In this document: piece after piece, positions 1-64,000 of the stretch
Numbering within the stretch: position 1 is the stretch's first letter
Layout of the letters: each line of letters starts with the position of its first letter
Source: a virus
Taxonomy: Duplodnaviria; Caudoviricetes
Virus record (IMG/VR): IMGVR_UViG_3300021400_001319
Span: 1-64,000 of that record
Strand: one strand, 5' to 3'
Length of the DNA stretch: 64,000 nucleotides
Position numbers and translations under genes: made by a program
The notes under the pieces: model-generated
The model's database searches: none
Told to the model about the DNA's origin: nothing
What the model saw: the letters and a program-made list of their open reading frames with translations, nothing else

Positions 1-74
1 TTTACGTACAAAGATTTTACAATGGGGCAACTATTCTGATCAGGGTTGGGTGTGCTTAGGCGAGGTGCAGGGGT

Positions 75-335
75 ATGCATGATGTACAGACAGAACATCA
101 GGAAAGGGTAGAACACTTATTAGAAGCACTAAAAGAAGCACGTATATATGCAGGAGCAGAGTTTGAGGCTTGCTGCAATGAGAATGAGTATTCCAGGGCA
201 ATATACTTTTCTGGATTCAGGGATGTGTTGGCTACATACATAAGATCACTAGAGGATTACAAGAATGTATTCCAATCAGAGGATAGATGTCCTGTATGTG
301 GCAAGGGTTGTTGGAATAGCGAGGAAAGAGAATGA
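75..335 (+). CDS. hypothetical phage protein, C-terminal CxxC motif
   Basis: ORF track, RBS-like GAGG/GGGG upstream, overlaps next gene (ATGA). Confidence 0.7.
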   Translation: MHDVQTEHQERVEHLLEALKEARIYAGAEFEACCNENEYSRAIYFSGFRDVLATYIRSLEDYKNVFQSEDRCPVCGKGCWNSEERE

Positions 336-538
336 ACAGACTATATACGGGTATCAATTGGCAATACTTCAAAAATCCCAATGATGTAAACGATGCAATA
401 GAGAGTCATGACGCTAATTGGGAAGGCCTTACAGATGCACATGATATCATCAGCATTACGTATGACTCAAATCATGGTTGTTATGTAGTGTTTTGGCGTT
501 GTCCGACAAGGAGTAAGAATCAAGATGAAGATTACTAA
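332..538 (+). CDS. hypothetical phage protein
   Basis: ORF track; coupled to neighbours. Confidence 0.65.
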   Translation: MNRLYTGINWQYFKNPNDVNDAIESHDANWEGLTDAHDIISITYDSNHGCYVVFWRCPTRSKNQDEDY

Positions 539-824
539 AGAAGACATAGAAAATACCATTCATAACTTAGACCTTATTCTGCATCCGTTTATCCTATTTG
601 TAAACCCATCTGAGGAAGATAGGCTCAAGGAAGCGTTAAAGGGTACAGAGTTTGAGGAAAAGGTTATTGTTCAGCCTGCCAGTGTTGTAGAGATGGGGAA
701 GGCTATAATCATGGATCGCAAGAAACTAGAGGATTGGGGTACGCCAAAAGTAAAGTTCGATTTTGAACAAGACATACCCTGGGCGAACAATAGCTTTGGC
801 CATACATGGTCAGAATTGGAGTGA
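525..824 (+). CDS. hypothetical phage protein
   Basis: ORF track; AGGAG upstream. Confidence 0.7.
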   Translation: MKITKEDIENTIHNLDLILHPFILFVNPSEEDRLKEALKGTEFEEKVIVQPASVVEMGKAIIMDRKKLEDWGTPKVKFDFEQDIPWANNSFGHTWSELE

Positions 825-828
825 GATT

Positions 829-1341
829 ATGACAAACAAAGAAAAGTTTATTGAAGTATTTGGGTTAGAACCCAACGAACACTTCTGTCCACTAAATGAA
901 GAGATAGGATGTGAAGGTTGTCCCTACAGCAAAAATGGATGTGATGAAGAACATAAAGATAGGTTCTTTAGTATGGAATATAAAGAGTCAACTACTAAGA
1001 ATAATTTAGGAGTTGATTGTATATCAAGAGCCGAAATGCTGAGATACCAACAATATTTACATGGGAAAATGTCAAATGAGGAAAATCATAAACTATGGGA
1101 ATTTATTAAAGATTTGCCCTCAGTAACACCACAAGAGCCAAAGACAGGGCATTGGAAGCTAGTTCAAAGAGATAAATGGATAGATATTTGTTGCTCTAAT
1201 TGCGAAGCGGTAAGGATTAAAGAATGTGCTTATAACTACACAATAGACCAATTAGAAGAAGATTTTAAGGAATTCTTGAAAAATGGTGATATGAAGTACT
1301 GCCCTTATTGCGGGAGCGATAATAGAGAGGTAAAGGAATGA
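829..1341 (+). CDS. hypothetical protein with CxxC...CPYC zinc-ribbon
   Basis: ORF track (763) re-started at ATG 829 after GGAGTGAG; CSNC and CPYCG motifs. Confidence 0.7.
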   Translation: MTNKEKFIEVFGLEPNEHFCPLNEEIGCEGCPYSKNGCDEEHKDRFFSMEYKESTTKNNLGVDCISRAEMLRYQQYLHGKMSNEENHKLWEFIKDLPSVTPQEPKTGHWKLVQRDKWIDICCSNCEAVRIKECAYNYTIDQLEEDFKEFLKNGDMKYCPYCGSDNREVKE

Positions 1342-1664
1342 CAAGAGAAGAACTAAAAAAGCATTGTGAAAAACAGATTGAAAACTGTGAAATGTGGGCG
1401 AAATATAAAGGTGAAAAGCCTAGTAGCAAAGTCTATGAAGAACATAAACTAATATTAGAATTGTTAGAGCAAGAGCCTATTCTTGACAGGGTAAGGGAAG
1501 AGATAGTAGACACACTATATGTTGATTCACTAATATTCGGAGAACTGATTGATTTTCGGAATGGAAAGATAAGTGCAGATGATGTTATTGAGGAATTTAA
1601 TCGAGTAACAAGACTAGAAGTATTGCAGATTATTGACAAGTACAAAGCAGAAAGTGAGGGATAA
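1338..1664 (+). CDS. hypothetical phage protein (MTREE...LEQEP...KYKAESEG family)
   Basis: ORF track; paralogous motifs shared with 2430 and 2816 ORFs. Confidence 0.75.
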   Translation: MTREELKKHCEKQIENCEMWAKYKGEKPSSKVYEEHKLILELLEQEPILDRVREEIVDTLYVDSLIFGELIDFRNGKISADDVIEEFNRVTRLEVLQIIDKYKAESEG

Positions 1665-1889
1665 ATGAAAATAGGAGAATTGGATATGCACTGTGGTAGT
1701 TGTCCACTCATTGATATGTGTGCAGAACCTTATGAATTTGCTATCTGTGAGTCAAGAATTTTGAGGAATATTACAACGGAGCAATATAAAGAAGAATACT
1801 ATAAAAGACGTGGCACAAATGAAAAAATTTTTAATGAAATCGAGTTTTTATTTAAAGATAAGGCAGAGGATAATGAAACATTTTGGTAA
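1665..1889 (+). CDS. hypothetical Cys-rich protein
   Basis: ORF track, GAGGG RBS. Confidence 0.65.
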   Translation: MKIGELDMHCGSCPLIDMCAEPYEFAICESRILRNITTEQYKEEYYKRRGTNEKIFNEIEFLFKDKAEDNETFW

Positions 1890-1914
1890 TAAAAGCAGAA
1901 AGTGAGGGATAAAC

Positions 1915-2205
1915 ATGGCAGATAATATTTTTGGAAAATTGACAGCTGAAGAGCAAAAGCATCTATGGATGTATATGATATTCAATCGAGATAAAATCAT
2001 AGAAAAAACAGAACAGTGGACTAAAGAAGCAGAAAAAAGAGGTATGACATTGACTGAATATCTCGAATCCATCAATCCGCTTGACACAAATAAAGAGGGA
2101 TTACCTAGTTGGCTTGGTAAAAGATGTGAGGATTGTGGAAATAAAAAGTGCAAAGAACTTGGAAAATTACCCAAAGGATATAATTGTGCATTGTGGCAAT
2201 CATAA
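1915..2205 (+). CDS. hypothetical protein
   Basis: ORF track, GAGGG RBS. Confidence 0.65.
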   Translation: MADNIFGKLTAEEQKHLWMYMIFNRDKIIEKTEQWTKEAEKRGMTLTEYLESINPLDTNKEGLPSWLGKRCEDCGNKKCKELGKLPKGYNCALWQS

Positions 2206-2220
2206 AGTGAGAAATAAAGA

Positions 2221-2412
2221 ATGAAATATGTAAACTATGACCAAAATTGGTATGACGTTATGCGAGAGTTAATTGAAACCTCAGTTGATGGGAAGTTCAG
2301 TTTTAAAAGTTCTGTTAATAAAGAGGATAAGCAATATTGGGTTGAAGCCACTTGTACCGTTAAGGAATTACAGTTTGAAGAAGAAAACGTATTTATTCCT
2401 ATGAGCGAGTAG
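2221..2412 (+). CDS. hypothetical protein
   Basis: ORF track. Confidence 0.6.
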   Translation: MKYVNYDQNWYDVMRELIETSVDGKFSFKSSVNKEDKQYWVEATCTVKELQFEEENVFIPMSE

Positions 2413-2429
2413 AAAGTGAGGGATAAGGA

Positions 2430-2819
2430 ATGACAAGAGAACAGGCCATTGAGCATGGAAAAGAACAACTTGAGATTTTTGGCGGAGAACATAAAGAGTT
2501 TATCGAGTTGGCAATCAAAGCACTAGAGCAAGAGCCTTGTAAGGATTGTATCAGCAGAGAAGCGGTACTTAATTTATTTAATAAATCAGATGATTATAGA
2601 TGGGAAACTACTTTAATAAGAAAGAAGATTGAAAAAATGCCCTCAGTAACACCACAAGAGCCAAGAAAAGGGCATTGGATAGAATGTATGCCAGGAGGTG
2701 CAGAAGAATGGTGTTATAAATGTTCAGAGTGTAATTTTTGGAAGTATAAAAAGACTATCAATTTGAGCAAATTTAAGTTTTGCCCTAACTGCGGTGCAAA
2801 GATGGAGGTAAAGGAATGA
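2430..2819 (+). CDS. hypothetical protein with zinc-ribbon (CSEC...CPNCG)
   Basis: ORF track; paralog of the C-terminal half of 829..1341. Confidence 0.75.
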   Translation: MTREQAIEHGKEQLEIFGGEHKEFIELAIKALEQEPCKDCISREAVLNLFNKSDDYRWETTLIRKKIEKMPSVTPQEPRKGHWIECMPGGAEEWCYKCSECNFWKYKKTINLSKFKFCPNCGAKMEVKE

Positions 2820-3313
2820 CAAGAGAAGAAAAGATAAAGGGCTTGTATAGTTTAAAAGAATATCTGGTAGAAAATCCTATAGAATTTGAAGGACATAATA
2901 AATCGTTGCCAATTACTTTAATTGATTATGCTATTGAAGCCCTAGAGCAACAACCTTGTGAAACAATAAAAGAAATACCTCAAGACTATAAGTACGACAC
3001 AGAAACGGAAGATTTTTTAGTGTATCGTCATATATACACAGGGCACGAGATACATATTGAAAAGCCTGTGCCAAGATATAGATTAGAGCAAGAGCCATTC
3101 ATCAATAAGTCATGTGTATCTAGTGGAGTATGTGAACATGATAAGCAGAAGGTATTAGACAAGATAAGAGCCGAGATTGAGAAATTACAGAAAATGTGCG
3201 ACAAGAACGATTTGAATTTGATGGCACAGTATTCAGCATTTGGCATGGTATTACAGATTCTTGATAAGTACAAGGCAGAAAGTGAGGGAGAAAATGACAC
3301 GGATAGAACATGA
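2816..3313 (+). CDS. hypothetical phage protein (MTREE...KYKAESEG family)
   Basis: ORF track; ATGA overlap. Confidence 0.75.
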   Translation: MTREEKIKGLYSLKEYLVENPIEFEGHNKSLPITLIDYAIEALEQQPCETIKEIPQDYKYDTETEDFLVYRHIYTGHEIHIEKPVPRYRLEQEPFINKSCVSSGVCEHDKQKVLDKIRAEIEKLQKMCDKNDLNLMAQYSAFGMVLQILDKYKAESEGENDTDRT

Positions 3314-3455
3314 TAAGATAATAAATCTAATGAAGCATGGAGCATTACAAGGCATTGATACAGGCAGACTTGATGGAAAATGCGAAGATGTAATACCTCT
3401 TGAAGATGCTATTGCTATTATTGATTTAGTTTACAAGGCAGAAACGGAGAAATAA
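3294..3455 (+). CDS. hypothetical protein
   Basis: ORF track (3240) re-started at ATG 3294 after GAGGGAG. Confidence 0.55.
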   Translation: MTRIEHDKIINLMKHGALQGIDTGRLDGKCEDVIPLEDAIAIIDLVYKAETEK

Positions 3456-3592
3456 ATGCAACCAATATTCACAGCAGATTGGAACGAACAATTTATTGGA
3501 ATAGCTTTTTACTGTGGGTTTTTCAATGAAGAAAATACTTTCGAGATAACATTACAAATAGGGTGGTTAGAATTAAGTATAGGAGTGAAATT

Positions 3593-3799
3593 ATGAAATA
3601 CAAATGTATTAAATCTTTTGATATTGAGGATAAAAGAAAAGGCACATACACAGTTAATAAAGGCGAAATATGGGAAGTACATGATGGTATCAGACTTATT
3701 CTCAAAAGAAAAGGGATTGGAATAGGAGTTATGCCTTATCATATTCTGCAATGCTTTGAAGAAGTGAAGGAAAGTGAGGCAGAAGATGGGAATGATTAA
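3593..3799 (+). CDS. hypothetical protein
   Basis: ORF track (3563) re-started at ATG 3593 after AGGAG. Confidence 0.6.
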   Translation: MKYKCIKSFDIEDKRKGTYTVNKGEIWEVHDGIRLILKRKGIGIGVMPYHILQCFEEVKESEAEDGND

Positions 3800-4172
3800 A
3801 AGATTGATAGCATACTTAAAGCGTCCGAAGTGTCCTAATCATTATTATTGTCCCGATTGCATACATAGCGACCAACATTGGGAAGGAATACGATTTAGAG
3901 GCTTTAGTTGCAGAATAAATGCGAGGTAGAAGATGGGAATAACAATTAACATAACCGAGGGCATTAACGACTATGAATTTTACAATGTACCAGAAAAAGT
4001 AGCAAAGGCAATAATCACACTTTTGCATGAGTGTGAAAAGGATGATAGCACTATTGTTTCAGCTATTAGCGAGAGGTAAAAGATGGGAATAATAATTAAA
4101 TACATAGTAGTAGCAATCTGCGGTTGGATATTTGGAAAGAGCATGGCTTATTTAGTAGGAATGAGGTGAAAG

Positions 4173-4562
4173 ATGGTAGGAATTAAAGACTTTGGTATGC
4201 CTAGTTGTTGTATGAACTGCGAAATGTTTGATGGAGAATATGGCAATTGTGACATTATAGGCGATACACAAGATTTTGAATATCAATGGAACGAAAATAG
4301 ACCTTTTGATTGTCCTCTAGTAGAAGCAATCCCAAAATCCGACTATGAAGCAAGACTAAAGGCTGATATGGTGGCTATGCTGGAAGAATTAAAATCAGAG
4401 TTTGAGGAAAAGATACAAGAATATGAAGCACGTTCTAAAGAACATATTAACGCAACGTATGAAGCCTCTATGTGCGGAAGAATGCTTGGATATTGTGGGG
4501 CTAATGAAACCATTCAAGAGAAAATCGATGCTTTGAGAGGTGAAAATAATGGGAATAAGTGA
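4173..4562 (+). CDS. hypothetical protein (Cys-rich N-terminus, KADMVAML...IQEKIDAL C-terminus)
   Basis: ORF track, GAGGTG RBS. Confidence 0.7.
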   Translation: MVGIKDFGMPSCCMNCEMFDGEYGNCDIIGDTQDFEYQWNENRPFDCPLVEAIPKSDYEARLKADMVAMLEELKSEFEEKIQEYEARSKEHINATYEASMCGRMLGYCGANETIQEKIDALRGENNGNK

Positions 4563-4860
4563 GAGAGAACACCATATCAAAGTATTAGAACAATTTCTAC
4601 ATGATTATCAAGAGTGGGGAGAGGATTTAGAACTAGAGAAAACAATTAAGTACGCTATATCATCACTCAAAACAGACCTTAAATACGACTTGATGTTTGA
4701 GGGAGAAGAAATTTATACCAAGGCTGATATGGTGGCTATACTTACAGAGATACAGTTAGAGATTGAGGAATCTGAAAATTGTGGGAAAGCGTTTCATCTA
4801 GGTTTGCAGATGGCAAGTAACATTATCCAACAGAAAATCAATGCTTTGAGAGGTGAGTAA
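4549..4860 (+). CDS. hypothetical protein (KADMVAIL...IQQKINAL family)
   Basis: ORF track, GAGGTG RBS before ATG 4549. Confidence 0.7.
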   Translation: MGISEREHHIKVLEQFLHDYQEWGEDLELEKTIKYAISSLKTDLKYDLMFEGEEIYTKADMVAILTEIQLEIEESENCGKAFHLGLQMASNIIQQKINALRGE

Positions 4861-5057
4861 TGGAATATACAGAAGTAGAAAAAGAATTTATGGAAATGAT
4901 ACTAAGGATAGGTACTGAAATTCTAAAAGCACAAGGAAACTGTTTAGATTTAAAGAGTGATTACTTTGATGGCAATAAGTTCTATGCTTTACAAAGTAAG
5001 TTAGGACTTGAAGATTTAGATATATGGTAAATCAATGCTTTGAAAGGAGAAAAATAA

Positions 5058-5312
5058 ATGTTTAAGTACTTATGGATTATCATACTAATAATGTTTATTT
5101 GTGTTTTTGTAGGCTACACAATCTATATAGCTTATAAATCGTTTAAAGAAGCCTCAGAAGAAGAAACAGACATTAAAGAAGTGTTACTAGAAACGTTGCG
5201 TAGCATCACAATTTATCACGATATTCTTATTGCAATTTGGTTTGCTATACTTATTGTAGGAACTATTGCTTTGTTTATAGCAAGTGTTATGTCATATATT
5301 GCGGCAAATTAA
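5058..5312 (+). CDS. small two-TM membrane protein
   Basis: two hydrophobic stretches; AAGGAG RBS. Confidence 0.65.
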   Translation: MFKYLWIIILIMFICVFVGYTIYIAYKSFKEASEEETDIKEVLLETLRSITIYHDILIAIWFAILIVGTIALFIASVMSYIAAN

Positions 5313-5333
5313 AGGAGAATAAAGATAATTAAA

Positions 5334-5675
5334 ATGAATGATAAAGAAAAAATATATTTAATTCAATGTTTGTTAGAAGATGTTCGTTGTAATTGGGCTG
5401 AAAAAGTCGAAGAGAGGACAAACCTAGCGAAAAAATTGTGTTTGGAAATAGGTGGCGATTTTTGTAAATTAGCAAGTGAATGTGACGCTTTTTTATCCCA
5501 AGAATATATAGATGGCAGATTCTTTAGAGAACCTTTTCCTTATGGATATGAGAATATGGATATGTTACATAAGTTATCTCATACCTTAAGTGATAAAAGT
5601 AATGAATTTAAGAATTATGTGGAGGAGTATATTACCTATCCCGAATACAGATTTGAAGATGTAGAGGATTGTTAG
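5334..5675 (+). CDS. hypothetical protein
   Basis: ORF track. Confidence 0.65.
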   Translation: MNDKEKIYLIQCLLEDVRCNWAEKVEERTNLAKKLCLEIGGDFCKLASECDAFLSQEYIDGRFFREPFPYGYENMDMLHKLSHTLSDKSNEFKNYVEEYITYPEYRFEDVEDC

Positions 5676-5819
5676 AACAAGGAGAATAAAGATGGAACTA
5701 ACAAAAGTAATCAATAATGGATTCACTTTATCATACTGTAATGGACATTACTACGTATATACAGTAACAGTTGTTGGAAATAACATCTATGTTAATTTTG
5801 ACAGAGTGGGAGCGTGAAC

Positions 5820-6149
5820 ATGGAACTAACGAGAAAACAGATAATTGATAACTTATCCTATATAGCAGATTCAATGCCCGATGATGCCTGTGCAGAGTGG
5901 AGAGATTCTTTAGCTTATGCAATCTCTTCTCTTAAAACTGACGAAGCCTATCAGCTTATGTATGAGGGTGGAGAGGTATTCACTAAGGATGAAGTTGTGG
6001 CTATGCTGACAGAGATAAAAGATGAAGCTAGTAATATACGTCCTACTATTGGGAATTGTACTAGTTTTGCAGAAGGTATCAGGGCGTATGACAAACTTAT
6101 CCAACAGAAAATAAATGCTTTAAAGGAGAATAAAGATGGCACTAATTGA
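5820..6149 (+). CDS. hypothetical protein (EVVAML...IQQKINAL family)
   Basis: ORF track; paralog of 4549..4860. Confidence 0.7.
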   Translation: MELTRKQIIDNLSYIADSMPDDACAEWRDSLAYAISSLKTDEAYQLMYEGGEVFTKDEVVAMLTEIKDEASNIRPTIGNCTSFAEGIRAYDKLIQQKINALKENKDGTN

Positions 6150-6423
6150 CAGCGATAATTTCATAACTCATTTAGTATGGAGTGGACTAGTAGATAAAGC
6201 TACCTGCGGTGAATTAAAAAAAGCTATCGAACTGTGTACTATAAAGGATATTTTCACCAAGGCTGATATGATAGCTATGCTGGAGAAAATTGATTTACAG
6301 TTTGACGAAATTTGTTTTTGCAGAAAAGCAGAGTGGAAAACTGTTCCTGAAATTAAAGCAGAGTATAAAGCAGTTATCCAACAGAAAATCAACAGCTTAA
6401 AGGAGGACAAAAATGAAATATAG
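6136..6423 (+). CDS. hypothetical protein (KADMIAML...IQQKINSL family)
   Basis: ORF track, AAGGAG RBS. Confidence 0.7.
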   Translation: MALIDSDNFITHLVWSGLVDKATCGELKKAIELCTIKDIFTKADMIAMLEKIDLQFDEICFCRKAEWKTVPEIKAEYKAVIQQKINSLKEDKNEI

Positions 6424-6664
6424 CGTTGAATATAAAGATGGGAAATTCATAGAAACATTAGAGGTAGATAGCCATATAGTATCTAAGACCTGGCAGAGAG
6501 AAGATGGTACGATCAGCGGATTGTGCAGCAAGGACAAAGATTTCTCTGAGCAGTTATCAGAGCTGCTTGATGAGGATGATTGTGACAATATTTACAACAC
6601 CTTTGACAATAACATGTGGGTGGCTGACATAGAAGATTTTGTAATGATTAGCGGATTGGAGTAA
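6413..6664 (+). CDS. hypothetical acidic protein
   Basis: ORF track, AGGAGG RBS. Confidence 0.7.
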   Translation: MKYSVEYKDGKFIETLEVDSHIVSKTWQREDGTISGLCSKDKDFSEQLSELLDEDDCDNIYNTFDNNMWVADIEDFVMISGLE

Positions 6665-6666
6665 AC

Positions 6667-6909
6667 ATGACAAACGAACAACTAAAACCAATTATAGACG
6701 AGATTTTGACAGATTATTTCAATATGAGGACAAGGCTAAACTACGACAGGAAAGTACAGGCTGATATGGTAGCCCAGAACCGGGGATTAACAAATGCCTG
6801 CTCAAGTGTGATTACCTTTTCTGACAATCAGCAAGAACTTGTGAAATATACAAAGGCCAAGATTGAAGAAATTAACCAAGGCGAAGCGCAAGAGGTGAGC
6901 ATTAAGTGA
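6667..6909 (+). CDS. hypothetical protein
   Basis: ORF track. Confidence 0.6.
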   Translation: MTNEQLKPIIDEILTDYFNMRTRLNYDRKVQADMVAQNRGLTNACSSVITFSDNQQELVKYTKAKIEEINQGEAQEVSIK

Positions 6910-6919
6910 GGAGTATGCA

Positions 6920-7249
6920 ATGGCAGTAATAATAAAAGATATGGAAAAACTTCCTGATAGCTGTTTTAACTGTGATCTGCACAACTATCATTTCTGCGAC
7001 CTCACAGGAAACTGTGTAGAACAGAATATAGACAATGGCACAAAAGCTGATGATTGTCCTCTAAGTGAGGTATCTGATGCCATAAATAAAGAGATTGAAT
7101 ACTGTAAGTATTGCAAGATTAGAACTTTACCAAGAAAAGGTGTTATATGCAGACATTGTTATGTTGAGCCAAACATGTACAAATATGACGAAGATGCAGA
7201 GGAAGGGACGATAAATGACAGCACAAGAGTTTCAGAAACTAGGAATTGA
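6920..7249 (+). CDS. hypothetical Cys-rich protein
   Basis: ORF track, GAGGAG RBS; N-terminus resembles 4173 ORF. Confidence 0.65.
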   Translation: MAVIIKDMEKLPDSCFNCDLHNYHFCDLTGNCVEQNIDNGTKADDCPLSEVSDAINKEIEYCKYCKIRTLPRKGVICRHCYVEPNMYKYDEDAEEGTINDSTRVSETRN

Positions 7250-7442
7250 ATATTGCAGTAAACACAACTGCTCAATGGGAGGAGAGCCGCCTTGTCCTTT
7301 GGAAAAACATATGATGTGTATTCAAAAGGACGGTGAACTTAGTATGGTATTAGGCATAAATGGAATAGATATTGACTTCATTAAGTTTGCAGATGAGTTT
7401 AAATTTATGGTCAATGAGATTCTTTCGGAGGGCAATCATTGA
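7215..7442 (+). CDS. hypothetical protein
   Basis: ORF track. Confidence 0.6.
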   Translation: MTAQEFQKLGIEYCSKHNCSMGGEPPCPLEKHMMCIQKDGELSMVLGINGIDIDFIKFADEFKFMVNEILSEGNH

Positions 7443-7501
7443 AATACATGGCAGTAATAATAAAAGATATAACAGTAATCGAATAAATAGCGTGGAGCAA
7501 C

Positions 7502-7530
7502 TTGCATATATTAACTGTTAATAGTATACT
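7502..7530 (+). promoter_or_regulatory. sigma-A-type promoter with TTAACTGTTAA palindrome in the spacer
   Basis: TTGCAT-17 bp-TATACT; palindrome at 7511-7521. Confidence 0.7.
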
Positions 7531-7614
7531 ATACTTAGAGTTGTACAGTAAATTTGTCACTATGTTGACACATAATTGTGCGACAATTTGTGTGAACTAT
7601 TTGCGAGGTATATT

Positions 7615-8823
7615 ATGCTTAAGCCAAGAGAAAAAGCAGAAGAGGCAATCCAGCGGCAGCTAAAAAATATTGAAAAGGATCTGTCATCTTACAAGAAAAA
7701 CATTATTGCTATTACTGATGATTTAAACAAGCAATATAATATTCCGTTCTCAGAGGCATCCGACCTTATATCTCAAAAGACACATATAAGCACGGCAAGT
7801 GATTTTGAATTGTATGCAATAATGAATACCCTGGACGAGGGGCTTATTAAAAATTATTTTACACCTATAGAGATTAAAAAGTATTCAAAGCACAGAATAA
7901 AAGAATCAAAAATAACATTTCCTATAGAGTTTAATGTTATTCAAGTAGCAGAAGATCAGTGGCTTGGTAGTATTACTGCCAAGCAACTTATGCTGTTTAG
8001 AGATACTCAATTCATTAACTATAATGAGAATACTCAAAGAACCATGACAAGGGTTAATCGTGGCATCTTTGAAAGTTATAAGATAACATTAAACCGAAAA
8101 GCAGTAGAAGGGATTAAAAAGTCTTTTGCTAGAAATGCATACATACCTAACACGATAACACTTAATCTTCCGGAAGATGCAGAGTTTGACTACGATGAAG
8201 ACGAGAATAAACTCATTATAACAAGCATAAGTCATTTTGATATACTGGATGGATATCACAGATACATTGCAATTAGTGAACTGACTAATAATAATTCTGA
8301 TTTTGATTACACAATGGAACTTAGGATAGTTTCATTTAGTGAGGAGAAAGCTAAGCAGTTTATATGGCAGGAAGACCAAAAAACCAAGATGTCTAAAGCG
8401 GATTCTGCTACCTTTAACCAATATAAGATGTCTAATATTATAGCCCAGAGGCTTAACAGTGGAGCACTTAGAGGAATCATAAATAACAATGGTGGAATAA
8501 TCGATACTGCAGTTCTTACCAATGTTTTTGATTTTACATATCTTAGAGGAAAACAAGACCTTACTAGAAGCGAAGAGATTGCCATGGCTAGAAAGATAAG
8601 CGAGGATTTTAGAAAGATTGAAGAAAATGATCCTACTATCTTTGATAGCAGATGGGACAGAGAATACACTATTTGCGTTATTTACTGTATGTACAAAGGC
8701 TGCTTTGAGGTTGACAAGATAAATTCCTTTGCTGATAATGCAAAAACTGAAATAAGCACAAGGCTGAACCAAAGAGATATATCTCGCTTAGACGCTGTAT
8801 GGAAGGAGGTCGCAGATGTATAA
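7615..8823 (+). CDS. DGQHR/DndB-ParB-like domain protein (SPbeta YopQ/SroE-like)
   Basis: ILDGYHR motif, YIPNTITLN and QEDQKT motifs; GAGGT RBS before ATG 7615; directly precedes a YopR-like gene. Confidence 0.75.
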   Translation: MLKPREKAEEAIQRQLKNIEKDLSSYKKNIIAITDDLNKQYNIPFSEASDLISQKTHISTASDFELYAIMNTLDEGLIKNYFTPIEIKKYSKHRIKESKITFPIEFNVIQVAEDQWLGSITAKQLMLFRDTQFINYNENTQRTMTRVNRGIFESYKITLNRKAVEGIKKSFARNAYIPNTITLNLPEDAEFDYDEDENKLIITSISHFDILDGYHRYIAISELTNNNSDFDYTMELRIVSFSEEKAKQFIWQEDQKTKMSKADSATFNQYKMSNIIAQRLNSGALRGIINNNGGIIDTAVLTNVFDFTYLRGKQDLTRSEEIAMARKISEDFRKIEENDPTIFDSRWDREYTICVIYCMYKGCFEVDKINSFADNAKTEISTRLNQRDISRLDAVWKEVADV

Positions 8824-9745
8824 CGAAGATTTAAAGCGGGCCTTTATTCAAACAATGGTGGATACTGGAATCAACAAAACTATTGAAGCTGTAGCTTCTC
8901 AGTATTTTAAACAGGCTGAGCCAGTTGAAGAAGCATTGCAAAAGGATCTTTCCAATTTTAATATTAACGAGATAATTGGTATGCTTAAACACTTCTGCAC
9001 TCCATCTATGGAAACACTTATGATGGGAACCAGCGTGTTTCGCAGATACACATATTACTGTATCAAGGAGAATGGTGTAACAGATAAGCTTAATCATTAC
9101 GAAGAAGTTACCAATGAAATGTATTTGGATTGTGTAAACAAAAGCCTTTCAGAGGATAAGATTATTTCCAGGCAGAACCTAATGAAACAGGTTCATCTAC
9201 TTGAAAATCCTGTGGAACAGTTTGTTCTATTTGCTGTATTTGAGGGGCTTGGCGGTGTTGGCTGCATGGACCTAGTAGATATTCAACTGAGCCAGTTTCA
9301 CGACAATACCGTTACTTTAAGATCGGGAAGAGTCCTCTCTGTTCCTTCTGAGCTTGTTGCTATAGCTCAGGAATCAGCAGACGAATACTTTTATTATCCA
9401 CCAAATGCATCTGCCGAAAAGTACGAGAAGGTTAAATTCAAGGATGAACCAGGCATCATCAAGAGTCTTTATAATGTTAAAGCAGACTCTTCTGATCGCA
9501 GAAAGGCCTACAATATTGTCAATAAACTAAGAAGAATTTCTGACAGAGCAGGTACCAAAGCCTTTTTGAATGGCCATCTAATAGAGTCCGGGAGAATAGA
9601 CCTCATAAAAAGGGTTATGTTGGAGCAGAAAGAAACTGACCCTCGCAAGGCTATGCGATTATGCAGGGATGAAATGAAGGTAAGGTACGGCGAGATACAA
9701 GCCGTAGGAAGATGGCTGCTAAAATATGAGAAATACCTAGAGTGA
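8816..9745 (+). CDS. tyrosine-recombinase-fold DNA-binding protein, SPbeta YopR/MrpR-like repressor
   Basis: MYNEDLKRAF start, E..LQKDL..F...I, VFEGLGG....L and IESG motifs recall YopR/MrpR; no canonical HxxR; GGAGG RBS. Confidence 0.7.
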   Translation: MYNEDLKRAFIQTMVDTGINKTIEAVASQYFKQAEPVEEALQKDLSNFNINEIIGMLKHFCTPSMETLMMGTSVFRRYTYYCIKENGVTDKLNHYEEVTNEMYLDCVNKSLSEDKIISRQNLMKQVHLLENPVEQFVLFAVFEGLGGVGCMDLVDIQLSQFHDNTVTLRSGRVLSVPSELVAIAQESADEYFYYPPNASAEKYEKVKFKDEPGIIKSLYNVKADSSDRRKAYNIVNKLRRISDRAGTKAFLNGHLIESGRIDLIKRVMLEQKETDPRKAMRLCRDEMKVRYGEIQAVGRWLLKYEKYLE

Positions 9746-9763
9746 GAAAATCTCACTCTTTTT
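9740..9763 (+). terminator. intrinsic terminator
   Basis: GAGTGAGA-aaa-TCTCACTC followed by T5. Confidence 0.75.
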
Positions 9764-9797
9764 CTCTGTAATAACTGTTAAAAATTAACAATTTACA

Positions 9798-9855
9798 TTG
9801 ACACAGACTTGGAATAAAATATAGTTAACACTTGATTATATCGAACAAACGTTCT
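9798..9855 (+). promoter_or_regulatory. promoter with downstream LexA (Cheo) box
   Basis: TTGACA 9798, TATAGT 9820; CGAACAAACGTTC at 9842-9854 fits the Bacillota consensus CGAACRNRYGTTY. Confidence 0.65.
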
Positions 9856-9905
9856 AAAATGTAGCTATAGGTTGTTTGTTATTTGTTTTTGGGGGATTTT
9901 GGAAT

Positions 9906-10154
9906 ATGACAGTAGCAGAAATGATTGAAACTATAGGCTTTGCAACGGTAGACGTTCTAAATGTTACACCAGTGGGAAGAGATAGTTACCGCTTTGATAT
10001 TGATCACATATCAGAAGACAAGGATATATTCTATCTGGAAGATGCTGAGGGGCATACTATGGAATTGTATAAAGACTCTGAGGTCAAGTTTAACGATGGG
10101 GAATATAGCATAGACAGAGGTGATTGTCTAAAATGCATAAAACTCAGCGGGTAA
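9906..10154 (+). CDS. hypothetical acidic protein (first gene after the LexA box)
   Basis: ORF track (9876) re-started at ATG 9906. Confidence 0.6.
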   Translation: MTVAEMIETIGFATVDVLNVTPVGRDSYRFDIDHISEDKDIFYLEDAEGHTMELYKDSEVKFNDGEYSIDRGDCLKCIKLSG

Positions 10155-10173
10155 TTTCGTAGAGTTTTGTACA

Positions 10174-10202
10174 CTGCAAATAATTAACAGTTATGATATA
10201 GT
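10174..10202 (+). promoter_or_regulatory. promoter with TTAACAGTTAT palindrome in the spacer
   Basis: CTGCAA-17 bp-TATAGT with extended TG; palindrome at 10184-10194. Confidence 0.6.
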
Positions 10203-10231
10203 TATATTAGGCTGTTGGTTGGGGGTAATGT

Positions 10232-10402
10232 ATGAAATCAGAATCTGAGCACCTTTATCAATGTTCAAGGTGCAATAAAATTTTCCCAAAAGAGAAGATA
10301 GTAATAACAGAAAAACGGCTCTATTCAAGTGTGGTACAGGAGAAGTCTTGTCCTGCTTGTGGTGGTCGTGTTGTCTTCTTCAAAGACCACAAATTTGTAT
10401 AA
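10232..10402 (+). CDS. 56-aa zinc-ribbon protein
   Basis: hand-translated MKSESEHLYQCSRC...SCPACGG...; below the ORF-track cutoff. Confidence 0.6.
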   Translation: MKSESEHLYQCSRCNKIFPKEKIVITEKRLYSSVVQEKSCPACGGRVVFFKDHKFV

Positions 10403-10404
10403 TA

Positions 10405-10516
10405 TAAAAGTAGAAGCACCTGCTCCGGATTCCCAGTCACAAAGCAGATGCCTCAAGCGATAATATTAAACATGAAGGCTTTATCTCCCTTCTTCTCGGG
10501 GATTTATTCCCCCTAC
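10405..10516 (-). ncRNA. putative small RNA
   Basis: minus-strand TTGACT-17-TATTAT promoter (10523-10551) and 11-bp hairpin (10413-10454) that pairs fully only on the minus strand, followed by a U-rich tract. Confidence 0.45.
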
Positions 10517-10613
10517 ACTTTTATAATATAACAGACAATAACAAAAGTCAACATCTTGTGTTTTTTTAAAGTCAAGCACAAGATGTGGATAAAGATTAAA
10601 AGGAGAAAAAGGT

Positions 10614-11435
10614 ATGGAAGAATTACAGGTCAAAGTCGAGCAATCGCCCGGCATAATCAAGTGTAACTTTGATGAAATTAAAGAAGCTTTAAAGCTTCAA
10701 ATGACAGCTTACACAAGTCTTGAAATCACAGAGGCTGATATTAAAGAAAGAAAAGCAGATCTTGCCACTCTCAGAAAAATCAGAACTGCTGTTGATGATG
10801 AGCGTAAGCGTGTTAAAAAGGAATTCAGTAAGCCTTATGACGCTTTTGAGGCTGAGGTTAAGGAAGTTCTTGCAGTTATTGACGAGCCAATTGATATGAT
10901 CAATGGCAAGCTCAAGGAGTTTGAGGCTAAGAGGATAGAGGAAAAACAAGCACATCTGCACGAGCTGTACGTCACCAACATAGGTGACTTTGCAGAATAC
11001 CTTCCTTACGAGTCTGTGGCAACAAAGAAGTGGGATAATGCTACATACAGTGACAAGGATATTCTTTTTGATATCTCAGAAGCTGTCACAAAGGTCAGGT
11101 CGGATATCGAAGTAATTAAAGCTCTTGGTTCCGAAATCGAGGAAGAGTGTCTTGCAGTATATAAAAAGGCTGGCAATGATCTTAAGGCTGCTATTCAGAA
11201 AAATAACGATTACAATGCAGCCAAGAAGCTTGCAGAAGAAAAGGTCAAAGAAGAAGCTGCTAAGAAAGAAGAAACACCTGTAGAAGTTAAGGAAGAAAAG
11301 CCAGCAGAACTTCCTAAGACAGAAAGCAAGGAAGAGGAAGTAATATACTTCAAGGTTGTTGGTAATGAAAACATTAAGTTTATCAGAGATTTCTGTGGAC
11401 TTAACGGAATAGAAGTAGAAGAGATACCGGGATAA
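10614..11435 (+). CDS. DUF1351-family (Gam-like) protein
   Basis: K...A.LRK...AVDDERKRVKKEFSKPYDAFE motif; precedes ERF. Confidence 0.8.
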   Translation: MEELQVKVEQSPGIIKCNFDEIKEALKLQMTAYTSLEITEADIKERKADLATLRKIRTAVDDERKRVKKEFSKPYDAFEAEVKEVLAVIDEPIDMINGKLKEFEAKRIEEKQAHLHELYVTNIGDFAEYLPYESVATKKWDNATYSDKDILFDISEAVTKVRSDIEVIKALGSEIEEECLAVYKKAGNDLKAAIQKNNDYNAAKKLAEEKVKEEAAKKEETPVEVKEEKPAELPKTESKEEEVIYFKVVGNENIKFIRDFCGLNGIEVEEIPG

Positions 11436-11447
11436 GGGGGAGTAACC

Positions 11448-12209
11448 ATGGCGACAAAGAAAGCAGAAGAAAACATTGAAGTAACTGTTGTGGACGTAAA
11501 GACAATGAACATCTTTCAGAAGATGCAGGCTATCACACAGGAGATCTCAGCAGTAGCCAAGAACCTTAATGTAGGTTTTGGCAAGTCACAGTACAAAGCA
11601 GTGGGGGAAGCAGATGTTCTTGCTGCAGTGAAACCTATTGAGGCTAAATACGGAGTGTATTCATATCCTCTTGAGAGGAATATAATTGACTCTGGAATAC
11701 TTGAGAATATTAAAAGTGATGGTTCTGTTAGTAAGTCACAGTTTCTTAGAGTAGCAACCACATACCGCTTCGTAAACATGGATAAGACAGACGAGTTTAT
11801 AGACATGGTTTCCTACGGTGATGGTGTTGATACACAGGATAAGGCTCCCGGAAAGGCCATGACATACTCAGATAAGTATTCACTTCTTAAAGCTTACAAG
11901 ATTATTACTGGTGATGACCCTGATCAGAATGCTTCACAGGAGTACACGACATACAACACACAGTCAGCTCCTAAACAGGCAGTTAAAGCACAGGAGACAG
12001 CCAAGATCCAACAGCAAGCACCTGCACAGAATGGCCCTATCCCAGGATATCCTTCACGTGATGAAATGATAGGTGTCTGCAAAAATCATTTTAACGGAGA
12101 CAATCTTCAGAAGCTTTTAACTTTCTACAAGGCTGATTCTATTGACGCACTCAGTAGCGAACAATTAGCAGTTGCCTACAGTACTGCTATGAAAAACAAA
12201 ACAGCATAA
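11448..12209 (+). CDS. ERF-family single-strand annealing protein
   Basis: YKAVGEADVLAAVKP and GDGVDTQDKAPGKAMTYSDKY motifs. Confidence 0.85.
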   Translation: MATKKAEENIEVTVVDVKTMNIFQKMQAITQEISAVAKNLNVGFGKSQYKAVGEADVLAAVKPIEAKYGVYSYPLERNIIDSGILENIKSDGSVSKSQFLRVATTYRFVNMDKTDEFIDMVSYGDGVDTQDKAPGKAMTYSDKYSLLKAYKIITGDDPDQNASQEYTTYNTQSAPKQAVKAQETAKIQQQAPAQNGPIPGYPSRDEMIGVCKNHFNGDNLQKLLTFYKADSIDALSSEQLAVAYSTAMKNKTA

Positions 12210-12215
12210 AGAGGT

Positions 12216-12443
12216 GTGGTTATGTTTGATTTGAAAGTGTTTTGCAAGTATACAGATGCGAAAGAAGCTCTTAAAGGTGTTGAGCTTGTACGTGGGTACT
12301 ACAAAAGTATTTGGGCAGAAGCTGATGCTGTAAATGATAACAATATTATGGACGAAACTGACGTTAGACTCTCTGAATTAGATGTTATGCAGGTCGAGAT
12401 TGAGAAAACGCTAAATGATTATAAGGAGTTCTTAGCACAATGA
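12216..12443 (+). CDS. hypothetical protein
   Basis: ORF track, GAGGTG RBS. Confidence 0.6.
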   Translation: MVMFDLKVFCKYTDAKEALKGVELVRGYYKSIWAEADAVNDNNIMDETDVRLSELDVMQVEIEKTLNDYKEFLAQ

Positions 12444-12970
12444 CGGGCACAGCACTTGAGATTGTAACATTCCTTATGGAGCAGGACAAAGCAAAACAAT
12501 GGGATTTAGAAGAGCACAAAGAGAAGAAGCACAGGAGCCTCGACAGCAATGCTTATTTTCACGTCTTATGTGACAAGCTCCGTCAAAAGCTTGGAATCTC
12601 AATGGCTCGATGTAAAAATCACCTGATAGCTGATTACGGCCGGGTTATGTATATCGAAGAGGGAGTTCCTCTTATATATAAAACCAATGCCCCTGAGGAT
12701 TACATGATGGAGCTTGAAACTATTCATACTAAGTGTGTGAAAGTTTCAGAGGAAAATGGTAAGCCAGTGTTCTTCTATAGGGTGTATAGAGGTAGTCACA
12801 CATACGACACAACCGAAATGGCCAAACTAATCCAGGGCACAATAGAGGAGTGCAAAGTACAAGATATAGAAACTGCGACGCCAGAAGAAATTGCGCATAT
12901 GGCTATGTTATGGGAGCAAAAGTATGCACGACAGAACAAAAGCGACATCGATACCACCGAAGATCCGTGA
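12440..12970 (+). CDS. NinB/DUF1367-like recombination protein
   Basis: RSLDSNAYFHVLC and GSHTYDTTEMAKLI...EC...IET motifs. Confidence 0.75.
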   Translation: MTGTALEIVTFLMEQDKAKQWDLEEHKEKKHRSLDSNAYFHVLCDKLRQKLGISMARCKNHLIADYGRVMYIEEGVPLIYKTNAPEDYMMELETIHTKCVKVSEENGKPVFFYRVYRGSHTYDTTEMAKLIQGTIEECKVQDIETATPEEIAHMAMLWEQKYARQNKSDIDTTEDP

Positions 12971-13244
12971 AGAAGTAGAAACTAGGGATAATCATCAATG
13001 CGTATTCTGCCATACCACGGATGGAGTTCGGGGCGAGGCTCATTACATAAGAAGAAGTCAGGCAGGGTTAGGTATTCCTCAAAACCTTTTGACCGTTTGC
13101 CGTAGTTGCCACCGACAGCTTGACGAGGGACAGGCTAAAGAATTGTATCGTGAGCGGGCAAAGGAATATCTTAAATCGATTTATCCAGATTGGAATGAAG
13201 AAGATTTAGTTTATAACAAATGGAAAGGTTTTAAGTATCAATAA
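12924..13244 (+). CDS. HNH/NinG-like nuclease
   Basis: CVFC...AHYIRRSQAGLG..NL...CRSCH. Confidence 0.8.
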   Translation: MHDRTKATSIPPKIREEVETRDNHQCVFCHTTDGVRGEAHYIRRSQAGLGIPQNLLTVCRSCHRQLDEGQAKELYRERAKEYLKSIYPDWNEEDLVYNKWKGFKYQ

Positions 13245-13256
13245 AGGAGAAACAAC

Positions 13257-13676
13257 ATGAACAAACTGAGTTTAGTTGGAAGAATTGTACGTGATGTTGA
13301 TATTAAGACATCACAGAATGGCAAAACAATTGCAAGATTTACGGTTGCAGCACAGAGAAAATACAAGAATAACGAAGGTAATTATGACAGTGATTTTATC
13401 CCGTGTGTTGCCTTTGACAAGAGTGCAGAGTTTATTGAGAAGTACTTTAAGAAAGGCGACATGATTGGTATTACTGGTCGTATGCAGAGTGGATCCTATG
13501 AAGGTCAGAACGGCAAAGTTTACACGCTGGATTGCTACGTAGATGAGGCTGAGTTCGTAGGAAGTAAAGGATCTAGTAATGGTTCTCAGCAGAACAATTC
13601 TCAGCCGGCACAGCAGAATAACAATGATTTCATGAGCATTCCTGACAATATCCCTGAAGAGTTGCCTTTTAACTGA
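13257..13676 (+). CDS. ssb: single-stranded DNA-binding protein
   Basis: MNKLSLVGRIVRD, DFIPCVAF, acidic ELPFN tail. Confidence 0.95.
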   Translation: MNKLSLVGRIVRDVDIKTSQNGKTIARFTVAAQRKYKNNEGNYDSDFIPCVAFDKSAEFIEKYFKKGDMIGITGRMQSGSYEGQNGKVYTLDCYVDEAEFVGSKGSSNGSQQNNSQPAQQNNNDFMSIPDNIPEELPFN

Positions 13677-13687
13677 TGAGGTGCAGT

Positions 13688-13942
13688 ATGCAGATACCAA
13701 TATTCAGGGCAAAAGATAGAGACAGTGACCAGATGGTCGAGGGGTTCTACGTTGAATACCCAGTTACCAATACCCAAGGGAGCAGTGAGATAACAACCAA
13801 TACTGCGCAGTGTATATTCACCTATAAGCCGGGAATGATGGGGCTGATCAATGAACCTTATGTATGCACGATTGAGCTTGGAACTTTGGAGTTTGTAAGG
13901 TATGTTGAAGTTCCTTGTTCAGTAGGGAAGATAATTTTGTAA
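13688..13942 (+). CDS. YopX-like protein
   Basis: IFRAKDRDSDQMVEGFY N-terminal motif. Confidence 0.55.
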   Translation: MQIPIFRAKDRDSDQMVEGFYVEYPVTNTQGSSEITTNTAQCIFTYKPGMMGLINEPYVCTIELGTLEFVRYVEVPCSVGKIIL

Positions 13943-14115
13943 AAGTTATAGATAGTTGTGGCAAGCCAGCAATAGTTAACCATGGAAAAACTATTGCAGA
14001 AGTCCGCCAAGAGGAAGGGGCCTGCAATGGCAGGATAGTAAAACGCAAGTCAGAGGGTCGCGCCCTCTGTGAGAACTGGCTAAAGTACGTAGAACTTGCT
14101 AGTGAAAAGAACTGA
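13915..14115 (+). CDS. hypothetical protein
   Basis: ORF track only. Confidence 0.4.
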   Translation: MFSREDNFVKVIDSCGKPAIVNHGKTIAEVRQEEGACNGRIVKRKSEGRALCENWLKYVELASEKN

Positions 14116-14257
14116 AGCCACAACAACTAAATATTCCAAGCTGTGGATGTAAGGCACTTCCTGTCTTGGAACATCATACTCCAACTGGTCCGAGTGGTGA
14201 TCAGCGCTTACAACATGTATACATAACATATCTTGTGCGACAACAAGAGCAAAATGC

Positions 14258-14330
14258 CGCCCCTTCGCCAAAAGGTTAAGGCCTGGGATTTTGGTTCCCA
14301 TATGTGTCGGTTCGAATCCGACAGGGGCTG
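14258..14330 (+). tRNA. tRNA-Gln(UUG), CCA not encoded
   Basis: acceptor CGCCCCT/AGGGGCT (1:72 mismatch), anticodon stem TGGGA/TCCCA with loop TT-TTG-GT, T-loop TTCGAAT, discriminator G. Confidence 0.92.
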
Positions 14331-14332
14331 CT

Positions 14333-14485
14333 GCAGGGATATGAAGAAGAGCCGATTCAGCCTACGTGGGTAGGTGTGGGTAATAGGACACTCTTCAAGC
14401 AGAGAACACGTTCCGATGAAGTCGGAGTGCTGATGAGAGAAATAGGGGAATAACCATAGATAAGGTGCAAGTCCTTAATTCCTGC
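14333..14485 (+). ncRNA. tRNA-like structured RNA (acceptor stem and T-arm enclosing a ~120-nt multi-hairpin insert)
   Basis: GCAGGGAT/ATTCCTGC closing stem, TAAGG-TGCAAGT-CCTTA T-arm, internal stems. Confidence 0.6.
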
Positions 14486-14487
14486 TG

Positions 14488-14550
14488 CTACCCGTTCGCC
14501 ATGGGTAGTTTTTACCTCTGTTTAGGGCAGGCTGCTACTCCTGCCCTTTT
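14488..14550 (+). terminator. tandem intrinsic terminators after the RNA genes
   Basis: CTACCC/GGGTAG+T5 and AGGGCAGG/CCTGCCCT+TTT. Confidence 0.65.
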
Positions 14551-14577
14551 CAAAAAAAGAAAGGAGTATGTTGGGGA

Positions 14578-15069
14578 ATGGATAATTTAACAGAGATAGC
14601 AGTTCAGTTAAAAAGGATAGCTGACTGCCTAGAAATGATGACAGCGGTTCCTAAAATAGACGCAAGTCCAGAGCAGATTAAAGAACTGGAAAAAGCGTTA
14701 AAGAAGGAACCTCTTACTTTTATTGAGGGGGAAAAAGGAACTCATCAGGATATTGTTGATGCATGGAACAATGAGATGGTTCCTTTGGGTATACCTAAGA
14801 TCAATGGCATAAGAAGTAAGAGAGCCACAATGGTTTCTGCCAGAATAAAAGAATATGGGAAAGAGTCTTTCTTCAAATGTATGGAAGAGGTAAAGCAGAG
14901 TTCTTTCCTACAGGGTAAAACAAAGAAACCGTGGACAGGCTTTACTTTCGACTGGCTGATATGCCCTAGTAACTTCCCGAAAGTCTTAGAGGGTAATTAT
15001 AACGATAGTAGAAAAAAAGAAGTCGAGCAGCCAACAAGTAGTGCATTACCGCTTGACTGGCTCAAATAA
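14578..15069 (+). CDS. phage replication initiator-like protein
   Basis: AWN...I....KR....AR...W..FTFDWL..P.NF.KVLEGNY motif typical of phage replisome organisers. Confidence 0.7.
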   Translation: MDNLTEIAVQLKRIADCLEMMTAVPKIDASPEQIKELEKALKKEPLTFIEGEKGTHQDIVDAWNNEMVPLGIPKINGIRSKRATMVSARIKEYGKESFFKCMEEVKQSSFLQGKTKKPWTGFTFDWLICPSNFPKVLEGNYNDSRKKEVEQPTSSALPLDWLK

Positions 15070-15074
15070 TATAT

Positions 15075-15350
15075 ATGGGGGTGGGGAAATTGGAACAGAA
15101 TGAATTTTTTGCTATTGCAAACAAACTTAAGGCAGCATATCCGAGAGAGGCTTTTCAGGAGCATTACACATTTGATTTGTGGTATGAGTGTCTGCGTGAC
15201 CTTGAAGCCAAGTGGGTTGATAAAGCTGTAATAGATTTAATAAAGACTATGAGGTACTGTCCTAAGATAAGCGACATAAGAGAGAAGTATGAGACATACG
15301 ACAGGAGAACAGAACAGCAGAAGTACGAGGAAGAACATGGACTCCAATAA
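15075..15350 (+). CDS. replicative helicase loader/inhibitor-like protein
   Basis: LKAAYP...LWYECLRDL...YCPKISDIR motif. Confidence 0.65.
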   Translation: MGVGKLEQNEFFAIANKLKAAYPREAFQEHYTFDLWYECLRDLEAKWVDKAVIDLIKTMRYCPKISDIREKYETYDRRTEQQKYEEEHGLQ

Positions 15351-15359
15351 GGGGGATAT

Positions 15360-17501
15360 ATGGAATTTTATGATGAAGCAGAAATCAGGAAGTCTTTAGC
15401 AATCTTAAAGCCTAATGGTGAGATATTTGAAATTCGCATACTTGGGGTAGGCAAAAAGAATTATAGCGGATACTTCCGCGATGTAGACGTGATGTTGGAT
15501 GAGCTTAAAAAGATTGATTTAACTGGTGCTAATGTTTACTTTTCAGTCAACTCTGTTAATGAAGCTTGCTATGACAGACAGCAAAAAGACAAGCTGATGC
15601 AGTACTCAAAAGCCACTACCTCAGACAATGACATCTGTGCTTACGACTATATCATGATTGACTTGGATCCTCGTAGGCCTACAGACACTAGTTCAACAAA
15701 TGAGCAGGTTCAGATGGCGAAGGACCTTGGCAACAAAATATATCAGTTTTTAAAAAGCATAGGATTTGAACAACCTATATTTGGCTATAGCGGCAATGGT
15801 GTTCATTTATTATACCGAATAGCATTAAAGAACTGTGATGATAATAAGAACCTTATTAAAAGGGCTCTTGAAACATTGGCTCTGCTATTTGATACTGATG
15901 AGGTTCAGGTAGATACAACAACATTTAACCCATCGAGAATATGCAAACTCTATGGCACACTTGCTCAGAAAGGTTCAAGTACTAAGACAAGACCTCACAG
16001 AATGTCTTATATCCTTAATGGTCCAGGGCAGATTAACATTACTGACATAGAATATATCCGAAAGCTGGTCGGTTATTATCCGGTTGAACTTGAAAGACCT
16101 CAGAGGTACAACAACTACAATCCTAGAGATTTTGATCTTGAACAATGGATTGACAAATATCATCTGGGGTACAGAAAGACGTCCTTCAGTAACGGCACAA
16201 AATATATACTTGATTGTTGCCCATTTGACTCTAATCATAAGGGTAAGGATGCTGCTTTGTTTAAGATGAACAATGGTGCTTTAGGCTTTCATTGCTTTCA
16301 TAACTCCTGCTCAGATAAAACATGGCGTGATGTAAGACTTTTATTTGAGCCTGATGCATATGAACAGAGAGAACAGTATGAGCAGAAGATTAAATACCAA
16401 TCGTTTAACAGAGACAAGCCACCCGTTCAGCACATAGAAGAAAAAAATAATGAACCCATATTTGAAACTGCATTACAGATTTTACAGAAAAAAGAACCGC
16501 CTAAGACTTATATAAGAACAGGATTGCATTTGTTTGATCAGAAAACAGGCGGTCTTATTAAAGGGCAGGTAACACTGGTCTCCGGAGTCCGTGGTTCTGC
16601 AAAATCAACATGGCTTAATCAAGTATGTTTAAATGCTATAGATGCAGGGAACAGAACAGCAGTATTCTCGGGGGAGTTAAAAGATACACGGTACATGAAC
16701 TGGCTGTACCGTCAGGCTGCAGGAAAAGCTTATGTAAAATCAAACGCCAGATTTGAAAACTCTTATTATGTTGAGGAAAAAACTCAGCAAAAGATTGCTC
16801 AATGGCTAGGAGATAACTTTTATCTGTACAATAATAAATACGGTAATGATTTTAATGCCATGATAGAACAGTTTGAAAAGATAACTAAAGAAAAAAAGTT
16901 GGATCTTCTTATTCTAGATAACCTCATGGCTTTCAATATCAAAGCTTTATCAGAGAACAAGTTTGACGCACAGTCGGAGTTTATATTGACGCTTCATAGG
17001 ATGGCCGAAGAAAACAATATTCATATCATATTTGTGGCTCATCCACGTAAGTCGTTTGGTTTCCTCAGATTAGATGATGTAAGTGGCTCTGCAGATCTTG
17101 CCAATGCAGTTGATAACGCACTGATAGTTCATAGAAACAACAAGGACTTTCAAGCTAAGACTGCCCAGATGTTTGGTTGGAAACAGGACAATGAGATATA
17201 TCTTGCAACTAATGTCATAGAAATATGTAAGGAACGTGAAAACGGACTGCAGGATGTTTTCATTCCGTTGTTTTTTGAAACTGAAACAAAAAGACTTAAG
17301 AATGACTTCGCTGAAAACATTATATATGGATGGAATGTGGATTCCGATGGTTTTGTGAACTTATCACAAGAAGAAGCTACAGAAGTTGAGGAAGCCTTTG
17401 TAAATATTCAGGAAGAAACTCCATTTGACCTCATTGGAGACAAGGGACAACTTTCTTTGGATGACTTCCAAGCTATAGAGAAAACACCATTTGATGATTG
17501 A
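15360..17501 (+). CDS. primase-polymerase / DnaB-like helicase fusion
   Basis: N-terminal IDLD and SGNGVH (AEP motifs), CPF..H...CFHNSC Zn site, Walker A GVRGSAKS, LILDNL, FVAHPRK, SGS. Confidence 0.85.
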   Translation: MEFYDEAEIRKSLAILKPNGEIFEIRILGVGKKNYSGYFRDVDVMLDELKKIDLTGANVYFSVNSVNEACYDRQQKDKLMQYSKATTSDNDICAYDYIMIDLDPRRPTDTSSTNEQVQMAKDLGNKIYQFLKSIGFEQPIFGYSGNGVHLLYRIALKNCDDNKNLIKRALETLALLFDTDEVQVDTTTFNPSRICKLYGTLAQKGSSTKTRPHRMSYILNGPGQINITDIEYIRKLVGYYPVELERPQRYNNYNPRDFDLEQWIDKYHLGYRKTSFSNGTKYILDCCPFDSNHKGKDAALFKMNNGALGFHCFHNSCSDKTWRDVRLLFEPDAYEQREQYEQKIKYQSFNRDKPPVQHIEEKNNEPIFETALQILQKKEPPKTYIRTGLHLFDQKTGGLIKGQVTLVSGVRGSAKSTWLNQVCLNAIDAGNRTAVFSGELKDTRYMNWLYRQAAGKAYVKSNARFENSYYVEEKTQQKIAQWLGDNFYLYNNKYGNDFNAMIEQFEKITKEKKLDLLILDNLMAFNIKALSENKFDAQSEFILTLHRMAEENNIHIIFVAHPRKSFGFLRLDDVSGSADLANAVDNALIVHRNNKDFQAKTAQMFGWKQDNEIYLATNVIEICKERENGLQDVFIPLFFETETKRLKNDFAENIIYGWNVDSDGFVNLSQEEATEVEEAFVNIQEETPFDLIGDKGQLSLDDFQAIEKTPFDD

Positions 17502-17504
17502 TAC

Positions 17505-17533
17505 TTGCAATAATTAACAGTTAATGATACAAT
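17505..17533 (+). promoter_or_regulatory. promoter with TTAACAGTTAA palindrome in the spacer
   Basis: TTGCAA-17 bp-TACAAT with extended TG; palindrome at 17514-17524. Confidence 0.7.
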
Positions 17534-17540
17534 ATTCTAG

Positions 17541-17753
17541 ATGGGGGATTTCATGGACAATCCAGTAATACAAACTATTAAAGTCATTATCATAATTATT
17601 GCGGCCGCTATAGTAATAGGGACTATAGGTGCTTTAGCCTTATCCTACCACGTTTTGGTAGCCGGCGCAGTATGTTTCTTAATTGCGGGCATTTTGATTG
17701 GTACGCTCATAGGAGTATTTATTTCCAATATAGGAATAGAAGAGGAGCCATAA
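17541..17753 (+). CDS. small two-TM membrane protein
   Basis: hydrophobic 70-aa ORF; TAATG overlap with next gene. Confidence 0.6.
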   Translation: MGDFMDNPVIQTIKVIIIIIAAAIVIGTIGALALSYHVLVAGAVCFLIAGILIGTLIGVFISNIGIEEEP

Positions 17754-18835
17754 TGATTTATTTTGATCAGGCAGCAACAACTAAGCTTCATCCAAGAGTA
17801 TCTGAGTTCATGAAAGAGCATTTAGATTATGATTGGATGAATCCAAGCAGTATGTATGCAGCAGACAAGAAAAAAGATATAGATGATTGCAGAATGAAAA
17901 TACTAGGCATGATTGGAGCAGACCTTGATGATTATCTGATATTTACTTCAGGTGGGTCGGAGTCCAACTCATTGATGATCCACACTGCAGAACGTCTTAT
18001 TACCACTGCAATTGAGCATGACTCAATACTTAACTGTACCAAGCGTCACACATTGCCAGTAGATTCTTATGGCATGATTGATGTGGATAAGCTTTCTATT
18101 TACAAGGGGGCAATAAGAAACCCTCAGACAATAGTTTCTGTACAGTATGGTAATAATGAAATAGGCACGATACAAGACATAAGCGCTATACGTAATGCCT
18201 GCCCTGACTGCTTGTTACATGTCGATGCAGTTCAGGCAGTAGGACACGTCCCTTTTAGCGTAAAAAAGCTAGGTATAGATATGCTATCAGCTTCTGCACA
18301 TAAGTTTGGTGGGCCTAAAGGTGTTGGCTTCCTTTATGTATCCAAAAGAGCATACCCCTTTATTACCCCTGTAATATATGGGACACAGGAGCAGGGATTA
18401 AGAGGTTCTACCTATAACTACATTGGGATAATGGCTATGACTTATGCATTAGAACTTGCATTTGATGCGATGATGGACAATCTCCTTCAGACATGCAGAG
18501 TTAGAATGGCTGTTTATGACAGTATGCTCAAGATACCGTGCGCTCACCTTAATGGGCCAATAGACTTTAAGCAACGTTTACCAGGGAATCTGAATTACAG
18601 ATTTGATGGTTACAGAGGGGAAGAACTACAAGCATTTCTTATGCAGCATGATATATTGGTTTCCACTGGCTCTGCCTGCAACACAGGAAACACAAGTCAT
18701 GTTCTTACTGCTATAGGTCTTAGTGAGGAAGAAGCGGACAGTTCTCTCAGATTTACTTACAATGAGACGAACACGGTGAGCGAAGCACTAATACTATTTA
18801 AAACTATTCAGCAGGGATTGGAGCTTTTGAAGTGA
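17753..18835 (+). CDS. iscS: cysteine desulfurase (IscS/NifS type)
   Basis: YFDQAATT, NPSS, FTSGGSESN, HVDAVQ, SAHKFGGPKG (PLP Lys), STGSAC (catalytic Cys); start at ATG 17753 after GAGGAG. Confidence 0.92.
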   Translation: MIYFDQAATTKLHPRVSEFMKEHLDYDWMNPSSMYAADKKKDIDDCRMKILGMIGADLDDYLIFTSGGSESNSLMIHTAERLITTAIEHDSILNCTKRHTLPVDSYGMIDVDKLSIYKGAIRNPQTIVSVQYGNNEIGTIQDISAIRNACPDCLLHVDAVQAVGHVPFSVKKLGIDMLSASAHKFGGPKGVGFLYVSKRAYPFITPVIYGTQEQGLRGSTYNYIGIMAMTYALELAFDAMMDNLLQTCRVRMAVYDSMLKIPCAHLNGPIDFKQRLPGNLNYRFDGYRGEELQAFLMQHDILVSTGSACNTGNTSHVLTAIGLSEEEADSSLRFTYNETNTVSEALILFKTIQQGLELLK

Positions 18836-19257
18836 AAAGAGTGATAAAAAAGACTGACGAGGAGTTTGCGATACTTCAAGAGTTTTGGAAGATACTCCAA
18901 AATTTCTATGAACCGGAAGATACTGATGAGTATTGGAGCAAGCTCCTTGATACAACTATTAAGTTTGAACGTGATCATCCAAACAACCTTTTGTGTGAAC
19001 AGCTGATATTGATGATACTGAACTATCTTGAAACTAAATTCAAAAAGGACAGAACATCATCTTACGCAAAGCTGCTTACAATTGTCAGATGGGCATACAA
19101 AGACTTTGTTGCCGTCGCAAACGAAGAGGATAAAAAAATACTTAATGAAGTTCTTGATAGCAATGAGGGTGCCACAGAACAGAAGATTATTTTGAAAGCA
19201 CGGCAGCTTCATCAGCAGGATTCCATGGAACAGTTAAGTATGTTTTTGAAAGGATAA
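18832..19257 (+). CDS. hypothetical protein
   Basis: ORF track; GTGA overlap. Confidence 0.65.
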   Translation: MKRVIKKTDEEFAILQEFWKILQNFYEPEDTDEYWSKLLDTTIKFERDHPNNLLCEQLILMILNYLETKFKKDRTSSYAKLLTIVRWAYKDFVAVANEEDKKILNEVLDSNEGATEQKIILKARQLHQQDSMEQLSMFLKG

Positions 19258-19259
19258 TA

Positions 19260-19766
19260 ATGTACGGGAAGAGAATAGAAGAGAAGAGGAAAATGCTGGG
19301 GCTTACCAGAAAGCAATTGGCAACAAGGGTAAACACAGTCCCGCTTAACATAAGGTTGTGGGAAGAGGAAAAGATTGAGCCAACTATAGCAGACCTTATT
19401 ATATTGGCTGCCGAGTTCAACACAACAATCGATTGGTTGGTAGGGGTAACAGAAGAGGATTCTGAAATAGACTATGTCTGTGAAGACTGCGATGAGTTTA
19501 TTGATTGTAAGATAACGCCTCACTTGGAATGTTACATGAATAAACATAAAGATGAGGATCCAGCATATATACATATCCAAGTTGCCATTGATGGAGACGA
19601 TGATGATTGCTTTTTGTACGCAGGGAATGCGAGTGCACTTTTTTCATGTGTAAACATATTGCTGAATAGCCTATCAGATGAATGCTCTATGAATTACTAT
19701 GATATATTAGCAATGTTGGCTTCAGCACATGCTGGTTCTGAGTTAGGGGAGTTGTTTGGGGAATGA
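19260..19766 (+). CDS. XRE-family HTH regulator with acidic C-terminal domain
   Basis: RK.LGLTRKQLA...WE....EP...L..LA..F..TIDWLVG. Confidence 0.8.
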   Translation: MYGKRIEEKRKMLGLTRKQLATRVNTVPLNIRLWEEEKIEPTIADLIILAAEFNTTIDWLVGVTEEDSEIDYVCEDCDEFIDCKITPHLECYMNKHKDEDPAYIHIQVAIDGDDDDCFLYAGNASALFSCVNILLNSLSDECSMNYYDILAMLASAHAGSELGELFGE

Positions 19767-20350
19767 AGAGAATAATATCAATCACATGTGCCTACTTATT
19801 ATTGGCTTTTGAAATCTGTGCTGCGTGTGAAGAACCTATCGAAGAAGCCGTTGGGGAAGAGGTACAGATAAAGGCAGGGTTTACTCAGTTTATATCAGAT
19901 ATAGTCCCCACACAGGATAATACAGAGGATTCTAAAAGAACAGCGTCTAAACTAGAAATAATTAACAATATGTATTGTGAAAACAAAGATGTTTCTGTAC
20001 CGATACAATCCGACATTGATCTATTGGCATCAATTATACGTGCTGAAGCAGGCAACCAATCATTAGCAGGGAAGAGAGCTGTAGCAGATGTTGTGTTAAA
20101 CCGAGTTGATAGCGACCAATTCCCGGACACTATCAAGGAAGTTATTTACCAAGAAGGACAGTTTAATTGCGTAACCGATGGCAATTTTGCCACAGCCATT
20201 TATACCAAAGATGAAACTGATTATGAGGCTGCAAGGATAGAATTATCAAACAGAACAGATACAGAGATATTGTATTTCCAAACAAACAGCTATAGCGCTT
20301 ATGGGACACCAGCGTATGTAATTGGAGATCACTATTTTGCAAAGCAGTAA
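19763..20350 (+). CDS. cell wall hydrolase, SleB/Hydrolase_2 family, with signal peptide
   Basis: LLASIIRAEAGNQ...AVADVVLNRV....FPDTIKEVIYQEGQF...IGDHYF. Confidence 0.88.
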   Translation: MKRIISITCAYLLLAFEICAACEEPIEEAVGEEVQIKAGFTQFISDIVPTQDNTEDSKRTASKLEIINNMYCENKDVSVPIQSDIDLLASIIRAEAGNQSLAGKRAVADVVLNRVDSDQFPDTIKEVIYQEGQFNCVTDGNFATAIYTKDETDYEAARIELSNRTDTEILYFQTNSYSAYGTPAYVIGDHYFAKQ

Positions 20351-20360
20351 AGGAGTTTTT

Positions 20361-20591
20361 ATGGCAGTAACAAGGATGAAAAGAATCAAAGCAATAATTG
20401 ATAGCGGTATTTACACAAAAGATCATGGACATATCGCAATCACCAAAAAAGAGGCTGAAGAGATAAAAGCCTTATGTGAAAAAGAAATCAGCGTTCAGGA
20501 CAGACGTGAGTATCACAAGTCTTATTATCTCAAAAATCCAGACAAATACAATCAGAAGGGGAAGAATAATGCAGAAGATAGCAAAATTTAA
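20361..20591 (+). CDS. hypothetical protein
   Basis: ORF track re-started at ATG 20361 after AAGGAG. Confidence 0.6.
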   Translation: MAVTRMKRIKAIIDSGIYTKDHGHIAITKKEAEEIKALCEKEISVQDRREYHKSYYLKNPDKYNQKGKNNAEDSKI

Positions 20592-21075
20592 GAAGGTATC
20601 TTTTGAACAGTTTTCAAAAGATTCAAAAAAATTACTTTTTGATTATTCAGAAGAGAAGCTGGCTCATATATATGCCGGGATAAAGCTGCCGTTAAGAGCT
20701 ACAAGTGGGTCAGCAGGGTATGATTTTTACACACCTTACGAAGTAAATCTCCATCCTCATGATAAAGTTATTATCCCATCTGGCATACGCTGTGAAATTG
20801 AAGAAGGTTACATGATGCTTGGAGTAGTAAGAAGTTCAATGGGCATTAAGAACGACATCAATCTGAGTAATACATGCATGGTACTGGATAGCGATTATTA
20901 CTTTGCAGACAATGAGGGACACATAATGATTGCATTAAGGAATATGAGAAACTACTCAGTACACTTCTCAGCTGGCGAGAGAATCATGCAGGGAGTATTT
21001 CTTCCTTATTGCATCACAATAGACGACAAAGCAGAGAATAAACGAACAGGCGGTATTGGCAGCACTAATGTCTGA
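20569..21075 (+). CDS. dut: dUTPase (trimeric)
   Basis: SAGYDF, RSS.G, DSDYY, G.RIMQG, RTGGIGST. Confidence 0.92.
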   Translation: MQKIAKFKKVSFEQFSKDSKKLLFDYSEEKLAHIYAGIKLPLRATSGSAGYDFYTPYEVNLHPHDKVIIPSGIRCEIEEGYMMLGVVRSSMGIKNDINLSNTCMVLDSDYYFADNEGHIMIALRNMRNYSVHFSAGERIMQGVFLPYCITIDDKAENKRTGGIGSTNV

Positions 21076-21253
21076 ACTGCAAAGAATTTTGGTAAAGATA
21101 ATAGAAAGTAAACAGAAGGGAGAAAACCGGCTATATCTTACTTGGGGAATAGCTTATGAGACTCTGATAGAGTTAATAAACATGGGCTATCTTGTTTTGT
21201 GGGTATACAAGAACAGTGGAATTTACACGATAGTCGGGTGGGAAAATGATTGA
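21068..21253 (+). CDS. hypothetical protein
   Basis: ORF track. Confidence 0.5.
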   Translation: MSELQRILVKIIESKQKGENRLYLTWGIAYETLIELINMGYLVLWVYKNSGIYTIVGWEND

Positions 21254-21411
21254 GTTTTTGAGATTTATATTTAGCGACCCTATGTATTTTTTTGGTTCAT
21301 TGGCAATCATATCGATAATTGTATGGGGAATTAGCAATTTCACATTAGTAAGAATCAATATATCAAACTACCACCTGCGTTCCGAAGATTCTGTGGATAC
21401 TGAGGTGGACG

Positions 21412-21624
21412 ATGAGGAATTGTAAAGATTGTGTGTTTTGCCAAACAGACTTAATTACAGATTATATTAAGGAAATTGATTTGTACAAATGTGACCTGGA
21501 CAACGATGTGATATTTGATCCTCGTCACGAAGGTGAGAACTGTACTTGGTTTAAAGAAAGAAAGCATGAACGTAGAACTTTACTTACGAAAATCCAAGAC
21601 TGGTTACACATAAGGAATAATTGA
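21412..21624 (+). CDS. hypothetical Cys-rich protein
   Basis: ORF track, GAGGTGG RBS. Confidence 0.55.
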   Translation: MRNCKDCVFCQTDLITDYIKEIDLYKCDLDNDVIFDPRHEGENCTWFKERKHERRTLLTKIQDWLHIRNN

Positions 21625-21724
21625 GTGTCAAAGCTCATTATTCTATTCGTCTCCTTAAGAGACGTTCATTGATTCAAGGCATGCTGGTACTCCTATACCA
21701 GTGTGCCTGTCCTTTAGGTAATCT

Positions 21725-23035
21725 ATGGAAAAAGAAAAACTATCAAAGCTGTTTGCTTTCTATCTTAATAATGGTATCATTGACCTGGACAGCCTTGCGG
21801 AGAATAGCAAGGAGGAATCAATGAACAATATTTTGGGCAAGGTGCACAAGTATAAGATATATGTGCATTCAGATGGAAGGTATGTAACATACGTTCCAGA
21901 TCCAACCAAAAAAGATGGAAGGAGACAGATAAGAAAAAAAACAATAGATGAACTCAATGAATTCTTGCTTGAGTTCTATACAACAGAGGTAAAAGCTAAA
22001 GAAAAAACATTCGATGAACTTTACAAAGAATGGGTTGATTACAAGAAAAGCTTCTGTGCAGTTAAAAATGTGCATAAAGGAATATCACCGTCAACTATTA
22101 GACGATATCAAAGAGACTTTGATAATTATCTAAAGGATAGCAAATTATCCGGAATGCCAATATCTGCAGTTACTGCTGTTAAGCTTGAAACAATATTAGG
22201 AGATATTGTGGAGAGTAACAACATGATTGAAAGTTGTGCAAGTAATGTAGTTGGATACATTAGGCAAACTTTTGCTTATGCAAGAAGATCAGGACTTCTA
22301 AAGGAAAATCCATGTGAGTACATGGATAGAAAACTGGTGCTATCGAAATGTTCTCTTAAGCCGAAGAAGGATGATAGTGATAGAGTTCTTACTATAGCAG
22401 AAATGAATTCTCTAAGGCAATCTGTACGAGAACATGAGAAGAAATATCCTGACTACATGCCTAACTATGCTATAGAACTTGCTATGATGACCGGAATGAG
22501 AGTAGGAGAAATAGCTGCTCTAAGATGGATGTCTATTGATGATGGGTATATTCACATTGATGAGTCGGAACATAGGTTAGATTACGAAGACAAACCAAGT
22601 GAACTTATCATTGGAGAACCAAAGAACCAAAAACACAGAATGGTTCCATTGACTGACGATATGAGAAATCTATTTCTTAGAATCAGAAGTCTTGGACATG
22701 AACATCCTGAAGGTTTTGTTTTTGTCAGAGAAACAGGTGAACGCTGTACTGGCCATGATATTGGCTGTGCTATAGACAGAAGAGCTTCAGAGGCAATGAT
22801 CAAAAAGACATCTATACATGGGATAAGAAGAACAGTCTCATCCATTCTCAGAACAAAACTTCCGGCTAGGACTGTAGCCAACATGTTAGGTCATCTTGAA
22901 TCAACCAATGAACGACATTATAATTATGACTTCTATGAGGACGGAGCAAAGATCGAGGCATTATCATCGATTTCTCAAATGTCCTCAAATGTCCTCAATT
23001 TTTCTCAAAACAAAAAAATAGCGGAAGCCAGATAA
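21725..23035 (+). CDS. int: phage integrase (tyrosine recombinase)
   Basis: TGMRVGEIAAL (R), PKN (K), HGIRR (HxxR), MLGH and YNY (Y). Confidence 0.93.
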   Translation: MEKEKLSKLFAFYLNNGIIDLDSLAENSKEESMNNILGKVHKYKIYVHSDGRYVTYVPDPTKKDGRRQIRKKTIDELNEFLLEFYTTEVKAKEKTFDELYKEWVDYKKSFCAVKNVHKGISPSTIRRYQRDFDNYLKDSKLSGMPISAVTAVKLETILGDIVESNNMIESCASNVVGYIRQTFAYARRSGLLKENPCEYMDRKLVLSKCSLKPKKDDSDRVLTIAEMNSLRQSVREHEKKYPDYMPNYAIELAMMTGMRVGEIAALRWMSIDDGYIHIDESEHRLDYEDKPSELIIGEPKNQKHRMVPLTDDMRNLFLRIRSLGHEHPEGFVFVRETGERCTGHDIGCAIDRRASEAMIKKTSIHGIRRTVSSILRTKLPARTVANMLGHLESTNERHYNYDFYEDGAKIEALSSISQMSSNVLNFSQNKKIAEAR

Positions 23036-23150
23036 ATACTGAGCTTCCGTTACTTTATAGGCGTAGCGAGGGGGGGACTTGAACAAATTATAACGTTGTA
23101 AACCGCGTATACAATACCCTCCGTGGGGCTGTCCTCAAAAAAGTCCTCAA
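22980..23150. other. putative attP: tRNA 3'-end core with GTCCTCAA arm-type repeats
   Basis: minus strand 23084-23062 reads GTTCAAGTCCCCCCCTCGCTAC (T-loop plus acceptor 3' strand); GTCCTCAA at 22981, 22991, 23131 and 23143. Confidence 0.75.
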
Positions 23151-23187
23151 AAAAAAATAGGAACCACCCTAAGGCAGTTCCTATCCA

Positions 23188-24078
23188 TCATAAAATCCCA
23201 ATCAAAGAGTACCATGTCGCATCATCACAAATACCTGTCTGCTTAATTCCTTTGTATCCCTGGTAGCGCTTTAAGGCGGAAAGAGTAACTGGACCAAATT
23301 TGCCATCGACAGACAAGCTCTTTCTAACTTCCTTTCCACCAACCATGACAATAGCTGTCTTGAAACGGTTAAGTAAAAGCAGTTCCTGAAGTTTCTTTAC
23401 GGAAGGACCACTGTCACCATATTTCAGCGTTGGCATTTGCCCAGCACTACTAGCATAAGATCCTCTCTCAACCCTTACATACCACTCATTAACGTCTACG
23501 TTCCCGTTTATCCCATTTACTTTGCAAGTAGAAGAGTACTGCCATCCGTATAATTGATTATTGATAGCAGGCTTTTTAAGAATGTTCACAGGTGTTTTTA
23601 AGGTGATAGAGGTCTTTGAAGGATACCTTGCAATCCAGAACGGAACGTCAACAAGATAGGAAGAATACTTTTTCAAGTACGTATTATAAAAAGACAGTCC
23701 GGTGTATATACCAAACTGTCTTCCGCTTTCGGTGATTATTTTCTTGTAGGCTTGGATTATCTCAAAGAGCCTGTTTCCTAATTCTTTTTGGCAGTCATCT
23801 TCGATGTCTAACCACACCATAGGTTTTCTATCGCCAAGAATTTCTAACACCCTTCTTGCATCTATCTTGGCTTTTTCCACAGTAGTGGAGTACGAATAAT
23901 TGTACACCCCCTGCACAATCAAGCCCACTCTTTCACATTCTTTATAGTTCTGTTCAAACATTTTGTCAGGGTTAAGGTCTTTCCTTATGACTTTCAGGAT
24001 GGCAAACTCCACGCCGGCTGCTCTGACTTCATCCCAATTTATCTTCCCCTGATAACTCGAAACGTCTATTCCTTTCAT
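23188..24078 (-). CDS. endolysin, GH25 lysozyme with peptidoglycan-binding domain
   Basis: KGIDVSSYQG, WLDIED, WIARY, WQYSS; C-terminal DG.FGP.T..A...YQ. Confidence 0.92.
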   Translation of the reverse strand: MKGIDVSSYQGKINWDEVRAAGVEFAILKVIRKDLNPDKMFEQNYKECERVGLIVQGVYNYSYSTTVEKAKIDARRVLEILGDRKPMVWLDIEDDCQKELGNRLFEIIQAYKKIITESGRQFGIYTGLSFYNTYLKKYSSYLVDVPFWIARYPSKTSITLKTPVNILKKPAINNQLYGWQYSSTCKVNGINGNVDVNEWYVRVERGSYASSAGQMPTLKYGDSGPSVKKLQELLLLNRFKTAIVMVGGKEVRKSLSVDGKFGPVTLSALKRYQGYKGIKQTGICDDATWYSLIGIL

Positions 24079-24090
24079 TCTTTAATCCCC

Positions 24091-24825
24091 CTATTTCTTT
24101 AATGCATCTCTTGTCTTTGCACCTACCAGGCCATCAGCAACAAGGCCGTTAGATTTCTGAAATGTTATGATCGCATTATGTGACTTTGGTCCGATGTCAC
24201 CGTCAACTTCATTCCAACCTAAATACCCTTTGCGTGCCAAATGCCACTGTACCCATTTTGCAATACTTCCCTTGGAGCCTTTCTTTATCAGTGTCACGGG
24301 TTCTTTATGTGGGTTTGTCACGTTTGTAACCATAACTGTGTGCGATCCTGGCTTAACTAGTACATCACCACGTTTTAGAAACATATCCGTCTTGAGATAC
24401 TTTGCATCTGTCAGTACTTCAAAATTCCCCGTATTAAGGAAGACTTTAACCATTGTCGAAGTGGTGGGAGCGTTAGAAGTGTAGTTAAGCTGAGACACCC
24501 CTGCTGCAATATAGCAAGCGGTAACAAAAGCAGAGCAGTCAGTTTCACATGAAGCTATGGCATCCACGTTGAAATTATGCTTTCTGAGCTCGTTATAGAG
24601 AGAATTCCTTTGGCTCTGGTCATAACCCACCTTGTTTGAATTAGCAAGCGATAAGGCAACCTGAACAGCATTTTCGGCTATTTTAGAATCCTTTGGCCTT
24701 AACACATACGACCAAGGCTTTGAATACCATCCTCTTGTGCAGACTTCTTTACCGGTTTGATCACCTGCGGTTCCACCTTTTATTCTTTTGTTTTCATCGA
24801 TTGATGCATGAATTATTGTACTCAT
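24091..24825 (-). CDS. NlpC/P60-like (CHAP-type) peptidoglycan hydrolase with PG-binding domain
   Basis: GYDQSQR, ETDCSAFV (Cys), GSHT (His), DG..G.KT; start MSTIIH after AAGGAG. Confidence 0.85.
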   Translation of the reverse strand: MSTIIHASIDENKRIKGGTAGDQTGKEVCTRGWYSKPWSYVLRPKDSKIAENAVQVALSLANSNKVGYDQSQRNSLYNELRKHNFNVDAIASCETDCSAFVTACYIAAGVSQLNYTSNAPTTSTMVKVFLNTGNFEVLTDAKYLKTDMFLKRGDVLVKPGSHTVMVTNVTNPHKEPVTLIKKGSKGSIAKWVQWHLARKGYLGWNEVDGDIGPKSHNAIITFQKSNGLVADGLVGAKTRDALKK

Positions 24826-24907
24826 AGCTTTCTCCTTTCTCGGAGGATATCTATACACAAAAGTGACAGGACAACTAAGCCCTGCCACTTTAAAAACCGC
24901 TTCTGAA

Positions 24908-25402
24908 TCAGGCGCTTATCACTGTAACAAGAGAGGTCAAAACATCTATCTTTGCTTCCAAATCTTTGATTGTGTTCTGCATTGCTTCAAGCTTTGCGCT
25001 TACACTGGAAGCAAGCTCATAATTATCCCAAGGCTTTACCTCAAAGGATGCACTTCTGCTCCTTAATACCTGACGGTCTAAAACACTTGAGTTGTCAGAA
25101 TTTGTATATGCAAACTCAAGCCATATCTCTACAGTACCTGCCATATCTGTAATAGCAGTGGTAACAGGAAGAATATATTCAAGATAGTTATCCTTGTCAC
25201 TAATAGCTGATTCAAGAATTTCTGAATACACATTGTTCCCGGAATCTTTGTAGAAGAGAGTAGCGGAGAACAAAGACATATCACTATCTTCATAGTACGT
25301 AGGGACATAAATCTTCAGTTTATCAACCAAGTTTTCGCCCTGCATAATTGTACTTACTGAGTTGATCTGTAATGTTTTGTCATTCTTTAAGAGTATTACC
25401 AT
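24908..25402 (-). CDS. BppU-N-like baseplate/tail accessory protein
   Basis: STIMQGENLVDKL...ILPVT..IT..AG.VE motif. Confidence 0.6.
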   Translation of the reverse strand: MVILLKNDKTLQINSVSTIMQGENLVDKLKIYVPTYYEDSDMSLFSATLFYKDSGNNVYSEILESAISDKDNYLEYILPVTTAITDMAGTVEIWLEFAYTNSDNSSVLDRQVLRSRSASFEVKPWDNYELASSVSAKLEAMQNTIKDLEAKIDVLTSLVTVISA

Positions 25403-25500
25403 TAAAGGCCTCCTTCCATACAAAAAGGAACAGCATTTTAAACTGTCCCTTGTTGATAAATTTGTTGTTTTAGATTAAACTTATTTTGTTAGGGAATAAG

Positions 25501-26367
25501 TTATCTTATTTCTGGCGCGCTGGTTCTCTCTGTAGGCTGGTGCGCTTTTTGTTTTATCATATCAATTATTTCTTCTGTTGTTACTGATTCTTTATCCGCA
25601 AGATGCTCGGCTAGATCCTCGTCATTCCAAATGATGCCTTTCGCCCTGTCTTCTTCACGCATTTCTCTAAGATATCTATAAAATGTTGACTTGGTAATCT
25701 GGGCAATAGTATAGCATTGCGTGGCAGTTAGTTCCCCACCAAATAATTGAAAGTGTTTTCGTATTATTCTCTTTGCTCTTTTTGATTTCTTGGTGATTAG
25801 CTTTTGTCCAGGTTGCCTTCCCACCTTAGAACCCATCAGTTTGGCTTTCTTCAACCCTTCAGAAGTACGTTGTGATAATAATTCTCGCTCTTTCTGTGCA
25901 TGCTCAAAGGCTAAATATATCTGTCTCTCAGCTACAGATAGGAGATAGTCATTAAGGCCGCCTATCACAGTATCAATAAGTTTTGCTGTTTCCTCGTCCA
26001 TACCTTCTGTAGCAATCTCAATCTTTCGCTCAGAAGCATCACGATATATCTTACTGTTAATATGAGGTTCTTTGAGAAATTCCAATTCAATACCTAGATT
26101 ATAGAGCTCTTTGTATTCCACTATAGCCTCTTCAGCATTTCTTGAAAATCTTGATACTTCGTCAAAAACCAACTTCTCAACAGCACCGAGCCTGCATTGT
26201 CTCATGAGCTTCTTCCACCTTGGTCTATTATCAGTGCTGCCGGTATATACCTCACTGATAACTACAATGTCTGGGTATGCCTCTTTCAAATTGTCAATCT
26301 GCCTGCGTAATTTTTGCTTTGGCGTAGATACTCTTGCATACCCCACTATCATTTTCTTTTGATCCAT
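25501..26367 (-). CDS. serine recombinase (resolvase/invertase family) with C-terminal HTH
   Basis: GYARVST (catalytic Ser), VFDEVSRFSRN, ER....RT.EG, ITKSTFYRY; AAGGAGG RBS. Confidence 0.92.
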   Translation of the reverse strand: MDQKKMIVGYARVSTPKQKLRRQIDNLKEAYPDIVVISEVYTGSTDNRPRWKKLMRQCRLGAVEKLVFDEVSRFSRNAEEAIVEYKELYNLGIELEFLKEPHINSKIYRDASERKIEIATEGMDEETAKLIDTVIGGLNDYLLSVAERQIYLAFEHAQKERELLSQRTSEGLKKAKLMGSKVGRQPGQKLITKKSKRAKRIIRKHFQLFGGELTATQCYTIAQITKSTFYRYLREMREEDRAKGIIWNDEDLAEHLADKESVTTEEIIDMIKQKAHQPTERTSAPEIR

Positions 26368-26509
26368 AAAACCCTCCTTTTTTATTCGTGTATCGGTTTT
26401 ATTTAGAGGGGTTTAAATAGAACTTTTGCACAATCATAATTGCGATAAATAGTAAATGTGCCATGGGTTATGCAGATTTAAGACATAGCTGATTACTGTT
26501 CTATTTGTT

Positions 26510-26875
26510 GGAACGACTCCTACATTATTATGGACTAATCCAAATCCAACTTCTACTATGGCAAAAACTACAATTTCCATCAATGTTACAATATATAGTC
26601 ATATAATAATATTACTAATAGCTAGTAACAGCTCCGATGTAGAGCAATATTGCCTAGTACCTGTTGCTTCCATACCCACAGTTACGAGTGGTTCGTGGTA
26701 CCCTATTAGTGCAGGCAGATTTGAATCTAGTGGTTCCAAATTCTACGGTTTTACAAGAGGACTAAATGGAAAAACAACAAGTTCTATACAGGTTTCAGGT
26801 GGTTATAGAGAATCTCAAACATATGACGGTCATTGTATACCATATAAGATATGGGGTATCAATTTAACTTTTTAA
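26510..26875 (+). CDS. silent variable cassette A (no native start; LWTNP-type tail-associated domain)
   Basis: frame open from 26489 with GTTPTLLWTNPNP upstream of the track ATG (26558); no RBS; homologous to 27658..28062. Confidence 0.7.
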   Translation, partial: GTTPTLLWTNPNPTSTMAKTTISINVTIYSHIIILLIASNSSDVEQYCLVPVASIPTVTSGSWYPISAGRFESSGSKFYGFTRGLNGKTTSSIQVSGGYRESQTYDGHCIPYKIWGINLTF

Positions 26876-26890
26876 ATAGCCTTATTTTGT

Positions 26891-27214
26891 CGAACAGCAT
26901 TTAAGAAATATGTTTTAATTTCCAAATCACATAATAGTTCTATATCGTGTTGTCTTATCTATAATGGAGGCAGTGTTATTGCAGATACTGGTACTATAGC
27001 AGCAGTAGGATCAACAAGTGACCTACTTCACTGGGCTTCAGTTACTACTAATTATTTGACTTATACTGCTCAAGTAGATTGTCATGTACTTGGTGCAAAC
27101 GGTAATTCTGATACTAGTACTACAAATATATCAGGCGACTATACAGCAGGACAAACATTCAAAATTAAAAATGTAGCAAGCGGTCCACTGTGCTGCATAT
27201 TTGCATGGATCTAA
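26891..27214 (+). CDS. silent variable cassette B (no ATG; Ser/Thr-rich)
   Basis: hand-translated open frame RTAFKKYVLISKSHNSSISCCLIYNGGSVIADTG...GPLCCIFAWI*; missed by the ORF track. Confidence 0.6.
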   Translation, partial: RTAFKKYVLISKSHNSSISCCLIYNGGSVIADTGTIAAVGSTSDLLHWASVTTNYLTYTAQVDCHVLGANGNSDTSTTNISGDYTAGQTFKIKNVASGPLCCIFAWI

Positions 27215-27296
27215 GATAATTAAACACGCCTCATACTAATGCCTTTTATATTTATATCAAAGGCTAACATAAGCTTTAGCGATGTGAATATGTCAA

Positions 27297-27656
27297 TTAC
27301 GCTGGTTCAAACAATAAAACTAAACCACTGTGTTGATATTCAGAGAACGTAAGACTTGATGAAGTAAAGTTATACAGTACAGTTTTAGTATTGCTGCCAA
27401 ATGTTTCACACACGTATAGAGTTCCTGGTGCTGTGCTAGTAAACGTTGTATTTTTATTTGATGAAGAACTATTAGCAACGGACATAGTTATTTCGTCTAC
27501 TGTAATAGTTTGTTTTCCACTATTACCGACTCCTCCTATTTTACCGATTGAACAAATAGGAGTATAATTTCTTGTAATTCCCCACAAAGCTCTATATCCG
27601 TCGCCAAATCCGCTTCGTGAATATGAAAGTATAGTATATTTCATTTCATCCGTTCG
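27297..27656 (-). CDS. silent variable cassette C
   Basis: track ORF 27297..27644 extends in frame to CGA-ACG at 27656; no clear RBS. Confidence 0.6.
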   Translation of the reverse strand, partial: RTDEMKYTILSYSRSGFGDGYRALWGITRNYTPICSIGKIGGVGNSGKQTITVDEITMSVANSSSSNKNTTFTSTAPGTLYVCETFGSNTKTVLYNFTSSSLTFSEYQHSGLVLLFEPA

Positions 27657-27657
27657 T

Positions 27658-28062
27658 TTATTTCATTCCTATAATTGCTAATGGAATTAGAGTTGAATTA
27701 TTGGGAGTTTCGCCTGCCAGTGCCAGAGAAGCCTTAAAATTTAGTGTCATATCTGATACACGATATATTGTTCGTTTATATGGACTTGTCCCAGAGCGAG
27801 TAGCTATTATCCCAAAAGGTTTATCACTCGTACTAGTACTTGCTGCCCATTTTTGAATTTCTGTCATCGGATACATAACTCTATATACATCAGATAGATT
27901 GCTTCTATTGCGAGCATAAGTAAATGCAATATATTCAAAATTTGCTATACTTTGACTTAATGTCACATCTTGTGCTGGAAATGTCGCAGACGGATCTGGG
28001 TTAGTCCAAAGTGTAGTTTCTGATAATGTTCCTCCAGATGTTCCACATCTATAAAATGCCAT
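27658..28062 (-). CDS. expressed cassette gene (MAFYRCG + LWTNP-type domain), putative adhesin/receptor-binding accessory protein
   Basis: AAGGAGGTG RBS optimally spaced to ATG 28062; TTLWTNPDP...IPLAIIG. Confidence 0.75.
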   Translation of the reverse strand: MAFYRCGTSGGTLSETTLWTNPDPSATFPAQDVTLSQSIANFEYIAFTYARNRSNLSDVYRVMYPMTEIQKWAASTSTSDKPFGIIATRSGTSPYKRTIYRVSDMTLNFKASLALAGETPNNSTLIPLAIIGMK

Positions 28063-28175
28063 AAGCATTCACCTCCTTGATGTTTAGGCCCTTCAACATA
28101 GGGCTAAATCGAACTGTTTTATTATTTGTTATTTTGTCTTGCATTGTTTTATGATCTTTTATTTTTTTTAGAAAA

Positions 28176-28197
28176 GGAGAGGGCAGTACCCTCTCCG
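28176..28197 (-). terminator. intrinsic terminator
   Basis: GGAGAGGG-tactg-CCCTCTCC followed by a T tract on the minus strand; near-identical copy at ~34228-34251. Confidence 0.7.
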
Positions 28198-28218
28198 TAA
28201 AACGTGTATTTTACTGAA

Positions 28219-28246
28219 CTTTCGTTTAATCTATCTTATACGAAAT
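28219..28246. repeat. dif/loxP-like 11-6-11 site, copy 1
   Basis: CTTTCGTTTAA-TCTATC-TTATACGAAAT. Confidence 0.5.
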
Positions 28247-28279
28247 TACAATGTTCCATGGAAGAAGTTTATGATAAAC

Positions 28280-28945
28280 TCATTTCAGTTTCTCCTTTCT
28301 TTTATTTTCAATATCCATTTGCCTGGCATCTTCTTCTGAAACAACGGTAAGGCCCATTATGTAATTGACGTTTTCGGAAACAACGCCATTGCCACCGAGC
28401 TTTTTATAAGGTTCATACATGGACTTTATAGTTGCTTTTTCCCTGTTAGTGATAGCTCCCCTCTCAGAAATCTTATCTGTAAGGAAAAGAATCCTATCAT
28501 GTGCCTGACCTACAAGGCTTTCTGCCATGATTTCCTGCTTATCGGCTATCTTCACTAAACTATCGGTTATCTTTGTATTATTAGCTTCAAGCTGCCTGAT
28601 GGCTTCGAACAAGGCTTGTGCATCTTTCTGATGCTGAAGATCCATTCTCTCTATAGATAAATGATGTTCATCATATCTTTTCTTACCCATAGCTTCACGT
28701 TCTGCCAAGCCAACCTTTACTTCTTCTGCCAAATCAGCTATTGCTTTAGCGTTCTTGTCACAGTAGTCAAGTTTCCATTTTGCATTGACATTTGTCAGAT
28801 GATCTCGCATATCCTTTTTGATTGTTTCATCGTGATTTTGTTTTGCGTCTTCTTTCTGTTTATCTTTACGGGTTACGAAGAACTGTATAATTCCGCTACT
28901 AATTAAAACTGTTACTCCGGTTATAAGAACTTGAGTCCAATCCAT
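28280..28945 (-). CDS. membrane-anchored coiled-coil protein (holin-like)
   Basis: N-terminal TM then basic residues; Y..Y..LGGNG C-terminal motif; GGAGG RBS. Confidence 0.6.
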   Translation of the reverse strand: MDWTQVLITGVTVLISSGIIQFFVTRKDKQKEDAKQNHDETIKKDMRDHLTNVNAKWKLDYCDKNAKAIADLAEEVKVGLAEREAMGKKRYDEHHLSIERMDLQHQKDAQALFEAIRQLEANNTKITDSLVKIADKQEIMAESLVGQAHDRILFLTDKISERGAITNREKATIKSMYEPYKKLGGNGVVSENVNYIMGLTVVSEEDARQMDIENKRKEKLK

Positions 28946-29038
28946 TGTGCCTCCAAAATAAGAGCCGACTCAGTTAAGAATCGGCTCCTGTTAAAATGTT
29001 TGTTTTATTTGTTTCTATGAGAAAAGAGATACTTGAAA

Positions 29039-29066
29039 CTTTCGTTTAATATGTCTTATACGAAGG
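29039..29066. repeat. dif/loxP-like 11-6-11 site, copy 2
   Basis: CTTTCGTTTAA-TATGTC-TTATACGAAGG. Confidence 0.5.
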
Positions 29067-29924
29067 TTATGTTGTTTTGGTGTATTGGATTGTTACATAA
29101 TATGTTGAAGAAGAAGTAAACCACGCATTAATAAGCGCAAGTTGATTTTTGTAACTCGTATCGGCAGATGTATTAGTATGTCCTATAAATCTTAGAGTAG
29201 CACTTATGTCACCTCTACATGCGCTTATAGGAAAGTACATACCACTAAATAGAACACCTCCTTCTATATTTACAAATGTATCAACTTTCGCACCCATGCT
29301 TACAAATGTTGTGGTTTCAGTTCCAACTTTATTAGTAGCAGTTAATGTTCCTTTAAATGTTTTCTGATAAATCGGTTTTCCATCAATCCAAGTACCTACT
29401 ATCTTTTCTGATGTAGAGTAATCATTTTCATCTGCGTATTTGAAGGAGTTGGCGCTGTCGGTGGTTTTGGTGTATTGGATAGTCACATAAGTTTCTGTAA
29501 ATGCGCTTCTATCTGTACCTGTAGTTATTCTTATTACATTTGATGAAGCAACATAAACTAAATCAACAGATGCAACGTTACTTCCACTAATAGTTTTATC
29601 AACATATGGAAGGGGCAATATCAGACCATCTGTATTGCGTCTTGAATATCCTTCAATATTGATAACACGATTTATAGATGAAACACCTGTAGCTATTGTA
29701 GTAACACTATTATTAGGTAATGCTCCGCAACTAATTGTCTTTTGATAGATTGGTCTTCCATCTGTCCAACAACCAACTATTTTCTCTGTAGTAGAATATA
29801 AATCTGCTCTACTAAACTTATTAGCTAATACCTCGGGCATACCACCAAGATAAGGAAAGATGCCCCCGTAGAAATCTGCTAAGTCTTGCTTGGTTACTAC
29901 CTTGTCTGGATTTGTTACTGACAT
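29067..29924 (-). CDS. tail-associated protein with two YSTxEKIVGxWxDGxPIYQKT domains
   Basis: ORF track, AAGGAGG RBS, internal domain duplication. Confidence 0.75.
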   Translation of the reverse strand: MSVTNPDKVVTKQDLADFYGGIFPYLGGMPEVLANKFSRADLYSTTEKIVGCWTDGRPIYQKTISCGALPNNSVTTIATGVSSINRVINIEGYSRRNTDGLILPLPYVDKTISGSNVASVDLVYVASSNVIRITTGTDRSAFTETYVTIQYTKTTDSANSFKYADENDYSTSEKIVGTWIDGKPIYQKTFKGTLTATNKVGTETTTFVSMGAKVDTFVNIEGGVLFSGMYFPISACRGDISATLRFIGHTNTSADTSYKNQLALINAWFTSSSTYYVTIQYTKTT

Positions 29925-29936
29925 AGTTTACCCTCC

Positions 29937-30806
29937 TTAATCTGTAGTTTTGGTGTATTGAATTGTGATATTATATATTGCTGATGCATAATCTGTATAA
30001 GGCGAGATAATTCCTGTTTTTGGTACTAATAGCTTTAAAATAGTTTTGGTACAATCCATTCTTGTGTCACAATTGTTCCCCATGATGACATAACGGGTAT
30101 TGTCGCCAGACCAATAAGCAAAACCAAAAATATTTATAATATAGTCAATATTAGATATATTATGCGTATAATTACAAGCATAATTTTTTTCTATTGCAGT
30201 ATTCCATGAAGATAAGGGGAAAAGCTGACCCGTAATAGTTTTCTGATATAACGGCTTTCCATCAACCCATTCGCCTACTATTTGCTCCTCTGTACTGTAC
30301 TTAGGGTATCTAGCTTGTACACTTGGAAGAGTAGCCATTACTTCATCCATATCTCCACTTTCAAAAGGCTTGATAGACATGGTATTGCTTGAAAGTGAAA
30401 GACCTGTTCCTGCGGTGACTTTGTTATAAAGCGTATCAAAATAGGTCTTGAGCTTTGACTTTATATTACTCCATGTAGAATTTCTCTTGGCACTTGCAGA
30501 AGCATCATAGAATGGGAATTTATCTGAGTCTGAAAGCGTTGTCTCAGCGGCATCTGTTGTATGATAAGCATTTTCATCATCACCGCCTCCGCTTGAAAAC
30601 TCTCTCCATCTTCCAAGTGTTTCATCTACTGTATTTGTAGATTTCCACTGATAAGTCTTATCTGACTCCGAACAGTACGCCGTACAACCATCATACATAG
30701 TTGCATCTACTACTGCTTTCATTTCTGCTGTAGTGCTATACTTCAACCTCGCATCAAGAGGTTTTGAAGCCGAATAGCTGAAATTATCGCCCACCAAAAT
30801 ACTCAT
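29937..30806 (-). CDS. tail-associated protein with one YSTEEQIVGEWVDGKPLYQKT domain
   Basis: ORF track, AAGGAGG RBS. Confidence 0.75.
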   Translation of the reverse strand: MSILVGDNFSYSASKPLDARLKYSTTAEMKAVVDATMYDGCTAYCSESDKTYQWKSTNTVDETLGRWREFSSGGGDDENAYHTTDAAETTLSDSDKFPFYDASASAKRNSTWSNIKSKLKTYFDTLYNKVTAGTGLSLSSNTMSIKPFESGDMDEVMATLPSVQARYPKYSTEEQIVGEWVDGKPLYQKTITGQLFPLSSWNTAIEKNYACNYTHNISNIDYIINIFGFAYWSGDNTRYVIMGNNCDTRMDCTKTILKLLVPKTGIISPYTDYASAIYNITIQYTKTTD

Positions 30807-30817
30807 AGCTTACCTCC

Positions 30818-32431
30818 TTATGCATAAATTTGTTTAAATCCCGTAGCTGTTACAGGGTCGGTCTGCGTATAAACGTTATAGCTTACATCATCAACAGTAA
30901 CATTAGTCTTTGTATATCCACTAATGTATTCAAACCCATTACCATCCTTGATGCTTGTAAGATTTCCAAATGAGGCAGGATAACAATAACAAGCCCTCTG
31001 ATTATTTAAGGTGAAAGTAGCTGTCTGTCCCTTGCCTGTCTTAACGTTCTTTGTAAGTGCTACAATACCCGCTTTATCTGTAGGTGCTGTTGTTACTGCT
31101 CCATAATAAGAAGCCATTACAAATGTGTATGTAGCGGTCTTTTCAACACTTGCTGTGGTATCGTCTGATTTCTTGTATTCAAGGACACCCTTAACTGTTG
31201 TTGTAGATGATATAGCACCCATGGTGTATGTATATGTATTTGTTCCATCAACATAGGTCTTTGTATCAAGAAGAGTAGAACCGTTATAAAATTTGATTGC
31301 TATTGGTGTTCCTGTTCCCTTATCAGTGATATTAAGTGTAAGTGTAGGTGTAACAGATGTGCCAACTTCCTTTACGCCACTTCCACTTGCTGAAAACGTA
31401 GTTGTTGGTGCAATCTCAGTAATAAGAAGTTTCTGTGCAAATTCCGTAAACGTAGTTCCCTGTGAGAGTGTTGTTCCGCTTAATATAGCACCTACAGTAA
31501 GATTAGCGGTAACATCTGCTGTTAGTGTAGAATCACCACCGCCACTACTAGGCTGTACATTAGTCTGAACCCATGAATATGTTGCAGGGTCTTGTCCATC
31601 AGAAACACACTCATAGAAATATCCATGAGTAAGTCCACCACCTGTAACACCTGTATATTCAAAGATTTTGCCCTCTAATTCAGCCGAAGGAGTGGAAAGG
31701 ACAGAATACTGTACCTTATCCTGTTTACCTGCTAAAAGAGCCGTTAAATCAGTTGAGGTAACATAATCTGCAAGAGCAGTATTAAGTTCTGCCTTTGTTA
31801 CATAATTTGAGAGGTCAACAGACGTACTTCCTATTTTCTCCCATCCTGCCGTCGTTCCGTCAAGGTTGATATACTCGTCCTTAACATCACTTGTCTGTGG
31901 GTCAGAACTTGGTACAAGATAGATTACATTTGTCTTGATATTTGTGGTTGGAAGTGAAGACACAACTTCAAAACGGCTATTCTTAATTGCCGTTACAATA
32001 GTGTCTACCTCTGTCTTGCTATAAGTTTCTGTTTTAAGGTAGTAGTTTACAAGGTCATCAACAGACTTAGTGATGAAATCTGTTAAATCACTTGATTTAG
32101 CAAGCCCTAAATCGGATGCACTCTTATTTCCTACAAGAGTTACACCCTCAACCTGTGGTTTGTTATCTAAGTCTGCATAGTCATCTGTTCCGCTACCGCC
32201 ACCCTCGGCTACTTCTTTCCAATTTTTAATGTCTGTTGGGTCATCCCCAATCAATCTATACTTTTTATCTTCTGCAACAACATATGTTTCCATACCCACA
32301 TACGGATATGGAAAGTTACCGCTAGTAGTTAATTCAGCTTTAGTAGCTACTTTATCTCTAGCGTCAAGAGGGGCAGATATAAGTGGTTCTATTGCTCCCG
32401 CTAATGAAAAGCTACCTTTTGTCCTAGCCAT
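30818..32431 (-). CDS. tail fibre-like structural protein
   Basis: PLDAR motif, DYADLDNKPQ and WEKIGST..DLSNY fibre motifs; start MART after AAGGAGG. Confidence 0.7.
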   Translation of the reverse strand: MARTKGSFSLAGAIEPLISAPLDARDKVATKAELTTSGNFPYPYVGMETYVVAEDKKYRLIGDDPTDIKNWKEVAEGGGSGTDDYADLDNKPQVEGVTLVGNKSASDLGLAKSSDLTDFITKSVDDLVNYYLKTETYSKTEVDTIVTAIKNSRFEVVSSLPTTNIKTNVIYLVPSSDPQTSDVKDEYINLDGTTAGWEKIGSTSVDLSNYVTKAELNTALADYVTSTDLTALLAGKQDKVQYSVLSTPSAELEGKIFEYTGVTGGGLTHGYFYECVSDGQDPATYSWVQTNVQPSSGGGDSTLTADVTANLTVGAILSGTTLSQGTTFTEFAQKLLITEIAPTTTFSASGSGVKEVGTSVTPTLTLNITDKGTGTPIAIKFYNGSTLLDTKTYVDGTNTYTYTMGAISSTTTVKGVLEYKKSDDTTASVEKTATYTFVMASYYGAVTTAPTDKAGIVALTKNVKTGKGQTATFTLNNQRACYCYPASFGNLTSIKDGNGFEYISGYTKTNVTVDDVSYNVYTQTDPVTATGFKQIYA

Positions 32432-32464
32432 TTTTGCCTCCTTTAACAATGTATCTTGAATCTA

Positions 32465-33961
32465 TTAAGACCACTTAATTCTTATTTTTCTTGAACCTGT
32501 GGCTACGCCAAGATTGCAAAGATATTTTTTATAATTTACTGTATTTCCACCTGCATCTGTGTGAGTCGTGTCTGTTACAGTAAATTCACCCGCACAGTTT
32601 TCCCATTGATTTGACAAGGTATTAAGAACTTCTACTGCTGTGATAGTCCAACTTGTAGGGACGTGGAACTGTTCGGGATTGGTTGCTGTCTGTGCAGGGA
32701 AGTTATATTCTTTAAGTTTTGCACTCTTGCTTACCAAAGCTAATTTAGCCACGGTAGCTATATTAGCTGTATTAGCCCAAAGAGCGTCTACAAATTCGTA
32801 GTTTATTGTATTTGTATTCACGCTACCTGCGGGTAATGGAGAATTATAGTTATTTCCTTTAGAATCTTTAGGTTGTACTCCTGCTCCATATGCTACAGAG
32901 CCTTGATATGATTTCTTTGCCTCTGTAACAGTAATACTAAATGTATTTCCCGCCTGTGAAGTACCATCCAATGTATAAGAAGTAGCCGAACCACTTCTAT
33001 AGCTTGATTCAGCCGTATATTGAGGATTGATACTACCTCTGTTAAGCGTTAGAGTAAATGTTGTATTTAAGGTAGCACCCTTTTCAAGCAACTTCGCACC
33101 TGTAGCTGTCATAGAAGCTGATGGGTTCGTAAGAGTTGGGTATAATGTAGGTTCGAGCATATCTCTTATGACAGTTTCAAGTGGTGTATCTTTTGCATAC
33201 TCTGTTCCTGCTTCTATTCCACCTACGGATATTGCAGTTGTTAAATCATCTGAAAGAACAGAACTACCACCCGATACATTGATATTTCTCCATGTTTCGG
33301 TTGCGGCATCATACGCAAGAACCTGTCCCTCTGTCGGATTAGTTAAATCAACATCCTCTAATCCGTCAAGTGTAGAACTTCCACCGCCACTGCCATCAAA
33401 TACTTTTGCTGACTCTGAGCCAGTTTCGTTTGTGACTGTTACCCTTACGCCATCGCTCTCTCTTTGAAGGTCAATGGTAGGAGAGTATCCAGGATCGCCT
33501 TTTACACCAGCGATTGGCCCGTTATTTTTCCATTCCTCATCTTCCTCTAGCCATATATACAAGTCTGGGTTTTCATTTGTTCCTACAAAATATGCGTCAC
33601 CCGGATCTCCAACAGGGTGTGCTGCTATAAGTTCTTCATATGTTGCATACTGTGCTTTTATGGAGAATGATTTTCCATCTGCGCCAGTATCACCCTTATC
33701 ACCTTTTACGGTGGGAACAATGCCTGATGTGGTTTCGGTTCTGCCATCTGAATATGTGATAACAAGATGTTTATTATCATCTACATCAACACTTGTTACG
33801 GATACTCCATCTTCAGGCTGACGGAACTGATATGTAAGGGTCTGACCATCAGAGGTAATAAATGTCAGAAGCCCTTCATCTGATATTGAATAATTACTGA
33901 CGCCTGCAACAACTGAGGCAATCAAGGCTTTGCTTAAGACATAACTTTCTTCACCATTCAT
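32465..33961 (-). CDS. collagen-like repeat structural protein
   Basis: KGDKGDTGADG, KGDPG; C-terminal half similar in style to 30818 ORF. Confidence 0.7.
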   Translation of the reverse strand: MNGEESYVLSKALIASVVAGVSNYSISDEGLLTFITSDGQTLTYQFRQPEDGVSVTSVDVDDNKHLVITYSDGRTETTSGIVPTVKGDKGDTGADGKSFSIKAQYATYEELIAAHPVGDPGDAYFVGTNENPDLYIWLEEDEEWKNNGPIAGVKGDPGYSPTIDLQRESDGVRVTVTNETGSESAKVFDGSGGGSSTLDGLEDVDLTNPTEGQVLAYDAATETWRNINVSGGSSVLSDDLTTAISVGGIEAGTEYAKDTPLETVIRDMLEPTLYPTLTNPSASMTATGAKLLEKGATLNTTFTLTLNRGSINPQYTAESSYRSGSATSYTLDGTSQAGNTFSITVTEAKKSYQGSVAYGAGVQPKDSKGNNYNSPLPAGSVNTNTINYEFVDALWANTANIATVAKLALVSKSAKLKEYNFPAQTATNPEQFHVPTSWTITAVEVLNTLSNQWENCAGEFTVTDTTHTDAGGNTVNYKKYLCNLGVATGSRKIRIKWS

Positions 33962-33979
33962 AGGTGGGTCCCCCTTTCT

Positions 33980-34207
33980 TTACAGTTCCGTCCATACGTC
34001 CTGCGAGTTTAAGATGTAATACTTTGAACCCCCAAGCACAAGGCAAGAGGAACCTTTGGCTACTTTCTGACAAGACACATTATCGTTGCCCTGTTGTACG
34101 CCCAATCTAGTAGAGGTAGGCAGCTTAGATACGTCATCTACACTGTCAGCGTAAAAGGCTTTACAATTGCCACGCATATCTGGATTATTTTCATTTATCC
34201 AATACAT
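33980..34207 (-). CDS. small hypothetical phage protein
   Basis: GGAGG RBS; FYADSVDDVSKLPT...GSSCLV motif. Confidence 0.65.
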   Translation of the reverse strand: MYWINENNPDMRGNCKAFYADSVDDVSKLPTSTRLGVQQGNDNVSCQKVAKGSSCLVLGGSKYYILNSQDVWTEL

Positions 34208-34296
34208 GTTATTTCCTCCGTATAAAAAGGAGAGGGCAGTTCACCCTCTCCGTTGATAGTCACATTATCCTTTTATTCTTATGTAAAATTGTTGTT

Positions 34297-34653
34297 TTAC
34301 TGAACTTCCTGCATTACGCCAATTACGGCTGCTCTTATATTGGGATTTGTTTCTAACTGGTTCTTCATCCATTCAAGAGCTTCATCTACCATTTCAGAAA
34401 ATTGTTCAAACGTTAGTATTTTTGTGATGAATGGAAACTGCGCCGTGGCCATCGACCAGATCATCTGTAATTTTAACTTCCCGGTATTCGCTCCAAGCGC
34501 TTTTTCTGTAACAGTAACTGCGTATTTCAGCCATTCGCGGATAGCTTATATTTTCTGCTCTTTATCTTTATTAACGAACCTGCTTCCTGCAACGACTGCT
34601 CCAAGTACTATGATTAGAAGTCCTACTATAGTTACCAAATTGTTTATTTCCAT
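34297..34653 (-). pseudogene. holin-like gene with in-frame TAA at codon 36
   Basis: hand translation: TM helix, KEQKI*AIREWLKYAVTVTEKALGANTGKLKL...FP...TFEQFSEMVDEALEWM; stop at 34546-34548. Confidence 0.75.
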
Positions 34654-34703
34654 AATATTTTTCCTTTCAATCTTTGCTATCCCTTATAAGGGAGGTTACT
34701 GAA

Positions 34704-35120
34704 TTATAAAAACTTGTAGTGCGGCTTTTCACCGCCAAAGAACCAATACTCCAAGTAGTCATCTAGGACTATTGCTATAGCACATAATGGTAGCCATATG
34801 ATTGCAAATAGTAAGCATACCTGGCCCATGATATTGAATGGCATATCAGAATAATCCCAAACATTAAGTCCTAAAAGAATGTTCAGAATAAATCCAAACA
34901 CAAATTCACAAGAAAGCACGAACAAATCTACTCTTAGTACTTGTCTCCAAAATGGTACTTGCCATTCTGTGCGCTTATTACTATAAGATGTGAATACTCC
35001 AACTAAGCCCCCAACAAGAAACATGCTCCAATGTGAATGACCACGCCACGCAATCTCGATAAGAACATATAGCGTTCCAAAGATTACTAGAAGTACAATA
35101 TCCTTTATCCTTTCACTCAT
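34704..35120 (-). CDS. four-TM membrane protein (putative ABC-transporter permease-like family)
   Basis: GTLYVLIEIAWRGHSHWSMF..GG, LNVWDYSDMPFNIMGQVCL. Confidence 0.75.
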   Translation of the reverse strand: MSERIKDIVLLVIFGTLYVLIEIAWRGHSHWSMFLVGGLVGVFTSYSNKRTEWQVPFWRQVLRVDLFVLSCEFVFGFILNILLGLNVWDYSDMPFNIMGQVCLLFAIIWLPLCAIAIVLDDYLEYWFFGGEKPHYKFL

Positions 35121-35163
35121 AAATCACCTCATAAAAAGAGAGCAGAGTGGTTAGCTCTGCTCC

Positions 35164-36360
35164 CTATGCACCTTGCTGTTTACATATGGTTTTTATTTCT
35201 TTGTGATATTTCCACACATAACCACCACAAGTCTTTCTTTTTCCATTGCACACATCTGCAATATGTTCTCTTCCAATCTCCGCTTGTGCAGCGGAGATAG
35301 AGGGATATGTTTTAACAAAATTGCCATCAAGAGTGAAACAATCGACTAATATAGCATTATTAGAGGTATAGTATTGGCGAGAATGTTTTAAGTTGTCTTG
35401 CAAATCAAAAGAGTATATGTAACCATGATAGCTATTTCTTCGATGCCTTAAATTATCAACAATTTTTTCACGCTCTTGAGGAGTACATTCAATTTGATAA
35501 ACATCGTTATACGAGGCAACCAAATTACCATTAAAAGAATATTTATACACCTTTTGGTTTCGATACTTGCATCTTGAATTATGAACATTTATAGTTTCTA
35601 GAATAAAACCACCATCACGCTTGTTAATAACATTATAATTAGCCAAGTACTTTTTGGATAAAGGAGTTACACTCCAATAATATCCATATGCGCTATTAGC
35701 TGAATGTTCGTCATCTAACACTTCAAAGATTTTTATAGCCCTGAATGATGTTTTGGACGCTAATTCTTTTAAGTTATTATACGTATGAACAAGATGCATT
35801 TCCCTATCGTATTGATAAATCTTTTGTTTTGAACACAACTTAAACTCCATATATTTTGAAAGTTTAGGCAAAGGATATAAATCGATTGATTCACCCTTCT
35901 TTCTCCATATATACCCTCCTGCTGAAAGTGCCAATCCGTTAGCAGAGTTATATATTCCAGTATGCGAAACTCGTGTGCTATTAGATGCAGCTCTGACAGA
36001 TGAATAGCTTTTTAGAAAATTTCCCTTTATATCATAACAATCAACAGGAACACTAAGCCCATCATCTCCACCTTTTGATACATTGTATCCATATCGTTTG
36101 TCATACGTTTTAAAATGCGCAATAAACTTTTTTTCTAGATAATATGCTTCTGCTTTTGTTAGACACTCAATTAAGATTATATGAGTTATATTATCCCATC
36201 CATATTTTTGTATAGCTCTCCAAAAATGTGCTTGAGTTTTATAACCACATCCAGTAGTACCCCACCTTTTTTGAGCGCCCATTCTTGTGATACCTATATA
36301 TCTTTTGGCATTTGGGGTTTTGTGCATATAAAGACTATACTCTCTAGTTTCGTTATCCAT
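35164..36360 (-). CDS. free-standing GIY-YIG endonuclease with NUMOD1-like repeats
   Basis: SLY...RYIG..R..RW...HF..AIQKYG.DN; four xxYxxxGxxxxxYxS-type repeats; CNGKRKTCGGYVW. Confidence 0.85.
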   Translation of the reverse strand: MDNETREYSLYMHKTPNAKRYIGITRMGAQKRWGTTGCGYKTQAHFWRAIQKYGWDNITHIILIECLTKAEAYYLEKKFIAHFKTYDKRYGYNVSKGGDDGLSVPVDCYDIKGNFLKSYSSVRAASNSTRVSHTGIYNSANGLALSAGGYIWRKKGESIDLYPLPKLSKYMEFKLCSKQKIYQYDREMHLVHTYNNLKELASKTSFRAIKIFEVLDDEHSANSAYGYYWSVTPLSKKYLANYNVINKRDGGFILETINVHNSRCKYRNQKVYKYSFNGNLVASYNDVYQIECTPQEREKIVDNLRHRRNSYHGYIYSFDLQDNLKHSRQYYTSNNAILVDCFTLDGNFVKTYPSISAAQAEIGREHIADVCNGKRKTCGGYVWKYHKEIKTICKQQGA

Positions 36361-36375
36361 ATCATTCTTCCTATA

Positions 36376-37107
36376 TTAGTTCGCATTGTGTAAGCGAATC
36401 AAATCTTTAAGAACATCAGATTGATATTCCTCTGGTGGAATCTGAGGGAAAGTAACGGCTAGAACATCTTCCTTGTTGTCCATGGATTCAATCCATATGC
36501 GCTCATCCCTAAACAGAGTAACCATATATGTTACGTAGGACAATGCGGCATCTGTTATTAGCAGCATATCCTCTGCATCGTAATACTTACAAAACTCACT
36601 ATGGTCTGCTGTATGCCATGGGATTTTTTCAGCGCCTGCCTCTGCTAGAGCTCTCAAGCTGGCTAAAGATATTTGATCATGTACTGTAAAAGTAAAATGT
36701 TCAACACTTCCATCTTTTAATGTTACATCAGTGCCCTCAGACACCATTGTCTCCATTATACTATTCAATTCAGATATATGCATCTCTTTAATTTCTTCTA
36801 GTGTTGGTATGTATGGTTCCGGAGCTGGCGGCCCTGGAACAAAGGGTTGCTCATGCCACTCGTCGGTAGGATCATCCGTGATAATAAATACATGATCGGG
36901 GACTTCCTCATGGTAAAGATATCTGTGCTTGGAAAAATCACTCATTACCATCTGATTTTTTTCGTTTAGTTCCTGAAACCCCAAAGCAATCATAGTTGTA
37001 ATTGTAGAGATAGGAACTTTAAATGTCAGCTGTACTCTGTGTCCCTCAAGGGAGATATCAGCCTCCATTATGGATTCATTAGCTAAAAATTTCACTAAGC
37101 TCATCAT
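36376..37107 (-). CDS. DUF4376-like tail fibre assembly protein
   Basis: L.DGSVEHFTFT..DQI...PWH...C..Y motif. Confidence 0.65.
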   Translation of the reverse strand: MMSLVKFLANESIMEADISLEGHRVQLTFKVPISTITTMIALGFQELNEKNQMVMSDFSKHRYLYHEEVPDHVFIITDDPTDEWHEQPFVPGPPAPEPYIPTLEEIKEMHISELNSIMETMVSEGTDVTLKDGSVEHFTFTVHDQISLASLRALAEAGAEKIPWHTADHSEFCKYYDAEDMLLITDAALSYVTYMVTLFRDERIWIESMDNKEDVLAVTFPQIPPEEYQSDVLKDLIRLHNAN

Positions 37108-37116
37108 TAACCTCCC

Positions 37117-37569
37117 TTACTGGTTAAAATAAAATACCTGCACTATCACGTTATTCTCCTGTGCTGGGAATGTGAGAGTGAGAGTAGTATCGGTGAGACT
37201 CATTGCTGTAGGAGATACACCATATACATTTGTCCAAATATCAAAGTGAGTCGTGTTTCCGAAATTACTATTTGTAAATTCTAATTTTGTTGAACCAGCG
37301 GGAAGTGTTGCAGACACATATTGATTAACTCTCTTATAAATACTGGCAACTACAGTTGCGTCTGCAGCAAAACCCTCATTTAGAACGGATGTAGAAGTTG
37401 TGATACCGTTGATATCGCCTAGCTTTGCCTGTGCTGTTTTGCCATCGTTAAACTCAACATCTTCTGCACTCGTCCATAAAGATAATTGATTCCACACAAA
37501 AGCACCCGGAGTGTTATCAACAAGAACTTTATAGGCTCGTCCTTTTATCTTATTTATCGTACTGCTCAT
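37117..37569 (-). CDS. tail-associated hypothetical protein
   Basis: ORF track re-started at MSST. Confidence 0.65.
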   Translation of the reverse strand: MSSTINKIKGRAYKVLVDNTPGAFVWNQLSLWTSAEDVEFNDGKTAQAKLGDINGITTSTSVLNEGFAADATVVASIYKRVNQYVSATLPAGSTKLEFTNSNFGNTTHFDIWTNVYGVSPTAMSLTDTTLTLTFPAQENNVIVQVFYFNQ

Positions 37570-37588
37570 GTTTTGTTCCTTTCTGTTA

Positions 37589-37897
37589 TTAAGTCCAACA
37601 ATAACCCTCTTCTTTATCCGTTGGCTCAATATCATTGTAAGTTGTTAAGTCTGGCTTATCCGTACCATGAACGATGTAGTTTTCAATAGCTATTAAACGT
37701 TCCTGAAGCATATTTAAAAGCCATGCTCCGTAAAATGAAATCTCATGTGTATTTAAGTATTCGCTTGCATCGCTATAATGGCCAATGGCAATCATTTCGT
37801 TGTATTGATCCATTATAGGCAACTTATCTATTGAAACGTCTTGAAAAAAACAAAGTTTATCAACATCGTCGGGAAAGACAGTTGAATAATCTTTCAT
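37589..37897 (-). CDS. hypothetical structural protein
   Basis: GAGGTG RBS; STVFPDDVD motif; similar to 37909 ORF. Confidence 0.65.
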   Translation of the reverse strand: MKDYSTVFPDDVDKLCFFQDVSIDKLPIMDQYNEMIAIGHYSDASEYLNTHEISFYGAWLLNMLQERLIAIENYIVHGTDKPDLTTYNDIEPTDKEEGYCWT

Positions 37898-37908
37898 GTC
37901 ACACCTCA

Positions 37909-38241
37909 CTATTTGACTCCAAGCCACACATCATTTACAGATGGCTCTGTATCAGGCTCACCATCTTGATAATAGATCTGTTGCTTTTTAGCTTTTGCAT
38001 ATATTTCTATATTTCTAGTTTCCTCGTCTATGGTATTAAGATACTCACTTCCGAGCACATAAGGGGCAAGTATATCTTTGTACTCGTCAATCTTTCTAGC
38101 TGCTTGATCATACTTGCCCTGTGCTTGAAGGAGCTTAATCTGATTGATATATAATGCTACTGAATCGTCTGCATCTCTAAACTCATGACGGGTCATTATC
38201 TGAGATGGGAACATGCTGTAATCGTGCGTATAAGAACTCAT
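37909..38241 (-). CDS. hypothetical structural protein
   Basis: ORF track; SMFPSQI motif. Confidence 0.65.
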   Translation of the reverse strand: MSSYTHDYSMFPSQIMTRHEFRDADDSVALYINQIKLLQAQGKYDQAARKIDEYKDILAPYVLGSEYLNTIDEETRNIEIYAKAKKQQIYYQDGEPDTEPSVNDVWLGVK

Positions 38242-38265
38242 AGTTATTCCTTTCTATCACGAGTT

Positions 38266-38604
38266 TTACTCCTCAGTAGCTTCAGGCTCTTCAAATGTTT
38301 CAACCCTTCCATCAGAGTATGTGATTGTATAAACATTTCCCTCTTTTGTGATAGACACAATAGTAATGGCAGGCGCAGGCTCGATGCTTGTCCACCATTC
38401 ACCGTCTATCCTATTGCCGTAAGAATCAAGGAGCATCACTGCAACGTTGTCGTAAACATCGCTCCCAACAAACTGAGACAATTTTAAAAAGTATTCTTTT
38501 TTGGCCAAGCCAAGATCATCAAACCTACCGGAGATTCTATAATCCCATGCATTATTTTGGCCATTATGGATTAGATATACTACTAAATAACAAGTATCAA
38601 TCAT
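38266..38604 (-). CDS. hypothetical protein
   Basis: AAGGAG RBS. Confidence 0.65.
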   Translation of the reverse strand: MIDTCYLVVYLIHNGQNNAWDYRISGRFDDLGLAKKEYFLKLSQFVGSDVYDNVAVMLLDSYGNRIDGEWWTSIEPAPAITIVSITKEGNVYTITYSDGRVETFEEPEATEE

Positions 38605-38616
38605 TTTTCATTCTCC

Positions 38617-41600
38617 TTATTTTAGAATCCTTAACTTACATACATCACCAGTTGCAGCACCATCAACAGTATAAGTAAGAGTTGTAGATGTTCCGCTTCC
38701 TGATTTGGCTACGCTCTTTATAGTTATCAATTTGTCTTGACAATACAAATCATAGCCGTAACTATCATTAAGTCCGCTAAAAGCAACGGTACCCGAGCTA
38801 GAAACAGTTGCCGTAGATGTCCATGTATCTGTAATGATATTGGCTGTGGCTGCAGAACTTGAATTTGCAGTAAATGTTGCCTTTGATGTTCCATTCTGTT
38901 GGATTGTTAATGTGGCATTGTTTACTGTTGGGTATGCAGGAAGTGATACTACGCCGCTTGATGGCGAATACGATGTTGTACCCACTTTAACAGATGTAAC
39001 TGTTCCGGTGTTTGTTGTATACCCACTATCATTAGTCAGTTCGGAAACTTTAGTAGGAACTGTTATATTCGCAGTTGCGTTGGAACTCTGGTTAGCTGTG
39101 AATGTTTGGACATTAGTTCCATTTTTTTGTATTGTAAGTGTTCCGTTGTTAACTGTTGGAATAGTAGGTTTATTAGTGAGGTCATTATAACTTCCACTAA
39201 ACGAACTTGTTCCAGCACCAATATTCGCCCTTGCGTTGGATTTTTCTGTATCCGTAAGCCCTTGTGATGCTACAGTAGAAACTGCTTTAAAGTTTCCGAC
39301 ATTCCCAAGGCCGATGTTTGTAGCAGTTATGTTTACATTGCCTGTTCTATAAGAGCTTTCACTATTACCTTTTACGCCTGTTACGGCGCTACTTGTAATA
39401 TAACCACTATCATTAGTCAGTTCACTTGTTTTTGTGGGGACAGTTATGTTAGCCGTGGCATTACCACTCTGGTTTGCAGTAAATGTCTGTACATTAGTAC
39501 CGTTTTTTTGGATAGTTAATGTTCCATTATTTACTGTTGCTGTACCAGAAGGAACTTGCCAGCTTCCATCAGCTCTTAGAAATTTGGTATTATAACCATC
39601 TTTCGGGGGCACTGCATTAACATATCCTACGCTACCATTAGCCGATGACGTTGCTCCCACCATTGCGTTCCATGTATTGTTATCTTGTTGGGTAAATGTT
39701 CCGGTAGTATTATCTAGGCATGTATAGGTAAAGGTCGTCCCGCTTCTTGTAATGCTCTTTATTGCCTTTGCGTCATAGTAACTCGGCTTACTTGATACAT
39801 TTCCCCATGCAACCGCACCGGCGCTATTTGCATAATTTGCTGTAGCTAGGTCAACGCTTGTAGCAGTAGCAGTTGGCGTACTGCTTTCTTTTGTTGTGCT
39901 GTTGTTAAGTGTATAGCTTGCAGTTTTTCCATTAGTGGAACTTTCCTGCAGAACAGTCCAAGTATCTCTGTAATACTGAGATCTTGTTATATTCTGGTAA
40001 ATAGCCCAGTTATTGCCACTTGTATTTACTATGAAGTTTGCAAGCGTATATCCGTATCTTACAAGCCATCCGAACTTCTTGACTGTTAACGATGTTCCAT
40101 TATCGCAACGTAAATCAAAAGTCAGTATTCCTGCGTTATAATCCGCCGTATTATGAACAGCAAAAATTAGTGATACGTTAGAATATCCTGTAAGGCTACC
40201 ACTGCAGACTTTATACCATCCAGCACTGGACGCTGCATCCGAGCCAACCTGTGATATTTGTGAGGTTATTCTGGAAGAATCACTTGCAGCAATGGTAACT
40301 GTGCCACTTGAATTGGTTACAGTTACATTAGAACCTGCTTTTAGATTTAAAGCAGTAGTATTATTTCCCAATATCTCAGTACCATTGACTTGAATTGGTC
40401 TATGGGTATTGGTATCTGTGGCTGCAATAGTAACGTCACCACCTGATCCTGTTATGGTTACATTAGAACCGTTTTTAAGATTAAGCGCTGTTGTATTATT
40501 ACCAAGAGTCTGTGTACCATTGACGTTGATAGGTCTATGAGTGTCGGTATTTGTTGGATATGCAGGAAGTGATACAACACCACTTGTGGGATTATATGCT
40601 GTGTTGCCTACTTTCACAGAGGTCACGGTTCCTGTATTTGTGGTATATCCACTATCATTTGTCAGCTCAGACACCTTTGTAGGCACAGTGATATTCGCAG
40701 TTGCATTAGAACTTTGGTTTGCTGTAAATGTCTGCACATTTGTTCCGTTCTTTTGAATAGTAAGAGTACCATTGTTTACTGTATAAGTATTGTTTTCCCA
40801 AGGTACATTGACAGAAAGGTTCCCGCTAGCGTCAAGTCCGACTGCGTATTCCCTACTAGAGGTACTACCCTTATCTGCCGCAGTCAAAGTGGATTTAGTT
40901 TCTGACTTCAGCTTTGCCTTGAGTGTACCGCTTCCGGTAATTGTTCCGCCGGTCAAGCCAGCACCGGTAGCAACTGACGTAACAGTTCCAACATTGGTTG
41001 TATAGCCACTATCATTTGTCAACTCAGATACCTTCGTAGGAACGGTGATATTTGCAGTTGCATCAGTATCTTGATTGGCAGTAAATGTCTGCACAGCTGT
41101 TCCATTCTTTTGAATTGTCAAAGTGGCATTATTTACTGTGGGCAGTGCCGCTGAAGTGATGAACCCACTATCATTAGTCAGTTCTGATGTTTTAGTTGGA
41201 ACTGTTATGTTTGCGCTAACATCTTCGGTAGCATTAGCAGAGAAAGTCTTAACTGCAACTCCATTCTTTTGGATAGTAAGATTTGCATTACCTATCGTTG
41301 GTTTATTAGTTAGGTCATTATAGCTACCTGAGAAAGCCACTATCTTTAAATCATTAAAGAACTTCATTATTTTCCCAAACAATATAGAAAGGGTTTCTCC
41401 GCTTACTATATTTGTTCTTGTTGATGCTTGCGTGAAAGTAGGCGCTTGATCATTTGTTGCAACGTTAGGCACGTTGCCTAAACCTATATCTGATTTAGTG
41501 ATATTGATATCGCCCACCCTATAAGAACTTTCTGCATCGCCCTTAACACCGGTTACAGTGTTCACCTGCGCACCAGCTTCTATACCCTCCAACTTAGTTA

Positions 41601-42345
41601 CCATAGCTGGAGTCATAAGACCTTTAACAGAAGTAGTAGCATCAGGAATAGCATTGGCACTGATAACTATCCATGAAGTTCCGTTATATCGATAAGTGTA
41701 GTCAGTATCTTTTACATTTACAGTCCAACCGTCTACAGGATTGGGATATGTTGTAGCAATATCAGCATAGGTTGCCACAGCTTCTTTCCAATCTATGTTT
41801 GTCTCAAATGCAGACATAAGGTTGTCCACTTCTGTCTTGGTATAAGTTGTAGCTTGATTTGCTTTTGTATTTAAAGCGTTTGTAATTACTGCGTTCTGAA
41901 CTGCATTGGTAGAAGTGGTACTCAATGCACTATCAATAGTTGCTTGAACCGCACTGATAGTTCCATCTTCTTCAACAGTTATTGTTGTTCCATCAGGTTT
42001 TACAATACCGGGGGTGGTAGTGGTGGCTATATTCGGTATCATACCTTCAAGATTTGCGATGGCATCAGCATTGGCTTCTTCAGCAGCCCTTGCCCTCGTT
42101 GCTTCTGCTGCAACGGCTTGGGCTATTGCCTGTGCTTGTGGCGTACTTACAGGCTTCGTTGCATCGCTTGTGTTATCCACATTACCAAGCCCGATTTGAG
42201 CAGCCGTAACTTCATGCGGATTAGTTTTTTCATTTACGTGAGTCAATGTCTCATCTATGATCGTATTGTTCGTATTGAAAACATTGACATCATATTTCTC
42301 AGTCACAAGCGGCAAACCGAGATTGAAGTTTTCTGTATGATTCAT
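38617..42345 (-). CDS. long tail fibre protein with six ~46-aa repeats
   Basis: Thr/Asn/Ser-rich; TVNNxTLTIQKNGT...ANITVPTKxSELTNDSGY repeats; GSYNDLTNKP. Confidence 0.85.
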   Translation of the reverse strand: MNHTENFNLGLPLVTEKYDVNVFNTNNTIIDETLTHVNEKTNPHEVTAAQIGLGNVDNTSDATKPVSTPQAQAIAQAVAAEATRARAAEEANADAIANLEGMIPNIATTTTPGIVKPDGTTITVEEDGTISAVQATIDSALSTTSTNAVQNAVITNALNTKANQATTYTKTEVDNLMSAFETNIDWKEAVATYADIATTYPNPVDGWTVNVKDTDYTYRYNGTSWIVISANAIPDATTSVKGLMTPAMVTKLEGIEAGAQVNTVTGVKGDAESSYRVGDINITKSDIGLGNVPNVATNDQAPTFTQASTRTNIVSGETLSILFGKIMKFFNDLKIVAFSGSYNDLTNKPTIGNANLTIQKNGVAVKTFSANATEDVSANITVPTKTSELTNDSGFITSAALPTVNNATLTIQKNGTAVQTFTANQDTDATANITVPTKVSELTNDSGYTTNVGTVTSVATGAGLTGGTITGSGTLKAKLKSETKSTLTAADKGSTSSREYAVGLDASGNLSVNVPWENNTYTVNNGTLTIQKNGTNVQTFTANQSSNATANITVPTKVSELTNDSGYTTNTGTVTSVKVGNTAYNPTSGVVSLPAYPTNTDTHRPINVNGTQTLGNNTTALNLKNGSNVTITGSGGDVTIAATDTNTHRPIQVNGTEILGNNTTALNLKAGSNVTVTNSSGTVTIAASDSSRITSQISQVGSDAASSAGWYKVCSGSLTGYSNVSLIFAVHNTADYNAGILTFDLRCDNGTSLTVKKFGWLVRYGYTLANFIVNTSGNNWAIYQNITRSQYYRDTWTVLQESSTNGKTASYTLNNSTTKESSTPTATATSVDLATANYANSAGAVAWGNVSSKPSYYDAKAIKSITRSGTTFTYTCLDNTTGTFTQQDNNTWNAMVGATSSANGSVGYVNAVPPKDGYNTKFLRADGSWQVPSGTATVNNGTLTIQKNGTNVQTFTANQSGNATANITVPTKTSELTNDSGYITSSAVTGVKGNSESSYRTGNVNITATNIGLGNVGNFKAVSTVASQGLTDTEKSNARANIGAGTSSFSGSYNDLTNKPTIPTVNNGTLTIQKNGTNVQTFTANQSSNATANITVPTKVSELTNDSGYTTNTGTVTSVKVGTTSYSPSSGVVSLPAYPTVNNATLTIQQNGTSKATFTANSSSAATANIITDTWTSTATVSSSGTVAFSGLNDSYGYDLYCQDKLITIKSVAKSGSGTSTTLTYTVDGAATGDVCKLRILK

Positions 42346-42375
42346 GATTATCCTCCGTTGCCAATTGTCGCCTTT

Positions 42376-44157
42376 TTACAAGAGTGTCTGAAGTTGTGAG
42401 TGTGTATATCTTGAAAGAACACCATGAGTGTACTTGGACAATATTACATGAGTACCTCGCTTATCATCATGCTCATCATCATAAAGGGGATAGAACTTCA
42501 TAAGTGTCCATGATGTAGTTCCACCGCTCCAATCATGCGATACATTCTTTACAATGTACTGATGGTCTACATCTTCGGAACTTGGACGATATTCCACTTT
42601 CACATTCACATCTGCAAAAGGAGTTATCTTTGTGCTCAGTGTAATTGAGTCAGTGAGTCTGCAATTCTTCCAGTTTTCCCATATTGCTCTGTGAACAGCA
42701 AGCGCATCAGATGTAATATTTTCATATTCGCCACCTGTTTTCACATCTAGAATTTCCCCTAGTTTTTGAATAGTAAAAGGAGAATCTTTAATAATTGTGA
42801 GATTTACGCACTCGCAGTTATATTTAGCTTGAAAATAATCTTTGGAAAATACTTGATGGGTTACGCCATCCTGATCGGTCCATGTCTCAGATGAAATAGA
42901 GCCATCGGTTAAAACATCTATTCCATGTGGAAGATAATGGCCAAGAAGATAAGCTCTGAATTCTGAATGAACACCATCTATCAATTTGCTTTTTATCTTA
43001 AAAGTGTAAATAGTATTAGGCGTAAGTGAACTTTGCTCAAGATATGTTTCTGTATACTCATCATAGATTGGCAATGCACTAAGCTTGTTTATTTTCAGCA
43101 TTGGATTGCTAGGGTTAGTTTCATAGATTTGAAGCGCCACTATATCTCCGTTGTAATACTCATCATACTCCCCAACTGTGGCAGAGTAAGTACGTCCGCT
43201 GAGGTTGGTTGTCTCTGAATAAAAGTCAGCCTCAATAGCCTTTCCAAAGACTTCGCATACATTTCTTACAGTAGATAGGTCAACGGAGGTGCTTTCAGAT
43301 ATGATGACATCCCTGAAGAAATCATTGGTGAGAACGGTATCATCAGAATATCTACTCGGAATCATCTGACAAATGAATGTACCTTTCTCATCAAAAAACA
43401 TTTCATAATTAGGATAGAGATCTCGGAATGTCGTTAGGACGCTCCACACAGAGGATCCCACAGAAAACTCCTGATCATAAGGGAGCGCATTCCATGTATA
43501 TTCCATGGTCCCATCTTGCACAGCTACCTTTGATTGTTCTCTGTATTGTTCGTAATCTTCGTTATATTGTGGCATTCCTTTATATTCACCAATTTCATCA
43601 ACTTCATAATCTGCTACAAAAGAAAGTTGCGTGAGAGTAGTAACAACTTGGTCACGGATATAGTTATAATGAATGACTTCTCCGGTTTCCTCGTCTTCCT
43701 CATAAGCAGGATACTCAATTGTTTCAGCGCCACCTATCTGGCCATTCTTTGTTCCGTCAAGTTTAGCCACAAGGTCATTACATGAAAGTGAGATAGTATT
43801 TGTTGTAGCGTCAAATGTAGCTGACATATTAGTAAATACAAATCTACCTTCTTCATACCATGTATACACTTGTTCTCGGGTATCTAATATGCCTATCTCA
43901 AGCTTTATAATACGATTGAGCCATATAATACCTTCCTCATTGACCACAAGTCTGTCGTTATCTATCGGGGTACATTCCAAAGAAAAAGTGCGTCTTACAT
44001 CAGATTCTGCACTTACTGTACTAGAGCCTGATATAATACCGCACTCAAGTTGATCCATAAATTCACCTGTTATTTCATGGTATATTGTTATTCTTACCCG
44101 TAGGTCTATTATGCTTTGTTTAAGGAGTTCGACATCACTAACTGAAATAGTATACAT
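42376..44157 (-). CDS. tail tip/baseplate protein (DUF5048-like)
   Basis: SAESDVRRTFSL, DLVAKLDGTKNGQ; position in tail module. Confidence 0.7.
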   Translation of the reverse strand: MYTISVSDVELLKQSIIDLRVRITIYHEITGEFMDQLECGIISGSSTVSAESDVRRTFSLECTPIDNDRLVVNEEGIIWLNRIIKLEIGILDTREQVYTWYEEGRFVFTNMSATFDATTNTISLSCNDLVAKLDGTKNGQIGGAETIEYPAYEEDEETGEVIHYNYIRDQVVTTLTQLSFVADYEVDEIGEYKGMPQYNEDYEQYREQSKVAVQDGTMEYTWNALPYDQEFSVGSSVWSVLTTFRDLYPNYEMFFDEKGTFICQMIPSRYSDDTVLTNDFFRDVIISESTSVDLSTVRNVCEVFGKAIEADFYSETTNLSGRTYSATVGEYDEYYNGDIVALQIYETNPSNPMLKINKLSALPIYDEYTETYLEQSSLTPNTIYTFKIKSKLIDGVHSEFRAYLLGHYLPHGIDVLTDGSISSETWTDQDGVTHQVFSKDYFQAKYNCECVNLTIIKDSPFTIQKLGEILDVKTGGEYENITSDALAVHRAIWENWKNCRLTDSITLSTKITPFADVNVKVEYRPSSEDVDHQYIVKNVSHDWSGGTTSWTLMKFYPLYDDEHDDKRGTHVILSKYTHGVLSRYTHSQLQTLL

Positions 44158-44168
44158 ATCATCCTCCT

Positions 44169-45104
44169 TTAATTCTCATACGACCAGAAGTTTTCGGGAA
44201 CATCAATTATCCCTGCTTTATATAAATATTTTTCGGAATCAGGGTCACCTGTTTCAGTAAGGGTAAACGTAACCTTTCTGATAAAGTAAATGCCATCGGC
44301 TGTATCAGATGGTGGAGTAGTAATATAACCAAGCCATATTCTGCCATCAGGACTCTTTAGTACTTTAGTACGTCTGTTTCTTAGGAATAATTTAGCTTCT
44401 CTGTTCCATTTTGTTCGCAACGCTTCGTCATCTTCAATCAGACTACAACCATCATCATCTATAGGCATAAACTCTGCGTTTACAGTTACTTGCTCATAAT
44501 TAGCAAGAGTGTTGCTGACTATTGTTGGATAACGGTCATACATTGTTTCAATTACTGAATTGGGCACAACTGCAACATCATCAAGATTCTGGTCTGTAAG
44601 GTACGTATACCAAAGAGCAGTACTATCAGCAATAACTATTCCTTTTGACTTGATATCGAGTTTTTCAATAGAATACTCATTTTCGACGTTATCAACGATA
44701 GCGACCACAGCATACTGATATTCATATCCTGGAACGGCAGTGAAGTCTGTTCCTTCAAGATTATATTCACTTACGTCTGTAGCAAGTTGAACGTCCTTAT
44801 AGTCAATAGTCGTCCACTTATAATCATTAGATTTTTTACGTTTTATAAGCAGATACGAAACTTGCTCAATATCCCACTTGACGTTTCCAGCATATGTATC
44901 ACCATCAAATTTGGCATGCATTGCAGTGTCATAATCCCACTTATCTACAACGTCCTCACTGATTGCTTCATCCATGTTATTAGTAAGCCGTATATCATTA
45001 AACCATGCGTTCTCAAGTTTGACATGGACAATAGGCTCTATGGTAGTAGGAGTACAGGCAACAGAATTATTTTCGCCACAAAAAAAGCTTTGCATGAATA
45101 TCAT
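44169..45104 (-). CDS. distal-tail-like structural protein
   Basis: GGAGG RBS; YPTIVSN..ANYE, K.LKSPDGRIW motif. Confidence 0.65.
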   Translation of the reverse strand: MIFMQSFFCGENNSVACTPTTIEPIVHVKLENAWFNDIRLTNNMDEAISEDVVDKWDYDTAMHAKFDGDTYAGNVKWDIEQVSYLLIKRKKSNDYKWTTIDYKDVQLATDVSEYNLEGTDFTAVPGYEYQYAVVAIVDNVENEYSIEKLDIKSKGIVIADSTALWYTYLTDQNLDDVAVVPNSVIETMYDRYPTIVSNTLANYEQVTVNAEFMPIDDDGCSLIEDDEALRTKWNREAKLFLRNRRTKVLKSPDGRIWLGYITTPPSDTADGIYFIRKVTFTLTETGDPDSEKYLYKAGIIDVPENFWSYEN

Positions 45105-46348
45105 TCTTTCCACCTCCCAATCCATATATCAAATGGTTTATCAGCAAGTACAATAGGCTCTTCATCCATGATGAATCTGTTAACTTCATCTCTTAATATC
45201 TTTTCTGTAGGATCATTATCATTATCAATCCAAACATCATACATATTAGGTGATACTGGATCTAAAGTTACTTCAGGTTCATTGATACCAAAGTGCATAT
45301 CATTTTCTGTTACCAGTTCCGATGTAAATACATAGAACTGATAAATGTTATTTATTCTTTTTACATATATGGTAAATACTGTGGAAGGCTCAGGAATGTA
45401 AGGGTCTGAATATAAGATATATGGAGTCAAACCATTTGGAACTGTGAGCTTGAACCTCATATACAAATCATCATAAACATAAGATGAGAGCGTAAAACCA
45501 TAAGATTCATCAGACACCGTTAATAATGTGTCTGTCTTATAATATTCCTTTATTCTGATACACAAGATAAAATCGCCACTAACCGAAAGCCCGGTAGAGT
45601 AGTTCAACTCTCTATCAACAAGGTTTATATAGCTATCATCATATTCATAATCGCTACCATCTTCATCAGAATTAACAATAGTGAAGTTAGTATAGTATGT
45701 AACAAGACCATTGTTTTCATTACATTTAGCATTGATATTATTAAATTCTGCATTATCATATGCAGTGTCTACATCAATCTCAATATATCCGGTATCAAGT
45801 TCTGTTCCATATTGGGTTAGTCCTTTGGCCCGGATATAATAAACCGTATCATCCTCAAGACCGCTGTAACTATATGTCAGATAATCGGTTGAATAAAATA
45901 CTTGAGACTCTGACAACAATACTTTATTAGAGTCATAAATAAAAAACTGAAACTGAGCTAGGCTTTCCCCCTGTGTTTGTGAATAAAAAACTTCAGCATA
46001 AAAAGAAGAAGTAGTCACAGTCTGTTTATCTACTACGTTGGAAAAATAGAAAGCAGGCTGTTCAAGGCACCAAAAATATCTTTTATCTGACACCGAACTA
46101 GCAACGCCATACATGTCATAACATTGAACTGCTGCGGCATATTTTGTTCCATTAACACAAACATTTGCTGGAAGAGTGCAATACAGGACTCTACTTGGCG
46201 TTGTTGTGTCATATATTGGTTCAAGTGTATCTGCGTTGTATATAATTAGCCTATTCTGATAAGGAAGATCACCCGTATAGGTAAAGGTTATTTGTTTATC
46301 TACTGTTGCGTCAAATGGGAATATGTTATTTACAACAGGCTTTGCCAT
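45101..46348 (-). CDS. baseplate-associated beta-rich (fibronectin-like) protein
   Basis: start MAKPVV after AGGAGG; GLEDDTVYYIRAKG. Confidence 0.65.
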   Translation of the reverse strand: MAKPVVNNIFPFDATVDKQITFTYTGDLPYQNRLIIYNADTLEPIYDTTTPSRVLYCTLPANVCVNGTKYAAAVQCYDMYGVASSVSDKRYFWCLEQPAFYFSNVVDKQTVTTSSFYAEVFYSQTQGESLAQFQFFIYDSNKVLLSESQVFYSTDYLTYSYSGLEDDTVYYIRAKGLTQYGTELDTGYIEIDVDTAYDNAEFNNINAKCNENNGLVTYYTNFTIVNSDEDGSDYEYDDSYINLVDRELNYSTGLSVSGDFILCIRIKEYYKTDTLLTVSDESYGFTLSSYVYDDLYMRFKLTVPNGLTPYILYSDPYIPEPSTVFTIYVKRINNIYQFYVFTSELVTENDMHFGINEPEVTLDPVSPNMYDVWIDNDNDPTEKILRDEVNRFIMDEEPIVLADKPFDIWIGRWKE

Positions 46349-46361
46349 ACTTGACCTCCTT

Positions 46362-46613
46362 TCACCTAGTTCCCATAATAAAAGCATTATTCATCTTGCC
46401 GTTTGGAATATGCACCCATACCGCCATCCCATTAGACAAGCTAATGCCCGTTCCGTTTTTTAAGTAATAATATGCACCGTCAATATTGCATTTATACGTA
46501 TTGCCTTTTATCGCTTCTACGGTACTGGCAACGGTGCGGTTCACATTCTGTTTTTCAATAGCTTTCTGTACCAATATCTCTATTGATTTGAATAGTTCGT
46601 CTTGAATACTCAT
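46362..46613 (-). CDS. small hypothetical tail protein
   Basis: GGAG RBS; V.VHIPNG motif. Confidence 0.7.
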   Translation of the reverse strand: MSIQDELFKSIEILVQKAIEKQNVNRTVASTVEAIKGNTYKCNIDGAYYYLKNGTGISLSNGMAVWVHIPNGKMNNAFIMGTR

Positions 46614-46675
46614 ACTCCAGTTACCGCCTTTGTTAGAAATAGGCAGGTACTCAGTTAAGAATACCTGCCCTTGAA

Positions 46676-49600
46676 TTATTGTTTCATGGCACGTTGATAA
46701 GCGTTACTTATCATGCCAGCGAATTGGTCTTGAATCATATGCATTACAGATTCTCCCGTCACGCCAGAAACAGTGAATGAAGTACCATTTATATTAATAA
46801 CAGTACTTGTATTATTTGTAGTTACATTACTTATGTTCTGTGCTATGGCCTTAATCGGTTCAAGCATTTGAGATGTATCTGCCTTTATTCCAGCCAATGC
46901 ATTGCCCATAGTCTTAAACATATTTATTTCAGCATCTGACAATGGCATTAAACCACTGCCATTAGCATAAGAGTTACCACCATGTTTACCATGTTTGATG
47001 ATGGATTTAGTTTGTTCAGCATTGAAGATAAGATCGCCTTTATGCAGACGAGTAATTTCTGGGCCATGGTCACCAACGGTACGGTATGTTCCTATCTCGG
47101 GATTATAGACAAGCTCTTGTCCAAGTTCTCCCACAAGAGCATTCTCGGATTTCTTAAGTCCTAGCTTTCCGCTTGCATAGGCATTGCCATGGACATTTCC
47201 AGTTGCCAATCCATTTACATGTACATTGCCGGTGTATTTGTGACCAAGAATTTCAGCGCCACCTGATTCATCAAACTCAGCAATCTTTGAAAGAAGTTCT
47301 ACCATTTGAGCTACGCAGGCAGAAATTGCCTCAAGCAATTCATTGAACATGGGAATGATGCCATTTTCACCACGCATTGCTTCTTCGCCTACAATAGGCA
47401 AACTCTTTATAGCACTAACAAGGGTAGAACTTTCGGTGCCGCCTTCTTCTTCAGAATTTCCGATTGTCTCTATTACAGTCATAATTGAACTTGTTAATGC
47501 GTCAAAATCGGAAATAGCAGTGCCGCCACCTTCTCCTTCTTCGCCACCACCAGCTTCACTACCAGTTCCACCACTAGAGCTTGTTCCAATATACTCATCA
47601 GCTGCAGTTTTTACTTCTTCTATGGCGCTAATAAGACCACCTGTACCACCTGCACCCTCTGAGGTTTCAGAAGAAGTTCCTTCGGTATCCGTCATTCCAC
47701 TAGCACCAATGGCAGAAGATACGGCAGTAACTGCATTTGCTAGTGCATTAAATGAACCAATTGCTCCGGTTGTTTCATCACCTAAGGATACTTGACTTAA
47801 AGCGGTAATGGCACTTTCCAAAGCACTGATTTCTCCGTCTCCAATACCAAGAGCTTCAGCACATGACTTCAATGCTTCTGCTAGATTATTGAATGCGTCA
47901 ACAGTAGAAGTGAGATCAGCGTTGGTCATGCTTTGCATTGACTTATCTATACTGTCAAGTGCATCAGCATTCTCACTAACTTTAGCAAGGCTGTCATTAA
48001 GGGTGTCTGCATTGGTTGCCGCGAAGAAGCTGTTTTCTGCAACTGCATCTAAGTTCTCGGCAGCCGTTCCTGCGTTTTCTCCTTCAGTCTTTAAAGCTTC
48101 AGCAGCAGGTACAATGCTCTCAGCAACCTTATCACCGCTTTCAGCTACCTTTTCATTAGCCTCTGCAAACTTTTCCTTTGAACTATAATACTGTTCAGCA
48201 GCTTTACCCTCAGCTTCAATTCCCTTTGCAGCTTTATCTGTTGCCTCTGCAGCATCATTTGCAGAAGTAGTAACATTACCAAGATTAGAGGCTGCATTGC
48301 CACTATTAGTTGCAACATTACCAAGAGCAGTAGCAGTATCCTCAACTTTAGAAGAAACCTCACCAAGAGGCTCTAGTGCTTTATCTACTTCTGAAGCTTT
48401 TCCGGCAATTTCACCAAGTGCTGAATTCACGCTATCTTTTGCAGAACTTGTAGCATAAGATAAACCATCAAGGAAGTTTTGATTTCCGCTATTAGCTTCT
48501 TGTAGAATGTTAAGGTAGGCATCCCTAAATGCTTCAAACGCACCGGGAACATCGTTCAAGATATCCTCTACAGAATAGCCAAGGTCTTCGCCTGCCTCCT
48601 GGATAAGAGCATATGCATTAGCAATCTCTTTAATCTCAGCAAGCTCTTCCCATTTAGATTTCTGTTTTTCAAGAGCATCAATAATGGAATCCCAATACTT
48701 CTCGGTATCAGAGATTAATTGGTCATAATACTTTTCAGCAGCTTCACGAGCTTTTTCAATCTCTTCTCGTTGGTCTTGTAATGTTTCGAGCTGATCTTCA
48801 AGTAGACTCTTTTGTTTTTCTAGAGCAGCAACAGCAATTTCATATTCGGCATCGTCAACTTGCTCTTTGGCTTCACGGACAGCATCTGTATCCGTATCAT
48901 ATCATTCTGTTACTTTTATGACCTACATAAGTAGGCGAGTAGTCATTTCTGGCTACTTCTCGCATTTCTTTTATATGGGATTATATTGCGAGTTCGGACT
49001 GTATATTCACACTTTCGCGTGCGCACTTCAGCATACATGTTACCATGTACGCCCTGCAGTCTCTGCGGTTCCTAATTGTGATTATACTTTGACTCTGATA
49101 TAATTAGACCTTAGACAACATTCGTAACATTTTATTTCGGCTAGAATAAGATGGTTAGGCGGTTGAGTCACTTCAGAACAGCGATGTTCTGTTCAGATAG
49201 ATACCCTTGCTAAGAAAGAAGGTGATATCACAAGTGACGTTCCATGTGTTTTTGTTATCTATAGTTGCGAGTTTAATCGCAGCTTTGATATATGACATCA
49301 TCAAAAAGATTGTCAATAAACACAAAAACGACCGCCACCGCCGTGGAAGTCGTTGATGTGTTAGCATTTATCTAGCCATTCTCGCTTTTATGGCTCAACC
49401 GTCTAATACGAATGTTGTCTTTTTTGTATTTATATCTTAAATACAATGCTCAGTCTTGTCAATATAATCACTTTTAATTTCTGTTAGTTACCTCAGTCTC
49501 TGGTGTCCCATCACCCTTTGACTGATATAGTGTCGTTTATAGATGGCAAATTCTACCATCTGTCCGTCTTTATAAATCAGACGAGTTCTTTGTTGCTGAG

Positions 49601-52600
49601 CTCTTTGAAGTTCATATTGTGCTTTTTGAAGATCGATGTTTCTTTGACGCTCTTCACGTTCTTCTTGAAGTTTGTCGATTTCATCTTGTACCGCATCGAT
49701 TTCGTCTTGCTTTGCATCTATAAGCGCATCGATAGCGTCTAATTGTGCATCATACGCTGCAAGAGCTGCATCTTTTTCATCGTTCAAAGCTTGAACAGCA
49801 GCATCCTTACCTTCTTGGGCAGCACTAATCCGCTTATCAAGAAGAGTACCAACAGCTGAGAAAACAGACTCATAGTAGGAGATGACTCTATTAAAGTAGT
49901 CAGCCATACGTTCGGCATACTCTTCACCATATCCGTCTACATCTTTAAAGTATTTTTCTATGAGAGCGCGATAACGATCCAAGAATTCTTTTTCGCTCAA
50001 AATCCCAGCATCACGTTGCTTTTCAAGTGCCTCTAATTCCTTTTCAAAAGCCTCGACATATGCATTGCCGGCATCACCACCAGATTTACTTGCTTCTTTT
50101 GCAGTAGGGTGTAAGTGTAAACCACTACGATACTTTTCGTCATTATGCCATTTCTGCTGTTGAGATTGCCAATCATCAGGCATGCCATAAGTTGAAGTGA
50201 TGGTTTTTGTTTCTTTGTTTATTGCATAGCCACTTCCCTGATAAGTCAAATCAAGAAGTTCTTTCAGTAGTTCAATGTCAATGCCAAGCTTCTCTGCAAG
50301 AAGATCCAGCCATGACGTATCACCACCAAGAACAATATTTCCAGCTTGCGCCGCCTGCCTCAGATAATCCATCAGCATTTCATCAGCAAGGCCTAATGCT
50401 TTACCTTCTTCGTAAATACGAGCTGCAGCATCAACAGCGCCATCAGCCATCTTGCCTTGTTCATCTTGAGCATCTTGCAAGGTGGAAACAAACGACTGCA
50501 TTTTATCTTCAGCGGCTACAGAATCAACAAATGTATCCACACCCTCAGATTCAAAGCCATCCATCTTCATCTGAGACTTAACCATATCCATAGTCTCTTT
50601 GGTAGCACCTTGAATCTTTATCATGTTACGGGCATAGCTTGTAGCTATCTTATCGAAAGCATTTTGAACATCCGCGACAGATGCATTGTCGGTAGTGACT
50701 TTGATTTCAAACTCTTCGAACTCTTCTTTGCCGACTACACTTTCCCATTTCTCACGAAGAGCTTCTACGTCAGAGATATCCAATGGAACTTTGACTGTAT
50801 CACCTTCAACATTTTCTCTAAAGGAATTGTACAAAGACTGTAGAGACTCTAAATCATCATCAATTTCATTGAACTTTACAGCGCTGAACACTTCTTCTGT
50901 AGCTTTGGCAGCTTTCTCTGTTTCTTCACGATATAACCGCATGGTTTTAACAGCATCGCCACCTGCATCTACATAAGCCTTTAGCCACCTATTATACTCC
51001 TCAGCAGTATCGATCTGTTCTTCATCAAAGAAGGTATAGACACCATAAGAATCAACCATATGTCCATCTACTGTGGTTAATTCCTTTTTGGTTTGCTCGA
51101 CGCGATTTAGAAGTTCCTTGTCTTCATCAACAATATATTCGACGCCTATTCTTAAGCTTTCAGGAAGGTTCGCCTGTAACGAATTCCATAGCTCAATTCT
51201 TTGTGTTGGTGTTAGATTTGGGTCGAAGATGTCATTAAACTTTAATCTATCTTCAGGAGACAACTCTTTTGCCTGCGCAACCCAAGTAGCAATCTCTGCT
51301 TGTAAACTTTTGCCATCAAGTTCTTTAGCAAATTCTTCGGGCAATGAGTTCGCATAATTCCTAAGCATTTCTGCCAGCTGATCATCATCAGAGGCTAGGA
51401 AATTGATACCACCTATGATATTAGGCAATATTCCCAACCATGCCGATTGAAGTTTTGCCTGTCCCTGCTTTAGTCCACGTTGCGCCTGCGTAACTCCCTT
51501 ATTATAACCATTTACCACAGAATCAAAATATTCATCAAAATATTTCTCTATCGTCTGGCGCTCATCAGGAGAAAACTGACCGAAGTTAACGGCTATTGAG
51601 TACTGATTATCAGTAGAATTATCTACAAGGGAATCTCTTAGCCTGCTAGCTAAATCTTCGTTTTCCTTGGCTACCGCATCTATCATTTCTCCATACTTGC
51701 TTTCAAATGTATGGATAAAATCTATAGAATGAGAATCGAATTGCCCAGCTGTTAATACAAGCTGTTCATCTGTTCTAGCGGATATATTTCTCAGCTCCTC
51801 AAGTAGTGCATTGTAAGATTCAATATCCCTTTGGGCCTCTTCTATATCATTTGTGGCATCTTCTACTAGAACCTTGGTATTCTTTTCAGCTTCAGGGAGA
51901 TCTTTATACAACTCATAATTATAATTATCTCGTTGCTGTTCAATCAGCCCTTGTAGCTTTTTCCTCGCCTGCTCGGCATTGTCTCCAAGGTCGAGGATAT
52001 AATTACCATATTCATCAACTCCATGAATTAACTGAGGGAACATTTCAGCAAGTTCTTGGTTAGTAGAAACAAACTCCTTATAATCATCATCTGACAAACT
52101 GATATTCTTACCTGATATAGCATCAACACCTTTGGCCATTTCAAAATATGAATCAGAAAGCTCATTCACTTTCTTCTCATGACTTTTTATATCAGAACTC
52201 ATGTTGTCATATTTTGTTTGTAAATCATCCATGGCCTCGGTAGCTTCTTCCACTGAGATAGTGAATGCATCGTAGGCTGCCACGACACCTGCAATAGCAC
52301 CTGCCGCCAATATACACCATCCAACTGGATTGGTTACAAGCCATGTTGCAAGCGCTTTTATATTTCCCCATAGAGCAGTAGTGAATGCCTCAACAGAAAT
52401 TGTGGCAGTTCCATTAGCAGCGGTAAGTCCTGCTTTTGCCAAGATATCAGCCTTAGTAGCCTCATTAACCCCTGCCAAAGTTAGAATTTGAGCAGCTTGT
52501 GCGTAATTAAGGCCTTCTGTTGCAGTAGCAAGGGCACCAACGGCAGATGCAGCTTGGCTAGCTCCTCCAATAGAAGACAAGGTATTGAGTATTTCCTGAG

Positions 52601-55600
52601 TGGCTTTAAACGATGCCGACAGCTTTCCAAAATTCTTAACAAGAACAACTATACCGGCAATTGTGGCAGAGGATCCAAGAAGGCCAACATGTTCTACTAT
52701 ATCATCAAGCACACCAATAATTGATGTGCCTAAGTCAACAGTATCTTTTGCTAACTGAGAATCCAAAAAATCTGTTTCTAGTTCTTGAAGAGTCGCTATG
52801 AAACGATCAAGAGAGTATTGTATACTCTTTGCGTAATTTTCTTGCTCTTTTGCGGCACTTCCTGCAGATTCCTCTGCAGCCTTATATGCACCTTCCAGAG
52901 TATCAAGATTGCCAAGGACAGCATAAAGAGCGTTTGCATTTCGCTTGCCTGCAAGTGCTTCTCCAAGCGATGCACGTTCTATATCGGTGAGATTGTCCCA
53001 TTCTTTTCCAATACCAAGAATGATTTCATAGATATCTTTAAAGTTATCCTTATCATCCATGATATCGAATCCGGTAAGGCTTTTTACCAAATCTCTAAGC
53101 TTGGACGTAGTAGTAGTAAATGCGTCCTCCTCCTCACCGAGCTCTTCAAGTTCTGTTTTAGCACCTCGAATCCTGGCACTCAATGTTTTCCAAAGAGTAC
53201 CTACAGCCTCGGGATTTTGGACAACCTCATTTGTAGCTGTAACTAGTGCAATTGACTTTGAAAGATCAGTATTAGCAGAATTAAAGGAAGCGGCAGATCT
53301 CTGTAAAGCTTCGCCTATTCCACGGGTGTCGATTGCGAAGTTGTTTGCTACCTCATTATACTTGTCAATTACGCTTTCAGCTTGATCGCTCGCCAACTGA
53401 AAACCTTGAAGAGTAGATATAAGATAGCTACTGGCATCGTCAGCTGACATGTTATCACCAACAGTTGTAAACAAAGTAGTAACTCTAGCCAACTTTTCAG
53501 CAGCATCAACATCATAACCAAGTCTAGCCCAATCTGCGGTAACATTAATTACATGGCTTATACTTGAGCCAAGTTCCTTTGCTGTCGCAGCAGATGTTTC
53601 AAAGTTCTGTGCTAATCTTTCAGTTGAAGCGTCAGACACCTTACGTAATTCTGTAAGAGCGGAATCAACTTCTGTTACAGTAGTTACTATAGCCCGTAAA
53701 TAACGGAACATATCTTGCAAACTGAAATAAGTAGCGAAAAATTGAGCATTTGCTGATTTCAACTGCTTAACAAAAGAATTAAAGAAACTACTTCCTGTTT
53801 GATGAAGTCTCCTTACGTCCGCTTCAATCTCCGCAACATTTCCCTTGAATTTTTCAAAATCAACCTGAGATAGTTCTTCGCCACTATTGATTATCTTACG
53901 AAGTTCAACATGTATTGCATTGAGAACTTCTTTGGATTTTTTCCCCGCAGCGGTGTTATTATCTAAAAATAATTGTATTTCATTATCTAAAGACTTGATA
54001 TCATTTATATCTGCAGGGATAACATCGCCTTTTACTGAGCGATTATTGATATCATTTAATTGCGATTCAAAATCACTTAGCGTAGTAAGAAAATCTACGA
54101 CTTGTTGCCTAACTACGTCAATATTTGAATTCTTAAAATCTATCTTAGCTCCAGATAACACAACGAGGGCTTTGCGTAAATCTTCGACCTCTGTTGCAAA
54201 ACCAGACATAAATGTTTTAGAAGACAGACTTTCTGTTGAATCAATAAAACTTTTTAATCGTTTCTGAGCAGCAGCAATAACAGCTTCCCAATCTTTTTCC
54301 TGGTTCCTTAAACGCTCTGCATCGAAAGCATCAGCATGATAGTCTTCTGGTAGGAATTCATCAGAGCCAACCCAGCCATTGTTCCTAATTTCCAAAAGAA
54401 TCCTATTATATTCCTCAAGAGCATCAATTCTGTTTTGCCAAGCGGACAAGTCAGCACCAGTTTTAGCATTAAGGAGCATGTCCTTCGTTAATTGAGTAAT
54501 GGCTTTATCATTATTATGAATCTGTTTTTCTAGTGCTTCGTAATTTTCTTTTGTACTTTCAAAAGAGTAATAATTACCATCCTTATCGTAACCGCTCGTG
54601 GTTGTTCGGGTTCTAAAACGATCAATAAAACGCGTATTGGCATCATAATAATCGGTAGCAGTAACAGAGCCGTTAGCATTGTGAATCTCGTTTTTGTATA
54701 CCTTATCTTCAGCCGCTGCTAACTTTTCTAAAGCTTTTCTGCGCTCATCTTCGGCCTGCGATGCTCTTCGAGTTATACTTACTCCATCTTCTTCAGCCTT
54801 TGATTCTTCTTTAGTTGCCTCGGTACTTTTCTTAGTGGCATCCGTTTTATTTTTCTTTGCATCTGTCTCTGCATCAATTTGTAAAGATGTCTGTTTAATA
54901 GCTGAATCAGCTTGCTTCTTAGACTCAACATCACTATTGGCCTTTTTGCTCTTTGTGTTTTCATCAATTTTTCGAGTCTGCTTTTCGTACTCGGCAGTTA
55001 AGTCGGCCACCACAGTTTTTGATTTCGATAGATCCTCAATAGGCCTCGTGCCGCCAGCTTGTTCGTATTTCCTGTATTGGTCAGTAATAGTCCTAATAAC
55101 CCCTGGATAATGTTCGGCGTTTGCCCTAGGTTTAGCATATTTGGATGCTAAGGTCTTTATCTCATCAAACTTTTTATCAAGCGATACTTCTGCATTTTCT
55201 TTAGCAGCTTGCGTATTTTTCTTAATCTCTGCAGTATTCTTTGCAACCTCAGATGTATGCTGTGCCGCCTGTTTTGCTTTCTTTTGAGCTACCTTATCCG
55301 TATCAGCTTTCTTGTTTTCTGAAGCTTGTTCTTTAATCGTAGCAGCAGTTTTCTCTATTGCCTTTTGCTTTTTTTTCTCATTGGCAACTGTTTTTTCAGA
55401 TTCTGTTTGAGAAGTCGCTGATAATATAAGCAGGCGGTCTTCTAAATCGTTATACAGCACGCCAAACTTTGTGCCAAAAGATTTGAAGTTATCAAAGAAC
55501 ATTCCCCAAGATTGCTGAGCCGCTGCAGGAGAATCATTAATCTCTTGCCATATTTCATTATTAGCCGCAAGTACTTCTTTCTGAATCTTTTTTAAATCAG

Positions 55601-58600
55601 AGGCATCAGTGCTATTGCTTAATGCATCTTTTGCTTTTACAAACAGATCTGAATAACTACCAAGCCTTCCAGTAATAGCCTCTTGAACCGCATCTGTTTG
55701 TTGTTTTTGTGCAGACGTCTGTTCTTTAATCTTAGCTGTTAATTTCTCTGTGCTCTTTGCAGCCTCTTTCTGAGAAACAGAAACATCTGATATTGTTTTA
55801 CTGGCCTTTTGAGATTTTGAAACAAGGTCATCCAACGATGCTGAGGCCTCTTGAGTCATCTTAACAGAGGCTTTTTCTTCAGACGGATTCAGAATATTAT
55901 TTATATTAGACAGCAGCTCTTTTTTTATAGCCGAACCATTAAGCTTTTTGAATTTGCTAAACTTAGTTTTACTAGCCAAATTCTGGATATACTTAAGAAT
56001 TTCTTGATCCCCAGTATCCCGATATTTATCTAAAGCATTTGCAATCAGGGAAACATTCTTGTCGTGCTTACCAAGAGAGTATAGATTTTTTAGAGAAGAG
56101 TCACTAAGAAGAGAGGTTCCCTTATTGTTAATTATCTTAGGTACACCATTGAAAAGTGTAATTCCTGCGCGTCTAAGATTAACAATAGCCTCATTCATAG
56201 TCTTGATAGCGTCTTTTAGTGCGAGTTCACTTTCATTTAACTCTGCAGATTTACTCTTAGGAGAGTAGTAGTACTCATCCATCCCCATTTTCTTATGGAC
56301 GCTTCCAGTCACTCCTTCGGCCTTAGACAAATCCAACATGGATTCCTTGGCAAGTTGAAGCGCTACTAATAGTTTAGTGACTTCTTCATTTGTTGCTTTT
56401 ATTTCTTGTTGGGCTTCACTGCCCATAGCCTCAGAAGCTTGTTCAACCTCTTTAAAGCCTTTTGCAGCAGTATCGGTAGGCAACTTACTTAACAGATTAG
56501 TAAGACTTGTGCGCATAGTATCGGCATTGCCTATTATTCTGTCATAGTAGGCTTGATACTTCGCTAAAGTTTCTTTTGTACCACCATTCTTTTTATAGAT
56601 GTCAAAGAGCTGTATAAACTTTAAATAATGTTTGTAAGCATTTTCCCAATTGGTGTCTTCAAACTTATTATTATTAATCCATTCAGCTTCTGTTTGTAGA
56701 CTTCTACGAGCATTATCTCTTACAGTATGACCTTTCTTAGTAGTTCCTTTTACAGTTATGCCATCTAAGACTTCTCTTATAGAAGAGACATTATAAGCCC
56801 CCGACTTAGATGTAAGACGACCAATTGCAGCAGTCATTGCATCTAGCTTTTGTGTCACCTTTTCAACTTTGGTTGAGGTTTGTTCTAGTTCTTCTTGAGT
56901 CTCATCCATGGTGGACTGAAGTGTTTTCTCTTCATTGCTTGCCTGTTTTAACGTAGTGGCATGCTGCAATAAAGTCTTTGCTATACCTTCTTTACTATCG
57001 CCTGCCTTGCGACCTGCTTGATAAATAGAGTAAGCGTCAAACCCCAATAGTTCATTAAGCTTTTTTGAACTGACACGTGTACCAGAGAGAAGAGCTGTTA
57101 GACGTTCCTCTATATTATCTATTGAAGATTCTACTGTCCCGGCAACATCTTTAACTGCGCTCTTGATTTCATCAATTGCCGGAGTGACATTAGATATCAA
57201 AGAATTATCAGCCGTATTAGCCATGCCCTCAGACAATCCCTGAAGTGCTTCTTTAGCAGCCTTTTTTGACGTTTCTTTGATTTCTGAGGTCTTTTCTTTT
57301 ATTCCCTCTACATAGCCTGAACCAAAGTCATTTCCTAATTTTCTGGTTTTCTTTGCCGCAGAGTGTGAATCCTGTGTGGCTTGCACAGCGGCAAGAGCTG
57401 CCTCAACCATTTTTGTGGCAGCTGCTTCTACATTAGGAATTTGATCTTGAATACCTTTTACATATCCTTGTCCAAAATCTACACCTGCCTCGTACCAATC
57501 TTTAGCAGCATTGATTTCCTTGACATTTCGGCTGAGCCACCCCTGAACATTTTCTGTTCCGCCAAGATCTTTAAAGCTTTTTGAACCACCTAGTTTCTGA
57601 TACTGCTCGAACTGGGCCAACACGCTTTTGATTTCTTTCAGGTTATTCCCACGAAGCGCACCTGATATACTCTGAACCCGCTGTTGGATTCCAGCAAACA
57701 TATTATCAAGATCATTGCTATTAAGAACCTTGTAGGCTGTTTGAATAGATGCAAGAAAATCAGATAAAGTATTTACCAAAGTTTTTACTTCTGAAATGTT
57801 CTCTTGTAGACTAAGTGTTTTTAAAATTTCCCTAATGTCTACAAGTACCTGCCATACATAAGTCGTCTGGAGCTTTGTTTCCTCAGCTTTAGACATGATC
57901 ATGTCAATGACACTTACTATGGTTTTTACCTCATCGAAGCCCTTTTGATTCTTACCAAACAAGTTAATAGTCTTAACATCTAGAACCAGTTCTTTTGAAA
58001 GACGATTTAGCTCCCGCTGAAGTTTCTTTGTGACTTTTTCATCCATAACAACTGACGGATGAATTTCCATAGGTTTCTCAACCGTTGTACGTATTTTCTT
58101 TATAGTGTTGTTAATATTGGTTTCGGTTTCAGACAAGGCATTTGCTTTGATCTTTATATTGAGTTCCTTATCGCCACTGAAATCTTTTGCGATATTATCA
58201 AATAGCTCCTGCAAGCCACTTTTATTTACCTGTTCTGGCAGAGAGTCTATTTCACTCTGTATCTGGGAAAGGAGCTTATTGGTTTTCTTTGATGAATAAC
58301 CTGACTGAAGAACAAACTGCAACTTCAGAGGATAGTCATTAAGATGAGGCTGGGTTTTATCAACTATTTCTTTGGCTCGCTGAACAAGCGTGTTTACACC
58401 AGTAGAAATATCAAGAGGAACAGTTAACCTTTTTGTTTCACTGGTTCCATTGGCCTTCTTTTCTATCTCAGCAGATATAGTATCTGTTATTCCAACACTT
58501 TCTCTTTTTATTTCATTTAGTCTGTCCTGAATACGGTCAGAGAGTTTATCTAACGTTTCCTCTATTCTACCGGTGACTTCCTGAAGTTTCATTCCAGAAA

Positions 58601-59366
58601 AGTCTAATTCAAAGACATCATCGTACTTCTCCCTGTTTGCGCTGTCTTGTAATTCTCTAATTTTCTTAGCAGTCTTTACTAATTCAAGCGCAAATTTATT
58701 GTATTCCTTCACAGGAAGATCAGGTGACTTTAAGACTTCTTCAAGTCTTAAATATTCGTTTATCAGATCGTCAAAAGATTGAGCAAGCTTTTTTGTAGAA
58801 CCCTCATAGTTGTCATTCTCAAAGTTAAACTGGTTGATGTCTTCAATGACTTTAGCTATTTCAGTCAACTTCTTAGCTTCTTTTTCTAAAGAAGATGCAT
58901 CTATCCCAGTATGCGTTCTTACGTTTGGTGTCTTATTGAATGTAGAATACAAATGATCTATTGCACCGACAGCTTCTTTTGCATTTTGCGTAGTCGTAGC
59001 CATTGAACGCGAGAATGAATCCAAGTCTTTTTTAAAAGCATCCCCTACGTGTTTTGACATAGTGCCAACTAAAGCGGCCATTTCTTGTTCTAGCGCAGTT
59101 GTTCTTTGATCAATACTATCAATCTGCTTAATCAATCCTTTTGACAAGTCTTCAAATGTTTTACGATTAAGCTTGTTTGTGTTGATTGAATTAAATTGTG
59201 CTTGTAGTTCTTTTATTGCTTGTTGAATAGAAGCGACCTGGTCAGCCATTCCCTTTGTCATTTTATTGCCAGCTCTATTGGACAAGCTGTCTAACTGTCG
59301 CTCTAAATCTTTTATTTGATCACTGATGTCTATCCTTATACCGACATCAACAATAGGCTTTGACAT
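46676..59366 (-). CDS. tape measure protein, join(59366..49555,48902..46676), ~4012 aa after splicing
   Basis: TP901-type core (DSALTELRKVS...IDKYNEVANNFAID..GIGEALQRSA...VGTLWKTLSARIRG); exon 2 hand-translated open from 48902; spliced junction KDGQMV|YDTDTDAVREA. Confidence 0.9.
49234..49356 (+). CDS. type I toxin-like peptide (40 aa) inside the intron, antisense to TMP
   Basis: GAAGGTG RBS, GTG start; MTFHVFLLSIVASLIAALIYDIIKKIVNKHKNDRHRRGSR has one TM and a basic tail. Confidence 0.75.
   Translation: MTFHVFLLSIVASLIAALIYDIIKKIVNKHKNDRHRRGSR
49318..49427 (-). ncRNA. putative antitoxin RNA inside the intron
   Basis: TTGACA(49462-57)-17-TAAGAT promoter; terminator AACGAC..CCAC/GTGG..GTCGTT+T tract overlapping the toxin 3' end. 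Confidence 0.65.
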
Positions 59367-59383
59367 AACCAGTCACCTCCATA

Positions 59384-59896
59384 TTATATTTTTACTTTCG
59401 CTTGAGCTTTTAAAATATAGTCTTGCAAATTATCAACTATTTCATCTCGCCGTTTTTCTATAATTTCCATGGGAGAGGGGCTCATTATATGAGGGATAAT
59501 TCTCGGTTCAAATCCTTGTGGATAAATCTGTGTGCCTGCGACACCATGGAATCCAGCATAAACTGTATCAAATACTTGTTCAGTAACTTGTGCTGAACTA
59601 TACCCCTTACTAGACTGATAAATATCATCCATCAACTGCGGAGTGAACTCAACACCGCCTCTATACACATTTCCGTGAGCATTGGAATAATATTTCCTAA
59701 AACTCTTTTCCAAAAAGTTATAGTAATGTCTTTGGTAACTCTTAGGAGAATAATCCTCATAAAAATGGACTATGGCGTTAAAAGCGGTTTCTGTAAGTTC
59801 ATCCCTTATACTAGCCGCTGTAATGCGACCAACTTCTTTTGAATACTTCTCCAGATATTCCTTCAAAGCTGATGTATCTACACTGTTTTTTGCCAT
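59384..59896 (-). CDS. hypothetical structural/tail protein preceding TMP
   Basis: GAGG RBS; FYEDYSPKSYQR motif. Confidence 0.7.
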   Translation of the reverse strand: MAKNSVDTSALKEYLEKYSKEVGRITAASIRDELTETAFNAIVHFYEDYSPKSYQRHYYNFLEKSFRKYYSNAHGNVYRGGVEFTPQLMDDIYQSSKGYSSAQVTEQVFDTVYAGFHGVAGTQIYPQGFEPRIIPHIMSPSPMEIIEKRRDEIVDNLQDYILKAQAKVKI

Positions 59897-59919
59897 ATCA
59901 TCATTACCTCACGCACTGA

Positions 59920-60390
59920 TCAACCTGTTACCCGTGGCAATTTCTGAATTGCATTTTGAAGTTTGTCTAGTATAAAGTTGATATTTTCAGACTTTAAAGA
60001 CAAATGATTCACAAGGTTATTATGATTATCGATAATATCGTTTATAACCATATCTAAAATAGTATTAAATGTTTTTGCATCCCTGCCAATTGCCTTTGCG
60101 AGGATGTCAGAAACCCCATATCTTTCAATAAGATTGAAATCTGCAAGATTATTTTCTGGAATAAGTTCAATATCCGTATATTCTCTAACAAGTGATAAGA
60201 TAAAGTTTTCATAAACCAATGGCGTATTTTTAATTAAATCGCCATTGTCAAGAATCATCTTTTTTGCAATAAGATTACTGATTGCTATTTTTCTTTCAAA
60301 GCTTATATAATCAGTTGTCATATGCTTCTTCACATAAGTCTCTTTATTCTGCGACTTATTAAATTCTTCTATAAATTGTTCTATCTTCAT
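59920..60390 (-). CDS. hypothetical protein (possible tail assembly chaperone)
   Basis: ORF track; position upstream of TMP. Confidence 0.6.
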   Translation of the reverse strand: MKIEQFIEEFNKSQNKETYVKKHMTTDYISFERKIAISNLIAKKMILDNGDLIKNTPLVYENFILSLVREYTDIELIPENNLADFNLIERYGVSDILAKAIGRDAKTFNTILDMVINDIIDNHNNLVNHLSLKSENINFILDKLQNAIQKLPRVTG

Positions 60391-60421
60391 AACTTTTCCT
60401 TTCATTCCTTTATGTTATAAT

Positions 60422-60649
60422 TTACTCAAAGTCTCTCGCATCCATATACCTTTCAACTGTGTAAACTGGTTCAGCGCAATCACTAGTTATTGTTATGCTA
60501 AAAGACTTGAGGTTGGTGATTTTTTCTCCGTCCAAATAGACATCAATGATATTGTCAGCACAAATGTCATTTGCGCGGTCGGAGTTTATATCATCTACAG
60601 CCTTGTTTAATTCTTCTGAACTTTTTCGTTTTATAAGTATTTCTTTCAT
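60422..60649 (-). CDS. hypothetical protein
   Basis: AAGGA RBS. Confidence 0.6.
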   Translation of the reverse strand: MKEILIKRKSSEELNKAVDDINSDRANDICADNIIDVYLDGEKITNLKSFSITITSDCAEPVYTVERYMDARDFE

Positions 60650-60673
60650 ATTTTCCTTTCTATGGGGGTGTAA

Positions 60674-61129
60674 ATGAAAATCAACTATGACGCAATCAGA
60701 GATACATTGTTATATCTAGAGGAAAACTTGACAATACGTCAATCTAAATCCATCCGTTATGCTCATACTGAAATTAAAATAGAAAAAATAATCAATGATC
60801 TTTCAAATAAGTATGAGAAGATAGATATATTCTATTCCATTGAAAAACTTAACGAGGTTGGATATATCGCAACAAGGTTCAGCAGAAATGCGACAGATGA
60901 CATTTTCACTGGAATAGTTACAGATATAACTTGGGATGGTTATGATTTCTTAGAAAATATCCGGCAAGATACTATATGGGAGGCAACCAAAAAGGGTGCT
61001 AAGAAAATAGGTTCGCAGTCTATCAGTACCCTTTCTTTAATAGCTAAACAGATTATTACATCAATTGTCACTAATCCTAGCGTCATAAACAAGCTTCTTG
61101 ATGAAATGCACTCTTTTACAGCTAAATAA
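60674..61129 (+). CDS. DUF2513-like protein (counter-oriented moron)
   Basis: MK.NYD.IRD.LL.LE, ITWDGYDFLENIR..T.WE..K motif. Confidence 0.75.
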   Translation: MKINYDAIRDTLLYLEENLTIRQSKSIRYAHTEIKIEKIINDLSNKYEKIDIFYSIEKLNEVGYIATRFSRNATDDIFTGIVTDITWDGYDFLENIRQDTIWEATKKGAKKIGSQSISTLSLIAKQIITSIVTNPSVINKLLDEMHSFTAK

Positions 61130-61183
61130 TGTTGATATGCATGTGCGGCCTGTATAGTCTTTAATCCAAAAGGAGACGCATAA

Positions 61184-61351
61184 ATGGCTGAGTTAGTGAA
61201 TGCGTTAATTCCTTGTATACCACCGGCCATTATTGTTGGAGGATTATTATTCCTCACATATAAAGTCAGAGAAAGAGTCTTATATATCAAAATCACTCTA
61301 GACGGTTTTGAGATAAAATTCGACAAGGGCAGGACAGACAACGCACAATAG
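61184..61351 (+). CDS. 55-aa single-TM peptide
   Basis: AAAGGAG RBS; MAELVNALIPCIPPAIIVGGLLFLTYKVRERVLYIKITLDGFEIKFDKGRTDNAQ. Confidence 0.55.
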   Translation: MAELVNALIPCIPPAIIVGGLLFLTYKVRERVLYIKITLDGFEIKFDKGRTDNAQ

Positions 61352-61441
61352 TCTGTCGATGAATAAAAGGAGACCGTACATGCATGTATGGGAGGGTTCG
61401 CCCTCAAGGAAAAGGAATATGTTTAAGCATATTCCTTTTCC

Positions 61442-63352
61442 TTATATCTCAGCTACTTCAATAAGCTTCACATGTTTTTCTTTTTGCGTTGCTAGGATTT
61501 CCCTTACTCTGTTTTCAGGCAATACTGTAATGCCTCTTCTTAGCAATTTACCTGTATATCTATCTTTAAACTCTTGGACAACATTAACTGTTAAACATGG
61601 TGTTTCCTTTACCTCTTGCCTTATAGGCGCTGGAGCACCAAGAAGCTTTTTCCATTGGTTGACTATGGCTTTGTTGTCGTATCTAAAAGTGAATTTTGGA
61701 ATAGTCAATATCTTTCTTACATCAAATTTCATGTCGTATGGTATTACATACCCGTGGACACCATCTTGAAATCCCTCTTCAAACAATGATGGAAAAGGAG
61801 TAGCAAGGACAGGAGTGTTAAGATTAAGAGCTTCTAATACAGACATTGAATATGCTTCGGCATCTGATAGCTGAACAAGATAATCCGCTTTTTGAATAAA
61901 GCTCTGTATGTTAGCTCTTGGCCCCATATTTATAAAATTTTCCGGGGGATTAGGTAATGCTTTATCTGAGAAGTTAAGCCACACAAAAGGAATATTTTTT
62001 TCATTAAGCATCTTAGCCAAAGTTCTTATCCTTTGGTCGTTTTTACCTTTATCACTTACACCCATTCGTGTTGCTGATACCAACAATAACTCTTTGGCTT
62101 CAGGATAAGACATGTTATGAATAACAATACCATTCTTAGCCTTTTCTCCCCATGAAGACTTAGAAGCCTGAGATACATTCACCAAAAAGTCAACGTTATC
62201 AGGGTTGAGATCAATTACTTTCTGCTTACATGCATGGCAAACTTGAACGGACTTTTTATACATAACATTTTTAGGGATACTATCTGTGAGTCTATTTAAA
62301 ATAATAGTGTCACATGAGATAGGCTGGTTTGGGTCATTCTTCATAACACGAACTATTTTTCTTAGTCGATTACACTGCATAGGATCAAATCTGTCATACA
62401 ATACCAATATGTCATAATAATCCTTTAAGTGCTGGCACGTGTTATAAAGAAATGTCGATATACCACCTATCATATTTGCAAATTCACAATAAAATATTAC
62501 TTGTGCTTTAATCGGGATTGCCATTCGTATAAATCTATTGTAAGGTTCTCCCCTTAAATAATGCCCCCAAATACTTATTGGTTTAGATATTTGGCAGTAT
62601 CTACGCAATTCGGGAAGATCATTCTGCTCAGTAAGCAACCATACCTCATTGGTTTCATCCTCTTTACGTATCTCATCAATGAGCCACCGCATATTTTCTG
62701 TGACGTGTTTATAATAGTAAACGACTCGCTTGGTTTTCATTAAGCCTTTCTTAAAGCGCTTTATCTTTGAATTTGTCACAGCGGTACGATAATAATACAT
62801 GTAGTCTGATATAATCGCCCTCGTGAACTTATTTGTTGGATCAAGATAACCTATTCGCCTTGAAAAGTCTTCATCCTCAGTTGAATCTTTTTTTTCATTA
62901 AAGCGCGTATTACCAATAAAGGAACGCTTAAATGCCCTTGTACATACTGATGGGTTGGTCAGTCTGTCAGTTGGCTTATTTAATTTCTTATTGTGTTGAG
63001 TCCCTTCGGTAGAAGAAAGTGATTTCCATGAAAATTCAATGACATCGGGGTTAGTTCTGGCAGCCTCTAAAAGCTTTCTAACAAAATAGTTGGGGACTAA
63101 ATCATCAGCATCTATAAATGAGATGTATTCACCAACTGCATTATCAAGGCCAACATTTCTAGCTGTAGAACACCCACCATTTTCCTTGCGGAATACTTTG
63201 CACCACTTATATTTAGTTTTAAATGGTTTTTCACTTCCGTCATCAACAAGTATACACTCGATATTATCCGTCATCTGCGGAGATAAAACATCCAGGAGTT
63301 CATCAGTATATTCTTTTGCATTATAATAAGGGATTATTATTGACAGTTTCAT
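61442..63352 (-). CDS. bifunctional glycosyltransferase (GT2 N-terminal, GT-B/GT4-like C-terminal)
   Basis: LSIIIPYYN, VDDGS, ARNVGL, FIDADD; C-terminal DYLVQLSDAEAYSMSVLEAL. Confidence 0.88.
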   Translation of the reverse strand: MKLSIIIPYYNAKEYTDELLDVLSPQMTDNIECILVDDGSEKPFKTKYKWCKVFRKENGGCSTARNVGLDNAVGEYISFIDADDLVPNYFVRKLLEAARTNPDVIEFSWKSLSSTEGTQHNKKLNKPTDRLTNPSVCTRAFKRSFIGNTRFNEKKDSTEDEDFSRRIGYLDPTNKFTRAIISDYMYYYRTAVTNSKIKRFKKGLMKTKRVVYYYKHVTENMRWLIDEIRKEDETNEVWLLTEQNDLPELRRYCQISKPISIWGHYLRGEPYNRFIRMAIPIKAQVIFYCEFANMIGGISTFLYNTCQHLKDYYDILVLYDRFDPMQCNRLRKIVRVMKNDPNQPISCDTIILNRLTDSIPKNVMYKKSVQVCHACKQKVIDLNPDNVDFLVNVSQASKSSWGEKAKNGIVIHNMSYPEAKELLLVSATRMGVSDKGKNDQRIRTLAKMLNEKNIPFVWLNFSDKALPNPPENFINMGPRANIQSFIQKADYLVQLSDAEAYSMSVLEALNLNTPVLATPFPSLFEEGFQDGVHGYVIPYDMKFDVRKILTIPKFTFRYDNKAIVNQWKKLLGAPAPIRQEVKETPCLTVNVVQEFKDRYTGKLLRRGITVLPENRVREILATQKEKHVKLIEVAEI

Positions 63353-63499
63353 GTGTTTTTCCTTTTGCTCTTATGCTACAATCTTATTGGTGCTACCTAA
63401 ACGGTGGCGGTTGGTCCTCTAGGAACTATTAACCTTGATTATCCCTGCGGTAGGGAGGAATCGCTATGGGGAAAATAAATCTGAAGGGACTGATGCGCA

Positions 63500-63586
63500 A
63501 TGACTATTTTAGAATTTGCTGCTTTGATCACGCTTCTTTTCGGAGCGTTCGGCATCGGATATAAACTAGGTAAGAACGCAAAATAA
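63500..63586 (+). CDS. type I toxin-like peptide (28 aa)
   Basis: MTILEFAALITLLFGAFGIGYKLGKNAK; GAAGGGA RBS; 5'/3' fold-back mRNA ends. Confidence 0.65.
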   Translation: MTILEFAALITLLFGAFGIGYKLGKNAK

Positions 63587-63672
63587 CCGCCTACCCTCAG
63601 AAAGTTAGCGGTCATTTTACGTTAATAAAAGCTGAGGACTAACCGTTGCTGTACGGGTAGCACCTTTTTGTA
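63578..63672 (-). ncRNA. putative antitoxin RNA
   Basis: TTGACT(63707-02)-17-TAGTAT promoter; terminator AATGACCGC/GCGGTTATT+TTT overlapping the toxin stop codon. Confidence 0.55.
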
Positions 63673-63718
63673 TTTATTATACTATATGTTTCACACGACA
63701 TAGTCAATACATAAGGTG

Positions 63719-64000
63719 TTAATCAGTGCAAGTGATAGTTATCTCAGTTCGAGGATTATCCTTGTCATATCCGGTACACAATTCTAAAGATTTCAAGTGT
63801 TCACCGTCATCATCCACAATTAGACCAGCCTCTGTCATACCGTCCAGTATAAACTTAGGCACCATGTTGTCGGGATCTATTCGCCTTTTTGTAGGCATAT
63901 ATGTTGTGAAAGTCATACTAAAGGTATTGAGCCTTAAGTTTGACAATTGGTTTTCTTCTATAATCCATTTAATGAAATCTTTCCACCTCTGCTTAAGTTC
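63719..64000 (-). CDS. RusA-like Holliday junction resolvase (5'-partial)
   Basis: RRIDPDNMVPKFILDGM..AGLIVDD...DNPRTEI; frame open to the window edge. Confidence 0.8.
   Translation of the reverse strand, partial: ELKQRWKDFIKWIIEENQLSNLRLNTFSMTFTTYMPTKRRIDPDNMVPKFILDGMTEAGLIVDDDGEHLKSLELCTGYDKDNPRTEITITCTD

Follow-up and report, generated by a model that had tools for sequence, protein, structure and literature searches.

A phage locus in which four cassettes adjoin an intact small serine recombinase is interpreted here as an active multiple-inversion system (shufflon) of a tailed phage whose host is probably Gram-positive (Clostridia-type), a reading to which a probability of roughly 0.88 is assigned. 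The locus lies between tail-fibre genes on one side and lysis genes on the other, within the window (the whole 64,000-nucleotide stretch of viral DNA that was analysed), and inspection of the sequence places cassettes A and B on the plus strand and cassettes C and D on the minus strand. A first-pass annotation had described the recombinase and the four cassettes, all of which are present, and had proposed that the recombinase fuses alternative cassettes to a short leader; this proposal is supported by inversions among relatives, by three different cassettes found behind one leader and by contigs that stop at the cores of sites B and D. What is expected of a shufflon is met, in that there are at least three sites in both orientations, a single expression site, and cassettes (A and B) that lack starts of their own, with C doubtful in this respect. 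Alternative arrangements have been seen as inversions in relatives; for the window phage itself the evidence is only indirect, consisting of the contig breaks at those two cores.

The recombinase and the expressed gene

The recombinase gene (25501..26367, minus strand) encodes a protein of 288 aa that is presumed to be the invertase of the system. It matches the Resolvase family of Pfam (PF00239, E 1e-21, residues 7-123) and PHROG 125 'DNA invertase' (E 1e-36), and the motif around the serine nucleophile of small serine recombinases (Y-x-R-V-S-T-x-x-Q) is present as GYARVSTPKQ, the catalytic serine being S14 of the 288-aa frame. Only sub-threshold Pfam matches were obtained for a C-terminal helix-turn-helix (HTH_7, E 0.075; HTH_5, E 0.061). 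The nearest solved structures are those of Sin/Bin3 (E 3.5e-8), whereas Gin (4m6f) is matched with an E-value of only 6e-4, and close kinship with Gin or Hin is thus not met. A terminator-like hairpin is found 3' of the gene (25425..25451, minus strand). No DNA match of the region was found in the 'phages' collection.

Gene D (27658..28062, minus strand) encodes a protein of 134 aa composed of a leader and a beta-sandwich domain. Its ATG at 28062 is preceded by the Shine-Dalgarno sequence GGAGG (28072..28076, minus strand; 9 nt before the ATG), and the earlier claim that D alone has a strong ribosome-binding site and start, with neither in A and B, is borne out by the sequence. A second terminator-like hairpin (28176..28196, minus strand) separates D from an upstream gene of 221 aa, and a search downstream of it for a sigma-70-like promoter serving D found none. 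The constant leader, MAFYRCGTSGG (11 codons; 28030..28062, minus strand), is homologous to MAFFRCDSGGG (L031), MAFFDCQSGG (L007) and MPFVREQSGG (L004), and also to the ..EFVPFGG that ends the long constant domains of L038, L039 and L005; no homologue of the long constant domain of L038 was found in the genome of the window phage. The short constant region had been singled out as unusual, and this holds as far as its length is concerned, with the qualification that a long fibre domain of sister systems ends in a homologous stretch. The leader is kept in a large family of stand-alone proteins of ~130 aa, and the D family comprises 916 representative hits.

Structure prediction of the products, which had been suggested as a check, was successful for D, where the AlphaFold model is a beta-sandwich with a pLDDT of 91.4, and failed for B modelled alone (AlphaFold pLDDT 36, unusable). 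Foldseek matched the D model to the C-terminal domains of phage K gp144 and to a phi812 baseplate protein (E 5e-5, TM ~0.54), as well as to a monocin side fibre, and its matches in BFVD include tail-fibre proteins. The predicted fold of D resembles the receptor-binding tips of Gram-positive phage fibres. A receptor-binding role for the products is inferred from this similarity of a model alone (TM about 0.54), and their presence in the virion and their binding to a receptor are likewise inferences. In L007 and L004, the gene immediately upstream of the short-leader gene encodes a homologue of the 151-aa fibre protein found at 37120-37572 in the window; prediction of a complex between D and this fibre protein gave a score of 0.07, which permits no verdict and is uninformative on binding.

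Cassettes and recombination sites

Cassette A (26510..26875, plus strand) is silent and runs for 121 codons from GT, encoding a D-type domain with the motif LWTNPNP, and the 5' end of the cassette has neither a ribosome-binding site nor a start codon. Cassette B (26891..27214, plus strand) is also silent, with 107 codons from RT, no start codon and an orphan sequence. Right after a stop, the open frames start 7 codons (A) and 5 codons (B) ahead of the motif described below, and they include neither a start codon nor a ribosome-binding site; by our own estimate, the chance that each would stay open for 121 and 107 codons without a start in DNA of 38% G+C is ~3e-4 to 7e-4. Cassette C (27297..27656, minus strand; 119 codons from RT) is an orphan that reads in the same direction as D. 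Its frame includes an ATG at 27644, preceded at a distance of 4 nt by a weak GGA; gene callers give a 115-aa protein from this ATG, and C may be translated independently as well. Independent starts for A, B and C had been named in advance as an observation that would refute the proposal; none exists for A or B, and only the doubtful ATG of C remains. The homology of A and D that had been noticed by eye is recovered by BLASTP (E 5e-5) and by tblastn, and B and C, which had been called unrelated to the others, match nothing else. No homologues of B were found, nor any relatives of it in viral_contigs; homologue searches with C and A returned only their own called ORFs, and look-ups of B and C in the ESM Atlas gave nothing useful.

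As had been reported, all four cassettes begin at [G/C]GA-AC[A/G] (GGAACG in A, CGAACA in B, CGAACG in C and GGAACA in D), and the frame relative to GAAC is identical in all of them. Each motif forms the end of a putative recombination site. These were scored with a weight matrix built only from the silent sites of relatives (n=37), and scores were ranked over ~128,000 positions of the window. Site A (26497..26515, plus strand) consists of the left arm TGTTCTATTTGTTG followed by the core GAACG (score 11.2, rank 7), site B (26878..26896, plus strand) of AGCCTTATTTTGTC followed by GAACA (15.2, rank 1), and site C (27651..27669, minus strand) of GGAATGAAATAAAC followed by GAACG (12.9, rank 2). 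Site C overlaps the stop codon of D, its left arm is without the ATYT block, and it is the weakest of the four sites. The expression site, D2 (28027..28045, minus strand), is formed by TGGAACATCTGGAG and the core GAACA (9.6, rank 15). Two sites thus point in the plus direction (26511 and 26892) and two in the minus direction (27655 and 28031), beside a dedicated recombinase. Scores of 9.6-15.2 for the window sites lie below those of most relatives (10.5-24.7). When a strict rule (ATYT-N4-G(WW)C with no fewer than 70 open codons after it) was applied to the whole window, three of its seven hits were A, B and D, and site C was not found; among relatives, the same rule gave in-frame units in 19 of the 28 loci with at least 600 nt upstream. 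Alignment of the 37 sites revealed conservation of the left arm (-13 to -1) and GAACA only, with none from +5 onward, and a 26-bp two-armed, imperfectly palindromic crossover site is not met. An unconserved right half is unusual for a site bound by a serine-recombinase dimer. No long inverted repeats emerged from a generic repeat search, and repeat finders miss the system because its sites share only about 5-9 nt.

Gene D contains GGAACA twice, and the first-pass annotation had put the breakpoint at 28040-43, within the first copy (28044-28039), which would leave a leader of only 6-7 codons, MAFYRC(G). The motif is indeed present there in the same frame, and the alignment of A with D (GT-TPTLLW against GT-LSETTLW) bears on the choice, counting against the first copy. 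Its left arm also misfits the matrix (-1.1, rank 602; the second copy scores 9.6 and ranks 15), the expression sites of relatives align through TCTGGAG-GAAC with the second copy, D2 aligning to their TCTGGAGGAAC, and contig ends at 28031, 28027 and 27977 are all tied to that copy. Crossover at the first copy is accordingly given very little weight; the breakpoint is corrected to 28031-28027, in the second copy (28032-28027), on the grounds of the matrix, the relatives' sites and the contig ends, and the leader is lengthened to 11 codons.

In the proposed mechanism, the recombinase would join short sites made up of a left arm of ~13 bp (consensus GTaTTATyTnAn[C/G]) and the core GAAC[A/G], with exchange inside the core, at the central AA, as inferred from the mechanism of serine recombinases. 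The expression site would fall within the codons ..S-G-G|T.. of the only gene to possess both an ATG and a ribosome-binding site; the start-less cassettes A and B each follow a site that faces the other way, and the site ahead of C is oriented like the expression site. Inversion between D and A or between D and B would place A or B behind the leader, and two steps (B-C, then D-C) would be needed for C. For the B-D inversion two junctions are predicted (26896|28026 and 26897|28027): L_B would be joined to the D body as ..TTATTTTGTCGAACA to TTATCAGAAAC.., and the leader would be joined to B as ..TCTGGAGGAACA to GCATTTAAG... Four products are predicted, of 134, 131, 117 and 129 aa, each comprising MAFYRCGTSGG-T and a domain of ~105-122 residues. 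It is inferred that they are alternative receptor-binding tips that alter host range and that the leader docks them on the virion, where no partner has been identified. A further suggestion, which is possible but doubtful, is that the leader, MAF(Y/F)(R/D)C..GG, is a general docking tag able to mount any domain of ~100 aa, allowing plug-and-play display of structurally unrelated receptor-binding modules from one expression site by the window phage and by those relatives that have 12 or more cassettes. If this were true, the system would be closer to the expression site of antigen variation than to the classical swap of a fibre C-terminus.

Inversions in relatives and contig ends in the window phage

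Recombinases 62-94% identical to that of the window were found in 33 metagenome loci and several viral loci, and many of these carry arrays of cassettes (up to 12 or more) beside the recombinase. The alternative orientations that had been predicted are seen among them. Positions 1-94 of L006 are the reverse complement of 4145-4238 of L007 (100% identical) with co-linear flanks and a junction overlap of GAACA, and positions 2136-2890 of L020 are the reverse complement of 517-1271 of L021 (99.5% identical), with one cassette standing behind two differing left arms at GAACA. In L004, L020 and L021 the upstream DNA is 96-99% identical and the leader MPFVREQSGG (10 codons) is common up to GGAACA, after which the three run into three different open cassettes. 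More distant recombinases in GTDB, at 42-43% identity, come from Clostridia, Oscillospiraceae and Eisenbergiella MAGs and lack cassette arrays. On sequence relatedness alone, they give no more than a hint of the host group. It could be argued that D and C are ordinary independent small genes, that A and B are pseudogene fragments and that the recombinase serves, for instance, resolution or integration, and in favour of this, gene callers recognise C, which possesses an ATG of its own, and a stand-alone D-type protein without an evident shufflon exists (L044). All of the evidence for a shufflon counts against this explanation, however, and the array-less recombinases (~43% identity) form a separate, distant group; it is considered scarcely credible.

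For the window phage, the evidence comes from other assemblies of the same phage, in which L048, L049, L050, L052 and L053 are 100% identical to the window. Two of these, L049 (Logan, SRR873599) and L050 (ENA, ERZ28612966), end exactly at 26896, the core boundary of site B. L048 spans 28031-26842, the latter being 26896 minus 54, L052 ends at 27977 (28031 minus 54) and L053 at 28027, and neighbouring ENA contigs overlap by exactly 55 nt. Taken together, the two assemblies have five contig ends that coincide precisely with the core of site B or D, and a repeat cannot cause the breaks because these sites share only 5 bp. The ends and the 55-nt overlaps match what a mixture of B-D inversion states would predict, which is an indirect inference about assembly graphs, and the same reads may underlie both the Logan and the ENA assembly. 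In no contig or protein was the leader found joined to A, B or C, no recombinant junction was found for the window phage, and the predicted leader-A junction pattern had no match in viral_contigs.

Two other explanations bear on these contig ends. The cassettes and sites could be the frozen relic of an ancestral shufflon that no longer inverts in the window phage, which would suit the window sites being weaker than most relatives' sites, the lack of an assembled recombinant junction, and the parental order through sites A and B in L051, from one other sample. This is nonetheless held to be very unlikely, given the intact recombinase, the open frames of A and B, improbable by chance, and the five ends exactly at the site cores. 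Alternatively, the breaks could reflect co-existing strains that acquired different cassette sets through rare recombination, rather than ongoing inversion in one population, and relatives with near-identical flanks do differ in cassette content and not in orientation alone (L020 versus L021, L027 versus L028). Against this, a single B-D inversion accounts for the two features that the ENA graph requires, namely a second context ahead of the D body and a second path onward from L_B-GAACA, and the points of exchange would still be recombinase sites; this explanation too retains only a slim chance. Ongoing inversion by an active shufflon remains the preferred reading, and such activity can be read from the break positions of metagenome assemblies.

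Comparison with known inversion systems

Phage tail-fibre shufflons are known and, to our knowledge, few have been described. Classical ones swap just the end of a long fibre protein, whereas the short-leader forms replace the entire protein that follows 10-11 constant codons. Classical sites of the Gin/Hin type are 26-bp imperfect palindromes; the site of the window system combines GAAC with a one-sided conserved arm of 13 bp, and its recombinase belongs to another lineage and is about 100 aa longer than those of Gin and Hin. The Min (p15B), Gin (Mu), Cin (P1), Pin (e14) and Hin systems were compared through a published summary (PMC6109161). Systems of the Min/Gin type are alike in that their invertible DNA adjoins the gene of a serine recombinase and contains several crossover sites in both orientations, and in having one expression site with alternative 3' tail-fibre parts that affect host range (PMC6109161). 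They differ in their constant part, which is hundreds of codons long as compared with 11 here, and relatives of the window system have up to 12 or more cassettes.

The Rin shufflon of Bifidobacterium prophages has dissimilar cassettes (6-30% identity), each preceded by a short asymmetric 11-bp site, and its inversions came to light when the genomes of prophages and virions were compared (PMC6109161). It resembles the window system as a shufflon of a Gram-positive phage receptor-binding protein with several dissimilar cassettes and short asymmetric sites, but its recombinase is of the tyrosine type, and the exchange of cassettes is confined to the C-terminus of a long receptor-binding protein that is otherwise constant (PMC6109161). 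In BV01-like Phocaeicola phages, all configurations of a tail-fibre shufflon have been seen in reads; this is likewise a multi-cassette shufflon of the distal tail-fibre end with a recombinase beside it, with a 10-bp directional motif and non-homologous cassettes, but it has a Bacteroidota host, three cassettes, a long constant fibre and the motif TGGGAGAACT (PMC13596623). The use of unrelated cassettes, which the first-pass annotation had regarded as unusual, is therefore shared with both the Rin and BV01 shufflons (PMC6109161, PMC13596623). In the R64/IncI shufflon (Rci, PilV), multiple inversions also pick one of several C-terminal adhesin segments, but a tyrosine recombinase acts on a conjugative pilus adhesin with a long constant N-terminus (PMC9881135).

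If the leader suffices for mounting on the virion, it would be a naturally occurring, minimal tag by which binding domains of any kind could be mounted on a phage tail, of use when host range is to be engineered in laboratory phage-bacterium systems, and it would help to account for the ability of phages in complex anaerobic communities to deal with variable host surfaces. Four features distinguish the clade from the classical systems: a different lineage of serine recombinase, site conservation on one side only, arrays of up to a dozen or more cassettes in relatives, and, in the short-leader forms, the exchange of a whole protein.

Organization of the locus and of its relatives

The window belongs to a 77-kb viral record, in which minus-strand tail-fibre genes (32449-29067) are followed by a 221-aa membrane and coiled-coil gene, also on the minus strand, that lies upstream of gene D and is separated from it by a terminator-like hairpin (28196-28176). 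In gene D (28062-27658, minus strand) a GGAGG precedes the ATG by 9 nt, and no sigma-70-like promoter for this gene was found between it and the hairpin (28069-28196). Cassette C (27656-27297) lies on the same strand and has an in-frame ATG five codons past its motif, whilst cassettes B (26891-27214) and A (26510-26875) occupy the plus strand, with frames that are open 5 and 7 codons, respectively, ahead of the GAAC motif and have no start. The first-pass annotation, which held that only D has a strong ribosome-binding site and start, is supported; the homology it proposed between A and D was likewise borne out by sequence searches and alignment, and B and C, which it described as unrelated, are both orphans in homologue searches. 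The motifs at the cassette starts, GGAACG (A), CGAACA (B), CGAACG (C) and GGAACA (D), share the frame xGA-ACx. The serine recombinase gene (288 aa, 26367-25501, minus strand) has its own terminator, and beyond it on the minus strand are a 171-aa gene (24908-25423) and two peptidoglycan hydrolases. The recombinase is recognised by Pfam Resolvase (1e-21) and by PHROG 125 'DNA invertase' (1e-36), and its nearest solved relatives are Sin/Bin3 (E 3.5e-8), with Gin at only 6e-4. Elsewhere among the tail-fibre genes, a 398-aa ORF (35164-36360, minus strand) resembles by eye a GIY-YIG-type homing endonuclease with repeated DNA-binding modules.

Using the recombinase as query, 5 viral and then 33 metagenome loci were found, at 62-94% identity. 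Their shared layout consists of fibre genes, one expressed gene, startless open frames of ~90-135 codons in both orientations, and then the recombinase. The array can be long: in locus L013 (700-4700), 12 or more silent cassettes follow one another in a single orientation, and L031 (700-4700) has at least 11 cassettes, one expressed and at least 10 silent, in both orientations. An IS200/IS605-type pair, comprising a 138-aa TnpA-like and a 381-aa TnpB-like gene, sits within the shufflon of L005 (2381-3923), between the expressed fibre gene and the silent cassettes. The 171-aa gene has a 46% identical homologue in L031 (160-609), directly upstream of the expressed cassette rather than downstream of the recombinase; the two phages therefore differ in the side of this gene on which the shufflon module lies. 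A small fibre protein (37117-37635, minus strand) that is encoded 9 kb from D has homologues that immediately precede the short-leader gene in L007 (3083-3664) and L004 (1902-2531).

Inversion and the recombination site in relatives

When all loci were oriented by the recombinase, some cassettes were found to match in reverse. Positions 1-94 of L006 are identical to L007 4145-4238 read in reverse complement, and from 90 on L006 equals L007 from 4801 on, the 5-nt overlap being GAACA. Similarly, L020 2136-2890 matches L021 517-1271 in reverse complement (99.5% identical), with two different left arms preceding the same cassette at GAACA. Inversions are therefore real in relatives, and these junctions place the exchange point within GAACA. 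That one short leader serves several cassettes was also observed directly: L004, L020 and L021 share upstream DNA (96-99% identical) and the leader MPFVREQSGG as far as GGAACA, past which they enter three different open cassettes (80, 91 and 101 codons).

Alignment of 37 silent sites of relatives gave a strongly conserved left arm (G-13, T-12, A-8, T-7, Y-6, T-5, A-3, C/G-1) followed by GAACA, and no conservation beyond +4. Expression sites of relatives match the same arm (GTCCCATTTGGAG-GAAC in L005, L038 and L039; CAATCTGGAG-GAAC in L007). A weight matrix made from the relatives' silent sites, excluding all window sequence, ranked site B 1st, C 2nd, A 7th and the second GGAACA of D 15th among ~128,000 window positions, with D's first GGAACA 602nd. 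The rule ATYT-N4-G(WW)C plus at least 70 open codons in frame is met at 7 places in the window, among them A, B and D; site C, without the ATYT block, does not meet it. D's second GGAACA also aligns with TCTGGAG-GAAC of the relatives' expression sites and gives the better protein alignment (A GT-TPTLLW against D GT-LSETTLW). On these grounds the constant leader is MAFYRCGTSGG, so that the short constant leader first proposed stands and its length of 6-7 codons does not.

The breaks made by serine recombinases are staggered by 2 nt. Behind the same left arm, GTTC apparently replaces GAAC in L008, L010, L019 and L038, and GTAC does so in L015, in loci whose recombinases are close relatives (79-94% identical); the contig behind L008 starts exactly at GTTCA. 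From the stagger and this varied central dinucleotide (TT or TA for AA), it is inferred that the cut would fall at the central AA of GAACA, and the variable dinucleotide appears to behave as expected of an overlap dinucleotide not read by the protein. Topological selectivity in invertases disfavours deletion between direct sites, and the long same-orientation arrays (L013, L031) suggest, by inference, the same here. The permitted inversions are A-C, A-D, B-C and B-D; cassettes A and B need one step to come behind the leader, and C needs two. Cassette C may be poorly switched, since its site lacks the ATYT block, and may be translated from its own ATG.

Probable activity in the phage itself

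Exact-protein look-ups led to contigs of other assemblies, all matching the window at 100% identity. Two of these end at 26896, the final base of the site B GAACA: L049 (Logan, SRR873599; fetched down to 19501, contig longer) and L050 (ENA, ERZ28612966; 26896-23002). At D's second copy, whose GAACA has 28031 and 28027 as first and last base, L048 (ERZ28612966) spans 28031-26842 and L053 (Logan) 30648-28027, whilst L052 (ERZ28612966) was fetched from 31945 down to 27977 and is longer; L048 shares exactly 55 nt with L050 and with L052. These ends are interpreted as de Bruijn graph edges that branch immediately after L_B-GAACA (L_B being the left arm of site B), immediately after leader-GAACA and immediately before GAACA-D body; parental order mixed with a B-D inversion would, by inference, give exactly this pattern. 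A repeat is excluded as the cause of the breaks, as sites B and D have only GAACA in common. In a third assembly, GCA_001684375.1, the D gene is found with the same truncation on a 389-nt contig, running from base 2; judged from the gene coordinates alone, this contig would start at ~28030. None of the other-assembly contigs breaks at site A or C, and in L051, from another sample, sites A and B stand in the parental order. Because the Logan and ENA assemblies may rest on the same reads, they represent independent assemblers and not necessarily independent samples. Overall, we put the probability that the shufflon is real and active at about 0.88.

A fifth site-like sequence, GAAAACATTTAAAG-GAACA (29346-29364, minus strand; matrix 11.7, rank 6), lies in frame (..TFKG|T.., 94 codons to the stop) within a 285-aa fibre gene (29067-29924), in a repeated EKIVG.W.DGKPIYQKT...TIQYTKTT module. 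It is probably due to chance, because L052 and L053 pass through it without a break.

Cassette products and comparison with known systems

The D family is large, with 916 representative hits at an E-value cutoff of 0.001 (225 at 1e-10). Many of its proteins stand alone, are 127-142 aa long and start MA[FLYW][YFIV][RK][CT], followed by a glycine run and (S/T)ET.LWTN; in other members the domain is present twice or forms the C-terminal end of a longer protein. Many (P0002, P0004, P0007, P0009, P0012) have two D-type domains in tandem, joined by a linker ..LGLNELDHGK(R/K)FDET.LW.., which suggests a stackable module. The predicted fold of D is an eight-strand beta-sandwich (pLDDT 91.4, 23-row alignment) with residues 1-10 disordered; the best solved matches of the model are phage K gp144 C-terminal domains, phi812 baseplate proteins and a monocin side fibre, and BFVD matches include stand-alone ~130-aa phage proteins and annotated tail fibres. 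The cassette products are probably receptor-binding tips, though this is less certain than the shufflon itself.

In L038, L039 and L005 the same site ends a constant fibre domain of ~120-170 aa, at ..(S/T)(E/G)FVPFGG|(S/T), which implies homology between the short leader and the closing residues of the domain; no homologue of the domain was found in the window's genome. Conservation of ..SGG-T in the leader is partly due to the DNA site encoded there. MAFYRC, the other part, is conserved throughout the wider protein family, from which it is inferred to be a docking element.

The serine-invertase fibre switches Gin, Cin, Pin and Min, the Rin tyrosine-recombinase shufflon and the BV01 shufflon are established, and a literature search found no paper on the present recombinase/shufflon clade. 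The system described here is the same kind of device, and differs from those known in its non-Gin recombinase lineage, its one-armed site, the very large cassette arrays of its relatives and, in short-leader forms, the replacement of an entire protein behind 10-11 codons.
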